Shown here: positions 1-64,000 of the stretch, piece after piece | How the letters are laid out: every line of letters starts with the position of its first letter | How positions within the stretch are numbered: the stretch's first letter is position 1 | NCBI GenBank assembly: GCA_964527545.1 | Contig: CAZGQF010000002.1 | Location: 23,452 to 87,451, forward strand | Direction of reading: 5' to 3' | DNA length: 64,000 nt | Source of the DNA: Candidatus Undinarchaeota archaeon | GTDB taxonomy: Archaea > SpSt-1190 > DYHY01 > CAZGQF01 | Notes under the pieces: generated by a model | Told to the model about the DNA's origin: nothing | What the model saw: the letters and a program-made list of their open reading frames with translations, nothing else | Databases searched by the model: none | Made by a program: the position numbers and the translations under genes

Positions 1-1
1 C

Positions 2-1378
2 ACCACCGCCCACTACGCCTGCGCTGTCCTCTCCTGGGACGAGCCGGCCGTACTGCGACACGTGGAGGAGAACCCCAGCGCTGTGCGCCTCTCCAACTGC
101 GGCTCGAGAGGTGATGACCTGGAGTTCCTCCCCATCTGGAGCTTCTCGGACTGCGCCTTGGACTCGGACAGGTACGACCACTACTACGACATCCGCCTCT
201 CTGTCGACTACGAAACAGAGCTTGGAGGTATGGCCATCGCTCCCCAAAGTGGCGGCGACCATTACGTCTACTTCGGAAACCTCACTTCTTCTAGCGCAGA
301 ACCTGCCCTTTTCGAGAGGGTGGAGGCGCCGAACTGGACCGCAGAGGAGGAGAGCGTGGAGGAGCAACTCCTGCTCAATGCTACCCCCGCCCTCAACGCC
401 AGCGCCGCGCCCTCATTCAACATCTCCGGCAACGGCTCTGCCAGCTACAGGGCGACTCTCTGCCAGGAGGCTGTCGAGAACGCCACGGTCTGGGCAGACG
501 GCGAACCGGTCTGGGAGAGAGAGCTGTTCACAGGAAACGCCTCACTCTTTCTCGGCCCAGTCCGAGAGCTATCGTTCACGCAGTCCGGCCGCGCTCCCGT
601 CAACCTCACTTCCCTCTCCTTCCGTTTCAAGGAGGTCGCCAGGGACGTCTCTTTCTCCAACCTCACCTTCCTCCCCCTCATCTCATCCCCTCTCAACTTC
701 ACACTCCCCTCCCCCAACGTCACCCACAACTCTTCCTTCCCCCTCCTCATCACCTCCTGGATCAACGCAAGCAGGAGCTGGGAGGCGGAGCCGTTTTCAA
801 GGAGAGAGGGCGGTTCTCTCTTCAACTCGCTCTTTCTCTTCTTCCCCCTGTCCGCGAGAGAGAAAACAGTCAGTTTCGAGATAGAAGAAAACTCGACGTC
901 GAGGGAGAGCGGGGCGCCTTTTCTCTGGAGAGACGGCAAAGTCACTCTTTTTCCCAATTCATCTGCTCTCTTCTTCAACTGGACCTTTTCTCTCCCCGCG
1001 GTCGAGGAGGAGCGGGACGAGAGGCCGAGGCCGATGGCCGCCGAAGAGAAAAGCGGGCGGTCAGGCTCTTTTTCGTTTGACCTGGCCGCGGAGGAGAGAG
1101 AGCTTGAGGAGAAGAGTCCGGATCCAGAGCGGAGGGATTTTGACCCTCCAAAGCCTGTGGGCTCTGAGTCCATCTCAAGGAGGCTGGAGGGGATGAGGCT
1201 GGAGGACGGAGAGCAGGACGTTCAGGCGGAGGAGAGCGACAAGGCCAGACAGGCGCCTGTCCGCGAGTCGGAGCGGCCGGAGAACGTCACTTCAGAGTCC
1301 GGGTCGCCCGGCAAGGCGGCTTTCCCCCTCCTCTTTCTCGTCGCCCTCACTTTCCTTCTGAAATCCTGGAGTGGATGA
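2..1378 (+). CDS. Surface glycoprotein, 5'-truncated at window edge (sequon-rich ectodomain, C-terminal membrane anchor)
   Basis: Frame is open from the first bases of the window to the stop at 1376-1378; dense N-x-S/T sequons (NLT, NWT, NAT, NAS, NIS, NGS, NFT, NVT); ends in hydrophobic segment AAFPLLFLVALTFLL. Confidence 0.55.
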   Translation, partial: TTAHYACAVLSWDEPAVLRHVEENPSAVRLSNCGSRGDDLEFLPIWSFSDCALDSDRYDHYYDIRLSVDYETELGGMAIAPQSGGDHYVYFGNLTSSSAEPALFERVEAPNWTAEEESVEEQLLLNATPALNASAAPSFNISGNGSASYRATLCQEAVENATVWADGEPVWERELFTGNASLFLGPVRELSFTQSGRAPVNLTSLSFRFKEVARDVSFSNLTFLPLISSPLNFTLPSPNVTHNSSFPLLITSWINASRSWEAEPFSRREGGSLFNSLFLFFPLSAREKTVSFEIEENSTSRESGAPFLWRDGKVTLFPNSSALFFNWTFSLPAVEEERDERPRPMAAEEKSGRSGSFSFDLAAEERELEEKSPDPERRDFDPPKPVGSESISRRLEGMRLEDGEQDVQAEESDKARQAPVRESERPENVTSESGSPGKAAFPLLFLVALTFLLKSWSG

Positions 1379-1790
1379 AGCTCTCTATCCTCTCAGGGTC
1401 CCTCACGCCGTCGATGCTCTCCTCAAAATCTCCAGTCCCACTCGTGTCGATCCCTATCGTCCCAAGGTCGAACAGCCTCTCGACGAAGCTCTTCTTCACC
1501 CTCAAGTCGGTTATCCTGCCGTAGGGGACGTGTATCCAGTCCTTGGAGAAAAGGCCGGTCTCCTGGATGATCTGCTGGTTCGTGAAGTGGTAGGCGCGAG
1601 ACATCAGCTTCAGCTCGCCGTATCCGAGGATGGCGAGCGCCACGGGCAGCGCCAGCCAGAGGCGCGTGAGGAGAAAGAAGAGGAGGACGACTATAGCGGC
1701 CGCGTAGAAGAACGGCTGAGTGAGGCGGGAGGGGTGTGTGGAGAAGACCAGCTTCTCATCAGGTCCGAGGCTCTCCTCCAGTTCGCTCAT
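1347..1790 (-). CDS. Membrane-flanked PH-domain protein (bPH_2/YdbS-like)
   Basis: ORF track 1347..1838; start moved to internal ATG at 1790 because the upstream codons overlap the tRNA at 1792-1880; N-terminal hydrophobic helices followed by a soluble domain. Confidence 0.5.
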   Translation of the reverse strand: MSELEESLGPDEKLVFSTHPSRLTQPFFYAAAIVVLLFFLLTRLWLALPVALAILGYGELKLMSRAYHFTNQQIIQETGLFSKDWIHVPYGRITDLRVKKSFVERLFDLGTIGIDTSGTGDFEESIDGVRDPERIESFIHSRISEGK

Positions 1791-1791
1791 A

Positions 1792-1880
1792 TGGGCCCGG
1801 AGGGATTCGAACCCCCGATCCACTGGTTTCTTCCGCAAAGACCGAAGCCAGTTGCCCTATCCAGACTAGGCCACGGGCCC
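1792..1880 (-). tRNA. tRNA-Arg (anticodon UCG) with ~14-nt intron after position 37
   Basis: Manual fold of reverse complement: acceptor GGGCCCG/CGGGCCC, D arm GCCT-AGTCTGGATA-GGGC, anticodon stem ACTGG/CCAGT enclosing 21 nt (7-nt loop CUUCGGA plus 14-nt insert), T arm GGGGG-TTCGAAT-CCCTC, discriminator A. Confidence 0.65.
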
Positions 1881-1930
1881 GTGGAGATTGTGGAGGCGGA
1901 TTAAATAAGCGTTTCATACACGAGAAACCC

Positions 1931-1950
1931 CATTTATTAACTATATAATG
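1931..1950 (+). promoter_or_regulatory. Archaeal TATA-box promoter candidate (TTATTAACTATATAA)
   Basis: AT-rich block with TATATAA at 1943-1949, about 45 nt upstream of the ATG at 1994. Confidence 0.4.
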
Positions 1951-1993
1951 GTAAAATAATTAAGCTAGTGTTGCTTATTGTTTGATAGGGGAG

Positions 1994-2293
1994 ATGATCG
2001 GCTTGGCCCTATACAAGCGCTCATACAAGAAAAAAAGCTATGGCGGGACTTCTTCGGGTAGAAAGGGGTTCGACGAGCTGTCATATGCAAAAGGGGAGCT
2101 TTCCAAGAAGGGTCTCACTTATGACAGTCTGGTTAAGGACATGAAGACCGCGAAGGACAATACGTGGGGGGGAAGGCCTCTCTCGGCTGCAGTGAACTAT
2201 GCGAAGCGGCAGTTTGGGGTTTCGGGGAAGGTGATGGACATACTGCAGCGTAAGGGAGACCTTCACAAGAAGTACTGGGGATATGGTAATTGA
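1994..2293 (+). CDS. Hypothetical small basic K/Y/G-rich protein
   Basis: ORF track 1982..2293; first ATG at 1994; low-complexity basic composition (YKRSYKKKSYGG...), no recognisable domain. Confidence 0.4.
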   Translation: MIGLALYKRSYKKKSYGGTSSGRKGFDELSYAKGELSKKGLTYDSLVKDMKTAKDNTWGGRPLSAAVNYAKRQFGVSGKVMDILQRKGDLHKKYWGYGN

Positions 2294-2369
2294 GGCCTTT
2301 TAGTTACTAATAGGTAGTAACATTTAAAAGAGCGCGTTGCGTAATTCAATTAGGGTAGGCGGAAAATCG

Positions 2370-3794
2370 ATGGGAAAAGTCAAGAGGCTCTTCAAAAAGA
2401 TAGGCAGGGGCTTCAAGAAGGCCGGGAAAGGAGTGAAGAAAGGCGTCACATATCTTCCTGGCAAGGCGAAGAAGGCCTACCAGAGCAGGAAGGAGACGTC
2501 TGCCGGACGCCCAAGCTGGAGAGAGAGGCGGAGCTGGAGGAAGGCGGAGAAGAAGTACAAGAAGAGCAAGGAAGGGCCAGGCCTTTTTGGGAAGATGAAG
2601 GAGAGGATCGGGTCATACAGGGAAGGTAAGAAAAGGAAGGAGGTGAAGGATTTTGAGAGGGCAAAGAAATCCCTTGATGACATCAGGGAGAGGCACAAGA
2701 AAGTCCAGGAGGCCTTGCGGGGTACAGGCAAGATAAGGAAGGCAAAGCCGGGCGAGACAAGTGGACCTTTTGGGTACCATGTCGAGAAAGGCTACCTCGG
2801 GAAGAAGCTCGGCAGGGAGAGGAAGAAGCTCGACAAGGAGTTCGCGAAACTCGGCGCGAAATTTGAGGAGAAGAGAAAGTGGCTGGATGCGAAGAAGAAG
2901 TACAATAGGAAGAAGATGCTCAAGCACGCCAAGAAAGAGGGCCTTCTCGACAAGGGGGGCGAGCTCGACGTTCTGAAATACATGGGGAAGACGAAGTGGC
3001 TTTCAGAGGCTGAGAAGCTGAAGACGCACAAGTACGCGAAGAAGATGGGCGAGGCTGTCAGGCAGAGAATGAAGGAGCAGGACAAGTGGACAGCCGAGAA
3101 GACTGATGCTTGGGGCAGATACAAGACTAAGAGGCGGGGTCTGACTAGAGAGTTCGCCGAGAAGTCAGCAAAGTCGAGGGGGGCCTACAAAGGGCTGCTT
3201 TCAGAGAAGGGAGGGGAGATGGGTAGCGCCTTGGACGACCTGAAGTCGTCTGGGTTCTGGGGGAAGATGAGGGCTAGGCGGCTGGCCCGCAAGAAGGCGA
3301 AAGGCCTCCACAAGAAGGGGAAGGAGGTTTTCGAGAATGACTATGAGTTGGGTCACTGGGAAGAAGACCAGGAGATGGTCAAGGGATACGTGAAAGACCT
3401 TGGCGGTTATCTCGGCCGCCACGGAAAGGTCTCACGCGCGTTCGGGACGGCTTCAGAAGGAGTCTCGAAGGGTTTCGGCGAGGTCAAGGAGGCTTACCAG
3501 ACCTGGCGTGCGGAGAAGGCGCTTGGCAAGTATGGGCAGGAGATCCTCGCCGACTACAAGGAGACACTCATGGAGAACCCCAAGAGTGCCCATCTGCAGG
3601 ACTCCATAGAGAGGGTCCTGCTCTCCAAGGGCAGGAAGGGAGAGAAGGTCCTGAAGAAGATGGAGAAGAGCAAGGCCTATAGCGACGTCCTTGCCTCCGG
3701 CCTCTACAAGGGCGCACAGGCTGTCAAGGAGACACTTCAGATAGGTGACAAATATGGCACTGCAAAGGCCGCATACGCGAAAGCAGCATCCTAA
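2370..3794 (+). CDS. Hypothetical lysine-rich highly charged protein (~475 aa)
   Basis: ORF track 2337..3794; ATG at 2370 preceded by TATA-like TTTAAAAG at about 2322-2330; K/R/E/G-rich repeats (KKxGKG, AKK, EKK) throughout; no catalytic motif seen. Confidence 0.5.
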   Translation: MGKVKRLFKKIGRGFKKAGKGVKKGVTYLPGKAKKAYQSRKETSAGRPSWRERRSWRKAEKKYKKSKEGPGLFGKMKERIGSYREGKKRKEVKDFERAKKSLDDIRERHKKVQEALRGTGKIRKAKPGETSGPFGYHVEKGYLGKKLGRERKKLDKEFAKLGAKFEEKRKWLDAKKKYNRKKMLKHAKKEGLLDKGGELDVLKYMGKTKWLSEAEKLKTHKYAKKMGEAVRQRMKEQDKWTAEKTDAWGRYKTKRRGLTREFAEKSAKSRGAYKGLLSEKGGEMGSALDDLKSSGFWGKMRARRLARKKAKGLHKKGKEVFENDYELGHWEEDQEMVKGYVKDLGGYLGRHGKVSRAFGTASEGVSKGFGEVKEAYQTWRAEKALGKYGQEILADYKETLMENPKSAHLQDSIERVLLSKGRKGEKVLKKMEKSKAYSDVLASGLYKGAQAVKETLQIGDKYGTAKAAYAKAAS

Positions 3795-3815
3795 CTCGGC
3801 ATCGAGGAGACAAGA

Positions 3816-4586
3816 ATGGGGAGGATATGGAACTTTCTGAAGGGGTTGATTGATCCTGCTAGGGGGCTGGCCAGCCCACACTTTCAGTTTTCGAAGGCTG
3901 TTCCCAGTAAGACCTACGGGCAGTCTGCTGGTGTATCTGGTGGGACGGAGACTGCTGCAGGTCCCCCTGAAGTCTCGTCTCCTGAGAGCAGGAAGGTGGC
4001 ACAGGGTCCTGAGATCGGCAAGGGCGGGACCGGTCTCGATGGTAAGATGAAGTCGGTCTACAGGGTGAGGGCTGCGAAGAAATCGCCCGAAGACGCCACA
4101 CCTGTTGACCGCGGGTTCGTCGCCTATACAGAGATAGGGAGGGGGCTTTCCAAGGAGGACAAAAAAGAGAGCGCAAGGTCGTTTTTCGGAGCCTTCACTC
4201 CCTACTTGAACAGGATATATGGTAGCAACAGAGCAGGAGCCCGCAATGTAGTGAACGAGGATGGGATTGTTGGACTTTTCAATGACGTCTATGGCAGGCT
4301 CTCGGCTGATGAGCAGGTGGAGATGCTCGAGTCCCTGAAGGGACCGCTTAAGAGCTACAAGGGGATTGCCATAGGGACGAAGAAAGGATATTCCGAGACA
4401 AAGAAGGCCTTCTCCGCAGTTGCTGAGAAAGGGAAAGGTTCCTTCAAGGACAGGGAAGCGCTCAAACAGGCCTCTGCAGACTCTCTGAAAACTGGTGGTG
4501 TGGTCGGCCTGCCTGAAGGGAGCTACAGGTCGCCTGGCTCGACTGCCAAGGACGGCAACTATTCAAAGGCGAAGGCAGAGGCGTGA
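3816..4586 (+). CDS. Hypothetical basic G/K/Y-rich protein
   Basis: ORF 256 aa, GGAGG-like RBS just upstream, 21 nt after the stop of the preceding gene (likely co-transcribed). Confidence 0.45.
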   Translation: MGRIWNFLKGLIDPARGLASPHFQFSKAVPSKTYGQSAGVSGGTETAAGPPEVSSPESRKVAQGPEIGKGGTGLDGKMKSVYRVRAAKKSPEDATPVDRGFVAYTEIGRGLSKEDKKESARSFFGAFTPYLNRIYGSNRAGARNVVNEDGIVGLFNDVYGRLSADEQVEMLESLKGPLKSYKGIAIGTKKGYSETKKAFSAVAEKGKGSFKDREALKQASADSLKTGGVVGLPEGSYRSPGSTAKDGNYSKAKAEA

Positions 4587-4597
4587 CTCGACTCATG

Positions 4598-5062
4598 TCA
4601 CTCTTTTTTGACCATGAAGAAGTGCATCTCCCTGAAGCCGAACTCCCTGTAGAACTCTTTCGCGTTATTGTTGGAGTGGTAGCCGATGACCTGGACTCTC
4701 TCCAACCCCCTCTCCTCGAACCAGCGGAGGACCTGCTTTATCAGCTCGCTGCCGACTCCCCTCCCACGATGGCCTTCTTTCACGTAGAAGAGGCCTATGT
4801 TCCCCTTCCTCTCGTGTATTGACCAGTCGCCCCCCTCCTCTTCCTCCTCCGCCATCGCCATGCCGACCGGCTCGCCTTCAATCTCTGCGATGAAGACGAC
4901 GCTCTCGTCGGAGGAGAGCTTGCGGATCAGCTTCGAGAGCTTGAGATGCCTCGCCTCCTCCTTGATTGCGTCGTCGAACTGGCGCTCGAAATCTGCGAGC
5001 CTCTGCTGGAAACGGTCGACCAGGCCGATGTCGTCGAGAGTCGCTTTCCTGATCGAGACCAT
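4598..5062 (-). CDS. GNAT family N-acetyltransferase
   Basis: ORF track 4598..5077, start likely the ATG at 5062; acetyl-CoA binding motif HRGRGVGSELIKQV and GNAT-like length. Confidence 0.65.
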   Translation of the reverse strand: MVSIRKATLDDIGLVDRFQQRLADFERQFDDAIKEEARHLKLSKLIRKLSSDESVVFIAEIEGEPVGMAMAEEEEEGGDWSIHERKGNIGLFYVKEGHRGRGVGSELIKQVLRWFEERGLERVQVIGYHSNNNAKEFYREFGFREMHFFMVKKE

Positions 5063-5112
5063 GTTTCCTGGCGTCAAATTATCTATTTAAGGAAGGGGCA
5101 TTGGGGCCGCCC

Positions 5113-5394
5113 ATGGCCAAGGAGGTCCACGCCAGCCACATACTGGTAAAGAGCAAAGAGGAAGCGAGAGAGATATTGGAAAAGCTGAAGGGCGGAGCAA
5201 AGTTCTCGGCCATCGCAAAAAAGAGGTCTGCATGCCCATCAGGGAAGAAGGGCGGCGACCTCGGCTGGTTCACGCGCGGCAGGATGGTGAAGCCCTTCGA
5301 GAAGGCAGCCTTCTCGATGGAGAAAGGCGAAGTCTCTGAGCCTGTCAAGACGCAGTTCGGCTGGCACGTAATCAAAGTATTGGAGAAGAGGTAG
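5113..5394 (+). CDS. Parvulin-type peptidyl-prolyl cis-trans isomerase (single domain)
   Basis: ASHILVK...GGDLGWF...FGWHVIKV is the parvulin/PpiC core; about 93 aa from the ATG at 5113. Confidence 0.7.
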   Translation: MAKEVHASHILVKSKEEAREILEKLKGGAKFSAIAKKRSACPSGKKGGDLGWFTRGRMVKPFEKAAFSMEKGEVSEPVKTQFGWHVIKVLEKR

Positions 5395-5757
5395 TCAGCT
5401 TTTCATCTCCAGCTCTACTATCTTGTAGCCTTTTCCTGAGAGGGGAGTCACGAGGGTGCTCTTGCAATCGCCGCACTCTATGACGACATTTTCTCCCTCG
5501 CCGAATACCTGGTGCGGCCGTCCTTCGAAGCCGCAGATGCACTTGACGAGTCCTGGCTCCCTGTCAACGGTGAGCCTGCAGTTCTCTGCGGCACTGCCCT
5601 TGCTCAGCGTCCTGAACCAGGAGGCGAACTGGTGGGTGTTGATGCCGGAGAGCTCACCGATGGAGACCTTGACACTGCCCACCGAGCTGGCGTTGCGTCT
5701 CTCAGCGGTCTTCAGAACCTCTGAGACAACGGACTCAGCTGCTGCAAGAGGCTTCAT
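5395..5757 (-). CDS. HypA-like zinc-finger protein (hydrogenase nickel-insertion factor family)
   Basis: Pattern matches HypA as recalled (GxxxVxxVxLxIGxxS...GSxAExCxL...CxCG...CxxC); begins MKP rather than the MHE nickel-binding N-terminus. Confidence 0.45.
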   Translation of the reverse strand: MKPLAAAESVVSEVLKTAERRNASSVGSVKVSIGELSGINTHQFASWFRTLSKGSAAENCRLTVDREPGLVKCICGFEGRPHQVFGEGENVVIECGDCKSTLVTPLSGKGYKIVELEMKS

Positions 5758-6045
5758 GTGGGCGGGAGGCAACGCAGGTTAAAATGGTTAATGGGATGCA
5801 CCCCCGAAGGGGTGCGGTGGGTGAGAATAGCTGGTTGGGCCGAAGCCCAACCAAGCAAGTGGGTGACGAGAACTGCGCGAAACCGCACAGTTTACGCCGC
5901 ATTCTGGATTGGAGTCCTTTGCCTTAAATAGATTATGGTTATGGGAAGAGGATTTATATGGCTGAAACCATAATTATCACAAGGAACAGTGTAGCATTAT
6001 GGTCTGGACTAAAAACGATTTAAGCTTCCGGAGCTGAAAAACTTT

Positions 6046-6789
6046 ATGGAGCTCTTCGCCGCCCTCGACAACCCTGCCAGGAGGGAGATATTGAAGAAGG
6101 CCCTCATGGAGGGCTCCATCTCCCGGGAAGAGAGCTTCGGAGTGGCAGACCTCAGCAAGCCCACCATCTACGAGCACTTCCGCATCCTCGTCGACTCTGG
6201 TTTGCTGGAGCCCTCCACGCTGAAGAGGTTCAGGGTCTCGCCGGAGTACCAGACAGCGCTCAAGCTCCTTCTCTTTCCCCAGTCGGACGTCGAGTACCTC
6301 GACCTCAACATGAGCACCTGGCGAATCCTCGAGCACCAGTCCCAGTTTGTCTCCGTGGTCGACGAGATACTGACCGGCCTCGGCAGGGGCGACTCTGTCT
6401 ACAACATCACCACCGTCTACGGCCTCATCAGGATGTACAACCACGACCAGGAGACAGGCTACTTCTCCACCATGGCAGAGAAGGGGATCGACCTGAAGAT
6501 ACTGGCGCCGGTGACGCGGGCCAACCTCGAGGAGTGCAGGCACATGAGCGGGCTGATGGAGATGCGCCATCTCACGGATGAGAACCTCGGCCTCAAGCTC
6601 TCCCTCCAGGGGAAGGAGAACGTCTTTCTCTGGTTCATGGAGCAGGAGGAGAACCTTGGCATAGGCGAGGAGGAGCTTGTCTTCTGGCTGAAGGGGTCGG
6701 TCTTCAACGACGCATTCACCACGGTTTTCGACTACCTCTGGAGGAGGAGCGAGCCGTTCGAGGAGAGGGCGGAGGAGCTGGAAGCATGA
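6046..6789 (+). CDS. Winged-helix transcriptional regulator (TrmB/ArsR-like N-terminal HTH plus C-terminal domain)
   Basis: N-terminus LFAALDNPARREILKKALMEGSISREE...KPTIYEHFRILVDSGLL resembles wHTH regulators. Confidence 0.5.
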   Translation: MELFAALDNPARREILKKALMEGSISREESFGVADLSKPTIYEHFRILVDSGLLEPSTLKRFRVSPEYQTALKLLLFPQSDVEYLDLNMSTWRILEHQSQFVSVVDEILTGLGRGDSVYNITTVYGLIRMYNHDQETGYFSTMAEKGIDLKILAPVTRANLEECRHMSGLMEMRHLTDENLGLKLSLQGKENVFLWFMEQEENLGIGEEELVFWLKGSVFNDAFTTVFDYLWRRSEPFEERAEELEA

Positions 6790-6805
6790 GTGATGGAGAC
6801 CACCA

Positions 6806-7945
6806 TTAGAGACTCCCCCACTTCACTTCGCCGTCGACTATGGTCGCCTTCACCTGCCAGTTGAGTTCGCGCCCTTCGTAGGGAGACCAGCCGCACCTGC
6901 TCTCTATGGTCTCGCTCGTCACTCTCCACGGCCTCTTCTCCAGCACAACAAGGTCGGCCGGCTTCCCGACCTCAAGGCCTGCCTCAATGTTCATCAGTCC
7001 CGCCGGGTTGTAGACGCACTTGCGGAGGACGTCGTCGAGCGTGAGCCATCCCTCCTCGACGCCCGACATCAAGAGCGGCAGCAGCGTGTCGAGCTCAGGG
7101 ACTCCGCTCGGCGCGTTGTCCAGCTTCTCCTCGCGCGTGTGGGGCGCGTGGTCTGTCCCGATGCAGTAGACCTCTCCCAGGGAGAGACGCAGCTCTTTCA
7201 CCTCCCTCGGCGAGCGGAGCGGAGGGTTCATCTTTGCGAAAGGCCCCCTCTTTCTGTAGTCTTTCTCGGAGAGGAAGAGGTGGTGCGGCGTCACGTCGCA
7301 GGTATAGGGCGCGGCGAGAGAGACTGAGCGGTAGGTGGAGAGGTGGGTGAAGTGGGCGTTCCCGCCCCCGGCCGCCTTTCTCATCTTCTTCACAGCCTCC
7401 TCCTCCGCAATCGCCGGCCTGCTCTTGCAGTGGTTGGCATCTTCCGTGAAGTAGGAAGCGTCTTCGCAATGGATGACATGGAGCCCCTCTTTTTCGAGGT
7501 GTCTCTCTATCGCTTCGATGGAAAGGCTCTCCGCACCGGTCGTCCCCCCATAGACTATCTTGAAGAAGGGGTAGTCGATATCGAAGTTCTCTTCCGTGGC
7601 GAGGAGATAGTGATGGATCTTCGCGTCGGAGCTGGCCGCCGCCTTCTTTGCTCCTTTCAGCCGGTTGAGGGAGTCGACGGGCGGCGACTTGTTGGGCATG
7701 TCGAAGAGGCGGGCCACGCCTCCGTGGAGGGCTGCCCTCCCGCCGGTCACGAAGTCCTCCTTGTGCGACTGCCCGCCGGGAGCGCGGAGATGGGCGTGGA
7801 TGTCGATCAGCGCGGGCAGGACCATCGCCCCCTTCACGTCGATGCCCTGCCTTGAGCGCGGTTTCTTTCCTATCCTCTCGATTCTCTCCCCATACTCAAC
7901 GAAGCCTTCAGTTTTCCCCCACAGCTTCGCATTCTTAAGCAGCAT
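6806..7945 (-). CDS. pyrC: Dihydroorotase (amidohydrolase family)
   Basis: LPALIDIHAHLRAPG...KEDFVTGGRAALHGGV...MPN and CIGTDHAPH metal-binding motifs; start set at ATG 7945 (ORF track extends to 8086). Confidence 0.7.
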   Translation of the reverse strand: MLLKNAKLWGKTEGFVEYGERIERIGKKPRSRQGIDVKGAMVLPALIDIHAHLRAPGGQSHKEDFVTGGRAALHGGVARLFDMPNKSPPVDSLNRLKGAKKAAASSDAKIHHYLLATEENFDIDYPFFKIVYGGTTGAESLSIEAIERHLEKEGLHVIHCEDASYFTEDANHCKSRPAIAEEEAVKKMRKAAGGGNAHFTHLSTYRSVSLAAPYTCDVTPHHLFLSEKDYRKRGPFAKMNPPLRSPREVKELRLSLGEVYCIGTDHAPHTREEKLDNAPSGVPELDTLLPLLMSGVEEGWLTLDDVLRKCVYNPAGLMNIEAGLEVGKPADLVVLEKRPWRVTSETIESRCGWSPYEGRELNWQVKATIVDGEVKWGSL

Positions 7946-7982
7946 CGGCAAGGCTTTTATCTTGGATGGGCTTAATACAGTT

Positions 7983-8252
7983 ATGGCCAAGAAGAAGTCA
8001 AAGTCGAAAAAGTCAAGCCGCAAGGCGGAGCACAAGAGGAGCGAGAACCTCCTCTTCCTCAGCTCGGTCGGCATCGTCGTCCTCACAGCCTACGGACTCT
8101 CCCTGGTCTTCGGCGAGAGCGTGACGACGCAGAAGATGATCCAGTACACAGTCATCATGGACATGGTGCCTGTCATGATAGGGTTGATAGCCCTCCTCTT
8201 TTTGAACAGGATCCACGAGAGCATAATCGGCGTTGAAGAGGACCTTGACTGA
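7983..8252 (+). CDS. Small membrane protein (hypothetical)
   Basis: In-frame ATG at 7983 inside track ORF 7665..8252; K-rich N-terminus followed by two hydrophobic helices. Confidence 0.4.
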   Translation: MAKKKSKSKKSSRKAEHKRSENLLFLSSVGIVVLTAYGLSLVFGESVTTQKMIQYTVIMDMVPVMIGLIALLFLNRIHESIIGVEEDLD

Positions 8253-8408
8253 ATGAAGCGCAAGCAGAAGAGAAAACTGGCAGGCCTCTTCCTGGCCGCC
8301 CTCGGCACCCTCCTCCTGCTTGAGGAGCTCGGCTTTCTGGAGGCAGATTTGCTGAGGTTCTGGCCCGCCCTGCTGGTGGCTGCCGGCCTCTACATGCTCG
8401 CCAGCTGA
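8253..8408 (+). CDS. Small membrane protein, 51 aa (hypothetical; below ORF-track cutoff)
   Basis: ATG at 8253 overlaps the preceding stop (TGAATG); MKRKQKRKLAGLFLAALGTLLLLEELGF...; stop at 8406-8408. Confidence 0.3.
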   Translation: MKRKQKRKLAGLFLAALGTLLLLEELGFLEADLLRFWPALLVAAGLYMLAS

Positions 8409-8453
8409 CTCCGCGGTGGACACGTTTTTATACGCCCGGAGTCTCAACTCCCC

Positions 8454-9377
8454 ATGAAGCTCGACGTTGCAGTGGTCGGCGACATCAACGTGGACATCCT
8501 CTCTTCCGTCAGCCAGCTCCCCAAGAAGGAGGAAGAGGTCTCCCTGGAGAAGATGCATCTCGCTCCGGGCGGAAACGCCTGCCTCTCCGCCCTGGCCTGC
8601 AGGAGACTGGGGATGGGGACAGGCTTCGTGGGGAAGATAGGGAACGACCCCTTCGGGGGCTACCTCCTCGACGTCCTCCAGGACGAGGGGGTCGACATAG
8701 GCGGCCTCAAGATAGTGAAGGGACAGACAGGGGCGACGGTCGCCCTCGTCTACCCCGACTCCAAGCGCAGCTTCCTCTCCTACAAGGGCGTCACCTCCTC
8801 CCTCTCGCTCCGCGACGTCGACTGGGAGTACATTTCCAGCGCCGACGTGCTACTGCTCGCAGGCTTCTATCACTGCTCCTCCCTGCGCGCCGACGGCATG
8901 CTCCTCTTCAAGAAGGCGAAGGAGAAGGGGATGACCACGGCGATCGACACCAGCTTCGACACCAAGGGGAGGTGGAAGGACGTCTACCCGCTCCTCAAGT
9001 ACACGGACATCTTCTTCCTGGGGTGCGAGCGCGAGGGAGTGACGGGGGAGAAGGCGCCCATGAGCGCCGGCTCTTTCCTGCTGGAGAGGGGCGTGAAGAC
9101 TGCCTGCGTGAAGATGGGCGAGGAGGGCTCAATCGTAATGGACAGAGAGGAGGGCTGCGAGGAGGTCCCTGCCTTCGACGTGGAGGCTGTTGACGGGACG
9201 GGCGCAGGCGACGCCTTCAACGCAGGGTTCCTGCTCGGCCTCAAGGAGGGCCGCCCCCTGAGGGAGCGCGGCCTTCTCGCGAACGCTGTCGGCGCCCTGG
9301 TGGCAACGGAGTACGGCGGCTACGGGGCCCTCCCAACGCGGAAGAGGCTGGAAGAGTTCCTTGAAGAGAGGGCCTGA
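8454..9377 (+). CDS. PfkB-family carbohydrate kinase (ribokinase-like)
   Basis: N-terminal VVGDINVDIL and C-terminal DGTGAGDAFNAGF anion-hole motif. Confidence 0.75.
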   Translation: MKLDVAVVGDINVDILSSVSQLPKKEEEVSLEKMHLAPGGNACLSALACRRLGMGTGFVGKIGNDPFGGYLLDVLQDEGVDIGGLKIVKGQTGATVALVYPDSKRSFLSYKGVTSSLSLRDVDWEYISSADVLLLAGFYHCSSLRADGMLLFKKAKEKGMTTAIDTSFDTKGRWKDVYPLLKYTDIFFLGCEREGVTGEKAPMSAGSFLLERGVKTACVKMGEEGSIVMDREEGCEEVPAFDVEAVDGTGAGDAFNAGFLLGLKEGRPLRERGLLANAVGALVATEYGGYGALPTRKRLEEFLEERA

Positions 9378-10232
9378 ATGGCGAGCTGGCAGCTCTACGT
9401 CGCCCTTGCAGTCATCTTCTACACCCTCAACACCCTCCTCAACAAGGTGACCGCTCGCGACCGTCCGGGGGAGTTCGCTTCCCTGGCGCTCCAGCTCGTT
9501 GCCTCATTTCTTCTACTGCCGACTGTAGAGGGGTTGCCGAGCGGCAGCTGGGTCTGGGGCTGGACACTCCTTGCCTCATTTCTCTACGGCGTCAGCTCCC
9601 TGCTCGTCTTCGACGCCTACTCCATAGGCGACGTCTCCATAATAGCGCCCCTGTTCAACTTCCAGCCGGTCGTCCTCCTCTTCCTGGCTGTCTTCTTTCT
9701 CGGCGAGTCTTTCGGAATGCAGAAACTGCTGGGAGTGCTGCTCGTCGCACTCGGAGCCTCCCACCTCAAGAAGTCTCACGACATAGTCTCCAGCCTGAAG
9801 GCTTTGTTCGAGGAGAAGAGCGCTGCCTTGACACTTGCGGCCACGGCGCTCTTCGCCGGTGCCAGGACAATCGACAAGATGGTCCTTCCCTTCTTCGACA
9901 CGACCACCTACGCCTTCGTGCAGTGGTTTTTGCCAGGCTGCGTGGTCGCGACCTACGTCCTGGGCAGGCATGAGGCCAAGGACTTCTTCCGCTTCTTCAG
10001 GAGGAGGTTCATTGTTGTCCTGGTGAACGGGATCACAGGCGTCCTCGGCAATGTCTCCCTGCTCCTCGCCATCCGCCAGGCGGAAGTGAGCGTGGTGGTG
10101 CCTCTAGCCAACCTCAGCACCTTCTTTGCCGTCCTCCTCTCTCACAAGCTGCTGGGCGAGAAGATGAACGGGAGGCCCATCGCCGCCGCGGTCATGGTGG
10201 CGGGGGCCATTCTCGTCCTCACCGTTCCATGA
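9378..10232 (+). CDS. EamA/DMT-family transporter
   Basis: About 10 predicted TM helices in two halves; ATG immediately follows the kinase stop (TGAATG). Confidence 0.6.
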   Translation: MASWQLYVALAVIFYTLNTLLNKVTARDRPGEFASLALQLVASFLLLPTVEGLPSGSWVWGWTLLASFLYGVSSLLVFDAYSIGDVSIIAPLFNFQPVVLLFLAVFFLGESFGMQKLLGVLLVALGASHLKKSHDIVSSLKALFEEKSAALTLAATALFAGARTIDKMVLPFFDTTTYAFVQWFLPGCVVATYVLGRHEAKDFFRFFRRRFIVVLVNGITGVLGNVSLLLAIRQAEVSVVVPLANLSTFFAVLLSHKLLGEKMNGRPIAAAVMVAGAILVLTVP

Positions 10233-10794
10233 CGCGTCCCTGGAGCTTGTGCTGGACTGCTGTCAGAACTACGAATAGGGCGGCCACCGCCAGCATCGCG
10301 TTGGTGAAAGTGGACTCCAGCCCGACCACGCTGAGCCCTTCCGCTGCCTTGGCCCCGAGGTAGGCGTAGAAGAATGCGCGCGGGATGCCTCCGATAACAG
10401 TCGCGTTCATGAAGCTGTTGAAGTCGATCGACGTGAGGCCGGCCGAGTAGCTGATCAGGTCAGAAGGTATCATCGGTGTGAGACGGCCGGCGAGGACCGC
10501 CTTTGCCCCGTGCTTAGCGAACCACCTGTCCGAGACTGCGAGGCTGCTCTTGCCGATGACCTTCTCGACGTAGCCGCGCCCGAATCTCCTGGCGAGGAGG
10601 AATCCGACAGTGCCGCCAGCTATCTCTCCCAGCCCCCCCACCAGGCCTGCCAGGACGAAGCCGAATGAGACCCCGCCAAGCATCAGCACGCCTTCGCTCG
10701 GTATGGGCGCCACTATGGTCTGTATCACCATCAGTGAGAAAAAGCCTGCGAGGCCGTACTTCACGGCGGCCGACGCTATCCAGCCGTCCAACAT
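10219..10794 (-). CDS. DedA/SNARE-associated (TVP38/TMEM64) family membrane protein
   Basis: Signature ...VAPIPSE... with flanking hydrophobic helices. Confidence 0.65.
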   Translation of the reverse strand: MLDGWIASAAVKYGLAGFFSLMVIQTIVAPIPSEGVLMLGGVSFGFVLAGLVGGLGEIAGGTVGFLLARRFGRGYVEKVIGKSSLAVSDRWFAKHGAKAVLAGRLTPMIPSDLISYSAGLTSIDFNSFMNATVIGGIPRAFFYAYLGAKAAEGLSVVGLESTFTNAMLAVAALFVVLTAVQHKLQGRVMER

Positions 10795-10836
10795 GGGAAA
10801 CCCCCCTGAAGCCCGCTTAAAAGAGTTGAGAAGGTT

Positions 10837-11088
10837 CTATTCATCATAGTTCTTTTTTCTCTCCTGCTCGTCCCCTCTTCCTAAAAGGGCGTTGAAGAAG
10901 GAGTCAGGGAGTTCGGGAGGTTTCTCTTCCGGGTTTTTCTGGTAGAACTCTTCGAAGGCCTCATCCTGGAATCTCTTCAGCGCCTTGTCCAGTCTCTCGA
11001 CCTCGTTCCAGTCCCTCTTTTTGAGAGCATCTTGGTAGCTCTCCGACAGCTCGCTGTACCGCCGCCCGCTGTAGTCCTTCTCTTCCAT
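10837..11088 (-). CDS. Hypothetical acidic protein
   Basis: 83-aa ORF, charged helical composition; no motif recognised. Confidence 0.35.
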   Translation of the reverse strand: MEEKDYSGRRYSELSESYQDALKKRDWNEVERLDKALKRFQDEAFEEFYQKNPEEKPPELPDSFFNALLGRGDEQERKKNYDE

Positions 11089-11107
11089 TTTTATCCCAGC
11101 AGTTCTC

Positions 11108-11476
11108 TCAGTTCTGGAGTTCTTTGTAGAGTTCCTCTCTCACGGCATCGACTCCGAAGTAGCCCTGCTCCCCCATGAAGAGTTCCAGGTCTTCGACCTT
11201 CTTGAAGTATCTCTCTGCCCAATCTTCTCTGCCGTCTTGGAGTTCTTTCTCTGCCTCTCCCAGAAGGCCCTCAGCTGTCCCTATCACGACGCTGTTGAAG
11301 GTTTTTTTGGCGCCCTCAGGGACCTTGAGCCTCCCGCGGATCTCCTCCACGCGAAGGCCCTTCATCTTCTGCAGCTTCCAGTACGCCTTGTTGAATTTGC
11401 CTTCCCTCTCCGCGCGGAAAGCAGGTGCCAGGAGTCTGGTGTACTGTTCTTGTGTCGCGTTTTCATCCACGTCCAT
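11108..11476 (-). CDS. Hypothetical protein
   Basis: 122-aa ORF directly upstream of the preceding one on the same strand. Confidence 0.4.
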   Translation of the reverse strand: MDVDENATQEQYTRLLAPAFRAEREGKFNKAYWKLQKMKGLRVEEIRGRLKVPEGAKKTFNSVVIGTAEGLLGEAEKELQDGREDWAERYFKKVEDLELFMGEQGYFGVDAVREELYKELQN

Positions 11477-11577
11477 AGTTAGTCATTATACAGTAGTGAC
11501 TTAAATAGCTTACGGTCCAGATTATGGATTAAAGTCCCTTTTCTGGGCCCTAAAGCGCTCGAGCCAGGGCTGGGAAG

Positions 11578-11613
11578 TCCATGGACTGGAGGGATTCAAA
11601 GCGGTCAATGTCC
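11578..11613. repeat. Truncated copy of tRNA-Ala 3' end plus GGTCAATGTCC module
   Basis: CCATGGACTGGAGGG is identical to 11839-11853 in the tRNA-Ala gene; followed by a degenerate T-arm and GGTCAATGTCC, which recurs at 63507-63517. Confidence 0.6.
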
Positions 11614-11716
11614 TGTGACTCCGTCACAGGCTGGAAGGAAACTTCGTTTCCGACATCCCCGCGAGCCTGTGCTGTCTTTGATAGCACCAAGAAATTTTCT
11701 TTGGGGTTGGACAACC

Positions 11717-11743
11717 CCCTAATTGAGCGGAGCTCAATTGGGC
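11717..11743. repeat. Quasi-palindromic motif CCCTAATTGAGCGGAGCTCAATTGGG (copy 1)
   Basis: Inverted repeat ATTGAGC/GCTCAAT; near-identical copy in opposite orientation at 63682-63706; preceded by palindrome GGGGTTGGACAACCCC. Confidence 0.6.
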
Positions 11744-11841
11744 GCAATCGAGCTATATTGGAAACATTGTTTCCTACTATCGTACGAAGCTCTGCTTCGT
11801 AGATGCTCGATTAGCGTTTCTTTGGAAAAGAAAGGGGGCCA

Positions 11842-11915
11842 TGGACTGGAGGGGATTTGAACCCCTGGCCGCCTCGATGCGAACGAGGCGCTCTACCAGA
11901 CTGAGCTACCAGCCC
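11842..11915 (-). tRNA. tRNA-Ala (anticodon CGC)
   Basis: Manual fold: acceptor GGGCTGG with G3:U70, D arm GCTC-AGTCTGGTA-GAGC, anticodon arm CCTCG-UUCGCAU-CGAGG, T arm AGGGG-TTCAAAT-CCCCT, discriminator A; 74 nt. Confidence 0.85.
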
Positions 11916-11994
11916 GTGTGTTTACCTATGCGAGCGCCGTTGGCGAAGCCAACGAGCGCCCCAGCGCCGGCCGATGGGTTGCGGCCGCGTCTGT

Positions 11995-12015
11995 ACCAGA
12001 CTGAGCTACCAGCCC
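11995..12015. repeat. Duplicated 5' segment of tRNA-Ala (21 nt) without a matching 3' half
   Basis: ACCAGACTGAGCTACCAGCCC at 11995-12015 is identical to 11895-11915 (tRNA positions 1-21); downstream sequence is GC-rich and lacks a CCAGCCC/CCAGTCC acceptor strand. Confidence 0.55.
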
Positions 12016-12047
12016 TTGCAGAAATCTCGGCCACGTCGCTTAAAAAA

Positions 12048-13004
12048 CTATAGAGAAGTCGGTGGTTTCAGCCATCTCTCAAGCCAGAGATAGGCGTTCT
12101 CCCAGCTTTTCCTGTCGAAGTGGTGGCCGCCCTCGAACCAGGCAAGCTCGAGGCTGTCTTCCGCGCCTTCCTTTACGTAGGACTCCTCCAGCACTCCGTA
12201 GGCCCTCTCCACAGCCTTCTTGGGGAAGTTCTCGTCCTGCACGGCGGAGACCATCATCATCGGCCTGGGCGCGACCAGGGAGGCCACCTCTGGCAGGTCC
12301 GTTCTTTCGAGCAGGCCTGGGATGTAGGGGAGGAAGCAGTGGTAGACCCGCGTCTCCAGTATCTCTGGAAAGGAGCCCATGGCACAGCTGGCAACGACCG
12401 CCCCTAATCTCTCGTCCAGGGCCGCCGCCATCCAAGCCTGCATCCCGCCGAGCGAGTGGCCGGCCGCGCCTATGCCCTTGACGAACGACAGGGAGGAGAG
12501 GTAGTCCGCACATGAGATGACGTCCTCGACCATAGTCTTGGCGATGCAGGAGCCGTGGAGCAGCGCTCTTGTCGCCTCGAACCTCTCGTCCCCGCCAGGC
12601 AGCCTCTCCTCGCTCGGCGTCACGTTGGGGTCGTGCCTCTCCTCGAAGCAGATGGAGTCGGGCGCGAGTACAGCAAAACCTCGCCGGGCGAGCTCCCTGC
12701 CGAAAGGGATGGAACCGTTCTCTGCGTTGTAGTCTCTCCCGTCCACGGGCAGCCCCATCACCTCGCTCTTCCCGACTTCGTACTGGAGGTCTGCCTGGTG
12801 GAGAGCGATGACAGCCGGCCAGGGCCCCTCCCCCTCCGGAAGGGCGAGGTAGGCGGGGATCTCCCTGTCGGTCTTCAGAAGGAGCTTCTTCAGAGTGAAC
12901 CCTTCCTCGTCTCTCTCCTCGCCCTCCTCGACGGAGAGCTTCTTGTTCCTTCTCAGGCCGCCCATCGCCTTCTCGAGGAAATGTGTCAGCTCTTCTCTCT
13001 CCAT
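12048..13004 (-). CDS. Alpha/beta-hydrolase (dienelactone hydrolase/esterase-like)
   Basis: Nucleophile elbow GHSLGG, C-terminal His; start set at ATG 13004, one nt after the upstream gene stop. Confidence 0.6.
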   Translation of the reverse strand: MEREELTHFLEKAMGGLRRNKKLSVEEGEERDEEGFTLKKLLLKTDREIPAYLALPEGEGPWPAVIALHQADLQYEVGKSEVMGLPVDGRDYNAENGSIPFGRELARRGFAVLAPDSICFEERHDPNVTPSEERLPGGDERFEATRALLHGSCIAKTMVEDVISCADYLSSLSFVKGIGAAGHSLGGMQAWMAAALDERLGAVVASCAMGSFPEILETRVYHCFLPYIPGLLERTDLPEVASLVAPRPMMMVSAVQDENFPKKAVERAYGVLEESYVKEGAEDSLELAWFEGGHHFDRKSWENAYLWLERWLKPPTSL

Positions 13005-13005
13005 T

Positions 13006-14472
13006 TCACACCTCCTCCAGTTCGTAGATGAAAACATTTTCGTCGCCGTAGACTCTCTCAAGGCCTTCAAGCTCCTCGCCGCGGGCCGCCCTGAAGAGCA
13101 GAGTCTTCTCCGCCTTCTCTGTCGGCTCCCAGTCCTTTAGGTAGGGCGAGCTATCTCCGCTCGAGGCGAGGGAGATGGCGTAGAGGAACTTTCTGTCCTG
13201 CTGGGAGACGAGGAGGTGGGAGGCGCCAAGCTCTTTCATCGCTTTCGCAGTCTCCAGCCCTCCCTCCGCCAGCAGGGCGTCCGCCACTTTTCGCACCCTC
13301 TCTTCCGGGTCGCAGAACTCGCACTCGACCTCTCTGAGCTCCTCTTCGCTCATCGCCGCGTACTTGGCGACAGTCTTCAGCACTGCTCTCGAAGGGCCGT
13401 CGATGACGACCTCCCTGCCTGTCATGCCGTGGACCTGCTGGCCTTCATCCCACCAGCCCAGGAAGACAGCGTCGTCCGGCGCCTCGGCCGAGACCCACTT
13501 CAGTGCTGAGAAGAGCTCGTGGTTGACGGGAGCGCGAACTGCCACACCATCTCTCTCATAGGCGATCTCCTGCGTCTCAAGCATCTCCCTGGCCTCCTCG
13601 TCCTTTCTTTCCGTGCGGACTTCGAAGCCTTCTCCGTTTGAGGTTATCTCTACTTCGCCGTTGACCTCGTCGACGTAGACTGGCGCGTCGAACTTGGCGA
13701 GGTTCGCATAGGAGGCGATGGAGAAGAAGACTGCCTCGGGCGAGACGGCATCAAGGAACTCCGGGGAAGAGGCGTCGAGGAGGCCGTGGTGACCGGCCTT
13801 CAGGACGTCGGCGTCGAGCTCCTCGCCAGACGAGAGGAGGCCATCTTCGCACTGGAGGTTGCAGTCCCCTGTCAAGAGAGCAGAGAAGTCGCCGTAGGTC
13901 AGCTTGATGACCAATGAGTTGCGGTTGCCGTTGCCCTCCTCCTCTATCTCCTCCGGCCAGAGGACTCTCATCTCCACGGAGCTGTCCACCCGTATCTCGT
14001 CTCCTCTCTCAAGTTTTCCTTCAGGTTTCTCCCTCATCAGCTTTGCAATCTCGCTTCCCCCCACCACTCCCGCCTCCTCAATGTCGCCGTTGTGGTAGAA
14101 CTTTCTTACTGGAAAGTCCCGCTCGAAGAGGTGCAGGAGGCCCTGGAAGTGGTCGCCGTGCGGGTGTGTCAGCACCACAGCGTCGAGAGAGGCGACCCCC
14201 TTCTCAGCGAGGTGGCCCGTGATGTCGTTCTCACCGCCGTCTACCAGGATCCTCTTTCCATGAGGCGTCGTGATCAGGATCGACTCCCTGACGTCGAGTA
14301 GCGTGATGGTGAGGTTTCCGGCATCTTGGTTTTCCGCAGTTTCAAAACTGTTCTCCACCTCCGCCCCCGGCGACTCTTTCGTGATGCCCGTCTCTTCTGA
14401 TACCTCTATCTGCTCCTCGCCGACACAGCCTGCCGTGAGAATGGCGATCACGAGCAGGAGTTCCCATCTCAT
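13006..14472 (-). CDS. Secreted lipoprotein with metallo-beta-lactamase fold domain
   Basis: Signal peptide with lipobox-like LTAGC; MBL motif VLTHPHGDH and later GHHG; about 200-aa uncharacterised C-terminal region. Confidence 0.6.
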   Translation of the reverse strand: MRWELLLVIAILTAGCVGEEQIEVSEETGITKESPGAEVENSFETAENQDAGNLTITLLDVRESILITTPHGKRILVDGGENDITGHLAEKGVASLDAVVLTHPHGDHFQGLLHLFERDFPVRKFYHNGDIEEAGVVGGSEIAKLMREKPEGKLERGDEIRVDSSVEMRVLWPEEIEEEGNGNRNSLVIKLTYGDFSALLTGDCNLQCEDGLLSSGEELDADVLKAGHHGLLDASSPEFLDAVSPEAVFFSIASYANLAKFDAPVYVDEVNGEVEITSNGEGFEVRTERKDEEAREMLETQEIAYERDGVAVRAPVNHELFSALKWVSAEAPDDAVFLGWWDEGQQVHGMTGREVVIDGPSRAVLKTVAKYAAMSEEELREVECEFCDPEERVRKVADALLAEGGLETAKAMKELGASHLLVSQQDRKFLYAISLASSGDSSPYLKDWEPTEKAEKTLLFRAARGEELEGLERVYGDENVFIYELEEV

Positions 14473-14504
14473 CCCCAGACAAATGACCCCTCAAATAAAA
14501 AATC

Positions 14505-14996
14505 TCACAGCTTTTTCTTCATCACGACTATCCAGAAACTGACTCCCTTGTTTTCAGCGAGCTTCTCGCCGCTCTTCCTGAAGCCGAGCTTTCTGTAGAA
14601 GTCGACCGCAGTCAGGCTGGCGGGGACAACCAGCTCTTCCACTCCTCTCTCGCGCGCCTCTTCCTCCACCCTCTTCATCAGGGCGGAGCCGATGCCCTCT
14701 CCCGCCCTGTCAAGTCTCACGAAGACGCTCTGCACGCCTCCATCTCTCTTCAGGCTGGCCGTCCCAACCACCTCGCCGTCCTCCTCCGCGACAAGCACGA
14801 GCCTCTTTTCTGCCTTCCCTAGGATCTTCTCTGGGCTGTTCCCGCCGGCCAGCATCTCTATCACCTCGTCCGGATAGTCGCGGGAGTTGACCTCCCTCAG
14901 GGCACTTATCACCAGGTCGCTCACCTCTTCCGCGTCCTCCTCCCTGAACTCCCGGATTTTCAATCTTCCCTCTACTCTCCACGCGGATTTAACCAT
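14505..14996 (-). CDS. GNAT family N-acetyltransferase
   Basis: VRLDRAGEGIGSALMKRVEEEARERG acetyl-CoA binding motif. Confidence 0.65.
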   Translation of the reverse strand: MVKSAWRVEGRLKIREFREEDAEEVSDLVISALREVNSRDYPDEVIEMLAGGNSPEKILGKAEKRLVLVAEEDGEVVGTASLKRDGGVQSVFVRLDRAGEGIGSALMKRVEEEARERGVEELVVPASLTAVDFYRKLGFRKSGEKLAENKGVSFWIVVMKKKL

Positions 14997-15050
14997 AATC
15001 TACGACTTTCGAATGGTAAAACTCTTAAAACCACCTTTCTCTCTCTTTTC

Positions 15051-15431
15051 ATGGGGAAGGATTATGGCCATCTCTCCCGCGTGATGGAGGGCGCCGACAG
15101 GTTGGAGATAGAGTCCCGTGACAGCCGCATCAGTTGCAGGGTGCGCTTTGACGGGGAAAACGTGGAGTACTCTTTCCTTGGAATCAACCTCTGGGGGAAG
15201 AGACTGAAGAAGAGAGTGGGCAAGTATCTCAAAATACTGGGCGTGGGGGGGACAGAGTTCGAGCCCTTTGATGATGATGTGGTCGTGGGCGATGGGGAGG
15301 GCGGCATACCGACGCCGAAGCAGGTCAATGACTTTTATCACAGGCACAGGAGGAATTACAGCGGCAATTACCGTCTCGTTGTGGAGAAAAGCGGAGAGAC
15401 GAAAAGCTACATACTGAATCGTGGTCTGTGA
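15051..15431 (+). CDS. Hypothetical protein
   Basis: 126-aa ORF whose stop overlaps the start of the next gene (ATGA at 15428-15431). Confidence 0.4.
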   Translation: MGKDYGHLSRVMEGADRLEIESRDSRISCRVRFDGENVEYSFLGINLWGKRLKKRVGKYLKILGVGGTEFEPFDDDVVVGDGEGGIPTPKQVNDFYHRHRRNYSGNYRLVVEKSGETKSYILNRGL

Positions 15432-15916
15432 AGATGGAGAACAAGGCGTCCTACCAAGAGGAGAGCGTGGAGATAGGCGGAGAGTTCTATCCGAAGAGGT
15501 CCTTCAGGAGTCCCGGCAAGGACTCAGAGTACGTCTTCATCGAGATAGATGTCGAGGGCAGGACCTGCGAATCTGAGTGGTACCTGTCGAAGGTACTGCT
15601 CGACAGGCTCTCCTATCACGGCTCCTACGACGGCCACTACGCCCAGTTGATGCACATCAATGTCCCTGGCGAGAAGAGGAGGGGCGGCTTCGGGACCGCC
15701 CTAATCGAGTTCGGCGTCGAGGAGGCGAAAAGATACGGCTGCAGTCTCGGCTACGGCACTCTCCCGAGTGAAGACGGGAAGGGCCTCTACTCAACGGACG
15801 AGGTGAACAACGAGGCGAGGGGAGAGTTCTACCGCCAGTCGCTGGAGAGTTGCGGCTGCCGCTTTTTCTGGGACCTGGAGAGAGAGGGAAGGTTCATATT
15901 CCTCTTGCCTGAGTGA
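15428..15916 (+). CDS. Hypothetical protein with GNAT-like motif
   Basis: INVPGEKRRGGFGTALIEFGVEEAKRYG resembles GNAT motif A; translationally coupled to the upstream ORF. Confidence 0.4.
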   Translation: MKMENKASYQEESVEIGGEFYPKRSFRSPGKDSEYVFIEIDVEGRTCESEWYLSKVLLDRLSYHGSYDGHYAQLMHINVPGEKRRGGFGTALIEFGVEEAKRYGCSLGYGTLPSEDGKGLYSTDEVNNEARGEFYRQSLESCGCRFFWDLEREGRFIFLLPE

Positions 15917-15960
15917 GGCAGGCCGGGAAGGGATTTATACGAGGGCCGTGGGTGGTCTCC

Positions 15961-16338
15961 ATGCGACTCCTCTCCTTGTTGACGCTTCTCCTTCTGCTCT
16001 CGCCAGCTGCCGCGCAGGGGGGCGGCAGGGACTATATGCTCCTCCCCATCTCTCTCGCCTTGGTCATTCTCTACCTCCTCACTCTCGGCCTCGTGAGGGC
16101 GGGCGCTCTCTCCGTTGCCAGGCAGAAAGCCTTCTGGAACTTCGTCCTTCTAATTTCTTTCCTCATCTCAGGCGGCCTCGGCATCCTCCTCGTTCTCAGG
16201 ATCAACTACGGCCTGGCACTCTCTCTCCCCTTCAGCCAGCTCCGTCTCCACGTCGTCTCAGGCATCGTGATGGCGGTCGTCTCCGTTTTCCACGTCGTCT
16301 GGCACCTGCCCTACTTCAGGGCCGCCCTCAAGAGGTAA
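15961..16338 (+). CDS. Small membrane protein with signal peptide (hypothetical)
   Basis: ORF track 15913..16338; ATG at 15961 lies about 25 nt downstream of TATA-like GGATTTATAC (leaderless arrangement); signal peptide plus 3 hydrophobic helices. Confidence 0.45.
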   Translation: MRLLSLLTLLLLLSPAAAQGGGRDYMLLPISLALVILYLLTLGLVRAGALSVARQKAFWNFVLLISFLISGGLGILLVLRINYGLALSLPFSQLRLHVVSGIVMAVVSVFHVVWHLPYFRAALKR

Positions 16339-16340
16339 AA

Positions 16341-16350
16341 CCTTATATAA
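16341..16350 (+). promoter_or_regulatory. Archaeal TATA box (CCTTATATAA) upstream of the por operon
   Basis: Canonical TTATATA element preceded by A-rich BRE-like bases, about 110 nt upstream of the porGD start. Confidence 0.4.
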
Positions 16351-16459
16351 CCCATGCTAGCCCATAGCAACATGTTGCCCGAGAGCAAGGCGCTGTCCAT
16401 TCTCGAGGTAGCTGCAGTACTGGTGCGCTGAGCGCCCCAGGTTTTTCTGAGGTGTCCAA

Positions 16460-17443
16460 ATGCTAACATGTGAAGAGAGCAGAATAGAGAAAGAGAACGA
16501 CAGAGCTTGTGAGAACGGCCTTGCCTGGCTTGCCTTGGGCGGCCAGGGATCCGTCACTGCCAACAAGCTCTTGATGGAGGCGAAGAGCTGGGAGGGAGAG
16601 AGGTGCAAGGCGACCTACGCTCCGACTCCCGACAGGCGGGGGAAGCCCGTCTTCGTCGTCACCTTTTTCGGCTCGGAATCAGCAGTGAAGGGCTCCGACT
16701 TCAACAAGAAGGGCAACTACGTAGCCCTCCTTTCAGGAGGTTTCGACGACGCTTTCGAGAGGGTCGTCAAGGGCGGCACCATAATCGCCGACAAGAGCGT
16801 GACGGGGGGCTACGAGAAAATCTCTGAAGAGTTCCCGGAGATAGTGGACTACAACATCGCCCTCATTGACTGCACCTCCATCTGCAAGGAGAAAACGAAG
16901 GAGAAATTCGGCTTCGAGCCGACAGGGTTCGAGGTCAAGTCGAGCATGGCCGCCCTCGGCGCCATCTCAAGGATTGGTCTCGCATCACCGGAGAGCGTGA
17001 AGGGGGCGATAAGAGAGAGGTGGAACGGCAAGCTCGCTGATCTCAACCTCGAGATCTTCTCCGAGGCGTACGGGGCCGTGGAAATCTACGAGACGCCAAG
17101 GGCGGAGGAGCCAATCCATGGGAAGATCGGCAAGTCGGTCTCCCTCTCAAGCTTCACGGACGCGGCCATAGGCTTCGCCGAGAAGGGGAAGAGAGGAAGT
17201 CTTGAGATACCGATGCTGGACGGCGAGTGCGTCCAGTGCGGCTACTGCGAGGAGGTCTGCCACACCGGCGCCCTGAAGTACCGTCCGCACGGCAACGGCG
17301 ACAGCTACCTCTTTCTCTCGCTTGAGGTGGAGGGCTGCTCCGGCTGCGGCACCTGCGAGGAGGAGTGCGGATCAGGGGCCATAAAGCTTGCGCCGCGAGA
17401 GGAGGCGTTCGAGGGGGAGGGGATAGAGTATGTCCGGGAGTGA
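16460..17443 (+). CDS. 2-oxoacid:ferredoxin oxidoreductase, fused gamma-delta subunit (delta = 2x[4Fe-4S] ferredoxin)
   Basis: GGQG gamma-subunit motif near the N-terminus; C-terminal CVQCGYCEEVC and CSGCGTCEEEC ferredoxin clusters. Confidence 0.7.
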   Translation: MLTCEESRIEKENDRACENGLAWLALGGQGSVTANKLLMEAKSWEGERCKATYAPTPDRRGKPVFVVTFFGSESAVKGSDFNKKGNYVALLSGGFDDAFERVVKGGTIIADKSVTGGYEKISEEFPEIVDYNIALIDCTSICKEKTKEKFGFEPTGFEVKSSMAALGAISRIGLASPESVKGAIRERWNGKLADLNLEIFSEAYGAVEIYETPRAEEPIHGKIGKSVSLSSFTDAAIGFAEKGKRGSLEIPMLDGECVQCGYCEEVCHTGALKYRPHGNGDSYLFLSLEVEGCSGCGTCEEECGSGAIKLAPREEAFEGEGIEYVRE

Positions 17444-18623
17444 AGCGATGATGCAGGAGAGGCGACTCAACCTCTCAGGCAACGAGGCGGTCTCCTACGG
17501 CGTCCTGCTCTGCGCTCATCCGAAGAGAAAGAAGCGGCTGAAGGTCCCTGCCTATCCCATCACCCCGCAGACCAGGGTGATAGAGAAGCTCTCGGAGATG
17601 GCCGACGAGCATCCTGACAGGCTTGAGTACGTGGCCCTTGAGAGCGAGCACTCTGTCGGCGCCTTCCTTGCAGGAGCGGTCCAGACAGGGTCAGAGGCGA
17701 TGAGCGCCTCGTCAGGCCAGGGGATACTCTACATGGCAGAGGCCATAACATGGGCGGTCCACGCACGGCTCCCCATCAAGCTGGCAGTTCCCAGCAGGGG
17801 GCCGTTCTCAGGCTGGAACATACGCGCCGACGACACAGTGGTCCACTGCTACCTGCGGGACTCCGGCGCCCTAATCAGCCACGCCTCCACCTCCCAGGAG
17901 ATACTTGACGGCGTGGTCTTCGGCGCCAAGGTCGCGAACGAGGCGCTTTTGCCCCACATAGGGCCGAACTACGGCGGCTTCGAGGACTCGCACGCGGTCT
18001 CGCCAGTCACTCTCCATGACGAGGAGGAAGTGGCCGACTTTCTCGGTGACTATCGGCATCCCATCTACCAAGGCGACTTCACCGCGGGCGGGATGCAGAC
18101 ACCGGACACGTTCTACAAGGTCCACCGCGTCAAGGCTGAGAATGCCTTGGAGGGAGCCAAGGGCGCGATCCGGGAGCTGTCGAGAGAGTGGAACGAGAGG
18201 TTCGAGACGAAAAACTGGGGGATGATGAAGTACCACGGCCACGAAAAGCCGGAGACTGTCATGGTCTCCGCCGCCAACTCAATCGCCCAGTCGGCTGAGA
18301 ACGCTGTCGACGCCCTCAACTCGAGCGGAGAGAGGGTCGGCGTCGCCTCCCTCTACTGGGTGAGGCCGTTTCCAGACGAGGAGCTGGCAGAGCTGGCTGA
18401 GACGGCGGAGAGGCTGGTTGTCCTCGACAGGGCGACACTCTCGCCCTTGAGGCGCGACGTGGGGAGCTCCCTTTTCGAGCAAGGAGTCTCTCCGCGGGAC
18501 GTGGAGCTCTACGGGACGGTCCTCGGCCTCGGCGGCTCAAACGTCTCCCAGGAGGACCTCCAGCACATCTTCCACCTCGCCGAGCGCGGTGAGCTTGAGT
18601 TTCACTACGGGGTGGTCGCATGA
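17430..18623 (+). CDS. porA: 2-oxoacid (pyruvate):ferredoxin oxidoreductase alpha subunit
   Basis: Position between the gamma-delta and TPP-binding beta genes; N-terminal GNEAVSYG...; overlaps upstream gene by 14 nt. Confidence 0.75.
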   Translation: MSGSEAMMQERRLNLSGNEAVSYGVLLCAHPKRKKRLKVPAYPITPQTRVIEKLSEMADEHPDRLEYVALESEHSVGAFLAGAVQTGSEAMSASSGQGILYMAEAITWAVHARLPIKLAVPSRGPFSGWNIRADDTVVHCYLRDSGALISHASTSQEILDGVVFGAKVANEALLPHIGPNYGGFEDSHAVSPVTLHDEEEVADFLGDYRHPIYQGDFTAGGMQTPDTFYKVHRVKAENALEGAKGAIRELSREWNERFETKNWGMMKYHGHEKPETVMVSAANSIAQSAENAVDALNSSGERVGVASLYWVRPFPDEELAELAETAERLVVLDRATLSPLRRDVGSSLFEQGVSPRDVELYGTVLGLGGSNVSQEDLQHIFHLAERGELEFHYGVVA

Positions 18624-19570
18624 GCGGGGATGGCGCGCCAGCCACCAAGTGGCTTACCGGCTCGCCTTCGTGCCAGGGCTGCAGCAGCGAGCTCCTCTTG
18701 AGGAAGCTGATAGGCCACCTCTCCAGCGACGGGAAGAAGGTGGCAGTCGTTTCACCTGCCTGCTGTGCCAACGTCTATCCGATGGCGGACGACGTGACGC
18801 GCTTGGAGAACGGCATCTGGATGAACGTCCCCTTTGCCAGCGGGGCAGCCGTCGCCTCCGCTGTCTCGCGCAGCCTCCCTGACTACAGGACGCTTGTCTT
18901 CGCCGGCGACGGGGGGACCTTCGACATCGGCCTCCAAGCCCTGTCGGGCGCGGCGGAGAGGGACGAAGACATTCTCTACGTCTGCTATGACAACGAGGCC
19001 TACATGAACACGGGGACGCAGTCTTCCAGCGCCACTCCGCGCTACGCGAGGACGACCACGTCGCCGTCGGGAAAAGAGGGGAGGAAGAAGGACATCATGG
19101 CAGTCATGACGGCCCACCGCATCTCCTACGCGGCCACTGTCTCGCCCTCCTACGGCGACGACCTCGAGAGAAAGACCAAGAAGGCGATGAAGAGAGAGGG
19201 GACAAAGTTCTTCCACGCCCTCATCCCCTGCCCGCCCGGTTGGGGCTTCGAGCCGCGACAGAACGTGAGAGTGGGGAGGGAGGTGGTCAAGAGCGGCCTC
19301 TGGGGTCTCTACGAAGTGGAGAGAGAGGAAGAAAACGGAATGACAAGGATGGTGATGAAGGTCAGCCAGCCCTCCAAGAGCGTCGCCTTCTTCGGAAAGA
19401 GGAAGGGCGTGAAAGAGTATCTGAGCCTCCAGGGAAGGTTCAAGGGGATGAGCGAGGAAGAGGTGAGGCGCGTCGACGAGGAGGCGGAGCTCAACCTCAA
19501 CAGGCTGATGGCCCTGGACGGCAAGGACCTGCTCAATCCTGTCGGGAGCTACAGCTCCCCGCTCACTTGA
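18620..19570 (+). CDS. porB: 2-oxoacid (pyruvate):ferredoxin oxidoreductase beta subunit (TPP-binding)
   Basis: Cys-rich N-terminus (CQGCSS, CCAN) and TPP-binding GDGG...YDNEAYMNTG motif; ATGA overlap with porA. Confidence 0.75.
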   Translation: MSGDGAPATKWLTGSPSCQGCSSELLLRKLIGHLSSDGKKVAVVSPACCANVYPMADDVTRLENGIWMNVPFASGAAVASAVSRSLPDYRTLVFAGDGGTFDIGLQALSGAAERDEDILYVCYDNEAYMNTGTQSSSATPRYARTTTSPSGKEGRKKDIMAVMTAHRISYAATVSPSYGDDLERKTKKAMKREGTKFFHALIPCPPGWGFEPRQNVRVGREVVKSGLWGLYEVEREEENGMTRMVMKVSQPSKSVAFFGKRKGVKEYLSLQGRFKGMSEEEVRRVDEEAELNLNRLMALDGKDLLNPVGSYSSPLT

Positions 19571-20195
19571 GGACCTTGCCGGTCTCCAGGCACCAGAGGT
19601 AGAGGTCGAGCCTGGCCAGGTCTGTCTCCCATTCCTCCGCAATGCCCTTTAGGCAGTTTTCCACCTCGAGGTATTTCTTTCTGGTCAGCGTCTTCGGTTT
19701 CTCGATCAGGCTGTGTTTCTCGAGGAGGTCGATTATGTGGAAGTCGATTATGGCGCATCCCTTGCAGCCGACGTTTCGCAGGAGGTGGCTTGCTTCCTTG
19801 AGGCCGAGGCCCTTCACGTTCTCGGCCAGCCACTCTCTCTTCTCGCCAGCTTCCTCATCGGAGCAGAGCCTCTTTTTCAGCTCGCCCAGGTGCTCTCTCG
19901 CCTCCACTATGTACCCTGCCCTCTTGTTTGGGTAGCGGTGGCCGAGCTTTTTCAGCTTTTGAGCCAGCTCTTTCTCCGACAGCTCAAGGAAGCCGTCGCC
20001 AATCTTCTCCTGTATCTTTATTGCCCTCTCGGCGTTGAAGTTGGCGGTCATGATGCAGAAGCAGAGCTCCTTGAACAGCTCTGCCTCTTCTTCACGGCCC
20101 AGTTTCTCGAACTCCCTGATCCGCCGCTCTACGATCCCCTTCTTCTCTCTGCAAAGCCCCTTAACCTCTCGCTCTAGCTCTTTCATCCTTCCCAC
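19563..20195 (-). CDS. N-glycosylase/DNA lyase (archaeal Ogg-type 8-oxoguanine glycosylase)
   Basis: Helix-hairpin-helix region [26 protein letters not shown] and overall length typical of the archaeal Ogg family. Confidence 0.55.
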
Positions 20196-20557
20196 AGGCC
20201 GTGGACGTTGCAGAACTCCCTTGCAAAGACTTTCTTGTTTTTCACGCAGAACTCAGCCTCGGGCTTGTCGCCGGGCGAGAGGAACTTTCTCTGGACTTTG
20301 TCGTCCGCCAGTATCTCTATCCACTCTATGAAGTGGTCTTCTTCCATCGGATGGGGGTCGCTGCCGACTTTGACTTTCACGCCACTCTCCGTCTCCTCCA
20401 TGACTGGGACGTGCTTCTCTTTTCCCTTGTCGACCTTCTTCTCCTTCAACAGCTCCATCTCTTCGCCGCAGCAGACGAGTTTCCCGCTCCCGGCGTGGAG
20501 GACGGAGACTATGTTTCCGCAGACGTTGCACTTGTAGACTTCGAGCTTGTTGGTCAT
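20183..20557 (-). CDS. Desulfoferrodoxin (superoxide reductase with N-terminal desulforedoxin domain)
   Basis: N-terminal [10 protein letters not shown]...LVCCG desulforedoxin Cys cluster; C-terminal His/Cys ligands (HVPV..., CNVH); start set at ATG 20557. Confidence 0.7.
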
Positions 20558-20666
20558 GCCCCACTCCCTCTGAGCCCGTTTAAGTGATTTCTGTTTCTCT
20601 GCTGCGTGGGTTCCGGGCGCGGCTGAGCCCCGCAGTTTTTTATTTCCTCTTCCCAACCCCCTTTCA

Positions 20667-21251
20667 ATGGAGTTCGAGACTGTGGAGGGGGCCTGGAGAT
20701 GGGCGAACCGGAAGGTGCTCTCCGAGGGGGGCTGGATAATGGACGGCGAGGAGAAGCTGAAGGAGGTCCTCGACCTCTCCCTTACCATAAAGCGACCATC
20801 GGGAGATGGCGAGGGCGAGGAGCTGGATGAGATGAGGAGGACATTCCTGGAAAAGAAGCCTGTGAGGGGATGGGGCTACAGCTACGGCCAGAGGATCTTC
20901 GATTTCAGGGGCGTAAACCAGTTCTCTGAAACCGCTCTCAAGCTCCGCACAAATCCGGACTCCAAGTCTGCGACAGTGGCCCTCCTCGACCCGCCCAACG
21001 ACTCGCGCCATGTCCCCTGCGCCTGCCTCCTCGATTTCAAGATGAGGGACGGGAAGCTCCACCTCTTCGTCTTCTTCAGGAGCCAGGAAGTGTTCAGAAA
21101 GGGGAGGGCAGACGCCGCAGTCCTATCAGAGCTCCTTGGCATGATGGCTGAAGAGGTGGGAGCGGAGGCCGGGAAGCTCTACCTCAAGATCGCATCAGCC
21201 CACATCTACGAGAGGGACATCGAGGAGGCGGCGAGGTCTGTCAGCGTCTAG
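20667..21251 (+). CDS. Thymidylate synthase-like protein (short archaeal form)
   Basis: Core aligns by eye with ThyA: [27 protein letters not shown] versus PCH..FYV.DGKL.CQLYQRS.DV, and C-terminal ...IASAHIY; His after the catalytic Cys is Ala. Confidence 0.5.
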
Positions 21252-21609
21252 TGTCGCCGCACTCCCTTCCCATCACTATGCTGTAGGGGATGTAGAGAGG
21301 CCGCGGGACCAGGCACTCCTCTCCCTTCTCGGCCTTCACGTTTGACCTTTCTGTCGGGGCGGCCTCGAAGGCGGTGCTGAGCACGAGCCCCATCAGCAGG
21401 ATCGCCACAATTAGGGGCAGGAGCAGCATCTGTCCTGTCGGGGCTGCCGGCTTCAGCTTTTCCCAGGCCTCTCCTCCTGCTTTCTTGCCCGGGCAGTCGT
21501 GTGCGTCGGCAGGTACGTGCTTTCTGCAGAACTCGCCCTCGCAGAAAAGGCACTTGTTGGCAACGCCGTCAAATTCCCCACTGCAGAAGTCGCAGACGTA
21601 CCCAACCAT
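21241..21609 (-). CDS. Zinc-finger (CxxC-rich) membrane-anchored protein
   Basis: N-terminal CDFCSG...CLFCEGEFCRKH...HDC cluster followed by one TM helix. Confidence 0.45.
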   Translation of the reverse strand: MVGYVCDFCSGEFDGVANKCLFCEGEFCRKHVPADAHDCPGKKAGGEAWEKLKPAAPTGQMLLLPLIVAILLMGLVLSTAFEAAPTERSNVKAEKGEECLVPRPLYIPYSIVMGRECGDTRR

Positions 21610-21796
21610 GCGAGAGCATGTCAGGCACCATTTAACTTCTTAACGCTTCACTCGAAAAAGTGGCCCTCGATGCCGTCGGTGGCCTTTAAGGGCTGCGGTG
21701 GGTTTTCCAGCGGGCTATGGCCGCCGGGGTCTTCATCGCCTTCGTCCATCTCTCTGTTGCCAGCAGGGATTCACGCCTTATAACTCTTGTGAAGCC

Positions 21797-22390
21797 TCAC
21801 CCGTTGAAGACGACGATGTCAGCGTTCTTTCGCGTTGGCGCTACCCATTCCAGGTGCATCGGCCAGGCGACCTTCTCGAAATAGTTTTTCTTGCTCGCGC
21901 TGACATGCCGCCTCTTCTTCTCCCTGTCCCTCCCCATCCTTCTCTTCAGCATCGTCTCTTTCTTGACCTTCATGTAGACTGAGATGTCCCACAGTTCTGC
22001 CAGCCCTCCGCCAAGGGCGAAGAGGCCCTCCACGACAAAACTCCCCCCAGGCTCCACCTCCTCCTCGCCAATCCTCCTTGAGAGGGACATGTCGTAGACT
22101 GGCTTTGTGATCGTCTCCCCCTTCATCAAGTTGAGCACGTTGTTTTTCAGTCTCTCGATCTCGACCGCTTCAGGCAGGTCGTAGTTCCCGCCCAGCTCTT
22201 TCTCGACGAAACCTTCTCCCCTGTAGTAGTCGTCCATGGCGATGACTCTTGCGCCCAGCCGCCTTTTCAGCAGGCTGGCCATGTAGCTCTTGCCGCTCCC
22301 GGTCCCGCCTCCTATGCCGATGAAGACATCGTTCTCTCCCGCCATCCTGACCACCTTCTCCACCGCGTCCTCAAGGCCCAGGACCCCCAT
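21797..22390 (-). CDS. Uridine kinase / P-loop nucleoside kinase
   Basis: Walker A IGIGGGTGSGKS and DDYY motif typical of the uridine kinase/PRK family. Confidence 0.65.
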   Translation of the reverse strand: MGVLGLEDAVEKVVRMAGENDVFIGIGGGTGSGKSYMASLLKRRLGARVIAMDDYYRGEGFVEKELGGNYDLPEAVEIERLKNNVLNLMKGETITKPVYDMSLSRRIGEEEVEPGGSFVVEGLFALGGGLAELWDISVYMKVKKETMLKRRMGRDREKKRRHVSASKKNYFEKVAWPMHLEWVAPTRKNADIVVFNG

Positions 22391-22440
22391 GGAGCGGCCT
22401 GGTTCTCAAGATTTAAAAGAGGATGCGAAGCGCTTCTCCC

Positions 22441-23385
22441 ATGTGGCACGTCGCCCTGTTTGCCAGCTTCGTGGGCACCTACCTCCTCACTCCCGTGGTG
22501 GCAAAGCGGCTGGAGGAGGCCCGCATAACGGGCAACGACATGAACAAGAAAAGCAGGCCTGAGCTTCCCTCTCTCGGCGGCCTCTCCATAAGCGCCGGCT
22601 TTGTCTTCGCCATGCTGATCAACGTGGCGGCCCACAAGAACATACAGCTCCTCGCCGCAATGACGACCATTCTCGTCGTCACTCTCGTCGGCCTGGTAGA
22701 TGACCTCCTCCACACAAGCCAGCGGACCAAGGCCCTGCTCCCCGTTTTGGCAGCTGCCCCTCTGGTCGCCGTCAACGCAGGCAAGGCCTCAATGACCCTT
22801 CCCTTCCTGGGAAGCGTCGAGCTGGGCGTCCTCTATCCCTTGATTGTCCTGCCCCTCGGCATCACGGGCGCCTCCAACGCAGTCAACATGCTGGCAGGCC
22901 TGAACGGCCTCGAGGCAGGCCTCGGCGCCGTGATGCACGCGACAGTCCTCTTCACCGCCCTCAGCATCATGGGCGTCCATCCAGAGGCCTACTGGGCCGC
23001 CCTCATCTCCGCCTCCATGCTGGGCGCCCTCCTCGCCTTCCTCAAATACAACTGGCACCCGGCGAAGGTCTTCATAGGAGACGTGGGGACTCTCCCCATA
23101 GGCTGCGCCCTGGCTGCGGCAGTGGTCCTCGGCGACATGGAGAAGCTGGGCATAATCCTCATCGTGCCATACCTGTTCGAGTTCCTTTTGAAGGCGAGGA
23201 CGGGCTTCAAGGGCGAGAGCTTCGGCTTCCAGAGAAAGAACGGGACTCTCGGCACCAAGGAGGTCAACTCCCTCACCCACGTGGTGATGAAGGCTGGCAA
23301 ATTCACGGAGCCGCAGGTGGTTGCGGTGCTCCTCGGCATAGAGGCGGTCTTCGGCCTCCTCGCACTTTTGACCTTTGGAGCTTGA
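22441..23385 (+). CDS. UDP-GlcNAc:dolichyl-phosphate GlcNAc-1-phosphate transferase (AglH/MraY-WecA family, GT4)
   Basis: Polytopic; motifs GNDMNK, VGLVDDL, NAVNMLAGLNGLEAG; ATG at 22441 about 20 nt after TATA-like TTTAAAAG (leaderless). Confidence 0.75.
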   Translation: MWHVALFASFVGTYLLTPVVAKRLEEARITGNDMNKKSRPELPSLGGLSISAGFVFAMLINVAAHKNIQLLAAMTTILVVTLVGLVDDLLHTSQRTKALLPVLAAAPLVAVNAGKASMTLPFLGSVELGVLYPLIVLPLGITGASNAVNMLAGLNGLEAGLGAVMHATVLFTALSIMGVHPEAYWAALISASMLGALLAFLKYNWHPAKVFIGDVGTLPIGCALAAAVVLGDMEKLGIILIVPYLFEFLLKARTGFKGESFGFQRKNGTLGTKEVNSLTHVVMKAGKFTEPQVVAVLLGIEAVFGLLALLTFGA

Positions 23386-23432
23386 GGTAGTCACTCCGAA
23401 ATTATAATAAATCGGCGTCCTGGCACCTCCCC

Positions 23433-24320
23433 ATGGAGTTTGCCATCAAGCGTTCCAGCGACGGTTCATATCTCAGGCCCGATGGGGGAGAGGAACCTTC
23501 CCTGCTCTCTCTCGACGTCGCCGAAAAGCTTTCGGAGAAAGCGGGGGTGGGGCCTGTCAGGACGGGGAGCTTTCGGGAAGACTGGGACGGGGTGAGGGGA
23601 GGCTCAAGGCACACCAGAGCCGCCAAGCTCCTGATCGCTCTTGACTACAGATTCCAGGCAGAGAGGCTCCCTGATGACGCCCCCCAGTACGTGAGAAAGG
23701 GGGTGGAGCTCCTTGACACCATCTGCCATTTCATGGTGGACGAGTCGGCGAAAAAGCTGAAGAGGGAGGGCGGCCGCATCTGGTTCACGCCAAAGGATGT
23801 GGAGGGCTATCTTGGGGAGGCGGGTGTCTACTCGACTCTTGCGGGGCTGGCGGAGGCAGGGATGCTGGAGAAGCGGGAGGGATACGGCGCCGATTGGGAA
23901 GGCGAGGGTACGGTCTCCGTGGAGACGGGCAGGGCGCGGACTCTCTACTCGATAGGCGAGCAGGAAGTCCATCAGCTGAGGCAGGTCTTCATACCGCTCA
24001 CTCTCAGCGAGATGGTGCGGGAGAAGCTCTACCTCGCCGGCCAGATCTCTGAAGAGGCGCTGGCCTGCCAGGGCTATCAGGAGGTCCTGAGAGACGGGAG
24101 TGTGGAGAAGGTGAGGGAGCCCCTGCGCGTGGAGGGCAGGATGGTGACGCAGGGGACTGTGGCGTCTTTCCTGCCCATACTGACCGGCCTGCAGCCGCTC
24201 GAGGCGAGGCTTGACATGGATGACGAGGATGGCATAGATTACGTCAAGTCCCTTGCCGGGGAGCTCGCGGATAGGTCTCCGCTTTTCAGGTCTTTTCTCC
24301 AGAGGTACTCTTCTCGCTAG
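23433..24320 (+). CDS. Hypothetical protein
   Basis: 295-aa ORF with typical local codon usage; no recognised motif. Confidence 0.45.
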   Translation: MEFAIKRSSDGSYLRPDGGEEPSLLSLDVAEKLSEKAGVGPVRTGSFREDWDGVRGGSRHTRAAKLLIALDYRFQAERLPDDAPQYVRKGVELLDTICHFMVDESAKKLKREGGRIWFTPKDVEGYLGEAGVYSTLAGLAEAGMLEKREGYGADWEGEGTVSVETGRARTLYSIGEQEVHQLRQVFIPLTLSEMVREKLYLAGQISEEALACQGYQEVLRDGSVEKVREPLRVEGRMVTQGTVASFLPILTGLQPLEARLDMDDEDGIDYVKSLAGELADRSPLFRSFLQRYSSR

Positions 24321-25974
24321 TTTTGCCCTTCTGGGTGTCGTAGAGCCTCTCCACTCTCTCAATGTCGTCGGCCTCCTCGACTCCCTTGTCTTCTCTCACC
24401 CTCACCATCCTCGGGAACCTCAGCGCGTAACCGCTCTCGTAGTTGGGCGACTTCTGTATCTCTTCGTAAGCGACTTCGACAACGACCTCCGGCTTTACGT
24501 CGACCACTTTTCCAGTGTCGCTGGTGATGAGCGGCTTGAGCTTCTCCGTCATCTCCTTGAACTGGGAGTCGGTGAGGCCGGTCGCCATCTTGCCGATGGG
24601 CTTGAGGCCGTCCGGTGTCTGGACGCCGAGTATGAAGCTGCCCAGCCAGCTTGTTCGCCTCCCTTCCCCCCACTCCGCACCTATGACTGCCAAGTCGAGA
24701 GTCTCCATGGTCGGCTTCAGCTTCAGCATGTGGCCGACGCGGGAGCCGGGCTTGTAGGGCGAGTCCAGGTTCTTGACCATCACTCCCTCCAGTCCCTTGG
24801 CGACTGCGTCGAGGTAGAACTTCTTTCCCTCCTCCGGGTCGGAGGTTACCAGCTGCTCCGCAACCTTCATCCTCTCCGCCGGCTCAACCACGTCCTCCAA
24901 AATCTTCCTCCTCTCCCTGAAAGGCTTCTTCAGCAGGTTCTCTCCGTTTCTGTAGATTATGTCGAAGAGGAATGTCGTGACGGGGATCTTCTCTGCCATC
25001 TCTTCTATCTTGTACTTCCTTCTTATCCTGCGGGAGACTTTCTGGAAAGGCAGAAAGCTGCCGTCCTTCAGGCCGACCGCCTCCCCTTCCAGGATGACTT
25101 TCTTCTCCTTCACGGCCTTCTGCGCCGCCTCCACGATGTCTGGGAACTGGTCTGTCACGTCCTCCAGCCTCCTGGTGAAGACCGTTATTGTTTTACTCAC
25201 GTGGATCTGCACCCGGAAGCCGTCGAACTTCTCTTCTATGGCCGCCTTTCCGCCCACCTTTTCGAGCGCCTCCTCCATGCTCTCCGACTTGTAGGCGAGC
25301 ATCACCTTTATTGGCCTTCCCAGCTCCATCCCCAGCTCTCCGAGGCCCTTTTCTCCTTTCTCCTTAACCACCTTGGCCACGAGGGCATAGTCGTTGACGA
25401 GGGCGTAGGCCTTCTCGACCGCCTTCTCTTTTACTTCGAACGCGGAGGCGATTGCCTTCCTGGTGACGCCCTCGCCCACGCCTATCCTCAGCTCCTCCGT
25501 AACAGTCCTGGAGATGTACTTCGCTTCCAGGGGGGAGGCGGAGGAGAGCAGTTCTGACACTAGCGCTGTCTTCTTGTCCACGCTTCCCTCGCCGCCGACG
25601 TCTGCCAGCTTCCGCAGGTTCTGGAACACGTCGCTGACCGTCAGCTTTTTTGATGTGAGGGTCGCTTGGTTTTTCTTTGCGAGGAGGCTCTCTGCCGCCG
25701 CACCGACGTCACCCTCGTTCTTTATCTCTTCCAGCACCGCTCTCTTGTTCCTGCCCGTCACTCTCGAGAGGGAGGCGATTATCAGCTGCTTCCCGAAGTC
25801 GAGCTTCTTCTGCGACCAGTTGGGGAAGACCCTGCCGTTGATCAGCAGCGCCACCATCTCAATCTCGTCCTGGGACGCTTTTCTGAAGAGGCCGGAGAGT
25901 ATCTCCGTCTTCTGGAGGGTGCTCGACTCCTCTTCCAGCTCGTTGTAGGTCTCTGCAAGTTCTTGGTATCTCAT
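24286..25974 (-). CDS. lig: ATP-dependent DNA ligase
   Basis: Adenylation motif KFDGFRVQIH (KxDG), N-terminal DNA-binding domain, length 562 aa. Confidence 0.85.
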   Translation of the reverse strand: MRYQELAETYNELEEESSTLQKTEILSGLFRKASQDEIEMVALLINGRVFPNWSQKKLDFGKQLIIASLSRVTGRNKRAVLEEIKNEGDVGAAAESLLAKKNQATLTSKKLTVSDVFQNLRKLADVGGEGSVDKKTALVSELLSSASPLEAKYISRTVTEELRIGVGEGVTRKAIASAFEVKEKAVEKAYALVNDYALVAKVVKEKGEKGLGELGMELGRPIKVMLAYKSESMEEALEKVGGKAAIEEKFDGFRVQIHVSKTITVFTRRLEDVTDQFPDIVEAAQKAVKEKKVILEGEAVGLKDGSFLPFQKVSRRIRRKYKIEEMAEKIPVTTFLFDIIYRNGENLLKKPFRERRKILEDVVEPAERMKVAEQLVTSDPEEGKKFYLDAVAKGLEGVMVKNLDSPYKPGSRVGHMLKLKPTMETLDLAVIGAEWGEGRRTSWLGSFILGVQTPDGLKPIGKMATGLTDSQFKEMTEKLKPLITSDTGKVVDVKPEVVVEVAYEEIQKSPNYESGYALRFPRMVRVREDKGVEEADDIERVERLYDTQKGKTSEKSTSGEKT

Positions 25975-27839
25975 ATAGCCATCACGCTCACGAAGGCGAG
26001 GGCCAGGACGACCAGAACGGTGCCCGGGAGGGTCGCCTTGCTGAGTGAGATGAATGCGCGGGTCGCGGACAGTATCTTCTCTGGCTTGCCTGCCCCCAGG
26101 AAGTTCATGCCTGAAACGACGGCCAGATCGGTCCCCACCTCCGCCCTCTCGAGGTCCTCAACCGCCTTGGCGGTCGCCTTCCTGCAGGCGGAGACGACAT
26201 CGCTGGGCGGGATCTGCGCTCCTACTGGGTTCAAGTCGCTCATCAGCGAGTTCACGCTGTGGTTGTCGGTGGTGGCGACCACGACCTCGTCGACCATCTC
26301 GTTCAGGCCAAGCTCTATCTCTTCTCTCAGGCCTTCGATGAGGTTGTTGCCGTCGATGAGCACGTATGCAGTTTTCTGCCCTTCGACCTCCAGGACGGCG
26401 GACTGGACGCCAAGACGGCCAATTCCCCTCTCCGGCGTCCCGAGCTTCTTGTTGCCGACCCCTATCTTCATGTTTCCCGTCTTTGGCTCTTTTTTCATCT
26501 GCTCGATCAGCTGGAATATCTCGAAGGCAGTCTCGTCGCCGTAGTCGATGGAGCCCTCCATGTAGGCCCCTCCCCCTGCCAGCTCCGAGGCCCAGAAGCC
26601 GTCAAGCAGCGCCCTCTCCAGCCGGTTGTGGCCGTCGATCAGTATGGGCTTCCCTTCCATCATCGCCACTGCGCCGCCCACGCTGGCATGGATGTCCTCG
26701 CTGGTCCCCATGTACTTGTAGGCGACGTGCAGCGGCCTGCCGCCGAGGAGCTGGCGGGTCACCACGACCTCCTTTCCGACGCTCTTCTCCAGCCTGGAGG
26801 CCTGCGGGGAGAACTTGAGCGAGTCGATCCCCCTGCGCAGGGCGTCGAAGAGCTTCGGGAACTCTTTTCTGCTGACAGGGTTCAGTTCGTGGCTGCTGGG
26901 GCCGTGGAAGCAGAAGACCTCCATCTTTTTGAACTCGTCCTGCAGTCGGGAGGGCAGGTCTGAGCCGCCGATGTTGGCGAAGGGCCCTGGATGGACACCC
27001 GGGACAACCCAGAGGACGTTTTTGCCGTCTCTCTTGAAGAGGACGATTCCCGCCAGCGTCTTCGCCTTCTTCCCGATCTTCCCCAAAGCCTCCTCTATCT
27101 CTCTCCTCTCGCCCGATAGGAAGCTGATGAAAGTGTTTATCACCTCCATACCGCCCAGCCCGAGTTCGTTCCTGAAGGTCTGGTCGATGGCGAAGAAGAC
27201 GATGCCCATGTCGAAGAGAACCACGCTGTAGAGGAGGGCTGCCTGGAAGACGAAGACTGTGAACTGCGGCATGGGGAAGAGGTCGTTCGTTGAGACGAAG
27301 GCCGCCAGCAGGATGGGGAGGGTGAGCGGGGAGGAGAGCGTGAAGCTCGTGGTGAAGTTTTCGGTGAGGAAGATGAAGCCGACGAAGGATGCTGCGAAAG
27401 CGGCGGCGCCAGAGAGGGTGAGGATGTCGTCCGCGGCCAGCGGCGTGAACTTGGCGAGGCCGTAGCCGATGAGCATCGTGCCAGAGAAGAACCAGAAGGC
27501 CACAGCAGCGTTGAAGACTATGTCTCCCCTCTCCACCCTATTCGGGGCCGGCATTTTCCTGTTTGCCAGGAGGGAGAGCAGTATCCCCAGCAGATAAGGC
27601 CCCCCAATGACCAGGAAGCCTGTCCTGGCGCCTGTGGAGAGGATGAAGGAGAGCGCGGCCTCGTGCCTGTACTGCAGTGCGGTCAGGACGCCGAGCGCCA
27701 TGCTGGCCAACACTATCCCGGGGACGTTCCTGGGGAGGGAGTGGGCCTCCCTCATCGATTTGTAGAGCCATGTCCCCAATTTCAGGAGGAGCCTGTCGGA
27801 GGCAGGCAGATTGGTCCAGACGCTGCTCTTCTCCCCCAT
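25971..27839 (-). CDS. Polytopic membrane protein with large soluble domain (DUF2070-like)
   Basis: 622 aa; about 8 N-terminal TM helices, soluble middle, C-terminal TM; ATGA overlap with the ligase gene; family assignment from memory only. Confidence 0.45.
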   Translation of the reverse strand: MGEKSSVWTNLPASDRLLLKLGTWLYKSMREAHSLPRNVPGIVLASMALGVLTALQYRHEAALSFILSTGARTGFLVIGGPYLLGILLSLLANRKMPAPNRVERGDIVFNAAVAFWFFSGTMLIGYGLAKFTPLAADDILTLSGAAAFAASFVGFIFLTENFTTSFTLSSPLTLPILLAAFVSTNDLFPMPQFTVFVFQAALLYSVVLFDMGIVFFAIDQTFRNELGLGGMEVINTFISFLSGERREIEEALGKIGKKAKTLAGIVLFKRDGKNVLWVVPGVHPGPFANIGGSDLPSRLQDEFKKMEVFCFHGPSSHELNPVSRKEFPKLFDALRRGIDSLKFSPQASRLEKSVGKEVVVTRQLLGGRPLHVAYKYMGTSEDIHASVGGAVAMMEGKPILIDGHNRLERALLDGFWASELAGGGAYMEGSIDYGDETAFEIFQLIEQMKKEPKTGNMKIGVGNKKLGTPERGIGRLGVQSAVLEVEGQKTAYVLIDGNNLIEGLREEIELGLNEMVDEVVVATTDNHSVNSLMSDLNPVGAQIPPSDVVSACRKATAKAVEDLERAEVGTDLAVVSGMNFLGAGKPEKILSATRAFISLSKATLPGTVLVVLALAFVSVMAI

Positions 27840-27873
27840 TTGCTCAACGCTTATAATTTGGTCTTTGTATTAA

Positions 27874-28506
27874 ATGGGTATGGATGCTCTTGAGGCCATA
27901 AGATCACGAATTTCTGTCAGAAAGTTCGACCCCACTCCCCTCTCCCGGCAGGAGCTCTACAAGATCCTCGACGCGGCAAGGTGGGCGCCTTCTGCTGGCA
28001 ATCTCCAGTGCTGGGAGTTCATACTTGTCGAGGAAGAGGAGCGGAAGGCCCTGGTGGCAGAGGCCTGCCTCAACCAGGGATGGATTGCGGGCGCCCCCAC
28101 CGTGGTGGTTGTCTGCGCCGACACCGAGAGGAGCGCCCTTCGCTATGGCGAGAGGGGGAAGTATTTCTACTCGCTGCTTGAGACATCGGCGGCGGTGGAG
28201 AACATGCTGGTCGCCGCAACTTCCCAGGGGATAGGCTCCTGCTTCGCGGCCGGGTTCGACGAGGCGGAGCTGGCGCGCATCCTCGACCTCCCTGCCGCTG
28301 TGACCCCCATAGCGGTGGTGCCACTCGGCTATCCTGCAGAGGACGGGGAGCACGAGCACCCCGAGAGGGCGGATTTGAGCAACAGCGTCCACTTCGAGGA
28401 GTACGGCAACTACAACCCGAAGGAGATCCCGGACGCGTTCAGGGCTCCCGCAAAGAAGCCCGTCAAGAAGGGGAAGAGAAAGGGCCTCCTCGGCATCTTC
28501 GCCTAG
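27874..28506 (+). CDS. Nitroreductase-family flavin oxidoreductase
   Basis: N-terminal RISVRKF...P and overall nitroreductase-like pattern; Lys-rich C-terminal tail. Confidence 0.6.
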   Translation: MGMDALEAIRSRISVRKFDPTPLSRQELYKILDAARWAPSAGNLQCWEFILVEEEERKALVAEACLNQGWIAGAPTVVVVCADTERSALRYGERGKYFYSLLETSAAVENMLVAATSQGIGSCFAAGFDEAELARILDLPAAVTPIAVVPLGYPAEDGEHEHPERADLSNSVHFEEYGNYNPKEIPDAFRAPAKKPVKKGKRKGLLGIFA

Positions 28507-31382
28507 TCGAGAAGTTCGTTGATGGAGACCGGCTTTATTCTCTCTTTTTCGCGCAGTGCCGTGAGCAGCGCCTCCGCCGCCTTTTCGTTCACCAGGCAGG
28601 GGACGCTGTGCTCGACTGCGGCCCGCCTCAATTTCTTCCCGTCTCTCGTGGTGGCGACGACCAGCTGGATCTTCCCCTCCCTTATCCTCTTCTCACTCCC
28701 TTCCACCGCTTTTTCAGTCGACCAGCCGTCCCTTTCCAGCATCGCTCTCAGTCTGCCGCCGCTCTTGACGCTGAGCAGGGCGTTTCCCTTCAGCAGTTCG
28801 AAGTCGGCGCCGAGGAGCGCCTTGTAGAGGGCGGCCGGGTAGGTCCTGGCGATCCCCATGCTCTCGCCCGTCGACTTCATCTCAGGACCGAGCGTGAAGT
28901 CTGCACCTTGAAGCTTCTGGAAGGGAAAGACGACGCTCTTAACTGCGACCGCCTTCGGCTCCACCAATCCGCTTCTCTCAAGCGGCACTCCCGTCATCGC
29001 CCGGGTTGCCAGCTTGGCTAGCGGCACCCCTGTCGCCTTGCTGAGAAAGGGGATCGTCCTTGACGCGCGCGGGTTGGCCTCTATGACATAGACGTCGCCC
29101 TCGGAGGCGATGAACTGTATGTTGACCAGTCCGACTATTCCGAGCGCCTCGGCGATGCGCTCCGTGTAGTCGACTATGGCCTCTTTCTCCTTATGGAGCG
29201 ACTGGTGGGGCGTCACGCAGGAAGCGTCGCCGGAGTGGACGCCTGACGGCTCTATGTGCTCCATTATCCCTCCTATCAGCGTCTTTTCACCGTCCCTCAC
29301 CGCGTCGGTCTCGCACTCGATACCCTCCACGAAGCGGTCCATGAGAAGCGGTCGCTCCGCAGTTACTTTGACTGCCTTTTTCACGTACCGCTCGAACTCC
29401 TTCCCGCTTTTCACCACGCGCATCCCCCTCCCGCCGATCACGTAGCTCGGCCTGAGGAGGAGGGGATAGCCCAGTTTCTCCGCCTTTCGCCTCGCCTCGT
29501 CCACGCCATGAGCGACGTCGCCTTCCGGCTGGGGTATGCCGAGTTTTGAGAGAAGGCGGGAGAACTTTTTCCTGTCCTCTGCCAGGTCTATGGATGAGAG
29601 GCTCGTCCCCAGGACTTCGCCTTTCAGCTTGTGGGCGATGTTGATGGAGGTCTGTCCGCCGAACTGGACTACTGTCCCGAGGGGGTCTTCTGCCTCGATG
29701 ACGGCGTTGACGTGCTCGGGGGTGAGGGGCTCGAAGTAGAGCCTGTCGGAGGTGTCGAAGTCGGTCGAGACGGTCTCCGGGTTGTTGTTGACCATCACCG
29801 CCTCGAAGCCGAGCCGCCTCAGCTCGAGAGCGGCGTGGACGCAGCAGTAGTCGAACTCGACTCCCTGGGCGATCCTGATCGGCCCGCCGCCGAGGACTAT
29901 AACCTTTCTCTTCTTGCTCTTCCTCAAGTCGCTCTTGCTCCCCGCAGTCGAGTAGTAGTAGGGCGTCTTTGCGACGAACTCTCCTGCGCAGGTGTCGACC
30001 ATCTTGAACTTGTCTCCCCCTTCTTTCTCCATCCCCTTTACCTTCTCAAGGAACCAGGGGTTGACATTGGTCAGCTCAGCCACCCTCTCCACGCTCATCT
30101 TTTTCAGCGCCTCCCTGATGGCGAAGAGCCTCATGTGGGTGGGGTTCTCGAGAGTTTTCTCCAGGTCGCCCTCGAAGCAAGAGTCGATGCTCCCGAAGCC
30201 GAGGTCGAGGGAGCGGATCGCCTTGTGGAGCGCCCCCTCGAAAGAGCGGGAGATGGCCATCACCTCGCCGGTCGACTTCATCTGCGTCCCTATTGCAGTC
30301 TCGGCGTCGTCAACCTTGTCGAACGGCCACCTCGGTATCTTGACCACCACGTAGTCGAGGGCGGGCTCGTAGAAGGCGCTGGTTTCCGTGATGGGGTTCT
30401 TTATCTGGTCAAGGCTCTTGCCCATCGCTATCTTGGCCGATATCCTTGCTATGGGGTAGCCGGTCGCCTTGGAGGCGAGGGCCGACGAGCGGGAGAGGCG
30501 CGTGTTGACCTCTATCACCCTGTACTCTCCCGTCTCCTCGTTCAGGGCGAACTGGATGTTGCACCCTCCCTCTATCCCGAGAGATCTGATTATCCTGATG
30601 GCCGCGGCCCGGAGCATCTGGTGATCCTTGTCTGAGAGGGTCTGGGCTGGCGCCACCACTATGCTCTCGCCAGTGTGGACGCCGCACGGGTCGAGGTTCT
30701 CCATGGTGCAGACGACTATGCAGTTGTCTTTGCCGTCCCTCACAACCTCGTACTCGAACTCGCCCCAGCCGTAGACGCTCTCCTCGACGAGGACCTGGTG
30801 TATCCGCGAGAAGGCGAGGCCCCTCTCCACTATTTTCTCCAGCTTTTTTTCGTTCGCAGCGATGCCCCCGCCGCTCCCGCCAAGGGTGAAGGCAGGCCTG
30901 ATGATGACGGGGTAGCCTATCCTCTCTGCCGCCTTCTTTGCCTCCTCCATCGTCTCTGCAGGCTCGCCGCGGAGGATCGGCTCGCCTATCTGTCTCATCA
31001 GCTGGTTGAAAGAGCTCCTGTTGCCGCCCTTGACCATGGAGCGGATGGGCGTCCCCATCACTTCGATGCCGAGCTCGTCCAGGACGCCGCGCTCGTGGAG
31101 CTCCATCGCCAGGTTGAGGGCTGTCTGGCCGCCCATGCTGGCAATTATGCCGTCCGGCTTCTCTATGCGCAGTATGTCGGCCACGTTGCGCGGCGTTAGC
31201 GGCTCTATGTAGACTCTGTCAGCGACGTCTGTGTCGGTCTGTATGGTGGCAGGGTTCGAGTTGACGATGACTGTCTCTATGCCCTCTTCCCTCAGCGCAA
31301 GCGAGGCCTGGGAGCCGGAGTAGTCGAACTCGGCGGCTTGCCCTATCCTGATGGGGCCGGAGCCGAGGATGACCACTTTCAT
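28503..31382 (-). CDS. carB: Carbamoyl-phosphate synthase large subunit
   Basis: Duplicated ATP-grasp halves, each beginning ILGSGPIRIGQ / VLGGGPIRIAQ with GGQTALN/GGQTSIN; 959 aa. Confidence 0.9.
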   Translation of the reverse strand: MKVVILGSGPIRIGQAAEFDYSGSQASLALREEGIETVIVNSNPATIQTDTDVADRVYIEPLTPRNVADILRIEKPDGIIASMGGQTALNLAMELHERGVLDELGIEVMGTPIRSMVKGGNRSSFNQLMRQIGEPILRGEPAETMEEAKKAAERIGYPVIIRPAFTLGGSGGGIAANEKKLEKIVERGLAFSRIHQVLVEESVYGWGEFEYEVVRDGKDNCIVVCTMENLDPCGVHTGESIVVAPAQTLSDKDHQMLRAAAIRIIRSLGIEGGCNIQFALNEETGEYRVIEVNTRLSRSSALASKATGYPIARISAKIAMGKSLDQIKNPITETSAFYEPALDYVVVKIPRWPFDKVDDAETAIGTQMKSTGEVMAISRSFEGALHKAIRSLDLGFGSIDSCFEGDLEKTLENPTHMRLFAIREALKKMSVERVAELTNVNPWFLEKVKGMEKEGGDKFKMVDTCAGEFVAKTPYYYSTAGSKSDLRKSKKRKVIVLGGGPIRIAQGVEFDYCCVHAALELRRLGFEAVMVNNNPETVSTDFDTSDRLYFEPLTPEHVNAVIEAEDPLGTVVQFGGQTSINIAHKLKGEVLGTSLSSIDLAEDRKKFSRLLSKLGIPQPEGDVAHGVDEARRKAEKLGYPLLLRPSYVIGGRGMRVVKSGKEFERYVKKAVKVTAERPLLMDRFVEGIECETDAVRDGEKTLIGGIMEHIEPSGVHSGDASCVTPHQSLHKEKEAIVDYTERIAEALGIVGLVNIQFIASEGDVYVIEANPRASRTIPFLSKATGVPLAKLATRAMTGVPLERSGLVEPKAVAVKSVVFPFQKLQGADFTLGPEMKSTGESMGIARTYPAALYKALLGADFELLKGNALLSVKSGGRLRAMLERDGWSTEKAVEGSEKRIREGKIQLVVATTRDGKKLRRAAVEHSVPCLVNEKAAEALLTALREKERIKPVSINELLD

Positions 31383-32431
31383 CTCCTCACCACCTCCAGA
31401 AAGCTGTCGAAGAGATGCCTGGTGTCGTGCGGCCCCGGTGACGCCTCAGGGTGGAACTGGACGCTGAAGACCGGCTTCTGCAGGTGGGCGAGGCCCTCAA
31501 CGCTCCCGTCGTTTAGGTTGAAGTGGGTCGGCCTGACCTCCCTCCCCAGCTGCATCCTCACAGCGTAGCCATGGTTCTGGCTGGTCATGAAGCAGCGCCC
31601 GTCGACGTCGCGGACTGGCTGGTTGGAGCCCCTGTGGCCGAACTTCAGCTTGTAGGTGCTGCCGCCGAAGGCCATTCCCAGGAGCTGGTGGCCGAGGCAG
31701 ATGCCGAAAGTCGGGACCTGCGACGAGACCTCTTCCACGCAGTCGACTATCTTCCTCAGGACTGACGGGTCGCCCGGCCCGTTGGAGACGACAAAGCCTT
31801 CCAGGTCGTGGCTCAGGATTTTTTCAGCCTGCGTGTAGGCCGGGAACCTGACCACCTCGCACCCCCTTTCGACCAGAGCCCTCACTATGCTCTCCTTGAC
31901 TCCGCAGTCGAGAAGGCCAACCCTTGTCCCCTCCCCCTTCTCTCTCACCTTCCCACAGCTCACCTCCCCGACGAAGTCGACACCTTCATAGTCGACCCCA
32001 TTTGCCTTCTTCACTGCCTCTTCCAGCTCCACGCTCTCATCGACGATGACGCCTTTCATCACACCCCTCTCCCTGATCTTGATCGTGAGCGCGCGGGTGT
32101 CAACACCCTCAAGGCAGGGGACTTCCAACCTCTGGAGGAACTCTGCGAGCGTATCCTTGCTGTTCCTGTGTGACGGCCTCCTGCACGCCTCCCCGACCAC
32201 GAACCCCCTCACCTGCACGCTGCCGCTCTCGAAGCTCCCCTCGTGGATGCCGTAGTTCCCGACCAGCGGGAAGGTCATGGCAAGTATCTGGCCCCTGTAG
32301 CTCGGGTCGGTCAGCGCCTCCTGGTAGCCCGTCATGCTGGTGTTGAAGACCACTTCGCCCTCGCAGCTCCCGCTGGAGACGAAGAGGCCGTCGAAAAATG
32401 TCCCGTCCTCAAGTACAAGCCTCCCTTTCAT
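31379..32431 (-). CDS. carA: Carbamoyl-phosphate synthase small subunit (glutamine amidotransferase)
   Basis: GICLGHQ catalytic Cys motif and HPE near the C-terminus; ATGA overlap with carB; start at ATG 32431. Confidence 0.85.
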   Translation of the reverse strand: MKGRLVLEDGTFFDGLFVSSGSCEGEVVFNTSMTGYQEALTDPSYRGQILAMTFPLVGNYGIHEGSFESGSVQVRGFVVGEACRRPSHRNSKDTLAEFLQRLEVPCLEGVDTRALTIKIRERGVMKGVIVDESVELEEAVKKANGVDYEGVDFVGEVSCGKVREKGEGTRVGLLDCGVKESIVRALVERGCEVVRFPAYTQAEKILSHDLEGFVVSNGPGDPSVLRKIVDCVEEVSSQVPTFGICLGHQLLGMAFGGSTYKLKFGHRGSNQPVRDVDGRCFMTSQNHGYAVRMQLGREVRPTHFNLNDGSVEGLAHLQKPVFSVQFHPEASPGPHDTRHLFDSFLEVVRR

Positions 32432-32546
32432 CTTATCACCGGGGAGGCCTCTGTGAACCCTGCCGTGGCCCATCGCCCGGTTTAAAATAGGTTTCCCTTT
32501 GGTAAATGCATATATGTGGCCTGACTTCTTCCTCGGGAGGGTTTAA
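32432..32546. promoter_or_regulatory. Divergent carA / pyrB promoter region
   Basis: 115-bp intergenic spacer with TATA-like GTTTAAAATA (about 32481-32490) and ATGCATATATG on the opposite side. Confidence 0.35.
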
Positions 32547-33428
32547 GTGGACATCATTTCGATGCGGGACCTGACGAAGAACGACATTCTTGGCTTTCTC
32601 GACCTAGCCGCCAAGCTTGAGGGCTACAGGGGCGACGACCTCGATGGCAAGATACTTGCCACACTCTTTTTCGAGCCGTCCACCCGGACGCGGCTCAGTT
32701 TCCAGAGCGCCATGGCAAGGCTGGGCGGCGAGGTGCTCAGCGTGACCGACGCGAAGAAGACGTCACAGGCCAAGGGCGAGAGCCTCTCCGACACTATCAG
32801 CGTGGTCGAGCGCTATGCAGACGCCATAGTGATGCGCCATCCGCTTGAGGGCGCCGCGAGGCTGGCCAGCGAAGTGGCGTCGATACCAGTCATAAACGCG
32901 GGCGACGGTGCCAACCAGCACCCCACGCAGACTCTCCTCGACCTCTACACAATCAAGCAGGAGAAGGGGAGGTTCGACCTGAACGTCGCCCTGGTCGGTG
33001 ACTTGAAGTATGCGAGAGTGATGAAGTCGCTGGCCCTCGCCCTCTCCCTCTTCGGCGCAGACCTCCGCCTCATCTCCCCGTCCCCGCTCCGGATGGACGG
33101 CGCCCTGAAGGAGGAGATAGAGAGAAACGGCTCCCCCATCGAGGAGAGAGAAAAGATAGACCTCGACGGGATGGACGTCGTCTACATCTGCAGGATACAG
33201 AAGGAGAGGTTCCCCGACGAGGAGGCCTACCACAAGGTGAGCAGGTCCTACAAGCTCCTGCCCTCCCATCTGGAAAAAGCCAACCACGATGCCATACTGC
33301 TCCACCCGCTGCCCCGCGTCGGCGAGATGGACCTCTCCATCGACGACATGGCGCAGGCAAAGTACTTCGACCAGGCGGAGCGCGGCGTCACCCTCAGGAT
33401 GGCACTTCTCAGGGAGGTGATGGGATGA
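32547..33428 (+). CDS. pyrB: Aspartate carbamoyltransferase catalytic subunit
   Basis: STRTR carbamoyl-phosphate binding motif and HPLP; GTG start at 32547 assumed. Confidence 0.85.
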   Translation: MDIISMRDLTKNDILGFLDLAAKLEGYRGDDLDGKILATLFFEPSTRTRLSFQSAMARLGGEVLSVTDAKKTSQAKGESLSDTISVVERYADAIVMRHPLEGAARLASEVASIPVINAGDGANQHPTQTLLDLYTIKQEKGRFDLNVALVGDLKYARVMKSLALALSLFGADLRLISPSPLRMDGALKEEIERNGSPIEEREKIDLDGMDVVYICRIQKERFPDEEAYHKVSRSYKLLPSHLEKANHDAILLHPLPRVGEMDLSIDDMAQAKYFDQAERGVTLRMALLREVMG

Positions 33429-33865
33429 AGGGGAAGCTGAAGGTCAGCAGGCTGGAGGAGGGGACTGTCATCGACCACCTCGCCGCTTCCAGCGCCCTGA
33501 AGGTCTTGGAGATGCTCTCCCTTCCCCCCTCCGCGACAGTCCTGGTTGCCATCAACGTCTCCAGCGGGAAGATGGGCAGGAAGGACATAGTCAAGGTCGA
33601 GGGAAAGTTCCTGACGCCTTCGGAGCTCGACAAGGTGGCATTGCTCGCGCCCGGGGCGACGATAAACCTGGTGAAGGCTGGAGACGTGGTGGAGAAGCGG
33701 TCGGTGACTGTCCCGGAGAAGGTGGTCGGCGTGCTGGAGTGCCCCAACCCGGCCTGCGTGACCAATCACGAGCCTGTCAAGAGCGTCTTCTCTCTGGAGG
33801 GGGGAGAGTTCATGTGCGCCTACTGCGAGAGGTCATACCCCCTCGACTTGCTTGAGCTGAAGTAG
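33425..33865 (+). CDS. pyrI: Aspartate carbamoyltransferase regulatory subunit
   Basis: ATGA overlap with pyrB; C-terminal zinc domain CPNPAC...CAYC. Confidence 0.8.
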   Translation: MKGKLKVSRLEEGTVIDHLAASSALKVLEMLSLPPSATVLVAINVSSGKMGRKDIVKVEGKFLTPSELDKVALLAPGATINLVKAGDVVEKRSVTVPEKVVGVLECPNPACVTNHEPVKSVFSLEGGEFMCAYCERSYPLDLLELK

Positions 33866-33873
33866 CGGCCGCC

Positions 33874-36800
33874 TCACTGGGAAGGCGGCGTCCACTGATT
33901 GCCTGTCGTCCCCGGCGAGCTTCCTGTCTCTTCTCCTTTAAACCCCCCGCTGGTGGTGGTGTCTCCTTCTCCCCCACCGGCTTGAGTCTCCTTTTCCAGC
34001 CTGTTCCCCACAGGTATGATCTCTTCCGCCATCAGTATCCCGTTCTCCACTCTCCCCTTCACCATGCAGGACATGTCTGAGAGACCCCCTTCTGAGTAGA
34101 CCTTTATGGAGCCTGAGTCATCTGTCAGGTTGCCGTTGTGCTCGTCGACCGCCTTCAGGTAGCCAGTCAGGTAGACGATTGGGTACTCGTCCGGGCTCTC
34201 GAGGACTTTGGCCACGTTGACACCTTCATCTTTCTTCGTCTTGTAGAGGTAGTAGCCGCCCCCTGCCAGGGCGAGGAGCAGGAGGACTACCGCCGCAATG
34301 ACGACGGGAGAGATGCCCCCTCCCGCCCCCTCCACGTCGACTTCCTCTTCCACCTCCTCGCAGCGGTGGGTGGAGGTGTTGCACTCCTCCCCTTCCGGAC
34401 AGCCGCAGTCCTCGCAGCAGACGTCCTCTTCGCAGAGGCCGTCCCCGCACCTTGGCACTCTCTTGGCGACTGCGGTTGTGGTGATCATGTTCAGGCTCCC
34501 CTGGTCCAGGTCCTCCAAGAACTGGTACCTGAATGTCTTGCCTATTGTGTCGAGCTGATAGGCGAAGACTGGGTCGTCTTCGAAAACTATGGGCTGGTCA
34601 AAGAACCTCAAGCTGTCGGCGTCCCCTGCCAGGTCCTTTGGCACAGTGACGACTAGGAGGGCGTTCTCTTTCGAGCTTCTCAGCTTTGCGCTTATGGTGA
34701 TGGTTGTGTAGTAGTTTGTCTGGCCTCCCACCTCCCACTTCACCACTTCGGCCTCCACCTCGAAGATCACCTCCTCGTTGATGGCCTCCATGTCGGTCTC
34801 GTTGGTGTAGTTCTTCGCCAGCTCCAAGGCGACGTCGCTCGTGGTCAGCATCCTTGGCTCGTAGCTGTCCACGACGCTTGCGGTCCCTATCGAGCTGTCC
34901 AGGCTCGAGATCAGCGTCTCAGCGTCGCTTAACTGTCCTGCCGCTATCATGCTCTCTATCTCCTCGATCACCTCCTGCTCGATCTCAAGCGGGATCCCGA
35001 GGTCCCTTATCTCCTCAATCTTGTCCTTGAGTTCCTGGAAGTCGGTCTCTGCCTGGCTGACCTCCTCTGTCTCGTTGCCCTCTTCCTCTTCCCCCTCCTC
35101 CTCTTCCTCATCGTCGTCGCCCCCTCCGCCTATGAACCCCCCGCCGCCGTTCAGGTCGGGCTCAACGTCGACGGCGACATCGACCTCCCTGTCGCAGGCC
35201 TTCAAGGTAACAGTCCCTTCGAACCCCTCGTCGTCGGTCGGGACGTAGATCTCTATGGTCCTCGACTGGCCGGGTGTGAGGGTTATCTCGTCCTCGAGGT
35301 CGGTATACATCTCTTCCTCGTCCTCGTCGATCTCTACCTCAAGGGTGGTGGCGACGTTGCCTATGTTCTGGACAGACCTCCTGCTGGTCCCGCCCACCGT
35401 TATGTCCTCGTTGTTGAAAGAGCAGTCCAAGATTGTGGGAATGTCAAAGGTCGCGGAAGAGTTGATTGTCTCGCCGCTGCGGGAGAGGGCCGTGTAGCTC
35501 GTCCCGCTGGTCAGGGAGGCGTAGACAGAGTAGGTGCCGGGCGGGTTGGTCCTGTTTATCTTTGTCCTGCTGATGTCGGCGTAGTCCCCGCTGGTCAGGT
35601 CGATGGCCCCGTCCCACGTGACAGGGTATTTTGTGTTGTTGATGACGAGTTCGCCGTCGTCGTCGAAGATCTCGAAGCGGTAGGTCGCAGTCGCAGTCGC
35701 ACCTGTGTTGTTGAAGAATCCCTTCTCTATCTCCACCCAGTCGCCTATCTCAGCCTCGTCCTGGTCCAGCTCTATGGGAACCACCGGCGTGTCGAGCAGT
35801 GTCACCGTGGTCGTGTCTGAGAATGGAGTGTCGAAGTAGAAGGTCCGGGTCATATTGTAGCGGAGTGTGTAGACTCCTGCAGGGTCCGAGATATCGAACT
35901 CGTAGTTGGATGAGAATGTGGTGTTTTCGTAGGGCATTAGGGTATCTGAGTCTGACCTGTCGGTCCTGAGCCCGACGATCTCTGTATCCAACCAGAACGA
36001 GAAACCGTAGTAGCTCTGCAGCACGACCGACAGGTTGAGCGGGTAGGCGACCTCCGCCTTGACAGGAGTGGCCCACTTCACGTCGCTCACGTTCAGCTTT
36101 TTCGTCTCGAACTCCAGGTTGTAGGTGAGCTCCGAATTTGCAGGCATCGTCGCGTTCTCAGTCCAGTTGAGCCAGCTCGGCCAGGAGAACTCGAAGGGGA
36201 CAGCGTCGCCGTTGTAGGTCAGGTCGTAAGGTGTGGTGTTGTAGGTCGGCGCCTCGAAGCTGACAGAGACGTTGTCTATCTCCTTGCTTGCCCTGTTCTC
36301 CAGTGTCAGCTCTTCAACCCAGCTCACGTGAGTCTCGTTTTCGCTTGAGAAAACAGTGTCGGTCTCCTCCGTGAGAGCCGGCGCGGGCAGGTCGTAGGTG
36401 ACGTTGAACTTCCGCGAAGAGCCGGCGCCGAGGAAGAAGACCTCCTTCGCGAAGTCCCCCGTTGTGCTCGACGAGTTGTCGCAGTCGTCGCAGACGGTCC
36501 AGTTGACCCCCCTTATGTTGGTCGCGTCGTGCGGGACAGGAAAGATGGCCTGTATCGTCCCGCCGATGATCAGGTCGTTGACCACTGTGACGTTCTGCGT
36601 CCACTTGATGGGCTCGCCCTCCACTATCTCAGCGTTTCTCCTGTCGGTTCCGTTAACGTTCCTGAGGGAGGTGGTGTTGTAGTCTATGAAATAGTCTCTC
36701 TTCTCGCCCGCAGAGAGCGTCCCCACGTCGAACCAGACAGTGTCGTTGGTGGAGTTCTCAATCTTGTCGTACGCAAGTGGCGTCCCGTCCAGCGTGACCT

Positions 36801-39366
36801 CCTCAACGCTCGAGTTGGCGTCGATCTCGACACTCACGAAGCCGAACTCTGCAGGAGACGCCTTTGAGTTGTTGAGGGAGAGCGTGTGGCGGACGTTGAT
36901 GGTGCTGGGCTGGGGGAAAGGCGGGTTGGAGTAGCCGCGGAACTCTATCTCTTCGCCTCTCGAGAAGTCGTCAGTGTCTATCTCGTAGGTCCCAGTCCAG
37001 ACAGGAGTGCTGTTCCAGTTGCCTGCCGCGTCCCTCACTATGAAGGTGGCGTTGACCTCCGTGGAGTTGGGGAGCGACGAGAAGAACTTGATGCAACGGC
37101 CGTCCTCCACGTTGAGAGTCTCAGGCGTCTGCGCCGCGCCGTCGAAGTAGGCCGTTATGTTGCAATGCGTCGCACCACTATTGTCGTCGCTGACGTTTGC
37201 GTAGAAGACTGGCCTGTCGTTGGCCACCGTTTCGTTGACGGACGGCGAGACGCCTGTCACGTTCGGGTCTGTCCCGTCCACGGCGAGGTCGAGTCCGACA
37301 GTCAGGTTGGAGTAGCTGAAGCTGTCGGTCGCGTTGAAAGAGAGAGTGTGGTCGCCGCTGCCTCCAGGTATCTGGCAGGCGAGCGAGTAGTTGCCGTCAC
37401 CCGCCGAGCTGTCGATCCCTGCGCCGTCGTCCTTGAGCTCCGTCCAGCTCCCGCCGAGGGGAGTCAAGTTGAGTGTGAAGTTGGTGACCAAGCCGATGTC
37501 CTCCACTCTCGCGAAGACCTCGATCCAGTCGCCAGGCTTCACGACTGTGTCGTTGACCATGACGTCCAGTACGTCCGGCGCCGACCTGTCGATGGTGAGG
37601 TTGACCCGCTGGCTTGAGTTGTAGTGGCCGAAGGTGTCGTTGGCGAAAAAGATGATTGTCTGGTTGCCTTCCTCTGCCTCAGGCACGGTGTAGCGGGCAG
37701 AGTGGTTGCCGTCGCCCCCTGCGGCGTCTGGCTGGGAGCCGTCATCAAGAAGGCGGGCAGTGTTGAAGTCAACAATGTGCACGTAGGAGTAGGTTCCCGA
37801 TGCGTCGTAGTAGGTTATCAGCTCGTCAGTGCCGTCACCGTCACTGTCGATGGTCCCTTCCACGTAAAAACTGCTGATTATCTTGTCTGCAGTTAGGTTG
37901 AAGACGACGCTCCTGTTTACGAACGGATCGAAAAACCTTGAGTTGCCATAGTTGTTGCTGTCCGTGTAGACCAGCGTCTCCCTGTTTCCGCCGTAAAAGG
38001 AGCCCTTGCTCTGCGTTGAGGTTGTCAGCTCTCCGAACACGATCGGCGTATCAGCAATCTGTGTCTGGTTGTCGTAGAACTTCGAGTCGAAAATAATCTC
38101 CTTGCTTCCGTCCCCGTCGCTCTCGATGGCGACCAGGGACAACGAACTGGAGACCAACTCTGACGTGTTGTAGTACTCTTGTGTCTGGTTGTCGAAGATG
38201 TGGAGGTAGCTCGTAGTCGCATTCGAGTAGGCGATCTCCCCTGCACCGTCTCCGTCGATGTCGCCGCACACGAACTGCGAGGACTTTATGCTCGTATTCT
38301 CCAAGCGCCCTGTGGCGTTTTCGTAGATCATGACCCATTGTCCTGTTTTGTTCCTGAACAGTATCTCATCCGCACCGTCGCCGTTCACGTCGCAGAGATG
38401 GAGATACCCTGAGGCGTAATCCGTCACTGAATATGTCGTATTGGTCGAGTTGTCGAGGACGGCAACGTAGTAGCTGCTCATGTCTTCCGTGACGTTCAAA
38501 TAGACCACCTCGTTCTCGCCGTCGCCGTTCACGTCCCCGACTTGAGGCACAAATCCGAGCCTGCCGGTAGAGTCTGTCCTGCCGTTCGCAAAGTCCCTTA
38601 TCTCGATGGGAAAGCCAGTGGACCAGCTGCCCTCGGAGACGTTGTTGTAGACAAGTTCGTCCGCACCGTCGCCGTTCACGTCGCCCGATCCAAGCATGGG
38701 TGACCCTGTGTAGGTGAGCACGCTCGTGTTTGTCGATGCATGGTCGAAAGGCATCAACGCCTTGACGCCTTTTACATCACCGTCCGAGTTGTTGGCCATT
38801 GCATAGAGCTCGATGATTGAACCGTTTGTGACCAGCGTCTGGTTGACAGTGGCGTTGACAGTCGGCCAGGTTAGGTTGACATAGGTGTAGTTCTCTGCGT
38901 AGCAGGGCGCGTCTGTCGCGTTGTCCCGGGCGGTCGCGTTCCAGGTCACGTTGCCGTCTTTCCAGGCAGACATGAGGAGGGTTATGTTCAGGTAGTCGCC
39001 GGCGGTCGCATTCGGATAGTTTTCCTTGGGCGTGCAGTTGACTTTCTCCCTGTAGCCGTCGCTGTCCGAGTCCCAGACGCCGCACTCCCAGGCAGTCCCG
39101 TTCGCCTTCCCGGTCTCGTTCGACCACCATGTCGCCTCGGCGTAGGTGACATTGTAGTGCTCTCTCGGCGAGGTGATGTTCGAAAGTTCTGTCATGTTCC
39201 AGGACTCCGGCCCCTCGTTCCAGAGGGTGAAGTTGTAGTAGCGGGGGAGGGCAGACCCCACGTAGGCCGTCTCGTTGACAGTGAGATTTGCCGCGGCCGA
39301 GGCCAAGCCTAGCAGAAAGAGCAGGACCAGACCTTGCTTCAACACACGGAAGCAACTACAGACCAT
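33874..39366 (-). CDS. Giant integrin-like surface glycoprotein (FG-GAP-like repeats, Cys-rich stalk, TM, cytoplasmic tail)
   Basis: Signal peptide from ATG 39366 (track ORF extends to 39678); several D-x-N/D-G-D-G-x-x-E repeats; many N-x-S/T sequons; acidic linker; Cys-rich RCGDGLCEEDVCCEDCGC; TM VVIAAVVLLLLALAGG; about 110-aa tail. Confidence 0.7.
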   Translation of the reverse strand: MVCSCFRVLKQGLVLLFLLGLASAAANLTVNETAYVGSALPRYYNFTLWNEGPESWNMTELSNITSPREHYNVTYAEATWWSNETGKANGTAWECGVWDSDSDGYREKVNCTPKENYPNATAGDYLNITLLMSAWKDGNVTWNATARDNATDAPCYAENYTYVNLTWPTVNATVNQTLVTNGSIIELYAMANNSDGDVKGVKALMPFDHASTNTSVLTYTGSPMLGSGDVNGDGADELVYNNVSEGSWSTGFPIEIRDFANGRTDSTGRLGFVPQVGDVNGDGENEVVYLNVTEDMSSYYVAVLDNSTNTTYSVTDYASGYLHLCDVNGDGADEILFRNKTGQWVMIYENATGRLENTSIKSSQFVCGDIDGDGAGEIAYSNATTSYLHIFDNQTQEYYNTSELVSSSLSLVAIESDGDGSKEIIFDSKFYDNQTQIADTPIVFGELTTSTQSKGSFYGGNRETLVYTDSNNYGNSRFFDPFVNRSVVFNLTADKIISSFYVEGTIDSDGDGTDELITYYDASGTYSYVHIVDFNTARLLDDGSQPDAAGGDGNHSARYTVPEAEEGNQTIIFFANDTFGHYNSSQRVNLTIDRSAPDVLDVMVNDTVVKPGDWIEVFARVEDIGLVTNFTLNLTPLGGSWTELKDDGAGIDSSAGDGNYSLACQIPGGSGDHTLSFNATDSFSYSNLTVGLDLAVDGTDPNVTGVSPSVNETVANDRPVFYANVSDDNSGATHCNITAYFDGAAQTPETLNVEDGRCIKFFSSLPNSTEVNATFIVRDAAGNWNSTPVWTGTYEIDTDDFSRGEEIEFRGYSNPPFPQPSTINVRHTLSLNNSKASPAEFGFVSVEIDANSSVEEVTLDGTPLAYDKIENSTNDTVWFDVGTLSAGEKRDYFIDYNTTSLRNVNGTDRRNAEIVEGEPIKWTQNVTVVNDLIIGGTIQAIFPVPHDATNIRGVNWTVCDDCDNSSSTTGDFAKEVFFLGAGSSRKFNVTYDLPAPALTEETDTVFSSENETHVSWVEELTLENRASKEIDNVSVSFEAPTYNTTPYDLTYNGDAVPFEFSWPSWLNWTENATMPANSELTYNLEFETKKLNVSDVKWATPVKAEVAYPLNLSVVLQSYYGFSFWLDTEIVGLRTDRSDSDTLMPYENTTFSSNYEFDISDPAGVYTLRYNMTRTFYFDTPFSDTTTVTLLDTPVVPIELDQDEAEIGDWVEIEKGFFNNTGATATATYRFEIFDDDGELVINNTKYPVTWDGAIDLTSGDYADISRTKINRTNPPGTYSVYASLTSGTSYTALSRSGETINSSATFDIPTILDCSFNNEDITVGGTSRRSVQNIGNVATTLEVEIDEDEEEMYTDLEDEITLTPGQSRTIEIYVPTDDEGFEGTVTLKACDREVDVAVDVEPDLNGGGGFIGGGGDDDEEEEEGEEEEGNETEEVSQAETDFQELKDKIEEIRDLGIPLEIEQEVIEEIESMIAAGQLSDAETLISSLDSSIGTASVVDSYEPRMLTTSDVALELAKNYTNETDMEAINEEVIFEVEAEVVKWEVGGQTNYYTTITISAKLRSSKENALLVVTVPKDLAGDADSLRFFDQPIVFEDDPVFAYQLDTIGKTFRYQFLEDLDQGSLNMITTTAVAKRVPRCGDGLCEEDVCCEDCGCPEGEECNTSTHRCEEVEEEVDVEGAGGGISPVVIAAVVLLLLALAGGGYYLYKTKKDEGVNVAKVLESPDEYPIVYLTGYLKAVDEHNGNLTDDSGSIKVYSEGGLSDMSCMVKGRVENGILMAEEIIPVGNRLEKETQAGGGEGDTTTSGGFKGEETGSSPGTTGNQWTPPSQ

Positions 39367-39403
39367 TATTAAAGCTTTAAAGGGGCAGAGGGAGTTCGGG
39401 CGG

Positions 39404-39646
39404 GTGAGAGTCGAGGTCAAAGTCAGAACCAGCGCCCAAAAGGAGAGGATTGAGCTTGAGGACGGCCGCCTCGTCGTCTCCCTCAAGGAGCCAGCCAGGA
39501 AGGGAAAGGCCAATCTTGCCCTCGTGAAGCTCCTCGCCGGCAGGGCGGGCTGCTCTTCTGCAGAGGTGGCCTTTGTCAGCGGCCTCTCCTCGCGGAGGAA
39601 AGTACTTGAGTTTCCAGACTGCGAGATAGAGAAGCTGCTCGGATGA
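39404..39646 (+). CDS. YggU-like (DUF167/UPF0235) small protein
   Basis: VEVKVRTSAQKERIE...GKANLALVKLLA...VSGLSSRRKVLEF matches DUF167 pattern; in-frame GTG at 39404 proposed (track ORF from 39275 overlaps the signal-peptide end of the giant gene). Confidence 0.45.
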   Translation: MRVEVKVRTSAQKERIELEDGRLVVSLKEPARKGKANLALVKLLAGRAGCSSAEVAFVSGLSSRRKVLEFPDCEIEKLLG

Positions 39647-39830
39647 CTTTTGGCACGTTCGTGGCAAACCTCCCGCAATACTTATAAATGGCCTTTCTCT
39701 CCTCTCTGCAGAACTCACATCATCAGTTCGCATTCACTGTACATGGGAAGCGCCGGTTAACATTGATGTCTAGGCGCGGTTGCAGGGCAGCTCGGCTGAT
39801 TTTGCAGAGTTCTGAAGAAGGTGAAGAAGA

Positions 39831-41039
39831 ATGGGAAAGATAAGTCCAATCGCAGCAAAATACACTGTTAAGGCTAAACTGAAGGCCGAAGGGGTCGTCG
39901 AGAAGCCTGACGTGGTAGGAGCAGTTTTCGGCCAGACGGAGGGCCTCCTCGGAAGCGACCTGGAGCTGAGGGAGCTCCAGAAGAGCGGCCGCATAGGGAG
40001 GATCGAAGTCTCTGTCTCGAGCAAGGGGGGGAAGACCACGGGGACGATAGAGATACCTTCCTCAATGGACAAGGCCGAGACCGCGATAATAGGGGCGGCG
40101 ATAGAGACCATCGACAGGATAGGTCCCTGCGACGCCAAGCTGAAGGTCGTCTCCATCGACGACGTTCGCTCAAGCAAGAGAAAGTTCGTGAGTTCGAGGG
40201 CCAAGGAGCTTCTCAAGAAGATGATGGAGGGCTCAATGCAGGAGTCTGAGGAGCTGACAGAGGCAGTGAAGGACTCAGTCAGGGTGAGCGAGCTCGTCGA
40301 ATACGGCAAGAACAAAGTCCCTGCCGGGCCGGCCATCGACTCGAACGAGGACTTGATTGTGGTGGAAGGAAGGGCGGACGTCCTCAACCTGCTGAAGCAC
40401 GGCTTCAAGAACGTTGTCGCCATCGGCGGGACAAAGGTCCCGGACACGGTCAAGGAGCTGACAAAGCACCACACCGTCACCCTCTTCATCGACGGGGACA
40501 GGGGAGGAGAGCTGATACTGAAGGAGATGCTCCAGGTCGCCGAAGTCGACTTCCTCGCCAAGGCGACGCCTGGCAGGGAGGTCGAGGAGATCTCCGAGAA
40601 GGAGATCCACAAGGCGCTCCGCTCCAAGGAGCCGATAACACAGGCCATGCTCGAGGACGCTGGCGTGGGCGGCAAGAAGTCAAGGGACAGGAAGTCGAAG
40701 AAGTCCTCCAGCTACGACTGGAAAAAGGACGCCAAGTCGCTCGGAGAAGAGACCCGCAAGAAGCTGAAGGAGATAGCTGACGACCTCATCGGGACGAGGG
40801 GCGCTTTCCTGCTGGACGAGAAGAACGAGATACTGGGCAAGGTCCCCGTGGCAGAGCTCCGAAAGACCCTGAACAAGATCGAAGGCGTCAAGGCCATAGT
40901 GATGGACGGCAAGATAACGAGGAGTTTGGCCAAGATGGCGAGGGACAGCAAAGTCGAGACTGTCGTCGGCTCCAAGAGGGCAGGCCTGAGCAGCCCGCCG
41001 AGAGGGCTCATCATACTGACCGGCGAAGAGCTGGGCTGA
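39831..41039 (+). CDS. dnaG: Archaeal DNA primase DnaG (TOPRIM)
   Basis: TOPRIM motifs LIVVEGRADVLNL and TLFIDGDRGGE; archaeal DnaG-like N-terminal region. Confidence 0.85.
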   Translation: MGKISPIAAKYTVKAKLKAEGVVEKPDVVGAVFGQTEGLLGSDLELRELQKSGRIGRIEVSVSSKGGKTTGTIEIPSSMDKAETAIIGAAIETIDRIGPCDAKLKVVSIDDVRSSKRKFVSSRAKELLKKMMEGSMQESEELTEAVKDSVRVSELVEYGKNKVPAGPAIDSNEDLIVVEGRADVLNLLKHGFKNVVAIGGTKVPDTVKELTKHHTVTLFIDGDRGGELILKEMLQVAEVDFLAKATPGREVEEISEKEIHKALRSKEPITQAMLEDAGVGGKKSRDRKSKKSSSYDWKKDAKSLGEETRKKLKEIADDLIGTRGAFLLDEKNEILGKVPVAELRKTLNKIEGVKAIVMDGKITRSLAKMARDSKVETVVGSKRAGLSSPPRGLIILTGEELG

Positions 41040-41041
41040 AT

Positions 41042-41491
41042 TCAGCGGATGTAGCTGGAGTCGACCACTTCCTCGGACTTCTCCTCTTTTTTCTTGGGAG
41101 AGAAGTGGGGGAACTTGATGGGCGGCGGGAGCTGCATGTCGTCTGTCATGAGGACGCAGAGCCTGATGCACTTCCTGGTTATGGCGTTGAGGGCCATGAA
41201 CTTCGCGTCCTCCTTCAGCGAAGTCTCCGTCCCCTTTGTTTGGACAAGGTCTTCGATCTTTTCGTCTGTCAGGAAGGCCTCGCCCTCCACCCTGAAGTCC
41301 CCTATCCTCGGGTTGTAGCTGCTGGTGAAGACGAAGTCGACGGCAACGACCTCCTGGCCCTCGTGCTTCATCCTTGAGACCTTCCTGAGGTGCGTCGAGG
41401 AGGAGACTTTCACCTTCTTCGGCCTCCCGTGGGCGTGTATCCTGTCCGCCGCAATCCTTGCAAAGTAGATGGCATCGACTTCCATGTCCAC
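41042..41491 (-). CDS. Hypothetical protein
   Basis: 149-aa ORF convergent with dnaG; no motif recognised. Confidence 0.4.
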   Translation of the reverse strand: MDMEVDAIYFARIAADRIHAHGRPKKVKVSSSTHLRKVSRMKHEGQEVVAVDFVFTSSYNPRIGDFRVEGEAFLTDEKIEDLVQTKGTETSLKEDAKFMALNAITRKCIRLCVLMTDDMQLPPPIKFPHFSPKKKEEKSEEVVDSSYIR

Positions 41492-41546
41492 ACCCCTCAG
41501 CCTGCCTATTTAACTGCTCTCCACTCACCCATACCCAAATATATTC

Positions 41547-42554
41547 TTGGCCACTTTCTTTCCCATGCGACTGCCGCGCGCCACACTCCTCCTTCTCTTC
41601 GTCAACCTGCTCGTCTTCAGGCTCGCGGCCGGCTCCTTCTTTGCTTCACCTCTCGTCTCAGAGATCTCCCGCTTCGGCCTCTCGCCCGCCAACCCGCTCT
41701 CTGTCTTCACCTACCAGTTCCTCCACCTCTGGCCAGCCCATCTCGCCACCAATCTCTTTCTCCTACTCGTCTTCGGCTCCATAGTGGAGGGGGCGGTCGG
41801 CGGACACAAGACGCTGGCCCTCTACCTCTGTGGCGGCGTCACCGGCGGCGTCGTCCATCTTTTCTTGGAGGGCGGGACGGTGGTCTCGGGCGCCAGCGCC
41901 AGCGTCTGGAGCGTGGTCGGGGCGGCCCTTGTTCTCCGCCCGATTCTCTCCTTCACTTCGTTCGCCGCTTCCCTGCTGCTCGTCCCTTTCGCTCTCCACC
42001 CGTCAGTGCAGTGGGCGAGAAGAAGCTGGGAGGAGGCGAGAGGCGAAGAGCTGGGAGCAGTGGTCTCCAGGGAGGAAGAGGCGAGAGGCGAGTTTTTCAG
42101 GACTGCGCAGGAGGTCGCGGAGCTGATGGAGAACAGGTCCTCGGCCGAGAGCGAAGCTGCGGCGAGGGAGGACGAGCTGGAGAGGCTGGAGGAGATGAAA
42201 AAGGCCGGAGAGCTCTCGCCCGAGGAGTATGAAGATAGGGCAGAGCCCCTCGAGGAGGCTTTGGAGGAGAGAGAGGCGGAGATACGCGAGCTGGAGGCGA
42301 GGGTCGAGGAAGAGGAGCGTCAGCTCAACCAGACGGGAGAGCAGCTCTCGCGCCTCTCAAGGCTCTCATCGTCGCTGAGAAGAGAGATGGAGCTCTTCTA
42401 CTACTCTTCCCAGCTTGAGCAGGAGACGGCCACAGCGGAAGCTCCGCACCTGGCAGGCCTCCTGACAGGCTATCTCATGGTCATTCTCTCGGAGCCGCTC
42501 GCCTTCGAGAGATGGAAAAGGTATTTTACGGACTGGTGCGGGAGTGGGCCATGA
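41547..42554 (+). CDS. Rhomboid-like membrane domain fused to charged coiled-coil region
   Basis: N-terminal polytopic domain with rhomboid-like HLxxNL...GxxxEG and GASASVWSVVGA; C-terminal approx 170 aa E/R/A-rich coiled coil. Confidence 0.5.
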   Translation: MATFFPMRLPRATLLLLFVNLLVFRLAAGSFFASPLVSEISRFGLSPANPLSVFTYQFLHLWPAHLATNLFLLLVFGSIVEGAVGGHKTLALYLCGGVTGGVVHLFLEGGTVVSGASASVWSVVGAALVLRPILSFTSFAASLLLVPFALHPSVQWARRSWEEARGEELGAVVSREEEARGEFFRTAQEVAELMENRSSAESEAAAREDELERLEEMKKAGELSPEEYEDRAEPLEEALEEREAEIRELEARVEEEERQLNQTGEQLSRLSRLSSSLRREMELFYYSSQLEQETATAEAPHLAGLLTGYLMVILSEPLAFERWKRYFTDWCGSGP

Positions 42555-43891
42555 AAGAGATTGTCGTGGGGCGTGACGAGTCGGATCGCCAGAGGTTCGG
42601 CGATACTGGCCTCTCTTACCTGGCCAAGCACTACGTGACCACCGGCGACAAGACCAACCTCGCCAACAAGGTGATGATGGACTTCGCCCGCCCCCACGTC
42701 GTCTTCATCTGCGGCAAGCGCGGACAGGGAAAGTCCTACACTCTCGGCGTGATGGCGGAGGAGATGACACTCCTCGAGCCGAAGCTGAGAAAAAGGCTGG
42801 CCAGCGTCATCTTTGACACGATGGGCATCTACTGGTCGATGAAGTTCCCCAACGAGAGGGGAGAGCCCCTCCTCAAGGAGTGGGACCTGGAGCCGAGGGC
42901 AGTCGACACCAATGTTGTCGTCCCCTTCGGCTTCGTCGACCAATATCGCGAGTGGGGAGTCCCAGTCGACGAGACTTTCGCCCTCAAGGCGAGCGAGCTG
43001 ACAGCCAGCGACTGGTGCGCCACCTTCGGCATCGACCTCTTTGACAAGATGGGCATTCTCATCGACCGCGTGGTGAAGAAGCTTAAGGAGGGGAGCGGGG
43101 ACTACTCGTTCGACGACTTTGTCGACGCTGTCGGCCAGGACGAGAGGGCCGACGTCTCCGTGAGGGACGCTGTGGAGAACCGCCTCATGGCTGCGGAGGA
43201 CTGGGGCCTCTTCCACAGGAAGGGGACGAGCCTGAGCAAGATAATCCAGGCAGGAAAGGTCAACGTCCTCGACATCTCTGTCTACGGCGGCGCCATAGGG
43301 GGCTGGTCGACCCGCTCACTCGTGGTCGGCCTCATAGTGAAGCGCGCCTTCGAGGCCAGGATGATGGCACGCAGGATGGAGGAGATGGGGGCGATAAAGA
43401 CGGCCCAGAGCGAGTTCCAGACTGAGGAGAAGCTCTACAAGGAGGCGGTCGAGAAGATGCCGATGACGTGGTTCTACCTCGACGAGGCGCACGAGATGAT
43501 GCCGCGCACAGGCTCCACTCCAGCCCTCGCACCGCTGGTCCAGCTGATCCGCGAGGGCCGCCAGCCCGGTCTCACGCTGGTCGCCGCCACGCAGCAGCCG
43601 GGAAAGATCCACACCGACATGATGAGCCAGACCGACCTTGTGGTCTCCCACCGCGTTACCTCTGTCCCCGACATGGGAGCGCTCAACAACATCATGGGCA
43701 CCTACATGAGGTTCAATCTTGAGAACTACCTCGCCTCCCTCCCCAGGGAGAAGGGGGCGGCAATCCTCCTCGACGACAATTCCGAGAAGGTCTATCCCAT
43801 CAGGATGCGGCCGCGCCTCTCCTGGCACGGCGGCGAGAGCGCGACGCTGCTGAGAAGCCACGAACAGGAGACCGTAGAGGGAGTGGGCTGA
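42551..43891 (+). CDS. HerA/FtsK-superfamily P-loop ATPase (DUF87-like)
   Basis: Walker A GKRGQGKS and Walker B WFYLDEAHE; ATG at 42551 overlaps the upstream stop (ATGA). Confidence 0.6.
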   Translation: MKEIVVGRDESDRQRFGDTGLSYLAKHYVTTGDKTNLANKVMMDFARPHVVFICGKRGQGKSYTLGVMAEEMTLLEPKLRKRLASVIFDTMGIYWSMKFPNERGEPLLKEWDLEPRAVDTNVVVPFGFVDQYREWGVPVDETFALKASELTASDWCATFGIDLFDKMGILIDRVVKKLKEGSGDYSFDDFVDAVGQDERADVSVRDAVENRLMAAEDWGLFHRKGTSLSKIIQAGKVNVLDISVYGGAIGGWSTRSLVVGLIVKRAFEARMMARRMEEMGAIKTAQSEFQTEEKLYKEAVEKMPMTWFYLDEAHEMMPRTGSTPALAPLVQLIREGRQPGLTLVAATQQPGKIHTDMMSQTDLVVSHRVTSVPDMGALNNIMGTYMRFNLENYLASLPREKGAAILLDDNSEKVYPIRMRPRLSWHGGESATLLRSHEQETVEGVG

Positions 43892-45772
43892 CTACTCCTC
43901 AAGCTTCGGGACCATCTTCTCAACCAGCAGTATGAGGTCGCGGATGTCCGTCTTTGTGGGCATCTCCTTCAGCTCCTCCTCCATAGTGCGGGCCACGTTG
44001 GAGATCCTGCGCAGGTCCGCCTCCATCTCCGAGAGCTTCTCCCTGGTCTCGTGGGGCGATGCCTCCTCCAGCCTCTCTATCTTGTCCAGGAGTTTCTCCA
44101 CGTGCTTTTCGTGGGACTCCACGCCCTTCTCCATCCTCGCCAGGTCGGCGGACGACGTGTTGACTTTGGCATTGACCTTCTCGACGCGGTCGAGAAGTGA
44201 GCGTATCTCCCCTCTAATTGAGGCCGCGACCTTTCTCGCCTCCTCCCCGCTGTCCATCGCCTTCATCTCTTCCTTGGTGACCGCCTTCTCGCCGAGCTTC
44301 TCGACCCTCTCGATCAGCGAGGCCTGAGCCTCGCCGATTCCCTTTACGCTCTTGGCGATGGTGTTGATCCTGTCGTTCAGTATGTCCCTCGTCTCCCTCA
44401 AGACGCCGACCTCCTTCTTCAGCTCGTCGCCCGGAACAGACTCCAATCTCTTCTTCATCTCATGGAGCGGCTCCTGGAGCGCCTTCTCGACCATCTCGCG
44501 CTCCCTCTCCTTGCTTCTCTCCATCCTGATCTGGAGTTCGTCAATGACCTCGCCCATCTCCGATGTTTTTTTCTCCAGTCTTGAGAAACGGTCGTCCGCT
44601 TCCATCCCTGCCAGGATGCGCTGGTTCTGGTCCACGACCTCCTCCAGGCGGTCGAAGTCCTCCCTTGCCCTGTCCAGGCTCGCGCCCATCCCCTTCATCT
44701 TCTCTATCTCGCCCTGGAGGTGCTCTTCTCTCTTGCTCAGCTCCTTCAGCGCGTTCATCACCCTTTCGCTCGATGCGACAGTCTCCTTCCCGCCGACTGT
44801 CTTGATCTCGTCCTTGAGGTCTTCAACCCCCCGCCTCAAGTTCCTCTCTGTCTCCTCCAGCTTCTCCGCCAGCCCCTGCTGGGCCGACTCGACCTTCTCT
44901 ATCCTGGCCATCCCGCCGCCTGCTGCCTTGGCTGCCTCCTCGACGGCCTCCAGCTTCGCCTCCAGCTTCTCCGCCCTCGCCTTCCCCGTCTCCTCGACCT
45001 CCCTTATCCTCTCGACAAGGCCCTCCTCCACAGTCTTGCTCAGCTCCAGCTCGCTCTTCAGCTCCTCCCTCTCTGTGGCGCCCCTCCTTATCTCCATCAG
45101 CTCCTTGCTGACTGTGTTGCTCAGCTCCGAGAGGTTCTCCACTTTCGTTTCCAGCTGTTCGCACTTGTCGTGGAGCCGCGAGGTAAGCTCCATGTTCTTG
45201 CCGAACTTCTCCCCAAGGGAGCCGGCCTTCTGGGAGAGCTCCATCTTCTCACTCTCGAAGGCGAGCGTCGACTTCTCCAGCTTGTTGAGCCTCCTCTCTA
45301 TTGCGTTGATCGAGCTTATCAGTGTCTCCCTGACATCTGAGAAGAGCCGGATCCGCTCGTTGAGCTGGTCCATCTTCCTCTCGAGCTCCGTGTCGTCGAG
45401 CTTCTCCGCGATGGCGGAGAGCTGTGACTCCCTTTTCTTGGTCTGCGCCGAGACCATTTTCACTTCTTTGGAGAGCCTTGCTATGGCGGACTCTATGTCT
45501 GACTGCTGGCGCCCCCGCGAGACTATCTCGTCGCTTATCCTCTCCAGCCTCTTCTGGAGCTCCCTGACCTCCTGCCTGGCCTTCTGGTCCTCTCCCGTCT
45601 CCGAGAACTCGAGGACCCTCTTCCTTATCACGCCGTAGGCCTTGGAAAGCTCATCCAGCCGCTTGGACTGCGCGGAGAGCCTTCCGTCCAGGGCCTCCAA
45701 ACTCTTGGCGAGGCCGTCTTTCTCTTTTCTACCCTCTCTCGGGCCGAGCAGATCGTCTATAACGTTAGCCAT
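43892..45772 (-). CDS. Long coiled-coil protein (~625 aa)
   Basis: Continuous heptad-like E/K/R/L-rich sequence without TM or nucleotide-binding motif; start at ATG 45772; 8-nt overlap with upstream gene. Confidence 0.55.
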   Translation of the reverse strand: MANVIDDLLGPREGRKEKDGLAKSLEALDGRLSAQSKRLDELSKAYGVIRKRVLEFSETGEDQKARQEVRELQKRLERISDEIVSRGRQQSDIESAIARLSKEVKMVSAQTKKRESQLSAIAEKLDDTELERKMDQLNERIRLFSDVRETLISSINAIERRLNKLEKSTLAFESEKMELSQKAGSLGEKFGKNMELTSRLHDKCEQLETKVENLSELSNTVSKELMEIRRGATEREELKSELELSKTVEEGLVERIREVEETGKARAEKLEAKLEAVEEAAKAAGGGMARIEKVESAQQGLAEKLEETERNLRRGVEDLKDEIKTVGGKETVASSERVMNALKELSKREEHLQGEIEKMKGMGASLDRAREDFDRLEEVVDQNQRILAGMEADDRFSRLEKKTSEMGEVIDELQIRMERSKEREREMVEKALQEPLHEMKKRLESVPGDELKKEVGVLRETRDILNDRINTIAKSVKGIGEAQASLIERVEKLGEKAVTKEEMKAMDSGEEARKVAASIRGEIRSLLDRVEKVNAKVNTSSADLARMEKGVESHEKHVEKLLDKIERLEEASPHETREKLSEMEADLRRISNVARTMEEELKEMPTKTDIRDLILLVEKMVPKLEE

Positions 45773-46463
45773 CTTCCTTGAACTCCACGAAGGTCTTTGT
45801 GGGGCAGAGCCCTTCAACTCTCTTCTTTCCCGCGCCCCCTATCGCGACCAGGGCGAAACAGCCCTGGAGACGTGACTGCTCTGAGAGAACAGTTAATATT
45901 GCTTCTGCAGAGCGCCCCGTCCTTATGACGTCGTCGACGAAGAGCGTCTTCGTCGAGGAGCTGCAGACCTCTGCAGGCAGGTAGAGGGGACGGGCGGTCC
46001 CCTTCTCGTCGAAGATGTTGATCTCTATGTAGTCTTTCACTCCCAGCTTCTTTCTCTCGCGGAGGTAGCCGATCCTCGCCCCGATCTCCTTTGCCAGCAG
46101 CGTGGCGACGGGCAGGCCGTCCTCCGTGGTGACTACCAGTTCCACCTTTTCGTAGTCTCCAGCCACCGCTTTTGCAATTGAAGAGAGCAGCTTAACGTCT
46201 GTTAGGAGGTCGATGTCGTTGATGAACCTTCCGAACTTCAATATCTTGCTTTTCGCCTCTTCCTTCAACCTTCCCCCATAGAGGGAGATTATCATCCCAC
46301 TCTTCTCCTGGTTGGGCAGTACCCTGCCCTTAACGTAGCGGTTGAGGACCGTTATGGGGAGGCCGGTCTCGCCGGAGAGCTTCTTGTAGGTCTTCTCCCT
46401 CTTCTCCCTCTTCAGGAGCTGGACTGCCCGGAGAGAACGTTTTACCCTTCCCAGCCTTCGCAT
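45765..46463 (-). CDS. HTH plus phosphoribosyltransferase-like regulator (GfcR/PyrE2-like)
   Basis: N-terminal HTH (TYKKLSGETGLPITVLNRYVKG) and C-terminal PRTase motif TLFVDDVIRTGRS. Confidence 0.5.
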   Translation of the reverse strand: MRRLGRVKRSLRAVQLLKREKREKTYKKLSGETGLPITVLNRYVKGRVLPNQEKSGMIISLYGGRLKEEAKSKILKFGRFINDIDLLTDVKLLSSIAKAVAGDYEKVELVVTTEDGLPVATLLAKEIGARIGYLRERKKLGVKDYIEINIFDEKGTARPLYLPAEVCSSSTKTLFVDDVIRTGRSAEAILTVLSEQSRLQGCFALVAIGGAGKKRVEGLCPTKTFVEFKEDG

Positions 46464-46543
46464 GCTGGGTTTGACATATTCGTGATTAAAAGAGTTCCCA
46501 CTGGTCTCGATAAGAATAAAAGAGCTTGTTATGGTAGGGCGGC

Positions 46544-47542
46544 ATGCTCCCTGACAAGCTGGAGGAGGGCGACGAGGTCAGAGTCATCGCACCGTCCAGG
46601 TCGCTCTCCATAATCTCTTCCGACGTGAGAAAGCTGGCTGAGAGAAACCTCGAGTCCCTCGGCCTGGAGGTCACATACTCTGAGCACGCCGAGGAGTCGG
46701 GCGAGTTCAGATCGCCTTCGCTCTCCTCCCGCCTCTCCGACATACATGCCGCCTTCTCTGACTCGGGCGTGAAGGCGATACTCTCCTCCATTGGTGGCTG
46801 GAACGCCAATCAGCTGCTTCCCCATCTCGACTACTCCCTCATAGCCCAGTGCTCCAAGATATTCTGCGGCTACTCTGACATCACCGCCCTCCAGAACGCC
46901 ATCTATGCAAAGACGGGCATGGTCACTTACTCAGGGCCGCACTTCTCGTCCTTCGGCATGGAGGAAGGCCTTGAGTATACAGTCGAGTATTTCAGGAAGT
47001 GCCTCTTCTCGGAGTCGCCATTCGAGATACTGCCTTCGCCCCGATGGAGCGAGGACGAGTGGTTCATCGACCAGGAGGACAGGACTTTCATAGACAACCC
47101 AGGCCACTTCATCATAAACGAGGGCCTTGCGAACGGGGAGATAGTCGGGGGAAACCTCGGCACGTTCTCCCTTCTCAAGGGAACAGAGTACATGCCAGAT
47201 CTCGAGGGCAAAGTCCTCTTCTTCGAGGACTGCCTTGAGTCGCCCACATCATATCTCTGTGACTTCGACCGCGAGCTCACCTCCCTCATGCAGCAGCCCG
47301 GATTCGAGGACGTGGAGGCCATAGTGCTGGGCAGGCTACAGTCCGTGAAGGGTCTGACCCGCCAGCGCCTCAAGGAGAAGCTTGTTCTCCTGGTTGAGGC
47401 CAAGTCTGAGCTCGACAACATTCCAGTGATCGGGGGCGTCGACTTCGGCCACACCACCCCCCAGATCACTTTCCCAATAGGCGGCACGGTCGAGATAGCG
47501 GCAGAAGGAGACGAGACTGAGATAAAAATGATGATGCACTGA
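46544..47542 (+). CDS. LD-carboxypeptidase (peptidase S66, MccF/LdcA-like)
   Basis: GDEVRVIAPS N-terminus, GYSDITAL nucleophile region, FGHTTPQ C-terminal His motif. Confidence 0.6.
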   Translation: MLPDKLEEGDEVRVIAPSRSLSIISSDVRKLAERNLESLGLEVTYSEHAEESGEFRSPSLSSRLSDIHAAFSDSGVKAILSSIGGWNANQLLPHLDYSLIAQCSKIFCGYSDITALQNAIYAKTGMVTYSGPHFSSFGMEEGLEYTVEYFRKCLFSESPFEILPSPRWSEDEWFIDQEDRTFIDNPGHFIINEGLANGEIVGGNLGTFSLLKGTEYMPDLEGKVLFFEDCLESPTSYLCDFDRELTSLMQQPGFEDVEAIVLGRLQSVKGLTRQRLKEKLVLLVEAKSELDNIPVIGGVDFGHTTPQITFPIGGTVEIAAEGDETEIKMMMH

Positions 47543-47548
47543 GGCATC

Positions 47549-48400
47549 CTAGCCAGAGCTGATTAGCGCTATCCCCACCACTGTCGCCGCCGCTACCGCC
47601 GTCCCCTTCAGGAAGCCGTCCTCCCCGAAGTACTTTCCGCCGACGAAAGAGGCCAGCACGCTCCCAGTCTTCTTCAGCGGTATGATGAGGCTGATGAGGC
47701 TCGACGGGGCGACGACAGCCTGGAAGTAGAAGAGGTCCCTCACGAACGAGAAGACGCCCAGAAGGAAGAGCAGGGGCTCCCCCTCGAAGCCGAGCCACAG
47801 CTCCTTCACGCCCTCCCTCCAGGCGATGACGACACCGTAGCCGACTGCCATGAAGAGGAACGGATAGAAGATCATGGAGGGGTAACCGACTGCGGCGGTT
47901 ATCGCCTTGTCGAGTACGGCGAGAAGGCAGCCCATGGTCATGGCTGCGAAGAGGGGGACGAGGGGGCCGGAGTCCGGGAGGTCAGACGGCTTCTTGAGGT
48001 GGAGCTCGTCTTTGAGGAGGAGGGAGGCGCCGACCACCAGGCCGACCCCTGCCAGCTGAGGGAGGCCGAGTCTCTCGCCGAGGAAGAGATAGCTGAACAA
48101 GAGGAGGATGACAGGCGAGGTGTTGCTGAGCGGCTCGATGAGATGTATCGACAGTTCCCTGAAGGCGCGCAGGTAGAGTATCCAGGACGACGCCATCAGA
48201 ACCGACTTCAGCATCAGCAAGGCGAATATTTCGAGGGAGGGGATTGGCGGGGGGAAGAGCGTCAGGGAGAGCAGCGAGACGGAGAGTGAGACGGAGAAAG
48301 CGAGGTGGAGCGGCATCTCCACCTTCAGCTCGCTTTTTGTGAGGATGTCGTTGAGAGCGACAAAAATGGCGGAGAGCAGCGACAGCACGACCCAGTCCAT
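47549..48400 (-). CDS. EamA/DMT-like membrane transporter
   Basis: About 9-10 TM helices with duplicated halves. Confidence 0.5.
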   Translation of the reverse strand: MDWVVLSLLSAIFVALNDILTKSELKVEMPLHLAFSVSLSVSLLSLTLFPPPIPSLEIFALLMLKSVLMASSWILYLRAFRELSIHLIEPLSNTSPVILLLFSYLFLGERLGLPQLAGVGLVVGASLLLKDELHLKKPSDLPDSGPLVPLFAAMTMGCLLAVLDKAITAAVGYPSMIFYPFLFMAVGYGVVIAWREGVKELWLGFEGEPLLFLLGVFSFVRDLFYFQAVVAPSSLISLIIPLKKTGSVLASFVGGKYFGEDGFLKGTAVAAATVVGIALISSG

Positions 48401-48459
48401 GTGCTTCTGCCCAGTTCCTCACTAATAACCCTTATATCTGACTGCGGACACACTCTGGC

Positions 48460-49404
48460 GTGAAGGCCTTCGACCTGGTCCAGCCGTCGATCGACTCGAC
48501 CGTCTCGTTCTACAGGAAGCTGGACCTTGAAGGCTGGCTGAAGATGGGACTGGTCAACACCCTTTCAGGCAGTGGCGGCGGCGGGAACCCAAGCGTCTCT
48601 TCCAGCAGCAGTGGCGGCGGTCCAACTCCGGAGATGCCAGACCCAGCCACTTTCCTCAAGAAGTGGGGCCCGGTCATCTTTGTCCTCGGCCTGGCGGGCG
48701 TGGTCCTCGCAGCGATAGGTGCCTCCATAACGTGGCTCTTCACTTTTCTCTTCTACGACATAGTGGACAGCGGCAAGATCAACTTCGATCTCTTCAAGCG
48801 GAAGTCCTCTGTCTGGCAGATGGTTCTCTACACTCTCGCCCTTGGGCTTCTCGTTCTCTTTGTTGTCTCTGTCGGCGGCGGAGGACTCTACGCAATCTAC
48901 TCCCGATCGGAGACTGCTGCCGTCCCCGCTTTCGTGTTGTTGGTGCCGCTCTTCCTCATCCTTTTCTCCCTGATCTTCTTGTTCAACACGCTGGTCACCA
49001 ACTTTGCGGTGCCAGACGTCTTCTACAGGAAGAAGTCCATCTGGGAGTCCCTGAAGGCCTCCCTCCCCGCAGTCTCTAAGAATCTTGGCGAGTCCTTCTT
49101 TTTCCTCTTGGCGAAGCTGGTGCTCGGCGCCGTGGCCAGCTTGATCCTGCTCATCGGGGCACTGTTGCTTTTAGTCCCGCTCGGCCTCATTGCAGCCATG
49201 GTGGCCTTGCCCTTTTTCCTTTTCGCCATCTTCGTCTCCGGTCCGGGCGCAGCAGCCGTCGCAATGGTCGCCGCGATTCTTGCCCTGCCCCTCCTCTTTC
49301 TCTTCGGCCTGGCAGTCTCGTCGCTCACTTCACCCATAAGCTTCTTCATGAACCACTACACGCTCTCATTCTACAGGAACGTCCTCTCCAAGTCGATGGT
49401 GTGA
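48460..49404 (+). CDS. Polytopic membrane protein (hypothetical)
   Basis: Gly/Ser-rich linker followed by 6-7 strongly hydrophobic helices. Confidence 0.45.
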   Translation: MKAFDLVQPSIDSTVSFYRKLDLEGWLKMGLVNTLSGSGGGGNPSVSSSSSGGGPTPEMPDPATFLKKWGPVIFVLGLAGVVLAAIGASITWLFTFLFYDIVDSGKINFDLFKRKSSVWQMVLYTLALGLLVLFVVSVGGGGLYAIYSRSETAAVPAFVLLVPLFLILFSLIFLFNTLVTNFAVPDVFYRKKSIWESLKASLPAVSKNLGESFFFLLAKLVLGAVASLILLIGALLLLVPLGLIAAMVALPFFLFAIFVSGPGAAAVAMVAAILALPLLFLFGLAVSSLTSPISFFMNHYTLSFYRNVLSKSMV

Positions 49405-49410
49405 GCCTGG

Positions 49411-49977
49411 CTAGACCGGCGCACTGGCCTCGACGACCTTGAGCCGGTACTTCGCAGTTGCCTCCGCCCCTCCAGGCATGGGAAGCACGCCTTTCTCCAG
49501 GCAGTCGTCGACCTGGGCTCGGTTTCTTCCTATCCTCTCCAGGTAGTCGCCGAGGTTCCGAAGGAAAGAGCAGACCCGCTTCTTCGGCTTCAGGAGGCCG
49601 AGGAAGATCTCGTCTCCCGGCCCCAGCGCGAAGAGGGCGTCCTTAACGACCTCCCCCTCGTAGATAGTGCCGTGACTGCCGCTCCCCTCGTAGAGGAGAT
49701 CCCCTTCCAGCATGAACAGTGTCCCGTGCTCTTCTGATATTGTGAAAGGCCAGTTCTCCTTCAGCCCGATTTTCTTGCCCCTTATCTCCATGAAGTCGTT
49801 CAGCAGGCTGTAGTTTTGGTTGTTCCTTCCAATGACCTTCTCCCCGGGCTTTATCTCCATCTCCCTGTAGGCGAATGGCGATGTCGGGTCTCGCGGCCTT
49901 CCCTTCTGGTCTTCTAGGTAGAAGAGGTCGTTCTGCCTCCTCAAGTCCTCGACCCTGATTGCGATTGCGCCCGGCAT
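49411..49977 (-). CDS. FHA-domain-like protein
   Basis: VIGRNNQN...ISEEHGTLF...GSGSHGTIYEGEVV...GDEIFLG resembles the FHA core. Confidence 0.4.
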   Translation of the reverse strand: MPGAIAIRVEDLRRQNDLFYLEDQKGRPRDPTSPFAYREMEIKPGEKVIGRNNQNYSLLNDFMEIRGKKIGLKENWPFTISEEHGTLFMLEGDLLYEGSGSHGTIYEGEVVKDALFALGPGDEIFLGLLKPKKRVCSFLRNLGDYLERIGRNRAQVDDCLEKGVLPMPGGAEATAKYRLKVVEASAPV

Positions 49978-50041
49978 CCATATTACTACTCTGAAGTCAC
50001 TTAAATCTTTTCCGTTCCCTGGCCGGAGCGCTTATAAGAGG

Positions 50042-50338
50042 GTGGAACCGGCCGACCACATGCTTTCCAAGATACCGTTGGACTTGAAGAAGGCCGAAGG
50101 CAACATCGACACGGAGATCCTCCGCGTCGGAATCATAGCGGAGCTCGACGCCATCAACCTCTACGAGCAGATGGCAGCGATGACAGACGACGTCCTCCTG
50201 AAGAAGGTCTTCATGGACATCGCAGAAGAGGAGAAGACTCACGTCGGCGAGTTCCAGGCCCTGCTGCTCGAGAAGGACCCTGAGCAGAAGAAAGAGCTCG
50301 AAGAGGGCAAGGAAGAAGTCGACGAGATGCGCGAGTGA
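50042..50338 (+). CDS. Ferritin-like (rubrerythrin-type) small protein
   Basis: ELDAINLYE and EEEKTHVGEF resemble ExxH di-iron motifs. Confidence 0.4.
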   Translation: MEPADHMLSKIPLDLKKAEGNIDTEILRVGIIAELDAINLYEQMAAMTDDVLLKKVFMDIAEEEKTHVGEFQALLLEKDPEQKKELEEGKEEVDEMRE

Positions 50339-50391
50339 AGAGTGTCAAGGGGTTCTTCTCTGCTTGACCGGTTGTCTGGCCAGCGTCTCAG

Positions 50392-50958
50392 TCACTCTTC
50401 CCCCAAGATGTCGTAGAGATCTTCTTTCAGGACTATCTTGTTGGTCCTTCCTAGGGGCTTTTTCTCGACTACGCCCTTTCCCTTCAATTTCTTTATTGCG
50501 CGGTGGACGCTGACTTTGTTCATACCAGGAAGCTTGGAGAACTCATACTGCTTGGCCTCCCCACCTTTCTCCTTCAGCTTGTCTACTATTTTTCGTTCAT
50601 CTTGGGAGAGAAGGTCCAGCATCATGTCTGTATTCTTTTTCAGCGATTCGTCTTTCTCGACGACCTGCTCCGACATCAAATAGTATACCAGCGTCCCAAC
50701 GAGGACGCCCGAGAAAGCTGCGAATGGAATGAACAGTTCGGGCGGCAGTCTTCTCCTGCTTTCCCTTTCGCACTCCAGACATCTCGTCACGTTTGGGGGG
50801 GCCGTGAAGTTGAGGCTCCGGTTATCCAGCCTTTCCGCTTGGAACCTCTGGAACATGCTCGTCCTTCTGTCTTCTATGTAGAGGCTGGCCGACAATACAA
50901 GGAGGGCGAAAGTTACGAGGACCCCTATGCCCAGCACAGTCCGGCGGTTTTGGTTCAT
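50392..50958 (-). CDS. Membrane-anchored winged-helix transcriptional regulator
   Basis: Two TM helices followed by cytoplasmic wHTH (DERKIVDKLKEKGGEAKQYEFSKLPGMNKVSVHRAIKKLKGKGVV). Confidence 0.5.
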   Translation of the reverse strand: MNQNRRTVLGIGVLVTFALLVLSASLYIEDRRTSMFQRFQAERLDNRSLNFTAPPNVTRCLECERESRRRLPPELFIPFAAFSGVLVGTLVYYLMSEQVVEKDESLKKNTDMMLDLLSQDERKIVDKLKEKGGEAKQYEFSKLPGMNKVSVHRAIKKLKGKGVVEKKPLGRTNKIVLKEDLYDILGEE

Positions 50959-51002
50959 CCTGACAGTCTCTGACGGGCTCGAGAATAAATGTCTTTTCGT
51001 GA

Positions 51003-51060
51003 GTTTCGCATTTTGAAACGTTGCTTAAAAATCGTTTCGGAAAGACCTATCAATCGTTTC
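51003..51060. promoter_or_regulatory. Candidate operator/promoter with repeated CGTTTC/GAAACG half-sites
   Basis: GAAACG(51015-51020)-N12-CGTTTC(51033-51038) inverted repeat spanning TTAAAAAT; further CGTTTC at 51055-51060 and GTTTCG at 51004-51009. Confidence 0.4.
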
Positions 51061-51158
51061 TTGTTTAGTAACTTTAGGATCGGGGGGAAAGGTCCACACG
51101 GGAATGATGAGATGAAAGGAAAATTCGGCTCGCAAGTTAATGGAAAGGGTTCCGAAAA

Positions 51159-51857
51159 ATGAAACCAATAGTGGTTCTTGATGATGTCTGGAAGACATAT
51201 AGAATGGGAGAGGTCGATGTCCCCGCAATAAGGGGCGTCAGCCTCGAGATCAAGCAGGGCGACTTCGTGGCTGTCACGGGCCCCTCGGGCAGCGGGAAGT
51301 CAACAATGCTAAACATGATAGGCTGTTTGGATGCGCCGACGCGCGGAACAATTCACCTGAAGGGCCAGAGCATAACCACGTTGCCTGAATCGCGCCTCTC
51401 GGAGCTGAGGGGAAGGACCATTGGATTCATCTTTCAGCAGTACAACCTGATCCCGTCGGTCGATGCCTACTCAAACGTCATACTGCCGCTTGAGTTCCAA
51501 GAGGTCGATGACGACGAGGCAGACAAGAGGGTCAGGGAGGTCATGGAGAGGGTTGGTCTGGGCGGTTTCATGCACCATCTGCCCACGGAACTCTCCGGCG
51601 GTCAGCAGCAGAGGGTCGCGATAGCGAGGTGCCTGGTCTCCAGGCCGGAGATGATACTGGCGGACGAGCCGACAGGCTCCCTCGACAGCGTCACCGGTGA
51701 GAACATAATCGGCATGCTGAGGGAGTTCTGGGAGGAGGGGAAGACAGTGGTCATCGTGACGCACAACCCAGAGCTTGCAAAGTTCGCTCACACGACTGTC
51801 GGACTTCAGGACGGCATGGTAGTCGAGACAAAGGTAAACAAGGAGACAAAGAGATGA
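51159..51857 (+). CDS. ABC transporter ATP-binding protein (MacB/LolD-type)
   Basis: Walker A GPSGSGKST, signature LSGGQQQRV, Walker B ILADEPT. Confidence 0.85.
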   Translation: MKPIVVLDDVWKTYRMGEVDVPAIRGVSLEIKQGDFVAVTGPSGSGKSTMLNMIGCLDAPTRGTIHLKGQSITTLPESRLSELRGRTIGFIFQQYNLIPSVDAYSNVILPLEFQEVDDDEADKRVREVMERVGLGGFMHHLPTELSGGQQQRVAIARCLVSRPEMILADEPTGSLDSVTGENIIGMLREFWEEGKTVVIVTHNPELAKFAHTTVGLQDGMVVETKVNKETKR

Positions 51858-53125
51858 CAAAAATGAAGAAAAGAAAGATGCTTGAAAGAACGGTTTTGAT
51901 GACCTTTTTGTTTGGTCTTCTGGTCGGCGGGGCCTCCGCGGAAACGGGCTCCGTCACCCTCAACCTGGTCAACCAAGACCCCGACCCAGCAGTCGCTGGG
52001 CGTCTCGTGGAGATAAGGCTCGGCCTGGAGAACAGGGGAAGCGAGACGCTCAATGACCTCAAAGTGAAGCTGGCTCCGGAGTATCCCTTCGAGCTCCTGC
52101 CGGGCAGTGACGGCATAGTGAGTGTGGGCTCCCTGAGGCCCTTCCAGAGCGACGAGGAGATCAGCATAGTGAAGGCCAGGCTGAACAGCTTTTCTGGGGC
52201 AACTTCCGGCTCTTACGACTTGGACGTCTTCGTCTATGAGAGCGGAAGGGAGAACCAGACCAAGGTAAGGAGGACAGTCAGTCTCGAAATCGAGAGCAGG
52301 GAGATGGTAGCGGTGACGGACATAAGCAGGTCTGCGCTACTGCCTGGGGAGAAGGGCGAGCTGTCCTTCACCCTCAAGAACGTGGGGTCCGCATCTCTGC
52401 AGGATGTCACATTTTCGTGGACAAGCGAGGACGACGCAATACTCCCCGTCAACTCGCCGAATTCGAGGACCCTCCCAGAAATTGGGGCGGGTGAGAGCGT
52501 GGAACTCAAGTACGATGTCATGGCAAGCACGGGCGTGGCCGCGGGGCTGTACAAGCTCAGCATGGAGATAAGCTATGACGATCCCATCACTGATGAGAAT
52601 GCATCGGAGGAGAGCGTCGCAGGGGTTTACGTGGGGGGAGGGACAGATTTCGAGGTGGCTTTTTCCGGCTCTTCCGACGAGGACTTCACATTTTCCATAG
52701 CCAACACAGGCGCAAACCCGTCCTACTCTGTTGCTGTCCACGTCCCTGAACAGGATGGTTGGAGGGCGGCAGGGACGGACACTTCGATAATCGGCAACCT
52801 TGAACAGGGCGACTACACCGTTGTGACCTTCCAGCTGGAGGGGACCAGGAACAGCGGTGAGCTCGCCCTGGAGATAAGGTACACGGATACTGCAGGCGAG
52901 AGAAGGGTTTTGAGTAAGAAGGTAAGCATGCCTTTTTCGCTGGCCAGCGGGACCTCGTCTGCAATTGAGTCTGTCAGGACATCAAATGAATCGGGGAGGC
53001 CGAGGGGGATGAATATGGTGCCCCAAGAAGGCGCACTCTCGCGGCTGTGGGAGCAGGTCAAGCTGCCCCTTCTTGCAGTTGCCGCCTTGGCAGGGCTCTG
53101 GCTCTACAGAAAGAAGAAGGGATGA
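51854..53125 (+). CDS. Secreted beta-sandwich protein with C-terminal TM anchor (CARDB/COG1361-like ABC partner)
   Basis: Signal peptide, three approx 110-aa repeats, C-terminal LPLLAVAALAGLWLY anchor; ATGA overlap with the ATPase gene. Confidence 0.55.
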   Translation: MTKMKKRKMLERTVLMTFLFGLLVGGASAETGSVTLNLVNQDPDPAVAGRLVEIRLGLENRGSETLNDLKVKLAPEYPFELLPGSDGIVSVGSLRPFQSDEEISIVKARLNSFSGATSGSYDLDVFVYESGRENQTKVRRTVSLEIESREMVAVTDISRSALLPGEKGELSFTLKNVGSASLQDVTFSWTSEDDAILPVNSPNSRTLPEIGAGESVELKYDVMASTGVAAGLYKLSMEISYDDPITDENASEESVAGVYVGGGTDFEVAFSGSSDEDFTFSIANTGANPSYSVAVHVPEQDGWRAAGTDTSIIGNLEQGDYTVVTFQLEGTRNSGELALEIRYTDTAGERRVLSKKVSMPFSLASGTSSAIESVRTSNESGRPRGMNMVPQEGALSRLWEQVKLPLLAVAALAGLWLYRKKKG

Positions 53126-53129
53126 GCGG

Positions 53130-54332
53130 ATGAAGCTGGCCAAGAGTCTTAGTCGCGCCTTTGGGATAGTCGCCCACAGCAAGTTGAGGAGCTGGCTTAC
53201 CATAATCGGCGTAGTCATTGGCGTGGCATCTGTCATAGCGATAGTCTCCATGGGGAAAGGCATGCAGGCCTCCGTGGAAGAGGGGCTGGGAGGACTTGGA
53301 GCGGACCTGATAACAATAACGCCGGGCGCTTCGAGAGGCTTCGGCAGGGGACCTTTCAGGATGGAGACGGGTGCGGTGGAAGAGGAGGTCACCCTCGACG
53401 ACAAGGACGTCCTTGCCTTGAAGCTGATTGTCGGTATAGACGAGATAAGCCCTGAGATATCGGGTAACGTCGAGGTCAGCTACTTGAGCAAGTTTGCCAA
53501 AGTCAACATAAGAGGAATAGACCCCTCCGTCTGGCCGAAGGTTACGACAGAGGAAGTGGTCGGGGGGAGGATGTTTGGCCCTGCGGACAGGAATGTCGTC
53601 CTGATAGGGAGCAGGCTGGCCGAGGACTATTTCGACTCGCCGGTTGGGCTGAACCAGAGGATCCAGGTCGAGGGCGGCTCTTATAGGGTTGTTGGCATAC
53701 TGGACGGCGGCTCCACGGTCTACATGCCCATGCAGAGCGCCTACAGTCTTCTGGACGACGTGGAGCGGGGGACATATGGTTCCATAGTCGTCAAGATTAG
53801 GGAGGGTGGGGACCTGGACGCCGTCAGGGAGGAGATTGAGAGGCGGCTTAGGATATCAAGGAACGTCTCCGAGAAGGAACAGGATTTCTCTGTGAGCGAC
53901 CCGTCTGCCTTCAGCGAGAGGATAAGCGAGGTGAGCACCACAATGACCACCTTCCTGGCAGGGATAGCTGCAATCTCGCTGGTGGTCGGCTCCGTCGGCA
54001 TAGCGAACACCATGTTCACCTCCGTCTTGGAGAGGACAAAGGACATTGGGATAATGAAGGCGATAGGGGCCAGGAACCGCGACGTGTTCACAATTTTCAT
54101 TTTCAGTTCCGCCCTGCTCAGTCTCTTTGGCGGTATCATAGGGGTCGCCCTCGGGATCTGGCTCTCTACTTTGGTGGGTCCTGTGATGGGTACGGGCGTT
54201 CAGGGCGTTGTTACCCCAGATGTGGTAGCCGGCTCCCTTTCCATCTCTGTTGTGGTCGGGCTGGTCTCCGGCTTTGCTCCCGCCTACAAGGCATCAAAGC
54301 TGAAGCCGGCAGAAGCGTTGAGATGGGGTTAG
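53130..54332 (+). CDS. ABC transporter permease (FtsX/MacB-type)
   Basis: N-terminal TM, large periplasmic-type domain, C-terminal 3-TM FtsX-like bundle; start at ATG 53130. Confidence 0.75.
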   Translation: MKLAKSLSRAFGIVAHSKLRSWLTIIGVVIGVASVIAIVSMGKGMQASVEEGLGGLGADLITITPGASRGFGRGPFRMETGAVEEEVTLDDKDVLALKLIVGIDEISPEISGNVEVSYLSKFAKVNIRGIDPSVWPKVTTEEVVGGRMFGPADRNVVLIGSRLAEDYFDSPVGLNQRIQVEGGSYRVVGILDGGSTVYMPMQSAYSLLDDVERGTYGSIVVKIREGGDLDAVREEIERRLRISRNVSEKEQDFSVSDPSAFSERISEVSTTMTTFLAGIAAISLVVGSVGIANTMFTSVLERTKDIGIMKAIGARNRDVFTIFIFSSALLSLFGGIIGVALGIWLSTLVGPVMGTGVQGVVTPDVVAGSLSISVVVGLVSGFAPAYKASKLKPAEALRWG

Positions 54333-54374
54333 CTTTCTGGAAAAGGATTTAACCCTGCGTGCAGGCTCTGCTCC

Positions 54375-54839
54375 ATGGCCGAGCAGGTCGTCACTTTTGG
54401 GGCTGGCTGCTTCTGGCACGTCCAGGCCGCCTTCGACAAGATCGACGGCGTGGTCGAGACGACAGTGGGATACATGGGCGGCGACTTTGCGGAGCCGACC
54501 TATGAAGAGGTCCACACCGGAAAGACCGGCCACGCAGAGGTCTGCCAGGTAATCTACGACACCGAGAAGGTCTCTTTCGGGAAGCTGCTCGACGTCTTCT
54601 GGTCGATACACGACCCGACACAGGTCGACAGGCAGGGGCCGAACGTCGGCCCCCAGTACCGCTCTGTCGTCTTCTTCCACTCAAAAGAGCAGAGGGAGAA
54701 GGCCCTGGCCTCGCGGGAGAGGGAGGCGGAGAGGCGCGAGGAAGAGATAGCGACTGAGATTCTTCCTGCAAAGACGTTCTGGAAGGCGGAAAACTGCCAC
54801 CAGAAATACTACAAGAAGGGGCCTCTCAGCCTCTTATGA
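54375..54839 (+). CDS. msrA: Peptide methionine sulfoxide reductase MsrA
   Basis: Catalytic GCFWH/GAGCFW motif near the N-terminus and HDPT region. Confidence 0.85.
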   Translation: MAEQVVTFGAGCFWHVQAAFDKIDGVVETTVGYMGGDFAEPTYEEVHTGKTGHAEVCQVIYDTEKVSFGKLLDVFWSIHDPTQVDRQGPNVGPQYRSVVFFHSKEQREKALASREREAERREEEIATEILPAKTFWKAENCHQKYYKKGPLSLL

Positions 54840-55271
54840 CCGCTTTTCCCACGGGAAGACCAGCCACTCGTTGCCTGTCTTCTTCCAGTAGAAGTCTGGC
54901 TCGAACTCACTCTCCTTTTTGAGGTAGAGGGTCGCGGTGCAGACATCACCTTCGAAGAGCTGGCCTATCCTCTCCATGGTGATCCCCTTCTGGACCACTT
55001 CGTCGACGAGAAGCGTCTTGCCCTCCGGCAGTTCGAGGGGCAGCTGGTAGACTTCGAGCTCTCCCCCTTCGCCGCCTTCATACCTCTTCGCCCCCACTGA
55101 GTATGCCTTTCTCACGTCGAACCTGTTTGCGAGTAGGAGGGCAGGGAACCAGCCGCCCTTGGCTATGCCGACCACATTGCTCGGCCTGCCCCACTCCGCC
55201 TCAATCCTGTCCGCCAGGCAGTCCACGCCATCCTTTAAGTCCTGATAGGTGACTTCTATCTCTTCCGCCAT
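54834..55271 (-). CDS. Purine phosphoribosyltransferase (type I PRTase, Gpt-like)
   Basis: PRPP-binding motif LLVDEVVQKG; about 145 aa. Confidence 0.6.
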   Translation of the reverse strand: MAEEIEVTYQDLKDGVDCLADRIEAEWGRPSNVVGIAKGGWFPALLLANRFDVRKAYSVGAKRYEGGEGGELEVYQLPLELPEGKTLLVDEVVQKGITMERIGQLFEGDVCTATLYLKKESEFEPDFYWKKTGNEWLVFPWEKRS

Positions 55272-55377
55272 CTCCCGCCTGCGTCTCCCGCCTTTTTAGT
55301 TTTAACGAGTGACAAGTTTGGCGAGATGTGTTGGGTCTGTGCTCTGCTCCAGAAAGGGTTATATCTCTGGGGTGAGG

Positions 55378-57255
55378 ATGGCGGCCATGAAAAAGGCAGT
55401 CCTCTTTTTGGCCTTGATCCTTTTGACGCCCGCCTTCGCGGAGACAATTAGTGACGCCTGCGGAAACGGCGTGGGATGGAGCGACAATACGGCAGAGCCC
55501 CATTGCGAAACGCAGGACTGCTGCGCCTGGTACCAGACGACACATGTCCACGACCTCGGCGAGATCGCCTCCGGCCAGCTCGAGGTCGAGTTCATGCCCA
55601 GCTTCTCTGCTGGCTGCCAGCCCGGCCCGGGGAGCGGCATCTGGGTCTCCGAAGGCGGCCCGGTTGAAGACGACGAAAGCTGGATGCAGTGGAGCTGGGA
55701 GAAGATCTACACGATCACCGAAACCACGCAGTCTGAAGGGGGCTGGTGGCACAAGTACTCTGAGACGTTCCAGGTCTCAAACACGCGATACGTGAAGGTC
55801 TCCATCGAGAACTGCTACAACGACTACTCCAAAGCCACTCTCTCCGCGGACGAGCCCGCAGCTGAGTGCGGGAACGGCATCATCGAGGAGGGCGAGATGT
55901 GCGAAAGCGACGCGGACTGCTACGAAGGCGAGTGCATCGATTGCCAGTGCTTCGCGTCTACGTCTGTCTGCGGCGACGGCATCTTATCATCAGACGAAGA
56001 GTGCGAGACCGACGCAGACTGTCCAACAGACATGGCCTGTGCAGAGTGCGAGTGCATCGACTCCGTCTGCGGCGACGGCATCCTCTCAGCTGACGAGATG
56101 TGCGAGACAGATGACCACTGTCCGCCGGGCTTGATCTGCGCCGAGTGCGAGTGCATCGAGACAGGCTCTGTCTGCGGCGACGGCATCCTCTCAGCTGACG
56201 AGATGTGCGAGACAGACGACCACTGTCCGCCGGGCTTGATCTGCGCCGAGTGCGAGTGCATCGAGACAGGCTCTGTCTGCGGCGACGGCATCCTCTCAGC
56301 TGACGAGATGTGCGAGACAGACGACCACTGTCCGCCGGGCTTGATCTGCGCCGAGTGCGAGTGCATCGAGACAGGTCCTGTCTGCGGCGACGGAGTGATA
56401 GAGGGAGAAGAGGAGTGCGAGTACGATTACGACTGTTTGGAAGGCGAGGAGTGCGACAACTGCGTCTGTGAGCCGTTTGAGCCGGTCTGCGGCGACGGCA
56501 TCCTCTCGTCAGACGAGGAGTGCGAAGACGATGGAGACTGCGACCAGGGCGAGTTCTGCGAGAACTGCGAGTGCGAGTCTCCTGTTTGCGGCGACGGAGT
56601 GATAGAGGGTTGGGAGGACTGCGAAGGCGACTGGGACTGCATGGAGACCGGCGAGACCTGCATAGACTGCAGCTGCATCCACACAGGCTCTGTCTGCGGC
56701 GACGGCGTGATAGAGGGAGAAGAGGAGTGTGAGTACGATTACGACTGTCTGGAAGGCGAGGAGTGCGACAACTGCGTCTGCGAGGAAGCAGGTCCTGTCT
56801 GCGGAAACGGCATCGTGGAAGCGGGGGAGACTTGCGAGAGCGACATGGACTGCGCCGGCGACTTCTACTGCGACAACTGTGAGTGCAAGCCGATTGCCCC
56901 CACGCCGGAAGAGGGGGTGGGCCAAGAGGAGCCAGTTAGGTGTCCGGGCAGGCCGGACTGCGGCGACGGCATACTCTCCGCTGACGAAGAGTGCGAGTCG
57001 GATGGCGACTGCATGGCTCCTTTCTCGTACTGCAGCTGCTGCGAGTGCCTGTCGACCTGCGGCGACGGCGACGTCGACGCGGGGGAGGAGTGCGAGTCGG
57101 ACCTTCACTGTGGAGAAGGTAGTGAGTGCGTCGGCTGCAGGTGCGTGAGGGAGGGGGTCGGCGGGGGTTCCGGACAGACCGAACAGCTCAACAGGATAGC
57201 TGAACTCTTGGAGGAGCTGATCTCCATACTGAGGGGCCTTTTCGGCGGTCAGTAG
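55378..57255 (+). CDS. Secreted cysteine-rich repeat protein (CGDG-x-EECE-x-D-x-DC repeats)
   Basis: Signal peptide MAAMKKAVLFLALILLTPAFA; about 12 repeats of approx 35 aa each beginning (V)CGDG; start at ATG 55378. Confidence 0.65.
   Translation: MAAMKKAVLFLALILLTPAFAETISDACGNGVGWSDNTAEPHCETQDCCAWYQTTHVHDLGEIASGQLEVEFMPSFSAGCQPGPGSGIWVSEGGPVEDDESWMQWSWEKIYTITETTQSEGGWWHKYSETFQVSNTRYVKVSIENCYNDYSKATLSADEPAAECGNGIIEEGEMCESDADCYEGECIDCQCFASTSVCGDGILSSDEECETDADCPTDMACAECECIDSVCGDGILSADEMCETDDHCPPGLICAECECIETGSVCGDGILSADEMCETDDHCPPGLICAECECIETGSVCGDGILSADEMCETDDHCPPGLICAECECIETGPVCGDGVIEGEEECEYDYDCLEGEECDNCVCEPFEPVCGDGILSSDEECEDDGDCDQGEFCENCECESPVCGDGVIEGWEDCEGDWDCMETGETCIDCSCIHTGSVCGDGVIEGEEECEYDYDCLEGEECDNCVCEEAGPVCGNGIVEAGETCESDMDCAGDFYCDNCECKPIAPTPEEGVGQEEPVRCPGRPDCGDGILSADEECESDGDCMAPFSYCSCCECLSTCGDGDVDAGEECESDLHCGEGSECVGCRCVREGVGGGSGQTEQLNRIAELLEELISILRGLFGGQ
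56065..56379 (+). repeat. Three near-perfect 105-bp tandem repeats inside the Cys-rich protein gene
   Basis: Unit GTCTGCGGCGACGGCATCCTCTCAGCTGACGAGATGTGCGAGACAGA(T/C)GACCACTGT...ATCGAGACAGGCTCT begins at 56065, 56170 and 56275; one mismatch between copies. Confidence 0.85.
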
Positions 57256-57277
57256 GTTTTCCGTCCCCTCGGGCCCT

Positions 57278-57736
57278 TTGGCCCAAAAACATAATTACAG
57301 GACTGCAGGTATATTTACGGTCAGCGAAAAGATGCAGGCGATAACTTACAATACTGGCGGCCACGTGGACGAGCTCGAGGCGAGGGAGAAGTTGCTTGGC
57401 TTCTACGCCAGGGGCGACATCTCCGGCGCTTATGAATTCATGTCCCAAGCCCTCTCAGACCGGCTCCTCGAGCCGTCCGATTTGGAGACTGTCAGGGGGG
57501 AGGTCGCCAGGACAGAGAAGCTGGCAAAGGCTGCCAGGTCGGTGCGCAGGTCCCTGATAAACATGGGGAAGAAAGAGAAGGCCAGGGAGTTTTATGGCAA
57601 GTACTCCTATCTCATCAAGTTCGTCGGCTTCTCCAACGTCTCGATGGAGGCATTGAGGGAGAGGGAGTCGGAGGAGCTGCGTGCAAACGAGATGCGGGAC
57701 GAGATGGCGGGGTATTTGAAGCAGTCTCTCGCTTGA
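57278..57736 (+). CDS. Hypothetical protein
   Basis: 152-aa ORF, helical charged composition. Confidence 0.4.
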   Translation: MAQKHNYRTAGIFTVSEKMQAITYNTGGHVDELEAREKLLGFYARGDISGAYEFMSQALSDRLLEPSDLETVRGEVARTEKLAKAARSVRRSLINMGKKEKAREFYGKYSYLIKFVGFSNVSMEALRERESEELRANEMRDEMAGYLKQSLA

Positions 57737-57739
57737 CTT

Positions 57740-58924
57740 TCACGGTTTTGCCGGCGTCTCCTTGTAGGTGTGGGAAGGCCTCATTCTGTGGGTCGCTGAG
57801 AAGACGAAGCCGACCAGCATGATTGTGGCGCCCGCGACCGGCAGGGCGTCGGGAGAGGCGAACTGTATGAGGGCCCCACCCACGAGGGGGGCGAAGACGC
57901 GGGAGAGGCTGTCGATGGAGTCGAAGACGCCGAGGAACTCACCTTTCCTTCTTGGCGGAGCCCTCTTCGAGGCCTCGGACATTATTACTGGCCTTATGGC
58001 GCTACCACCGTAGGAGAAGAGCATCATCCCTGGGTAGAGGAGGCCTTCTCTCAGGAAGGCAAGGAAGGCGGCAGGGAGGGCGAGGAAGCCGGAGAGCTTG
58101 AGGGCCTCATCCCCTATCATCCCGACCAGGCGCGGGAGGACGCCGGCCTGGAGGACTATCCTGAAGACGCCGACGAACATGAGGAGGATTCCGACAGTGG
58201 AGGCGTCGATGCCGAACTTCATGTCGAGAAGCACTGCGAAGTTGGGCATCATCATCGAGAAGGCGGAGATGAAGACAGCGAACTCTATCAGCAGGTCCCT
58301 CAGCTCATCTCTTTTCCACGCCCTTGCCAGCTGGCGCAGCGGGATGAAGTCGGAGTAGTCGATCTCCATCTCGTGCTTTCTCTCCACTGTCTCCTCGAGG
58401 CGCGTTATGAGGTAGAGGGCGACCAGGGAGACGAAGGCTGCCAAGAAAGAGGGGACGTGGTAGCCCCAACGGGAGAGGTAGCCCCCGACAGCCGGCCCTA
58501 TCATGAAGCCGAAAGCGAAGACGCCGCTCGCCTGCGAGTAGATCTTCGTCCTCTCCGCGGGGGACGTTATGTCTGCTATGTAGGCGCGGGCTATTATCAT
58601 GTTGCTGCCGAAGATGCCGTCCACTATCCGCGAGACAAAGATCATCTCCACCGACTTGGCGAAGCCCAGGATGACGAAGCTGAGGAATGTCGAGAACTGC
58701 GAGATCAGGAAGAGCGGCTTTCTCCCGTACTTGTCTGAGAGCTTTCCCACGATTGGGGCGGAGAGGAACTGCGAGAATGAGAAGACGGCGAAGATGGCGG
58801 AGATTGTGAGGGGGGTCGCGCCGAGCTGGGAGGCGTAGTAGGGGAGGAAAGGCAGCAGGAGGGAGAAGCCTAAGACCTCCGTGAACATCACCAAAAAGAT
58901 GGGGAAGAGCTTGCCGTCTATCAC
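57740..58924 (-). CDS. MFS transporter
   Basis: 12-TM layout with MFS motif GKLSDKYGRKP between TM2 and TM3. Confidence 0.75.
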   Translation of the reverse strand: MIDGKLFPIFLVMFTEVLGFSLLLPFLPYYASQLGATPLTISAIFAVFSFSQFLSAPIVGKLSDKYGRKPLFLISQFSTFLSFVILGFAKSVEMIFVSRIVDGIFGSNMIIARAYIADITSPAERTKIYSQASGVFAFGFMIGPAVGGYLSRWGYHVPSFLAAFVSLVALYLITRLEETVERKHEMEIDYSDFIPLRQLARAWKRDELRDLLIEFAVFISAFSMMMPNFAVLLDMKFGIDASTVGILLMFVGVFRIVLQAGVLPRLVGMIGDEALKLSGFLALPAAFLAFLREGLLYPGMMLFSYGGSAIRPVIMSEASKRAPPRRKGEFLGVFDSIDSLSRVFAPLVGGALIQFASPDALPVAGATIMLVGFVFSATHRMRPSHTYKETPAKP

Positions 58925-58972
58925 GGCAGTGGTTTCAGCGTCCCCTATAAAAGGATGTTTGGGAGCCGGAGC

Positions 58973-60079
58973 TCAATATCTCCTGTTGTAGGCCAGCGTC
59001 AGCTTGGGGTTCTCTTCAAGGACCGCCCTGAACTTTTTGAGCTGTTTCACCCTGTACTTTTCCGCCGCCTCGTTTTTTGGGATGTGCTTTGAGAGCTGCA
59101 TCTCGATCATCTCCACGGTCGATGGCTCCATGATCACCTTTGTCTCTTTCACCTGCAGGAGACCGCATTCCTCGGCCTCACTCAGCATCCCGTCCTCTGA
59201 TGAGGAGAACGAGTACTTGTCGAAGAGGGAGAAGAGCATTTTTTCGAAGGCCTCCCTGAACTCGTTGTCTTCGCAGTAGTTCTTGACATTGCTGCAGAGT
59301 TTCTTGTAGCTGTGGAGGGCCCTCTTGAACTTGCTGGCCTGCTCCTGGTCGATCTGGTGCCTTGCCCTGCCCTGCGGGCCGGTCCTCACGAAGCCGGAGG
59401 CCATGTTGAAGAAGTCGTCGACCTGCTCGAGCTTGCAGAAGAAATCTGAAGTGTTGGCGTGGTTTCTGCTCGTCGTCCTCTCCTTCGACTTCTGCTTGCT
59501 TTCTGCGTAGGCGTCCCAACCGCCAAGGACGATCTCTATCTTGGAGAGAACTGTGAAGTCGACGTCGTTCTTGGAGATGGGGATCAAGTTCTTTCTGTAA
59601 GACCTCTCCGGGTCCTCGGACCTCTTTCTCTCTGGAACGGGGGCCACGAAGTCGCTGCCCCTCCAGATCTCGTTCTGTCCGTAGCCCGAAGGGGCGGAGT
59701 AGTTCAAATCCTTCTCTGCCTTCTTCTCCCTTCTTCTCCTCTCTCTCGTCTTGGGCGAGTTGACTTCGTCCACTTCGTCGCGTATCTTCTCGAAGTCCTC
59801 CTCCCCCACTTCAACGATGATGTGTACGTTGGTCTTGCAGCCTCCCCCCTCTTCCCAATAAGAGCGGAGCTTTCCATTGAGGTCGAACTTGGAATGCGGG
59901 TGGAGGCAGTCGATGGAGAGTCCCCCCTTGAGGTGTCTTTTGGAGGGGAAGCCCTGCCTAAGGACGGGGACTAGTTTCTTGAACGAGCCGGTCAGTTCGT
60001 AGTACCAGCTGTTGAGGCCTTTCTTCTTCCTAGTGACCTTTATCGTCTCTGACGGACCGTAGAGAACCTCTGCCTGCAT
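58973..60079 (-). CDS. Hypothetical protein (368 aa)
   Basis: Long ORF with normal local codon usage; no motif recognised. Confidence 0.45.
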   Translation of the reverse strand: MQAEVLYGPSETIKVTRKKKGLNSWYYELTGSFKKLVPVLRQGFPSKRHLKGGLSIDCLHPHSKFDLNGKLRSYWEEGGGCKTNVHIIVEVGEEDFEKIRDEVDEVNSPKTRERRRREKKAEKDLNYSAPSGYGQNEIWRGSDFVAPVPERKRSEDPERSYRKNLIPISKNDVDFTVLSKIEIVLGGWDAYAESKQKSKERTTSRNHANTSDFFCKLEQVDDFFNMASGFVRTGPQGRARHQIDQEQASKFKRALHSYKKLCSNVKNYCEDNEFREAFEKMLFSLFDKYSFSSSEDGMLSEAEECGLLQVKETKVIMEPSTVEMIEMQLSKHIPKNEAAEKYRVKQLKKFRAVLEENPKLTLAYNRRY

Positions 60080-60153
60080 AAGTTGCCACTAAAGAAGGAT
60101 ATTTATAATCTTAACTTATGACAGGGCCTGTCACGCCACGGGACAAGAGATAA

Positions 60154-60621
60154 ATGGCTGTCGACACACTCTTTCCCGTGTCGGTGAAGGTCCTCTTCGT
60201 CTGCAGCGGAAACGTGCTCAGGAGCCCCGTGGCCGCCGCGTTCTTCAGGAAGAGGGTCGCCGAGATGGGGCGAGAGGGCGATTTCGAGGCGGAGTCGGCT
60301 GGGACTGCCACTGGCCTCGACGACAGTCTCGACCCGAGGGTGATCGGGCTCGTGGGGGAGATGGGGGCCGGGGAGTTCCTCGACCTCCAGCCGAGACAGC
60401 TCTCTCGGGAAGAAGTAAAGGGGGCGGACGTCATAGTGGCGATGGAGGAGGAGCACCGTCGCGCAGTCCTCTCCCTCGACACTGCGGCAGAAGGGAGAAT
60501 CGAGGTCTGGGGCGTCTCTGATCGCTTCCAGGACTTCGACAGGGAGCTGCCTGGCTGGATGGGACGGCTGAAAGAGAGGACGGAGGCCCTCGCCGAGGAG
60601 CTGGCGGAGAGATGCAAGTAA
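60154..60621 (+). CDS. Low-molecular-weight protein-tyrosine phosphatase / ArsC-like
   Basis: P-loop VLFVCSGNVLRSP (C-x5-R) near the N-terminus. Confidence 0.7.
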   Translation: MAVDTLFPVSVKVLFVCSGNVLRSPVAAAFFRKRVAEMGREGDFEAESAGTATGLDDSLDPRVIGLVGEMGAGEFLDLQPRQLSREEVKGADVIVAMEEEHRRAVLSLDTAAEGRIEVWGVSDRFQDFDRELPGWMGRLKERTEALAEELAERCK

Positions 60622-60648
60622 TATAAGTGGCAGTCATTCAATTTTGTT

Positions 60649-61251
60649 ATGGGCTCGATGCTCTACTTTCCCAGGAAGGTCTCACTCAGTCCTGTCGTGC
60701 AGAGATACGTGGCGAGCTGCGACTGCCCTCCTTCTTACCCCAACTACTCCGATGCCAAGGAGTGGAAGTCGAAGCTCTTGGACTCAGCAAAGTCGGGAGA
60801 GAACCTCGAAATAGACACATCCCAGATACTGACCGCCTTCCCGACTCTCGCCTATCTTGTCGGCTCCGCAGAGATCGAGGGAGACGGGATACAGAGCTAC
60901 TTCGAGGGGAGGGGAAAAGGGGGCCACAACTTGCTGCTCTACAGCTTTGCGAGGAAGGTGGTCGACAACCCGCGCTCACCTCGAGAACTCAGAGAGAGCA
61001 TCCTCAAGCACGCAGACAGCTGCTCGGTCAAGCTGGCAGACTGGGAGAGGAATAAAGTCTGGTCGATCTACGGCGAGAGAGATGCGACTTTCTCTGACCC
61101 GTTCGGCGTGAGGCCGGAGAGGTACGCCCTGGTCCACGGCCTCGAGAAGGGGAGCCACATAGTCGTCCGTCCCGCAGACGAGAAAGAGGCAGAGGTCTTT
61201 CAGGCCCTCCCGGAGATGTGGAGAAAGTGCCTGGAGCAGGTCACTGACTAG
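60649..61251 (+). CDS. Hypothetical protein
   Basis: 200-aa ORF 28 nt downstream of the phosphatase gene. Confidence 0.4.
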   Translation: MGSMLYFPRKVSLSPVVQRYVASCDCPPSYPNYSDAKEWKSKLLDSAKSGENLEIDTSQILTAFPTLAYLVGSAEIEGDGIQSYFEGRGKGGHNLLLYSFARKVVDNPRSPRELRESILKHADSCSVKLADWERNKVWSIYGERDATFSDPFGVRPERYALVHGLEKGSHIVVRPADEKEAEVFQALPEMWRKCLEQVTD

Positions 61252-61289
61252 TTTTTGTTCGGACAACATTTATTAGCTTCTTCTCATCC

Positions 61290-61502
61290 ATGCATCCCAT
61301 GTGGAAGAGCCTTGAGAGCGAGCACGGGACGCTCTTTGCCATGCTCGTAGGCCTGGCAGTGGTTTTCTACTGGAGGGGCGTCTGGGGCCTCATCGACCTT
61401 TTCTTGTTCCCGGACAACGAGGCCTTGAGCTACGCGGTCTCCATACTGCTCGGCCTGGTCGTTCTGAGGTCGACGCGATACTTGAGGAAAGAGCTGATCT
61501 GA
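61290..61502 (+). CDS. Small membrane protein (hypothetical)
   Basis: 70 aa with two hydrophobic helices. Confidence 0.35.
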   Translation: MHPMWKSLESEHGTLFAMLVGLAVVFYWRGVWGLIDLFLFPDNEALSYAVSILLGLVVLRSTRYLRKELI

Positions 61503-61569
61503 AAGTTCTGTCAATGTCAGCCTAGCCCTCAGAGCAAGAGATTTAAGTCTTCGACGCCGAGAAACAGAT

Positions 61570-61788
61570 ATGAAAGAGATTTTGAGCGCCGTGGTTCTGA
61601 CGGTGGTCGCCTCGGTGGTGCTGGTCGCGGCCAGCATCGTCTACTTCGGCCTGAACCTGTGGGTGATAAAGACCGCCAGCGAGATGTTCTTCGGACCTGG
61701 CCTCGACGCCAACTGGGCAGTCTTCTCTGCGGCCCTGCTCTCGACCGGTGCTGTGTTGGCAGGCGCACTGGAGAAGAAGTCGAGATAG
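61570..61788 (+). CDS. Small membrane protein (hypothetical)
   Basis: 72 aa with two hydrophobic helices. Confidence 0.35.
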   Translation: MKEILSAVVLTVVASVVLVAASIVYFGLNLWVIKTASEMFFGPGLDANWAVFSAALLSTGAVLAGALEKKSR

Positions 61789-61831
61789 GCAGAACGGTGC
61801 CCATAAATAGCTGACCGACCATTTCAGCCAG

Positions 61832-62290
61832 GTGGGAGAGCGAGCAAAGGAGGAGTCAAGGCCTTCCCGCAAGGAGGCAATCTACAAGATCTTCTCTCCT
61901 TTGATGCCTGAGTTCAGGACCAAGGACGTAGTCCAAGTGATGGTCGGCTCTTCCATACTCGCCATCCCTGTCGCCTTGACAGAGGAGACGTGGAAGCTGG
62001 GAGAGACCCTTCCCCTCCCCAACGTCTTTGCCTTCCTTGCCATCTCTCTCGTCTTCGTCTCCACTTTCGTCTTCTACAACTACTACAGGACATCCCTGCG
62101 TCAGCACTGGCTGGAGTTCCTGAAGCGCGTCATCTCCACCTATCTGCTCTCTTTCCTGGTGGTCGCCTCCGTCCTCACAATGATCCAGAAGGCGCCCTGG
62201 CAGTCGGACTGGATGCTCGCCTTCAAGAGGGCGGTCATAGTTACATTCCCCTCCTCAATGAGCGCGGCGGTGGCCGACACAATCAAGTGA
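61832..62290 (+). CDS. Membrane protein (hypothetical, 4 TM)
   Basis: 152 aa with four hydrophobic segments. Confidence 0.4.
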   Translation: MGERAKEESRPSRKEAIYKIFSPLMPEFRTKDVVQVMVGSSILAIPVALTEETWKLGETLPLPNVFAFLAISLVFVSTFVFYNYYRTSLRQHWLEFLKRVISTYLLSFLVVASVLTMIQKAPWQSDWMLAFKRAVIVTFPSSMSAAVADTIK

Positions 62291-62293
62291 AAA

Positions 62294-62992
62294 TTAACTT
62301 TCCAGGTCCTCCGGCCGCGTGAAGTGGAGGCGCTCCCCCTTGAGGGGGACCGCTATGACCTTTCCTCCCTTTTTCAGCATCAAGTTGACGGCGTCCGGCA
62401 TCTCGTACTCCCCCCTCGCTGACGGCTCTGTCATGCGGATGAAATCGAAGATTTTCGGGTCGAGGACGCTGAAGCCCGGGTAGATTGTCGCGCAGGGCGG
62501 CTTTTCAGGCTTCTCGACCAGCTCCACGACTCTCCCCTCCTCGCAGACCACGAAGCCGCCCCTATAGCTTTCCAGATCCTCACCCTCAAGCTCGAGTGTG
62601 CCGATTGTCGCGTCCGCCCCCTCTCGGAGGTGGACGTCCACGACCTCTCCCAGGTTGTCGCAGAGGAAGAGGTTGTCGCCGTGGTGGACAATGAAGTCGC
62701 CGTCAATGAACGGCTCAGCCTGGAGGATGGCGTGGGCCAGGCCCATTCTCTCCGGCTGCTCTGCGTACTCTATCCTCACACCAAAGTCTGACCCGTCGCC
62801 GAAGTGTTTCGTGATCTCTTCCTTGAGGTGGCCCACCACCATCACTATCTCGTCGACGCCCAGGTTTTTGAGACACTCCACGATTCTCTCAAGGATGGGC
62901 TTTCCCCCGTACTCAAGCATCGGCTTCGGGGTCTCGTCAGTGTACGGCCTCATCCTCGTCCCGTGGCCGGCCGCAGGAATCACGGCCTTCAT
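62294..62992 (-). CDS. Sugar-phosphate nucleotidyltransferase (glucose-1-phosphate thymidylyl/uridylyltransferase-like)
   Basis: N-terminal AVIPAAGHGTRMRP nucleotide-binding motif. Confidence 0.7.
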   Translation of the reverse strand: MKAVIPAAGHGTRMRPYTDETPKPMLEYGGKPILERIVECLKNLGVDEIVMVVGHLKEEITKHFGDGSDFGVRIEYAEQPERMGLAHAILQAEPFIDGDFIVHHGDNLFLCDNLGEVVDVHLREGADATIGTLELEGEDLESYRGGFVVCEEGRVVELVEKPEKPPCATIYPGFSVLDPKIFDFIRMTEPSARGEYEMPDAVNLMLKKGGKVIAVPLKGERLHFTRPEDLES

Positions 62993-63008
62993 CTGCGAAC
63001 CCGCCTTT

Positions 63009-63377
63009 CTAGAATCGCCTGAAGCTGCGCGGGTTCTGGACGTGCTTGTCGGAGACGTTGTTCTCGGTGTTGACCTCCTCCAGCTTCTCCTCCGACGGCT
63101 TCATGATCCCCCTCCTACCGAGGCTCAGCCTCATGGAGTTCCTGAAGACGTTGACGTAGGCGTGCTCGATGTCGTAGGTCTCCCCTATCTCCGCCTCCTT
63201 TATCGACTCGTTCCAGAGGGAGAGGATTATGGCGCCTGTCTCGTCGCCCACCAGGAACTCTGCCACGGTGAGCTGTTCGCCCCTCTTCGAGGTGACTTCC
63301 CTCTCATCGAGCTTCTCTACGATCTTGACATTCATGTCGACCCCTCGCGAGGCCGGGTTCAGTTCTTCGACTTTCAT
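63009..63377 (-). CDS. OB-fold nucleic-acid-binding protein (SSB/RPA-like)
   Basis: Single approx 120-aa OB-fold-like pattern (VDMNVKIVEK...AEFLVGDETGAIILSLWNE). Confidence 0.45.
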   Translation of the reverse strand: MKVEELNPASRGVDMNVKIVEKLDEREVTSKRGEQLTVAEFLVGDETGAIILSLWNESIKEAEIGETYDIEHAYVNVFRNSMRLSLGRRGIMKPSEEKLEEVNTENNVSDKHVQNPRSFRRF

Positions 63378-63472
63378 TCCTACTCGTCCCGCCTCAAAGC
63401 CGCGAGTTTAAAATGGTTTTGTGGCCCCTCACACTTGTCCGTGGGCAAGCGCGTGGCTTGATTGGGCCGCCT

Positions 63473-63495
63473 TGAAAACAGGAGCGCCGGGGATT
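63473..63495. repeat. Direct repeat 1 of tRNA-Ser 3' end plus trailer (23 nt identical to 63734-63756)
   Basis: TTGAAAACAGGAGCGCCGGGGAT occurs at 63473 and again overlapping the tRNA-Ser 3' end; followed by GGTCAATGTCC, shared with the tRNA-Ala locus. Confidence 0.7.
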
Positions 63496-63606
63496 GGATT
63501 CGCAGAGGTCAATGTCCCCTTCACAGCCTATCCTATCTTCGCTTCGCTCGATAGGAATCGATCCAATGGAGTTTCTTTCCTCTGCGGAGAGGGCCATATT
63601 AGGAAA

Positions 63607-63623
63607 GGAGCGCCGGGGATGGG
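63607..63623. repeat. Direct repeat 2 of tRNA-Ser 3' end (17 nt identical to 63742-63758)
   Basis: GGAGCGCCGGGGATGGG identical to the acceptor/T-stem segment of tRNA-Ser. Confidence 0.65.
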
Positions 63624-63681
63624 GTTCAAAGCGCCCTTTTTCTTTGAAAAGAAACCCAAATTGAACAGAGTTCAATTGGGC

Positions 63682-63706
63682 CCCATTGAGCTCCGCTCAA
63701 TTAGGG
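63682..63706. repeat. Quasi-palindromic motif CCCATTGAGCTCCGCTCAATTAGGG (copy 2)
   Basis: Reverse-complement match to 11717-11743; preceded by palindrome TTGAACAGAGTTCAA. Confidence 0.6.
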
Positions 63707-63745
63707 AGTCCCGCCTGCCAAAAAGAAACATATTGAAAACAGGAG

Positions 63746-63833
63746 CGCCGGGGATGGGATTTGAACCCATGTGAGACTGACGCCTCACGAGCTTTCCAGG
63801 CTCGCGCCTTAGACCGGACTTGGCTACCCCGGC
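63746..63833 (-). tRNA. tRNA-Ser (anticodon GGA)
   Basis: Manual fold: acceptor GCCGGGG/CCCCGGC, anticodon arm CGAGC-CUGGAAA-GCUCG, long variable arm GTGAG...CTCAC, T arm ATGGG-TTCAAAT-CCCAT, discriminator G; 88 nt. Confidence 0.8.
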
Positions 63834-63911
63834 AAGATGGCCTCCGGTTTTTCCCTATTAAAGCGTATCCCGCTGGGCAGAGCTTAAAAGAGAGTCGGGG
63901 AGTGGGAGCGC

Positions 63912-64000
63912 ATGCGCAAGCTCATAAGAAAGTATGCCTTGAGGAACGCATTCTTCTTCGACGGCAAGGCGGACGTCGGCGCCGTCCTCGGCAAGGTCTT
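63912..64000 (+). CDS. Glutamyl-tRNA synthetase-like protein, N-terminal fragment (runs off window end)
   Basis: MRKLIRKYALRNAFFFDGKADVGAVLGKV resembles the conserved N-terminus of archaeal GluRS as recalled; only 29 codons visible. Confidence 0.4.
   Translation, partial: MRKLIRKYALRNAFFFDGKADVGAVLGKV

What the first reader, a model, noticed from the sequence alone, without database searches (positions are those of the whole stretch)
1994..4586. Cluster of three K/G/Y-rich low-complexity basic proteins beside tRNA-Arg
Three consecutive plus-strand genes (100, 475 and 256 aa) encode extremely basic, low-complexity proteins with repetitive KKxGKG / YKK / EKK motifs, and each has a TATA-like element or RBS. 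They sit immediately on the 5' side of an intron-containing tRNA-Arg, separated by an AT-rich spacer, in an otherwise GC-rich housekeeping neighbourhood. The composition suggests nucleic-acid or chromatin binding, condensate-forming, or hydrophilin-like stress proteins; no known family is recognisable by eye.
Basis: partly seen in the sequence, partly recalled or inferred. Interest (0 to 1): 0.6.

Follow-up and report, generated by a model that had tools for sequence, protein, structure and literature searches.

The report
Orphan operon of lysine-rich basic proteins
Three neighbouring genes in a rarely sampled archaeon encode basic, lysine/glycine-rich proteins with no detectable relative in billions of public sequences; they look like real lineage-specific orphan genes, most plausibly nucleic-acid binders, but nothing here shows what they do.

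Summary
An intron-bearing tRNA-Arg(UCG) at 1792-1880 is transcribed divergently from them. A and B are strongly basic and Lys-rich (pI 10.0 and 10.2; B net +71). C is only moderately basic.

"Low-complexity with repetitive motifs" is overstated. A SEG-like filter masks 15-16% of A and B and none of C, and each named motif occurs once or twice.

B is certainly a gene. Its ORF is longer than in all 500 shuffles and its codon usage matches the host. A and C probably code but lie in a grey zone.

No match was found in Pfam, NCBIfam, PHROGs, PADLOC, PDB, phage, plasmid, viral or metagenome collections. B was also searched exhaustively against 1.84 billion representative proteins.

B is predicted almost entirely helical with heptad periodicity. 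It has an exceptionally amphipathic cationic N-terminal helix, a polycationic first 320 residues (+68) and a near-neutral C-terminal 150.

There is no integrase, no att repeat and no viral homologue.

Best guess (about 0.35): cytoplasmic proteins that bind polyanions, meaning nucleic acids. Interest is modest, because orphan basic proteins are common and no functional handle emerged.

The parts
1792..1880 (-). tRNA-Arg (anticodon UCG) with a 14-nt intron after position 37. It is a divergent neighbour of the cluster; its 3' end abuts the start of the bPH gene.
   Evidence: Rfam tRNA 55.3 bits. ARAGORN finds it but cannot type it. Anticodon and intron read from the sequence. Cloverleaf fold with intron helix.
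1881..1993 (.). AT-rich divergent promoter spacer (GC 0.354). It holds CTTATTTAAT (1909-1900, minus strand) 20-29 nt upstream of the tRNA, and AT boxes at 1932-1940, 1942-1949 and 1952-1963 upstream of A.
   Evidence: Read from the sequence; GC. Promoter function is inferred, not tested.
1994..2293 (+). ORF A: 99 aa, pI 10.0, K 16%, G 14%, Y 8%. It has an N-terminal K/Y/S/G-rich tail followed by probable helices. Coding status is probable, not certain.
   Evidence: Codon LLR +0.27 in frame against -0.36 or lower in the other five frames, which is the grey zone. ORF length is not above chance. Called as a gene in NCBI and Logan assemblies.
2295..2333 (+). Intergenic stem-loop (core GTTACTA-ATAGG-TAGTAAC at 2303-2321, extended by CTTTTA/TAAAAG), with a T4 run at 2298-2301. 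It is a possible terminator of A. It overlaps the TATA-like TTTAAAA (2323-2329) that lies 41-47 nt upstream of B.
   Evidence: Fold -11.5 kcal/mol, z -2.67, 2 of 200 shuffles fold as well. Sequence.
2370..3794 (+). ORF B: 474 aa, pI 10.2, K 20.5%, net charge +71.
- Residues 3-26: cationic amphipathic helix.
- Residues 1-320: polycationic (+68), heptad-periodic and helical, with three W-x3-A-x-K..Y-x-K-K motifs (at 56, 171, 210).
- Residues 120-140: possible beta hairpin.
- Residues 321-474: near-neutral helical region.
   Evidence: ORF of 488 open codons against a shuffle maximum of 325. Codon LLR 0.56 and host-like synonymous usage. AF2 model almost all helical, pLDDT 57. muH 0.91 for residues 3-20 against a shuffle 95th percentile of 0.73. 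Lag-7 autocorrelation z 3.5 and charge profile. Only self-hits in sequence searches.
3804..3809 (+). GAGGAG Shine-Dalgarno-like element 7-12 nt upstream of C's ATG, inside the 21-nt B-C gap. This implies that B and C are co-transcribed.
   Evidence: Read from the sequence. Inference.
3816..4586 (+). ORF C: 256 aa, pI 9.7, G 13.7%, K 10.5%. The N-terminal ~110 residues are Gly/Ser/Pro/Ala-rich and predicted to be coil. A few helices follow (113-135, 164-173, 189-225).
   Evidence: AF2 pLDDT 42.7. Codon LLR 0.25, grey zone, with atypical synonymous usage. Only a self-hit.
4604..4609 (+). T6 run 18 nt after C's stop codon, a possible archaeal oligo-T terminator. It lies inside the last codons of the convergent GNAT gene (4598-5062/5077, minus strand).
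   Evidence: Read from the sequence. Inference.

Best explanation
A, B and C are taxonomically restricted (orphan) protein-coding genes native to the chromosome of a sparsely sampled archaeon. A appears to be its own transcription unit and B-C form a bicistronic unit. They have no signal peptide or membrane-spanning segment, so their products should be cytoplasmic.

The proteins are polycationic and most likely act by non-specific electrostatic binding to polyanions, above all DNA or RNA.
- B would use its first ~320 residues as the binding surface. These carry net +68, form amphipathic heptad-periodic helices studded with Trp and Tyr, and begin with a very amphipathic cationic helix. Its near-neutral C-terminal ~150 residues would serve for self-association or partner binding.
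- A (99 aa, pI 10) has the size and charge of a small nucleoid-associated protein.
- C would be a partly disordered accessory protein translated with B.

Shown here: the ORFs, their composition, B's coding status, and the absence of any detectable homologue.
Inferred: transcription units, helicity, cytoplasmic location, and the binding function itself.
For: - Coding. B's ORF exceeds all 500 shuffles. Its codon LLR of 0.56 equals that of host genes (0.57 +/- 0.12), and its synonymous usage matches the host: AAG 0.82, GGC 0.41, AGG 0.61, TAC 0.71. For A and C only the annotated frame scores positive.
- Orphan status. Self-hits only among 5.8 billion clusters for B and C. An exhaustive phmmer of B against 1.84 billion representatives gave self plus one 29-residue convergent match. 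A is a singleton cluster. Nothing was found in Pfam, NCBIfam, PHROGs, PADLOC, PDB, phages, plasmids, IMG/VR or JGI metagenomes.
- Polyanion binding. Net charge is +71 for B and +13 for each of A and C, against a proteome with median pI 5.65.
- Helical, amphipathic character. Mean hydrophobic moment is about 4 sd above shuffles for B. Residues 3-20 have muH 0.91 and net +9. Heptad periodicity is present. The AF2 model of B is almost entirely helical.
- Comparison with known NAPs. Known archaeal NAPs are 56-97 aa with pI 9.6-10.7 and are usually monocistronic (PMC7613761). A fits these numbers.
- Not a mobile element. No integrase, att repeat or viral/plasmid match.
Against: - No DNA- or RNA-binding domain or motif was detected, and no NAP family model matches.
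- B is five times longer than typical archaeal NAPs and exceeds the 290-aa ceiling used for NAP candidates.
- There is no expression, conservation or selection evidence. The only other copy (Logan contig L001) is 100% identical.
- The one detectable related organism (contig L003) breaks off before the syntenic slot.
- High positive charge also fits binding to anionic membranes or a hydrophilin-type role.
- Species-specific orphans are on average more basic and more disordered than conserved genes anyway (PMC11293555), so the composition is weak evidence of function.
- The AF2 models are low-confidence (pLDDT 57 and 43).
- A's and C's codon scores fall in the lowest ~5% of real-gene windows and the top ~2% of spurious ORFs.
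Confidence: 0.35

Rival explanations
1. Membrane-surface proteins. B's N-terminal cationic amphipathic helix acts as an in-plane anchor on the anionic archaeal membrane. The long heptad-periodic helices then form a sub-membrane scaffold or remodelling coat, working like BAR, ESCRT-III, PspA or SepF-type proteins without being a member of those families.
For: Residues 3-20 (KVKRLFKKIGRGFKKAGK) have muH 0.91, far above the shuffle 95th percentile of 0.73, with net +9. This segment resembles the repeat units of a secreted ciliate protein and a designed amphipathic coiled coil, which is generic amphipathic-helix grammar. The weak fold matches are BAR domains, CdvB2 and CdvA among many helical hairpins.
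Confidence: 0.15
2. Hydrophilin/LEA-like stress protectants or condensate formers. These would be highly hydrophilic Gly/Lys-rich proteins that shield macromolecules during desiccation, osmotic or thermal stress.
For: B meets the operational hydrophilin thresholds of Gly >6% and hydrophilicity index >1 (Gly 11.8%, GRAVY -1.16; definition in PMC7448490). On the charge-hydropathy plot A and B fall on the disordered side. C is modelled mostly as coil.
Against: A (GRAVY -0.82) and C (-0.59) miss the threshold. No LEA, KGG, CsbD or other stress-protein Pfam model matches. There is no 11-residue periodicity; the signal is at lag 7. B has 7.8% Leu, 9 Trp and 21 Tyr and is predicted helical without desiccation, which is unlike typical LEA proteins.
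Confidence: 0.12
3. Cargo left by a decayed virus, plasmid or other mobile element that landed next to the tRNA gene. Candidates would be a nucleoprotein, an internal virion protein or a DNA-coating protein, now domesticated or simply drifting.
For: The cluster sits beside a tRNA gene. Its GC is lower than the window (0.51-0.555 against 0.587). A and C have atypical synonymous codon usage (GGC 0.14 and 0.17 against 0.53; TAT 0.62 and 0.50 against 0.15). In the related contig L003 a 17/20-nt copy of the tRNA 3' end sits upstream of bPH without a recognisable tRNA, which hints that this locus may be an integration hot spot.
Against: - No integrase, transposase or other mobility gene within 10 kb (gene table of L001).
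- No direct repeat of the tRNA anywhere in the window.
- The cluster lies on the 5' side of the tRNA, whereas tRNA-targeting integrases insert at the 3' part (established knowledge).
- No hit in PHROGs, INPHARED, PLSDB, IMG/VR or BFVD.
- B's codon usage is fully host-like, and its lower GC follows from 20% Lys codons (GC3 0.75).
Confidence: 0.13
4. Partly not genes. A and/or C are spurious or very young ORFs with no selected function, thrown up by a purine-rich, T-poor strand. Only B is a real protein.
For: In dinucleotide shuffles of this region, open runs average 160 codons (95th percentile 223), so A (111) is unremarkable and C is borderline. Codon scores of 0.27 and 0.25 lie below the 5th percentile of real-gene windows (0.29), and 3 of 133 spurious ORFs score as high. 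There are no homologues. C is modelled as mostly coil. Orphans with low codon adaptation, high pI and disorder are typical of young genes (PMC11293555).
Against: For both ORFs the annotated frame is the only one of six with a positive codon score. C has a well-placed GAGGAG RBS. A has AT-rich boxes upstream and a stem-loop plus T-run downstream. Without A and C, 300 and 770 nt of non-coding DNA would sit in an otherwise compact region. Two independent gene calls report them.
Confidence: 0.15

Closest known systems
Archaeal nucleoid-associated proteins (Alba, histones, MC1, Cren7, Sul7d, HTa, CC1, and the lysine-rich candidate NAPs of Methanomassiliicoccales described in PMC7613761)
   Same: They are small or mid-sized, very basic (pI about 9.6-10.7), Lys-rich and often lineage-specific. 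A (99 aa, pI 10.0, apparently monocistronic) fits these numbers. The presumed mode of action, charge-driven nucleic-acid binding, is the same.
   Different: No sequence match to any NAP family model. B is 474 aa, against 56-97 aa for classical NAPs and a 290-aa ceiling for candidates. B and C form an operon. Abundance and nucleoid enrichment are unknown.
Hydrophilins / LEA-type proteins
   Same: High Gly content and strong hydrophilicity. B passes both numerical thresholds. The proteins are rich in Lys, Glu and Ala and have amphipathic-helix potential.
   Different: There are no LEA or KGG motifs and no 11-mer periodicity. Leu, Trp and Tyr are abundant, and helicity is predicted in solution. 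A and C fail the hydrophilicity threshold. No link to stress is known.
Bacterial histone-H1-like polycationic proteins (Chlamydia Hc1/Hc2, Pseudomonas AlgP, mycobacterial Hlp C-terminal tails) - recalled from general knowledge, not tested beyond Pfam
   Same: They are large net positive charge carried by Lys, lineage-restricted, and presumed to compact DNA electrostatically.
   Different: Those proteins are built of short Ala/Pro/Lys repeats and are true low-complexity sequences. B is non-repetitive, poor in Pro and heptad-periodic. No Pfam hit.
Species-specific orphan genes of prokaryotes (PMC11293555)
   Same: They have no homologues, a higher pI, more disorder and lower codon adaptation. 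A and C fit this profile. There is no viral similarity.
   Different: B is long (orphans average about one third the length of conserved genes) and fully codon-adapted. That argues for an established, expressed gene rather than a recent arrival.

Membership tests
Known archaeal NAP families (Alba, archaeal histone, MC1, Cren7, Sul7d/7kD, HU/HTa, CC1) | Significant match to the family's Pfam profile | tested here: not met
   No Pfam family at E up to 0.1, nor at E up to 10 apart from one unrelated 8.9-bit Prefoldin_2 hit in B. No PDB sequence match.
Candidate archaeal NAP (operational criteria of PMC7613761) | Length below 290 aa | tested here: not met
   B is 474 aa, so it fails. A (99 aa) and C (256 aa) pass.
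Candidate archaeal NAP (operational criteria of PMC7613761) | Known or predicted DNA-binding domain | tested here: not met
   No DNA-binding domain in Pfam or NCBIfam. No dedicated DNA-binding predictor was available.
Candidate archaeal NAP (operational criteria of PMC7613761) | High cellular abundance and nucleoid enrichment | not testable with these tools
   No expression or proteomic data for this organism.
Candidate archaeal NAP (operational criteria of PMC7613761) | Single-gene transcription unit | tested here: inconclusive
   A has its own AT-rich boxes upstream and a stem-loop plus T4 run downstream. B and C are 21 nt apart with an RBS, so they are probably an operon. All of this was read from sequence only.
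Hydrophilins | Gly >6% and hydrophilicity index >1 (PMC7448490) | tested here: inconclusive
   B: Gly 11.8%, GRAVY -1.16, so it meets both. A: Gly 14.1%, GRAVY -0.82. C: Gly 13.7%, GRAVY -0.59. A and C fail on hydrophilicity.
Hydrophilins | Accumulation under water deficit | not testable with these tools
   No expression data.
LEA group 3 / KGG-repeat stress proteins | Family profile match or the 11-residue (LEA) / KGG repeat periodicity | tested here: not met
   No Pfam match. Similarity autocorrelation peaks at lag 7, not 11. The hydrophobicity spectrum peaks at 3.05 and 3.5.
tRNA-integrated mobile element (provirus or integrative plasmid) | Integrase gene and direct repeat of part of the tRNA (att sites) bounding the element | tested here: not met
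   No integrase among the neighbours. No second copy of either end of the tRNA in 64 kb at up to 3 mismatches. No flanking repeats.
tRNA-integrated mobile element (provirus or integrative plasmid) | Homologues in viruses or plasmids | tested here: not met
   PHROGs, IMG/VR, INPHARED and PLSDB tblastn and BFVD Foldseek all gave nothing significant.
Prefoldin beta (helix - beta hairpin - helix) | Pfam Prefoldin_2 at or above the gathering score, or a significant fold match | tested here: not met
   8.9 bits against a cut-off of 27.6 (E 1.9). Foldseek 1fxk_A has E 4.6 and probability 0.51. phmmer of B 61-201 against PDB is empty. The topology resemblance of residues 71-189 rests on a model with pLDDT 70-81 only.
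ESCRT-III / PspA / BAR-type membrane-remodelling helical proteins | Family profile or specific fold match | tested here: not met
Anti-phage defence systems (PADLOC) | Match to a defence-protein model | tested here: not met
   No hit at E up to 0.1.

The most novel reading that the evidence does not exclude
B, helped by A and C, is the founding member of a new class of large polycationic coiled-coil proteins. In a deep, barely sampled archaeal lineage these would organise the nucleoid, or RNA/ribosome-rich condensates, adding a chromatin-like architectural protein unrelated to histones, Alba, MC1 or HU and about five times their size.
Probability: 0.12. Interest if true: 0.6.

Novelty: new variant of a known kind. 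Interest (0 to 1): 0.28.

Why it matters
If B and A really coat DNA or RNA, they would add another independent invention to the already patchy, lineage-specific repertoire of archaeal chromatin proteins. B would be an unusually large one, with a coiled-coil-like architecture.

More soberly, the cluster is a clean example of established orphan genes. B is 474 aa and fully codon-adapted, yet has no relative among about 15 billion predicted proteins. Such genes are useful test cases in the debate over whether prokaryotic orphans are imported or native.

Without expression data or relatives, it remains one of many uncharacterised orphan loci in metagenome-assembled archaeal genomes.

Tried and rejected
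**Homology**
- Pfam (E up to 10), NCBIfam, PHROGs and PADLOC gave nothing.
- The word-indexed search of 5.8 billion clusters returned only self for B and C.
- Exhaustive phmmer of B against 1.84 billion representatives gave self plus P0003.
- P0003 is a secreted six-repeat protein on a 1.3-kb contig of GCA_000751175.1 that does not translate with table 11. It matches only B's first 29 residues. I judge this to be convergence of amphipathic helices.
- PDB sequence searches gave nothing.
- tblastn against phages and plasmids gave nothing.
- Pattern scans of IMG/VR, JGI metagenomes and GTDB genomes gave nothing.
- A, B and C are not paralogues of one another, and there are no paralogues elsewhere in the window.

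**Synteny**
- The DHO neighbour found no close relative among GTDB representatives.
- The tRNA 30-mer is absent from JGI metagenomes.
- The bPH neighbour has one homologue at 59% identity, but its contig (L003) ends 101 nt upstream of the gene.
- The NCBI record of the source genome could not be retrieved.
- The two SRA run numbers appear in no paper.

**Structure**
- AF2 single-sequence models were low-confidence.
- afdb50 was not available.

**Rejected ideas**
- A KGG-repeat resemblance in A, seen by eye: no Pfam support.
- A prefoldin-like domain in B: two weak, concordant hints, both far below threshold.
- tRNA-targeted integration: no att repeat, no integrase, wrong side of the tRNA.
- The 369-codon antisense open frame as a gene: negative codon score, and a by-product of the purine-rich sense strand.
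Full report
**What is in the sequence**

The window is archaeal chromosome. It carries tRNAs with a canonical-position intron and a DnaG-type Toprim protein. It also has an ATP-dependent DNA ligase, DUF2070, pyruvate:ferredoxin oxidoreductase, CarAB and dihydroorotase. TATA-like boxes sit about 22-32 nt upstream of many start codons.

The three ORFs are at the reported coordinates on the + strand:
- A, 1994-2293, 99 aa. An alternative TTG start lies at 1982.
- B, 2370-3794, 474 aa.
- C, 3816-4586, 256 aa.

The same three products were called by the gene finders behind the NCBI and Logan entries of the protein collection.

The tRNA at 1792-1880 is on the minus strand. Read by hand it has anticodon UCG (Arg) and a 14-nt intron after position 37, and it folds as a cloverleaf with an intron helix. 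ARAGORN detects it but cannot type it. Its 5' end faces A across a 113-nt spacer of GC 0.354. The tRNA and the cluster are therefore divergently transcribed. The tRNA's 3' end abuts the start codon of a bPH_2-domain gene.

**Is the composition unusual?**

Yes for A and B, less so for C.

| | K % | pI | Net charge | SEG-like masked |
|---|---|---|---|---|
| A | 16.2 | 10.0 | +13 | 15% |
| B | 20.5 | 10.2 | +71 | 16% |
| C | 10.5 | 9.7 | +13 | 0% |
| 29 other window proteins | 5.9 +/- 3.4 | median 5.65 | | |

The low-complexity label is overstated. KKxGKG occurs once, YKK twice across the three proteins, and EKK once. No pair of the three proteins is detectably related once composition is corrected for.

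**Are they genes?**

B certainly is.
- Its 488-codon open run exceeds the maximum (325) of 500 dinucleotide shuffles of the region.
- Its in-frame codon log-likelihood is 0.56, indistinguishable from 24 long host genes (0.57 +/- 0.12). The other five frames are negative.
- Its synonymous choices copy the host's.

A and C are probable genes. Only the annotated frame scores positive, but their scores (0.27 and 0.25) lie below the 5th percentile of real-gene windows. Three of 133 spurious ORFs score as high. Their Gly and Tyr codon choices are atypical. A's length is below the shuffle mean.

Signals read by eye fit a monocistronic A and a B-C operon.
- AT-rich boxes lie upstream of A.
- A stem-loop (-11.5 kcal/mol, z -2.7) plus a T4 run follows A, and it overlaps a TTTAAAA box 41-47 nt upstream of B.
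- GAGGAG lies 7-12 nt upstream of C, in a 21-nt gap.
- A T6 run follows C.

The 369-codon open frame on the opposite strand is a by-product of the purine-rich sense strand and has a negative codon score.

**Relatives**

None were found.
- Pfam (even at E up to 10), NCBIfam, PHROGs and PADLOC give nothing.
- B and C hit only themselves among 5.8 billion clusters.
- B hits only itself in an exhaustive phmmer scan of 1.84 billion representatives, apart from a 29-residue match to P0003.
- P0003 is a secreted protein with six tandem units. It sits on a 1.3-kb contig of GCA_000751175.1 that does not translate with the bacterial code. That makes it a eukaryote; from memory, a ciliate nanochromosome.
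- The best PDB match to the same B segment is a de novo designed coiled coil. I read the P0003 match as convergence on amphipathic-helix grammar.
- A is a singleton cluster. Pattern scans of JGI metagenomes and IMG/VR, tblastn against phages and plasmids, and PDB found nothing.

The lineage itself is barely sampled.
- The Logan contig L001 is 100% identical to the window.
- The adjacent bPH protein has a single homologue, at 59% identity.
- That homologue's contig (L003) keeps the bPH / surface-protein / SelR synteny but ends 101 nt upstream of bPH.
- DHO and the tRNA found no close relatives in the GTDB representative genomes or in JGI metagenomes.

Conservation and selection therefore could not be assessed.

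**Anatomy of the proteins**

The AF2 single-sequence model of B is almost entirely helical. Eleven helices run up to 80 residues, and a short hairpin lies at 120-140. Confidence is low: mean pLDDT 57, rising to 70-81 for residues ~90-180.

Independent sequence statistics agree with amphipathic helices.
- Hydrophobicity power at period 3.5 exceeds the shuffle 95th percentile.
- Similarity autocorrelation peaks at lag 7 with z 3.5, above the family-wise 95% level of 3.1.
- The mean hydrophobic moment is about 4 sd above shuffles.

Residues 3-20 (KVKRLFKKIGRGFKKAGK) have muH 0.91 and net +9. This is a textbook cationic amphipathic helix.

Charge is strongly polarised, with residues 1-320 carrying +68 and residues 321-474 carrying +3. 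A loose W-x3-A-x-K...Y-x-K-K motif recurs at residues 56, 171 and 210. B contains 9 Trp and 21 Tyr, which is unusual for a disordered protein.

C is modelled mostly as coil (pLDDT 43), with a Gly/Ser/Pro-rich first ~110 residues and a few helices.

None of the three has a signal peptide or a hydrophobic segment, judged by reading the sequences.

Fold searches with the B model returned only generic long-helix matches:
- Foldseek against PDB: E 2.6 or worse.
- Foldseek against BFVD: E 0.23 or worse.

A faint, concordant hint of a prefoldin-beta-like helix-hairpin-helix at residues 71-189 is far below any threshold. It consists of Pfam Prefoldin_2 at E 1.9 and Foldseek 1fxk_A at probability 0.51, and a targeted PDB search did not support it.

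**Mobile element?**

This is not supported.
- No integrase or other mobility gene lies nearby.
- No copy of either tRNA end exists elsewhere in the 64 kb, and there are no flanking repeats.
- The cluster is on the tRNA's 5' side.
- There is no viral or plasmid similarity.
- B's lower GC follows from its Lys codons (GC3 0.75).
- Only the atypical codon usage of A and C points the other way.

**Most likely mechanism**

The best-supported reading is that these are native, lineage-restricted genes for cytoplasmic polycationic proteins acting through charge-driven binding of polyanions.

I favour nucleic acids (confidence about 0.35) for these reasons:
- The positive charge is spread over 320 residues, not confined to an anchor.
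- Aromatic residues are abundant.
- A has the size, pI and apparently monocistronic layout of archaeal nucleoid-associated proteins (56-97 aa, pI 9.6-10.7; PMC7613761).
- B's neutral C-terminal third could mediate oligomerisation.

Rivals are membrane-surface binding through the N-terminal amphipathic helix (0.15) and a hydrophilin-like protectant role (0.12). B passes the Gly >6% and hydrophilicity >1 thresholds of PMC7448490, but A and C do not, and there is no 11-mer periodicity. Further rivals are decayed mobile-element cargo (0.13), and the possibility that A and/or C are not functional genes (0.15).

High pI, disorder and poor codon adaptation are general traits of species-specific orphans (PMC11293555). 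The composition of A and C is therefore weak evidence for any function. B stands out from that pattern by its length and full codon adaptation.

**Comparison with the known, and verdict**

The cluster is not a member of any family tested, including the NAP families, LEA/KGG, prefoldin, ESCRT-III/BAR, defence systems and integrated elements. It may work like a lineage-specific nucleoid- or RNA-associated protein set. If so, B would be a new, much larger variant of that kind.

Orphan basic proteins are common in poorly sampled archaea and no functional handle emerged, so I score interest at 0.28. The most novel reading not excluded is a new class of large coiled-coil chromatin-like protein. I give it a probability of about 0.12.

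Noticed in passing
L003:48-70 (relative's contig), compared with window 1792-1811: In the only related contig, a 17/20-nt copy of the tRNA-Arg 3' end (GCGGATCCCTCCAGGCCCAT) sits 35 nt upstream of the bPH start. No recognisable tRNA lies in front of it, and ARAGORN finds none. The contig starts only ~50 nt further upstream. It could be an att-like tRNA fragment left by an integrated element, or a diverged or truncated tRNA.
   Followed up: partly
window 5060-5115: The divergent GNAT and parvulin (PpiC) genes probably start at inner ATGs (5062 on the minus strand, 5113 on the plus strand). They share one AT-rich box (about 5076-5093, CAAATTATCTATTTAAGG) roughly 14-31 nt upstream of each start. 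This looks like a single bidirectional TATA region for two leaderless genes. The ORF-finder starts (TTG 5077 and 5101) are probably wrong; the 5101 product is not in the protein collection.
   Followed up: partly
window-wide: 8454, 14472, 46544, 58924, 1880, 63833: Many confident genes and two tRNAs have a TATA-like box about 22-32 nt upstream of the start, which suggests mostly leaderless mRNAs. A and B instead have their AT boxes 31-62 and 41-47 nt upstream, implying short leaders.
   Followed up: partly
window 2295-2333: An extended palindrome (CTTTTAGTTACTA-ATAGG-TAGTAAC-ATT-TAAAAG) lies between A and B. It folds better than 198 of 200 shuffles and overlaps B's TATA-like box. It could be A's terminator, or an operator for a dimeric regulator of B-C.
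   Followed up: partly
window 2370-2447 (B residues 1-26) and protein P0003 / locus L004: B's N-terminal helix is 52-62% identical to the repeat unit (SIFNKIGDGFKKAGKGIEKGA) of a secreted six-repeat protein. That protein is encoded on a 1.3-kb contig of GCA_000751175.1 that needs a non-standard genetic code, which is reminiscent of an antimicrobial-peptide precursor. I judge this to be convergence.
   Followed up: yes
window 2580-2936 (B residues 71-189): This is the best-modelled part of B (pLDDT 70-81) and has a helix - beta hairpin - helix topology. Pfam Prefoldin_2 (E 1.9, near full-length) and Foldseek prefoldin beta (probability 0.51, TM 0.60 on the target) point the same way, but both are far below significance.
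   Followed up: partly
window 1981-4586, minus strand: A 369-codon stop-free frame runs antisense to the cluster. Its codon score is negative. It is explained by the pyrimidine-rich antisense of a purine-rich coding strand and is a trap for ORF-based annotation.
   Followed up: yes
window 62-1378 (+), full length 754 aa in L001:573-2837; orthologue L003:514-2685: An acidic (pI 4.5) protein is densely studded with N-x-S/T sequons and ends in a C-terminal hydrophobic anchor. It has no Pfam match, is conserved in position next to bPH and SelR in the relative, and is probably a lineage-specific surface glycoprotein.
   Followed up: no
window 33874-39678 (-): A 1934-aa acidic protein (pI 4.1) has only a weak FG-GAP repeat hit. 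It is probably a giant surface or adhesion protein.
   Followed up: no
window 1792-1880: ARAGORN reports this tRNA as 'tRNA-???' with a two-base anticodon because of the 14-nt intron, whereas Rfam scores it at 55 bits. This may matter for automated annotation of the lineage.
   Followed up: yes

Follow-up and report, generated by a model that had tools for sequence, protein, structure and literature searches.

The window (the whole stretch of DNA that was analysed, 64,000 nucleotides) contains an intact gene for tRNA-Ala(CGC) with a G3:U70 pair on the minus strand at 11842-11915 (ARAGORN; Rfam RF00005, 67.3 bits), and both ends of this gene are partly duplicated nearby. Upstream, GGGCTGGTAGCTCAGTCTGGTA is found exactly in two places, at the 5' end of the gene (11894-11915) and at 11994-12015 on the same strand; the displaced copy covers tRNA positions 1-22, from the 5' strand of the acceptor stem to the end of the D-loop, and is separated from the gene by 78 bp. 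No match to GGGCTGGTAGCTCAGTCTGGTA appeared in 100 shuffled sequences with up to three mismatches permitted (two observed versus zero expected), and the likeness of the copy to tRNA-Ala fades over the next ~7 nt (extended alignment 11987-12018). Downstream, CCATGGACTGGAGGG, which spans 12 nt of the tRNA and 3 nt of flanking sequence, is exact at 11839-11853 and at 11579-11593; the copy, which begins in the T-loop and extends 3 nt beyond the end of the gene, occupies 11579-11596 of the minus strand (15 nt exact; 18 of 19 positions with one gap) and lies 248 bp from the gene. An earlier note had described both copies from the sequence, and both are borne out, the upstream one as 22 nt instead of 21 nt and the downstream one at 248 bp instead of about 230 bp.

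The gene and its 3' copy are separated by a non-coding interval of 245 bp with 48% G+C (11594-11838, minus strand), the ORFs of which match no protein family in Pfam or PHROGs. It is full of triloop palindromes (11612-11630, 11637-11651, 11717-11742, 11760-11774, 11783-11801 and 11817-11833), among them the hairpin CCTGTGAC-TCC-GTCACAGG at 11612-11630 and, on the plus strand at 11717-11742, the quasi-palindromic motif CCCTAATTGAGC-GGA-GCTCAATTGGG, both of which had been noted before, the latter as 25 nt where it measures 26 nt. Perfect triloop palindromes number 41 in the window (about 18 in shuffles), and 7 of these 41 fall within 11500-12000, where 0.3 would be expected (Poisson probability about 2e-6, corrected for 128 bins). 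The 3' copy is adjoined by an arm, GGACATTGACCGCTTTGAAT (11597-11613, minus strand), the last A and T of which overlap the copy. At the other end of the interval, the ~25 nt that immediately follow the intact tRNA-Ala are similar to the native flank in the relative L004 (alignment score 44; 0 of 500 shuffles equally good). A T-rich stretch directly after tRNA-Ala is a likely transcription stop. The sequence CTGTG-ACGGAGT-CACAG was considered as a pseudo-tRNA with GGA in the anticodon position and was dismissed as coincidence, with neither U33 nor a T-arm partner.

On the 5' side, the 78-nt spacer between the copy and the gene (11916-11993, minus strand) has 69% G+C and contains a bulged-T triloop hairpin (11935-11958) that weakly matches the hairpin-family model described below (E = 0.32). 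Also in the spacer, 47 nt upstream of tRNA-Ala, the stretch CCCATCGGCCGGCGCT (11963-11978) resembles the 3' end of tRNA-Ser and is a probable tRNA-Ser 3' remnant, judging by alignment to the tRNA-Ser 3' end and flank of L004 (21 of 500 shuffles equally good); the tRNA-Ser 3' tag has five matches at edit distance 2, compared to 0.63 expected per 64 kb. Two further Ser-like fragments (11555-11576 and 11652-11668) were rejected as too weak singly (6 of 500 shuffles equally good; a search at edit distance 3 misses both). Upstream of the 5' copy by 24-32 nt, directly after the stop codon of an alpha/beta hydrolase gene, is a TATA-like motif read from the sequence, TTTTTTAAG (12039-12047, minus strand), of which TTTTAAG also precedes the VTT gene both in the window and in L004. 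This could be a promoter-like motif or alternatively an oligo-T terminator; inspection of the sequence in front of the true tRNA-Ala found no comparable motif. Simple tandem duplication as the origin of the 5' copy is ruled out by the sequence upstream of the copy, which is unrelated to the 78-nt spacer.

Two RNA-processing explanations for the 5' copy were also discarded. In split tRNAs of the Nanoarchaeum type, the 5' half ends at position 37 and the 3' half starts from position 38, the halves carry complementary G+C-rich tails, and there is no intact gene. The fragments here represent positions 1-22 (not to 37) and about 58-76 (the last ~18 nt), with a complete canonical tRNA-Ala between them, and the idea in the earlier note that the 5' fragment is a split-tRNA half does not hold. 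Archaeal tRNA introns are recognized by a bulge-helix-bulge, in which two 3-nt bulges surround a 4-bp helix at the exon-intron borders. The borders of a 100-nt intron would lie here in identical direct repeats. By inspection of the sequence, these have no self-complementary part other than AGCU (positions 9-12), and the required outer helices do not form; no bulge-helix-bulge motif is present in the minimum-energy fold of the precursor from the 5' copy to the tRNA 3' end.

The second locus at which such copies are found is that of an intact tRNA-Ser(GGA) gene (63746-63833, minus strand; ARAGORN, Rfam), divergent from the start of GluRS at 63913. Its 3' end is duplicated twice on the minus strand: the proximal copy, SerB (63606-63623), is exact over 16-18 nt (16 of 16 positions at 63608-63623) and has CGCTTTGAA in front, and the distal copy, SerA (63473-63500), matches at 27 of 28 positions, includes 12 nt of flank and has GGACATTGACCTCTGCGAAT in front, extending to 63517. 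All four 3' fragments (the Ala copy, SerA, SerB and 11963-11978) start at the 3' part of the T-loop and continue in the orientation of the tRNA through its 3' end into 3-13 nt of flank. The Ala repeat is exact over 15 bp, and the three copies of the Ser sequence have a common block of 15 nt and pairwise matches of 18 and 22-28 nt. An identical 13-nt T-loop block, GGGTTCAAATCCC, is shared by tRNA-Ser and tRNA-Ala. The third tRNA of the window has no end copies or modules of this kind.

The Ser interval, at 243 bp and 49% G+C, is nearly the same size and composition as the Ala interval, and the modules of the two are collinear in the order T-rich palindrome, hairpin-family pair, T-rich palindrome, CTGTGA..GGACATTGACC..GAA, tRNA copy; the overall likeness of the intervals is marginal (global alignment z = 2.0; 13 of 500 shuffles equally good). 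The arm beside the Ala copy recurs beside SerA as GGACATTGACC.CT..GAAT, with 17 of 20 positions identical between the Ala arm and 63498-63517 (1 of 1000 shuffles equally good), and CTGTGA.GG.G, further upstream of the arm, is also common to both loci. Compared across the two loci, the arm has a 7-nt indel and is therefore not conserved as a reading frame. The 26-nt motif at 11717-11742 (PAL-b) belongs to a family of four hairpins: PAL-d and PAL-c are adjacent at 63655-63680 and 63681-63706 (minus strand), and PAL-a is a split relative of PAL-b in which a 51-nt insert separates the two arms (11805-11816 and 11743-11753). Among the 11 pairs of this family, three have changed on both arms and none on one, leaving 97.7% paired, and one hairpin is identical at 30 of 32 positions between the Ala and Ser loci. 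No further copies of the family were found in the window, in L004 or in L005. The arm and the hairpin family are thus present at both tRNAs, as the earlier note had proposed for the modules of these loci.

In L004, the single relative compared, for which the polarity of every difference is assumed, the gene order is GluRS, tRNA-Ser, tRNA-Ala, VTT, with only 117 bp between the two tRNAs and 153 bp from tRNA-Ala to VTT, and the tRNA genes are 94.6% (Ser) and 94.7% (Ala) identical to those of the window. Neither copies nor modules accompany the tRNAs of this one relative (~67% identity in the coding DNA), and the inserts are therefore probably additions specific to the lineage of the window. Here tRNA-Ser and tRNA-Ala stand 51.8 kb apart, separated by core chromosome that encodes DNA ligase, carbamoyl-phosphate synthase, aspartate carbamoyltransferase, a primase-like Toprim protein, HerA and 2-oxoacid:ferredoxin oxidoreductase; this core gene content and a uniform G+C rule out the segment as a genomic island. 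Because the tRNAs are adjacent in L004 and a Ser-like 3' remnant lies upstream of tRNA-Ala, the fragments also appear to mark a chromosomal rearrangement by which an ancestral tRNA-Ser/tRNA-Ala pair was pulled 51.8 kb apart.

Beyond the 3' copy of tRNA-Ala are two small acidic genes on the minus strand (10837-11476), encoding ORFans of 122 aa (pI 5.1; 11108-11476) and 83 aa (pI 4.7; 10837-11088). These genes exist as previously described, but their interpretation as leftover cargo fails: they are distal to the 3' copy, behind a VTT-type promoter stretch and outside the repeat-bounded interval, and so are not cargo of that interval. The promoter-like stretch, AAGCTATTTAAGTCACTACTG (11491-11511, minus strand), precedes the 122-aa ORF and aligns with the promoter of VTT in L004 (score 36; 4 of 500 shuffles equally good), and both ORFans sit between it and VTT. 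The 122-aa protein has no homologue among 5.8 billion proteins, both proteins are singleton clusters without a Pfam or PHROG family, and the structure model is helical (pLDDT 66) with no significant fold match.

No integrase, integrase fragment or element gene was found in the 64-kb window by Pfam and PHROGs searches of the main ORFs and of ORFs crossing the intervals; the plus-strand ORFs across the copies match no family, and int(N)/int(C) halves are undetectable in them. Searches beyond the window found no genuine match to the 22-nt palindrome in GTDB genomes or IMG/VR, to the arm motif in JGI metagenomes, or to the Ser and Ala att blocks in IMG/VR, and no module-bearing element when the whole locus was compared with plasmids and phages; the matches from all of the module scans were chance occurrences in coding DNA or ordinary tRNAs. 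Two Logan contigs (SRR15425350) carry both copies and all modules base for base, which speaks against an error of this one assembly, even if the genome was possibly built from the same reads. That the copies are nonetheless an assembly artefact is barely credible: both Logan contigs do stop at the 3' end of tRNA-Ala, where the graph branches, but that break is expected from a second tRNA-Ala isoacceptor with the same T-arm and acceptor, each copy is inside a contig of an independent assembly and identical to the window, and repeats of 15-22 nt are below the assembler's k.

The reading that we prefer, with a chance of being correct that we put at about even, is that the partial tRNA copies are att duplications, the decayed integration scars of lost mobile elements at a recombination hotspot. 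Elements would have integrated site-specifically into tRNA-Ala and tRNA-Ser and then lost nearly all of their DNA. On the 3' side, a tyrosine integrase would have made the crossover in the T-loop, such that the intact gene retains one copy of the block (T-loop through the 3' end and a few nt beyond) and another closes off the residual insert on its distal side; tRNA-Ala has one such distal copy, and the tandem pair behind tRNA-Ser would represent two successive integrations. On the 5' side, a separate event would have involved the first 22 nt of tRNA-Ala, the displaced fragment staying beside the original promoter; the intact tRNA-Ala, 78 nt further downstream, would probably be transcribed from that promoter, with a leader of ~100 nt removed by RNase P. 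The same sites also appear to have been used in the chromosomal rearrangement that separated the tRNA-Ser/tRNA-Ala pair. Precise excision of a unit would leave the junction ...CCAGTCCATGG joined to ACTTCCCAG, plus a matching circle junction.

Several observations argue for these scars: the direct repeats are exact, far beyond chance; the four 3' fragments share the T-loop start, the direction and the run-out into the flank; the arm is common to two different tRNAs, as expected of related elements switching their tRNA target; and the tandem Ser copies fit repeated integration into the intact gene. Integration at the 5' end would fit the presence of TTTTTTAAG before the 5' copy and its absence before the true gene. 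A T-loop/3'-end attachment class has been described for bacterial and archaeal integrases (PMC8371274), pTN3-like integrases are documented to use the 5' half and to leave the displaced 5' piece at its former promoter (PMC8371274), related integrases switch tRNA targets (PMC7253208), and element integration commonly yields tRNA gene fragments in archaea (PMC9897764). Against the scars, the 64 kb contain no integrase, pseudogene fragment or element gene; the modules are absent from plasmids, phages, IMG/VR, GTDB genomes and JGI metagenomes; the ~25 nt after tRNA-Ala resemble the flank in L004, where a simple model expects element DNA; and the blocks of identity are 15-28 nt, compared to 40-51 bp for pT26-2 or pTN3 sites. 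The suggestion that two integration/excision events or a rearrangement occurred here thus stands in part: the copies are real, their geometry is that of att sites and the tRNAs are adjacent in L004, but with no integrase or element body in 64 kb, we infer integration and excision from geometry. The locus would preserve traces of no fewer than three or four recombination events at tRNA-Ala and tRNA-Ser, and would link them to the move that left 52 kb of core chromosome between the pair. Fragments of tRNA genes of this kind are routinely mis-annotated, and are the main fossil record of archaeal mobile elements. To our knowledge, no mobile element is known for this lineage.

A further point against scars is that independent deletions are unlikely to give inserts of 245 and 243 bp with the same module order, to which a small discrete element is a better fit. 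It is possible, though we think it unlikely, that the ~245-bp hairpin-rich intervals are discrete non-autonomous elements, miniature integrative or transposon-like and target-duplicating, which inserted into the T-loop/3' ends of tRNAs by mobilisation in trans and for which the repeats are target duplications. The near-identical length and composition of the inserts, the collinear modules at both tRNAs, the hairpin common to both loci, and the agreement of the 15-bp Ala duplication and the 15-nt Ser common block with the size of casposon target duplications (PMC4779613) would fit such elements. Yet no unit has terminal inverted repeats at its ends (those of the Ala unit score 13, with 275 of 1000 shuffles equally good, and the Ser units have internal hairpins only); the likeness of the intervals is marginal; the duplications are of unequal length (15, 18 and 22-28 nt); a perfect Ser-specific copy in the middle of the Ser interval implies two insertions rather than one unit; and there are two loci only, the third tRNA of the window and both tRNAs of L004 being without units. 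Just as tentatively, the intervals would then be an undescribed, tiny, gene-free non-autonomous element of a barely sampled euryarchaeal lineage, which may insert in the T-loop (perhaps the D-loop), duplicate the end of the tRNA, build up in tandem and provide breakpoints of rearrangement, its hairpins perhaps being held perfectly symmetric by hairpin-templated copying. If so, it would be a miniature integrase-type counterpart of MITEs in archaea; otherwise these are ordinary scars.

Somewhat more doubtful is an origin with no mobile element, by errors of replication or repair at tRNA genes (fork stalling, quasi-palindrome template switching, microhomology-mediated duplication), in which the modules would have been copied between the downstream regions while tRNA-Ser and tRNA-Ala were neighbours, before the rearrangement. 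The common modules could reflect the former adjacency suggested by the 117-bp distance in L004, and the 13-nt T-loop block in both tRNAs would be a substrate for unequal exchange. The concentration of perfect triloop palindromes here (7 in 500 bp), the hairpin changes mirrored on both arms (three versus none), exactly as hairpin-templated copying predicts, the loop CTTTGAA beside the junctions, which is the reverse complement of a T-loop, and the Ser-like 3' fragment beside tRNA-Ala all agree with such errors. However, the junctions of four fragments coincide at one tRNA coordinate and all four are direct repeats, which looks site-specific; simple tandem duplication is excluded, as described above; and the mechanism is generic, yet nothing similar is found at the third tRNA of the window or at the tRNAs of L004.

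It is improbable that the intervals are functional structures, whether as a structured RNA co-transcribed with tRNA-Ala as its leader and trailer or as an array of palindromes bound by a protein that controls the tRNA or genes nearby, where the tRNA-like ends would guide processing or serve as decoys. In the tRNA sense, 11578-11841 does fold with z = -6.06 versus shuffles, the precursor that begins with the 5' copy and ends with the tRNA folds with z = -3.6 and its leader copy competes for the 3' strand of the acceptor stem, and hairpin symmetry is kept by compensatory changes. On the other hand, a palindrome folds as well on one strand as on the other, and the z-score is thus no proof of RNA; no Rfam family matches; the T-rich stretch after tRNA-Ala likely stops transcription; folding of the Ser interval is not significant (z = -1.6); and L004 has nothing comparable, its downstream region being unstructured (z = +0.9).

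Among known systems, REP/BIME sequences (PMC3184786) are alike in that short, imperfect palindromes cluster in the intergenic DNA that follows genes, oriented either way and with their symmetry kept, and several copies of one imperfect palindrome with compensatory symmetry are indeed present here; they differ in that this family has four members, all beside two tRNA genes in the window, most other palindromes of the cluster are unrelated to each other, and a transposase of the RAYT type is not known here. Casposons (PMC4779613, PMC5137440), with the solo-TIR remnants that they leave, are alike in their location at tRNA 3' ends, in tandems sharing a duplication and in non-coding remnants; the target duplications that they make are 14-15 bp long, whereas here the duplications are of unequal length and there are no terminal inverted repeats, no Cas1 and no PolB; ends of the casposon or MITE type are ruled out by the lack of terminal inverted repeats. 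The suicidal integrases of the SSV/pT26-2 type (PMC7253208) target tRNA 3' ends and switch targets with the flanking gene sequence remaining similar, which would explain the common arm, but the sites reported for them (about 51 bp) begin close to the anticodon and those here start in the T-loop, and neither an int(N) nor an int(C) half, which would run antiparallel to the tRNA, adjoins the copies.

The integration of pTN3-like (TKV4-type) elements into the 5' half of tRNA genes (Cossu et al. 2017, PMC5495485; PMC8371274) is alike in leaving a 5'-end duplicate upstream with a promoter-like motif retained, just as a 5' repeat is found here with TTTTTTAAG as a putative promoter at -32 to -24 of the fragment, and that family is linked to chromosomal rearrangements at tRNA genes, as we infer here (PMC5495485; PMC8371274). 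It differs in that the block here is 22 nt ending in the D-loop, not a full 5' half; in that no integrase of the pTN3 family is at the site, with 78 bp between the copies and an alpha/beta hydrolase as the neighbour; and in that the host is outside Thermococcales, its DNA ligase scoring about equally against Thermococcales and Archaeoglobus ligases, a comparison that excludes only Thermococcales and Archaeoglobales proper. The attL/attR sites of tyrosine integrases in tRNA genes differ from the present repeats in that here the blocks of identity are short (15-28 nt), 105-245 bp of non-coding palindrome-rich DNA takes the place of an integrase or element body, no integrase lies beside the repeats in the window, and no matching attP element was found in the databases named above. 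They are alike in the direct repeat from the T-loop to past the 3' end, a sublocation reported by Williams 2002 according to the summary in PMC8371274, in the position of one copy in the intact gene and the other distal to it, in the tandem copies that follow repeated integration, and in the arm that is common to the sites at two tRNAs. A direct repeat of part of a tRNA with one copy in the intact gene is what is found at tRNA-Ala and tRNA-Ser, and the copies look like att scars of a familiar kind, not a new system.

Three tRNA genes, each on the minus strand, lie in the window: tRNA-Ala(CGC) (11842-11915), tRNA-Ser(GGA) (63746-63833) and an intron-containing tRNA (1792-1880). The earlier note's claim that tRNA-Ala is flanked by partial copies of both of its ends is borne out, as the copies are present in the window and base-identical in two Logan assembly contigs from run SRR15425350. 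The first 22 nt of the gene (21 in that note) are repeated exactly and in the same orientation at 11994-12015, 78 bp upstream, followed by weak similarity for a further ~7 nt, and 100 shuffles contained no match to this 5' copy with up to three mismatches allowed. The last 12 nt plus 3 nt of flank are repeated exactly at 11579-11593, 248 bp downstream (about 230 in that note); with one gap, this 3' copy matches at 18 of 19 positions and extends to the 3' part of the T-loop. The two contigs of this independent Logan assembly, one at its start (L001) and the other at its end (L003), both stop at the 3' end of tRNA-Ala, about 11841-11846 of the window; at least k nt of T-arm and acceptor are probably shared with some other sequence of the sample, for which a second tRNA-Ala isoacceptor is the simplest candidate. 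The intron-containing tRNA, which adjoins a gene start and is labelled 'tRNA-???' by ARAGORN, looks by eye like a tRNA-Arg(TCG) gene whose position 37 is followed by an intron of ~14 nt; neither fragment copies nor hairpin modules were found there.

The 3' end of tRNA-Ser has two copies, the distal SerA (63473-63500; 27 of 28 positions, 12 nt of flank included) and the proximal SerB (63608-63623; 16 of 16, extending to 63606), the flank of the latter also being related to that of the tRNA-Ser gene. Every 3' copy begins at one tRNA coordinate, within the T-loop, and has the orientation of its own gene. An arm, GGACATTGACC.CT..GAAT, precedes both the tRNA-Ala 3' copy and SerA (17 of 20 positions; one of 1000 shuffles was as good) and is itself directly preceded by CTGTGA.GG.G at both loci, and CGCTTTGAA is common to the tRNA-Ala 3' copy and SerB. 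Reverse-complementing the T-stem and loop of tRNA-Ala, GGGGTTCAAA (11856-11865), gives exactly the sequence left of the SerB junction, TTTGAACCCC (63621-63630), and a similar CTTTGAA precedes the tRNA-Ala 3' copy; the junctions resemble T-loops read backwards.

The host lineage is poorly sampled. Thermococcales and Archaeoglobus ligases give roughly the same score against the host's DNA ligase, which places the host in neither group; among 5.8 billion proteins, the flanking VTT-domain protein has just two close homologues. A VTT protein 81% identical to that of the window is encoded on L004, the only relative's contig available for comparison of the tRNA pair. The order on L004 (tRNA stretch at 3543-4062) is GluRS, tRNA-Ser(GGA), 117 bp, tRNA-Ala(CGC), 153 bp, VTT, EamA and PfkB. 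The window has the same flanking genes on both sides, but its two tRNA genes are 51,830 bp apart (11916-63745), separated by ordinary core chromosome of uniform G+C that encodes DNA ligase, pyrimidine-synthesis genes, a primase-like protein and HerA, with no integrase in the segment. Judged from this one relative, the tRNA-Ala and tRNA-Ser loci were formerly one locus, and the fragments occur at the sites of a 52-kb rearrangement of the chromosome. On the strand of tRNA-Ala and 47 nt upstream of it, CCCATCGGCCGGCGCT (11963-11978) is within edit distance 2 of the tRNA-Ser 3' end; it is one of five such hits per 64 kb (0.63 expected), three of the rest being the tRNA-Ser gene, SerA and SerB. The flank of CCCATCGGCCGGCGCT shows a moderate alignment to that of tRNA-Ser on L004. 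Probably, this stretch is the tRNA-Ser 3' end of the ancestral pair and stayed next to tRNA-Ala as the two genes came apart, a post hoc reading from a single relative. The gene beside the 5' copy (12048-13070) encodes an alpha/beta hydrolase that is dienelactone hydrolase-like; its best homologue is at most 44% identical, the named homologues come from Chloroflexota metagenome bins, and this gene, which borders the rearranged segment, was possibly acquired horizontally.

The geometry of the partial copies is of the attachment-site duplication type, and duplication by site-specific recombination is held with about even confidence, since the defining gene is missing: neither an integrase nor an int fragment was found in the main ORFs of the window or in those across the intervals. 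Plasmids, phages, IMG/VR, GTDB genomes and JGI metagenomes yielded no matching element. Two ORFan proteins of 83 and 122 aa (10837-11476), small, helical and singletons in 90% clusters, were proposed earlier as leftover cargo, which fails: their ORFs lie beyond the 3' copy, not within the repeat-bounded interval, and stand between a VTT-type promoter and VTT, as the promoter-like stretch before the 122-aa ORF (11491-11511) is matched by the promoter of VTT on L004. Both ORFs are absent from L004, and the 122-aa protein has no homologue among 5.8 billion proteins. A TTTTTTAAG motif 24-32 nt ahead of the 5' fragment resembles the TTTTAAG before VTT in the window and on L004, and no comparable motif precedes the intact tRNA-Ala; thus, the transcript of tRNA-Ala would probably begin with a leader of about 100 nt. 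The T-run of TTTTTTAAG, which directly follows the hydrolase stop codon, could equally be the terminator of that gene. Apart from the cargo proposal and the suggestion of a split tRNA, which also fails, the earlier interpretation is largely right.

The inserts between each intact tRNA and its distal 3' copy are nearly equal in length (245 and 243 bp) and composition (48 and 49% G+C), with collinear modules, which favours small discrete mobile elements and is not expected from random deletion of two large elements. The units, however, have no terminal inverted repeats, their whole-insert similarity is marginal (z = 2.0) and the tRNA-Ser interval is visibly two insertions, and such elements are considered unlikely.

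Hairpin-templated copying with local exchange while the tRNA genes were adjacent, without a mobile element, is rated as decidedly unlikely, despite the former proximity of the genes and the CTTTGAA, a T-loop in reverse complement, at the junctions. It is favoured by a family of 26-nt bulged-T triloop hairpins with four members (11717-11742, 63681-63706, 63655-63680 and a split one, its arms at 11805-11816 and 11743-11753), in which all differences are mirrored (of 11 pairs, 3 are altered in both arms and none in one arm only), and by many mutually unrelated palindromes that are perfectly symmetrical. Perfect triloop palindromes whose arms have a length of at least 6, their loops mostly GGA/TCC, GAA/TTC or AGA/TCT, number 41 in the window versus 18 in shuffles (about 2.3 times commoner) and are concentrated roughly 20-fold around tRNA-Ala, with seven within 11500-12000 (0.3 expected per 500 bp). 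A search with the hairpin model found no further copy in the window or the relatives' contigs, the hairpin in the 78-nt spacer upstream of tRNA-Ala resembling the model weakly, and GTDB species genomes, IMG/VR and the plasmid and phage collections yielded no member of the family. A functional RNA or protein-binding array is very improbable: folding of 11578-11841 on the tRNA-sense strand gives z = -6.06, but palindromes fold on either strand, so that the existence of an RNA is not implied, and neither the tRNA-Ser interval (z = -1.6) nor the corresponding downstream region on L004 (z = +0.9) is special. An assembly artefact is scarcely credible.

Attachment-site duplication has precedents in known systems. 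Integrases of bacteria and archaea are known to use three sublocations (the anticodon loop, the T-loop and the 3' end), and pTN3-like enzymes use the tRNA 5' half, the displaced 5' fragment staying behind the original promoter (PMC8371274). A change of tRNA target between related integrases leaves the neighbouring sequence similar (PMC7253208), and tRNA fragments from element integration are common in archaea (PMC9897764). What is new here is the apparent former single locus of both tRNAs and the coincidence of the fragments with the 52-kb rearrangement; the finding at tRNA-Ala, of modest significance unless the small-element reading holds, is a further example of a feature type already known.

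Follow-up and report, generated by a model that had tools for sequence, protein, structure and literature searches.

We have identified four short, gene-less inserts beside two tRNA genes that lie 52 kb apart in a 64-kb stretch of archaeal DNA (hereafter the window, that is, the whole stretch analysed), bounded by direct repeats, one copy of each of which overlaps a 3' or 5' tRNA-gene end. The inserts at both loci belong to one family, in which a 26-nt quasi-palindrome is the best conserved internal piece, and we judge it moderately likely that a single family of tRNA-integrating elements gave rise to them, as relics still flanked by att sites or as miniature derivatives. By this account, site-specific integration would have struck both tRNA genes, leaving a repaired tRNA beside the insert and a displaced copy of the tRNA end at its far side (attL-insert-attR); the inserts would then be what is left of decayed elements, their end-arms joined together (CIME-like relics), or else non-autonomous elements that were miniature from the start. 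An initial annotation of this DNA had raised recombinase sites or a miniature element among its suggestions, of which the structural part holds, in that the modules lie within inserts bounded by tRNA-end direct repeats and the two loci are related; the involvement of an integrase, protein binding at the palindromes and relic status are what we infer.

Three tRNA genes, all on the minus strand, were found in the window by ARAGORN and Rfam, and two of them, tRNA-Ala (locus A) and tRNA-Ser (locus B), carry inserts (Table 1). Exact copies of tRNA 3' ends recur on the far side of the inserts at both genes, confirming that the modules sit between a tRNA gene and a truncated copy of its 3' end, with the copies forming exact direct repeats. 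The 15-nt Ala repeat has two zero-mismatch matches in the window and no others, and no further copies of the tRNA-end repeats were found in the 64 kb. Proximal-to-distal repeat spacing is near-identical at the two tRNAs (260 and 261 nt) despite content that is only partly colinear. At tRNA-Ser the insert comprises two tandem pieces of ~110 nt each (63495-63605 and 63624-63732), separated by a middle copy of the tRNA end, while tRNA-Ala additionally carries an insert on its 5' side that contains the hairpin CGTTGGC-GAA-GCCAACG (11938-11954). The four inserts range in length from just 78 to 245 nt, and inspection of open reading frames revealed no credible ORF in any of them.

Table 1. Coordinates of the tRNA genes, tRNA-end repeats, inserts and palindromic features in the window.
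Feature	Position	Strand	Remarks
Intron-containing tRNA	1792-1880	-	ARAGORN/Rfam
Truncated tRNA-Ala 3' end copy	11579..11603	-	15-nt repeat plus T-loop-like stretch, TTCAAAT -> TTTGAAT
Ala 3' repeat	11579-11593 = 11839-11853		15 nt exact; offset 260
Unit A insert between Ala repeats	11594..11838	.	245 nt, gene-less; densest perfect-palindrome cluster of the window
Insert arm beside distal Ala repeat (tRNA sense GGACATTGACCGCTTTGAA)	11595..11613	-	Common to locus B
Perfect hairpin CCTGTGAC-TCC-GTCACAGG	11612..11630	.	Related CTGTGA.GG stretch at locus B
Perfect palindrome GGGGTTGGACAACCCC	11703..11718	.	Abuts A module
Quasi-palindrome CCCTAATTGAGC-GGA-GCTCAATTGGG	11717..11742	.	Two inverted half-sites, 3-nt centre
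Variant half-site CGCAATCGAGC	11743..11753	+	AATYGARC scan; inverted partner of 11805-11816
Perfect hairpin TACGAAGC-TCT-GCTTCGTA	11783..11801	.	Palindrome census
Variant half-site, minus strand CGCTAATCGAGC (GCTCGATTAG block of the initial annotation)	11805..11816	-	AATYGARC scan
Palindrome TTTCTTT-GGA-AAAGAAA	11817..11833	.	In tRNA sense, T-run after tRNA-Ala; common to locus B
Proximal Ala repeat, att-core-like	11839..11853	-	Last 12 nt of tRNA-Ala plus 3 nt
tRNA-Ala(CGC), complete	11842..11915	-	ARAGORN; Rfam tRNA 67.3 bits
5'-side insert, tRNA-Ala	11916..11993	.	78 nt, GC-rich; also in independent contig L058
Ala 5' repeat	11994-12015 = 11894-11915		22 nt exact; offset 100
tRNA-Ala 5' end copy (positions 1-22)	11994..12015	-	22 nt exact
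Distal truncated tRNA-Ser 3' end copy	63472..63517	-	23-nt repeat plus shared arm ...GGTCAATGTCC
Ser 3' distal repeat	63472-63494 = 63733-63755		23 nt exact (29 with one mismatch); offset 261
Degenerate half-site, minus strand TCCTATCGAGC (GCTCGATAGG block of the initial annotation)	63546..63556	-	In hairpin CCTATC...GATAGG
Middle truncated tRNA-Ser 3' end copy	63606..63633	-	18-nt repeat plus T-loop-like GTTCAAAGCG
Ser 3' middle repeat	63606-63623 = 63741-63758		18 nt exact; offset 135
Palindrome TTTCTTTGAAAAGAAA	63639..63654	.	Common to locus A
Second palindrome CCCAAATTGAAC-AGA-GTTCAATTGGG	63655..63680	.	Same family; compensating G>A / C>T in two arms
Palindrome CCCATTGAGC-TCC-GCTCAATTAGGG	63682..63706	.	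Inverted copy of A module
Proximal Ser repeat	63733..63755	-	Last 10 nt of tRNA-Ser plus 13 nt trailer
tRNA-Ser(GGA), complete	63746..63833	-	ARAGORN, Rfam

T-rich, terminator-like runs lie directly 3' of both tRNAs (TTTCTTTT; TGTTTTC and TTTCTTTTT), and beyond such a run the inserts probably have no present function for the host. Upstream of tRNA-Ala, a TATA-like box (TTTTTTAAG, 12038-12046) lies ~27 nt before the 5' fragment, rather than before the complete gene, so that tRNA-Ala is probably transcribed with a 100-nt leader. The 5' and 3' fragments of tRNA-Ala were also considered as parts of a split or permuted tRNA, an idea rejected on the grounds that the middle of the tRNA is missing from them. 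Unit A, the tRNA-Ala 5' fragment and the tRNA recur in separately assembled contigs of run SRR15425350 (L001, L058), and unit A and the 5' fragment are therefore not artefacts of one assembly. At the junction between tRNA-Ala and the unit, the ends of two Logan contigs fall no more than 6 nt apart.

The sequences adjoining the displaced tRNA ends carry the case for a shared origin. In the orientation of the tRNA, the sequence runs ...GGACATTGACC-GCTTTGAAT-CCCTCCAGTCCATGG in the Ala fragment, ...GGACATTGACC-TCTGCGAAT-CCAATCCCCGGCG... in the distal Ser fragment and ...GGGC-GCTTTGAAC-CCCATCCCCGGCG... in the middle one; the arm GGACATTGACC upstream of the displaced fragments is common to the Ala and distal Ser copies, and the T-loop change TTCAAAT > TTTGAA(T/C) is common to the Ala and middle Ser fragments. 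Since the fragments of two different tRNAs share both this arm and this change, the truncated copies stem from related inserted DNA. Local duplication or slippage of each tRNA would be expected to give a different pattern, a local duplication copying that tRNA's own T-arm. Furthermore, GGTCAATGTCC is found exactly at 11603 and 63507, TTCAAAGCG exactly at 11595 and 63625 in the equivalent position beside the tRNA fragments, and the tRNA-side ends of the inserts at both loci begin with the TTTCTTTT run. Element arms are thereby related between the loci, and the chromosomal flanks past the distal repeats are unrelated; arms P and P' that are alike next to B' flanks that differ is the pattern expected of attL-element-attR junctions of related elements. 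The usual crossover sublocation in the T-loop does not fit here, because the T-loop of the fragments differs from that of the tRNA.

The two units can be aligned at the ends and across the palindromes; the rest is a patchwork, with insertions and a 46-nt block in inverted orientation. In internal order they differ: a middle att copy is found in addition at locus B, and further hairpins at locus A. The module itself had been reported as a quasi-palindrome at both loci, each copy preceded by a short perfect palindrome. Both copies are indeed present, with the correction that the A module ends at 11742 instead of 11743 and is a 26-nt quasi-palindrome, CCCTAATTGAGCGGAGCTCAATTGGG; likewise, GGGGTTGGACAACCCC does precede the A module, and the supposed counterpart at locus B, TTGAACAGAGTTCAA, turns out to be a second copy of the module (63655-63680). 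The copy at 63682-63706 is 25 nt long, with 22 consecutive bases matching the reverse complement of the A module, and when the comparison starts at 63681 a single A>C substitution separates it from the 26-nt reverse complement. These A and B modules lie at the heart of the window's longest inverted repeat (11714-11759 and 63664-63709; 46 nt, 85%), a double-palindrome block inverted between the loci, and match each other by blastn-short over 32 nt at 94% (E ~1e-7). Searching for ATTGAGCNNNGCTCAAT with at most two mismatches returned three matches in the window against 0.21 expected, a number reached in none of 100 shuffles; the third match is the further module copy CCCAAATTGAACAGAGTTCAATTGGG at 63655-63680. 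Two other blocks said to be shared by the loci were also recovered, namely TTTCTTTG(G)AAAAGAAA (11817-11833 and 63639-63654) and GCTCGAT(T)AG (11805-11816 and 63546-63556).

Each module consists of two inverted half-sites of 11-12 nt around a 3-nt centre, with the consensus CC(C)(T/A)AAT(T/C)GA(G/A)C. The core AATYGARC occurs seven times in the 64-kb window (11721+, 11732-, 11746+, 11805-, 63659+, 63670- and 63695-), a count equal to the chance expectation, and all seven half-sites fall inside the two units, with none in the other intergenic regions of the 64 kb. Additionally, the three module palindromes stay symmetric through two-sided change, G>A in one arm being matched by C>T in the other. 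The 26-nt palindrome and its variant half-sites may once have been bound by a dimeric protein belonging to the element, perhaps an integrase accessory or arm-binding factor such as has been proposed for the MarR-like Orf3 of virus SNJ2; or the palindromes may instead have served as signals that form hairpins. As palindromes with a 3-nt centre, they are too tightly spaced to be tyrosine-recombinase core sites. The half-site array offers a concrete DNA target in the search for a cognate protein.

The surroundings of the two loci are those of an ordinary archaeal chromosome of even composition, both in the 52 kb between them and in the flanks. Genes in the window include those for an ATP-dependent DNA ligase, a DUF2070 protein, carbamoyl-phosphate synthase, aspartate/ornithine carbamoyltransferase, pyruvate:ferredoxin oxidoreductase, a HerA-like protein, Ogg, a Toprim protein and transporters. 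Among the 34 ORFs of the 64 kb tested against Pfam, no integrase, transposase, Cas1, PolB, RAYT, TnpA or HUH enzyme was found, and a PHROGs scan of the unannotated neighbour proteins gave no matches, viral families being absent. We conclude that the units are non-autonomous, because their surroundings are of housekeeping type, no integrase or transposase is encoded by the 34 ORFs and viral families are lacking; indeed, an integrase gene inside the units is impossible, as 78-245 nt leaves no room for one. The idea that a single integrated element spans the 52 kb from one locus to the other was rejected in view of its housekeeping genes, its even composition and the two different tRNAs. A replication origin, suggested by GGAAAC-type boxes, was likewise set aside; an AT-rich unwinding region is lacking, and none of the ORFs tested is orc1/cdc6.

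The lineage of the source archaeon is poorly sampled. The four window proteins that were looked up are all singletons at 90% identity, the closest DNA ligase relative is 68% identical, and named relatives at ~50% are Altiarchaeales, Undinarchaeales, Woesearchaeota or just 'archaeon'. The nearest relatives reached through flanking proteins and a metagenome scan show 42-68% protein identity and are not syntenic, and no units were seen beside tRNA genes in one distant relative (L066). Accordingly scoped, the search of the 64-kb window and of relatives at 42-68% identity found no integrase, empty site, circular junction or full-length relative. Both units matched phage and plasmid collections by blastn through the tRNA alone, and searches of IMG/VR with the palindrome, a degenerate palindrome, the shared arm, the Ser core and the Ala core gave chance matches only, so that no recognisable autonomous parent element was matched in IMG/VR, phage or plasmid collections beyond the tRNA. 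The motif search across genomes, scanning 185,579 species genomes (the source genome is not among these) with ATTGAGCNNNGCTCAATTAGGG, returned 23 loci, nearly all of them an interspersed palindrome of Desulfobacterales. No other archaeon in this species-representative set has the exact-type palindrome, and the matches in Desulfobacterales MAGs, in which ACCTAATTGAGC-N3-GCTCAATTAGGGT is a multi-copy intergenic palindrome, do not lie near tRNAs. The Desulfobacterales palindrome has no Rfam family and nothing else in common with the units, and, the similarity being limited to the palindrome, we treat it as coincidence or convergence in place of homology.

If the inserts are relics, they would represent an ordinary mobile-element footprint at tRNA genes of this little-sampled archaeal group, of use chiefly in the annotation of similar loci and the recognition of att sites. 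Several observations weigh against the integration account: all four inserts are tiny, which is odd for random decay; the internal order differs between the loci; the T-loop of the fragments does not suit the usual crossover; the palindromes are too tightly spaced for tyrosine-recombinase core sites, and their purine centres favour hairpin structure; and neither an integrase among the 34 ORFs nor a related element in IMG/VR, phage or plasmid collections was found. A more specific form, tentative and rather unlikely, would have the units miniature by nature: integrative elements that carry no genes and are still mobilised in trans by an integrase that is specific for tRNA genes and is encoded outside them. 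What favours this form is the 260/261-nt period at two tRNAs together with the four tiny inserts, a combination hard to obtain by random decay; the neighbouring ends of the two Logan contigs at the tRNA-Ala junction also lend it some weight. The unit would then be an attP region of ~245 nt, excising as a circle of ~260 nt; re-use of one tRNA end would build repeat-insert-repeat arrays, and the hairpin array with its purine triloops would be the part that binds the machinery. At tRNA-Ala, the expected empty site would read ...CCCTCCAGTCCATGG joined to ACTTCCCAGCC, and the circle junction ...GGACATTGACCGCTTTGAAT-CCCTCCAGTCCATGG-CCCCCTTTCTTTTCC. No smaller mobile DNA that depends on an integrase would then be known from archaea, and such units would also be a natural case of repeat-insert array growth at a tRNA end, bearing on the origins of CRISPR-like arrays.

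Host regulation offers a different explanation, which we consider unlikely: the palindromes would be operators of a dimeric archaeal transcription factor for the next downstream genes, and the tRNA fragments unrelated debris. The half-sites do have the architecture of a dimeric site, with symmetry kept via a compensating change, and each unit is upstream of a minus-strand gene, namely a 122-aa gene (11108-11476, minus strand) at locus A and an Ssb-like OB-fold gene (63009-63377) at locus B. Archaeal operators usually overlap or abut the BRE/TATA or the start site, whereas the sites here lie ~220-290 nt upstream of the TATA-like boxes (~11499-11507 and ~63406-63414). Moreover, the more distantly related OB-fold genes are not preceded by the motif or by a tRNA, and operators leave unexplained why the sites are confined between tRNA-end repeats and why the arms are shared.

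To REP/BIME-like host repeats, that is, mosaics of small palindromic units moved by a RAYT/IS200-type enzyme acting on single-stranded hairpins and accumulating behind tRNA genes by happenstance, we assign a similarly low probability. The densest 500-nt bin for perfect palindromes in the window is 11500-12000, and palindromes with a stem of at least 7 bp and a 3-nt centre, in mixed order and orientation, number 7 in the ~720 nt of the loci versus 5 in the remaining 63 kb. At the loci, the centre of all seven consists of purines alone or pyrimidines alone (GGA, GAA, AGA or complements) and in most cases is closed by C:G, compared with none of the five outside and a background frequency of such triplets of 0.355. 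Triplet loops of this kind stabilise DNA mini-hairpins such as GCGAAGC, and an all-purine centre closed by C:G on different arms points to hairpin structure over double-strand protein recognition; such purine triloops, shared by stems that are otherwise unrelated, suggest that hairpin formation may matter instead of, or as well as, protein binding. The inversion of the 46-nt block between the loci, the mosaic of short palindromes with varying order and orientation, and the Desulfobacterales interspersed palindrome (CCTAATTGAGC-N3-GCTCAATTAGG, its arms identical to those of the archaeal module) are all reminiscent of REP/BIME clusters. In contrast to REP/BIME and Desulfobacterales repeats, the latter unlinked to tRNAs, the archaeal copies are confined to inserts bounded by tRNA ends, the half-sites occurring at just two tRNA loci within 64 kb; furthermore, no RAYT or TnpA is present among the ORFs tested, and the tRNA-end direct repeats with their adjoining shared arm are left unexplained.

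A structured non-coding RNA or processing signal, co-transcribed with or adjacent to the tRNAs, seems to us highly improbable. The predicted RNA fold of unit A is well below that of shuffles (z = -5.6), the inverted half-site pair 11743-11753/11805-11816 enclosing two other hairpins, and one stem shows a compensating change. Against this, unit B folds no better than shuffles (z = -1.46), the module orientation relative to the tRNA is opposite at the Ala and Ser loci, T-runs follow directly after the tRNAs, purine loops occur on either strand (four each), and apart from the tRNA itself no Rfam family matches the units at the gathering threshold, with nothing credible even at E <= 5. The processing role floated in the initial annotation therefore gains no support.

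Slightly more improbable again is a casposon-type (Cas1-like) insertion or a classical MITE, with the repeats as target-site duplications and the insert as a miniature transposon or solo terminal repeat. Casposons insert at the 3' ends of tRNA genes with 14-15-bp duplications, integrate in tandem and leave solo terminal repeats behind (PMC4779613), and the units resemble them in their tRNA 3' end target, in the 15-nt Ala repeat, in tandem insertion (locus B having the appearance of repeat-insert-repeat-insert-repeat) and in being gene-less remnants. On inspection, though, neither end of any insert is the reverse complement of the other, and it is this lack of terminal inverted repeats that leads us to reject both casposons and MITEs; the distal ends share a directional arm instead. 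The Ser repeats, at 18 and 23 nt, depart from the casposon duplication length, the repeats, 15-23 nt long and derived from the tRNA, contrast with the short target duplication of a many-copy MITE, and neither Cas1 nor PolB was found among the ORFs tested. Nor can the module be a terminal repeat, as once proposed, since its palindromes lie at least 26 nt (B) and ~100 nt (A) from the insert ends. Finally, chance similarity or an assembly artefact has a negligible claim on the module, for which it could be said that two loci are known and no more, given the shuffle test and blastn-short match above, several independent shared blocks at equivalent positions and identical sequence in separately assembled contigs.

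Returning to integrated-element relics or their miniature derivatives, the closest parallels are the tyrosine-integrase elements of archaea, including the pleolipovirus SNJ2, SNJ2-type and thaumarchaeal elements, with which the units share a short core repeat overlapping the 3'-distal part of a tRNA gene. The 15-23-nt repeats are of a length to be expected of archaeal att sites, which span 8-26 bp in Thaumarchaeota and have a 14-bp core in SNJ2; integration at the 3'-distal position of a tRNA is usual and at the 5'-distal position rarer, re-use of a site forms arrays, and related elements keep their P/P' arms, which a winged-helix accessory protein has been proposed to bind (PMC6563490; PMC5861418). 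The units are correspondingly like SNJ2-type and thaumarchaeal elements in their conserved arms, site re-use and occasional 5'-distal integration, and unlike them in having neither an integrase nor any other gene and in measuring 78-245 nt against kilobases; an autonomous counterpart was not found. For the relic form, a parallel is provided by the CIMEs of Firmicutes, which are ICE/IME in decay: their genes are gone, attL and attR are retained, and they accrete in tandem at the same tRNA end (PMC5704250). Units and CIMEs are alike in their att repeats at a tRNA 3' end, in the absence of recombination genes and in tandem accretion; CIMEs, however, occur in bacteria, usually run to kilobases and can be recognised as derivatives of a known ICE, whereas the units are archaeal and ~100-250 nt in length. 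The E. coli tyrT operon, in turn, contains rtT, tandem copies of one 178-bp unit that are co-transcribed with the tRNA and each contain a copy of the tRNA 3' end. Sequence units that are repeated behind a tRNA gene and carry copies of its 3' end are thus common to rtT and to the loci described here, with the difference that the present inserts are not copies of each other, have terminator-like T-runs intervening between them and the tRNA, and give no match to the Rfam RtT family.

Despite only partial colinearity of their internal content, the tRNA-Ala and tRNA-Ser loci have near-equal repeat spacing: the start of the distal tRNA-end repeat lies 260 nt from that of the proximal one at tRNA-Ala (11579-11853) and 261 nt at tRNA-Ser (63472-63755). 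Two independently assembled contigs from run SRR15425350, L058 and L001, end at 11841 and 11846, respectively, at the junction of the tRNA-Ala 3' end with the gene-less insert (unit A), and overlap there by only 6 nt. These stops could mark an assembly-graph branch, that is, population heterogeneity at the junction; they could also be merely a coverage effect.

The dienelactone-hydrolase-like gene (coordinates in the table) has its best non-self relatives in Chloroflexota bacteria, not archaea (~40-44% identity), suggesting that it was acquired horizontally beside the tRNA-Ala locus. At the intron-containing tRNA, the anticodon loop, read by eye as CT-TCG-G, a 14-nt intron and A, indicates a tRNA-Arg(TCG); its locus has neither an insert nor a duplicated tRNA end, and ~5 nt separate its 3' end from the start of the next gene.

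Coordinates of additional features in the window and of example palindrome copies
Feature	Sequence	Position	Strand	Remark
Intron-containing tRNA	window	1792-1880	-	ARAGORN, left unnamed
Dienelactone-hydrolase-like gene	window	12048-13070	-	adjoins tRNA-Ala
1934-aa ORF	window	33874-39678	-	weak FG-GAP repeat match
Tandem repeats, 99-105 nt each, twelve or so	window	55860-57116		within ORF 55309-57255 (+)
Desulfobacterales palindrome	L040	4211-4232
Desulfobacterales palindrome	L030	757-778
Desulfobacterales palindrome	L034	940-966

Two further ORFs contain repeats. The tandem repeats encode a Cys-rich unit of ~35 aa (CGDG...EECE..D.DC), and the encoded repeat protein is probably either secreted or located at the surface; the 1934-aa ORF, with internal repeats at 38337-39075 and the FG-GAP repeat as its sole domain match, looks like a giant surface protein.

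Outside the archaeon, ACCTAATTGAGC-NNN-GCTCAATTAGGGT occurs as a multi-copy intergenic palindrome in Desulfobacterales MAGs (motif-scan loci L029-L051), commonly with ccaatacc/aataccc repeats ahead of it; the copy in L040 directly follows a ybeY-like gene. [quoted passage not shown]
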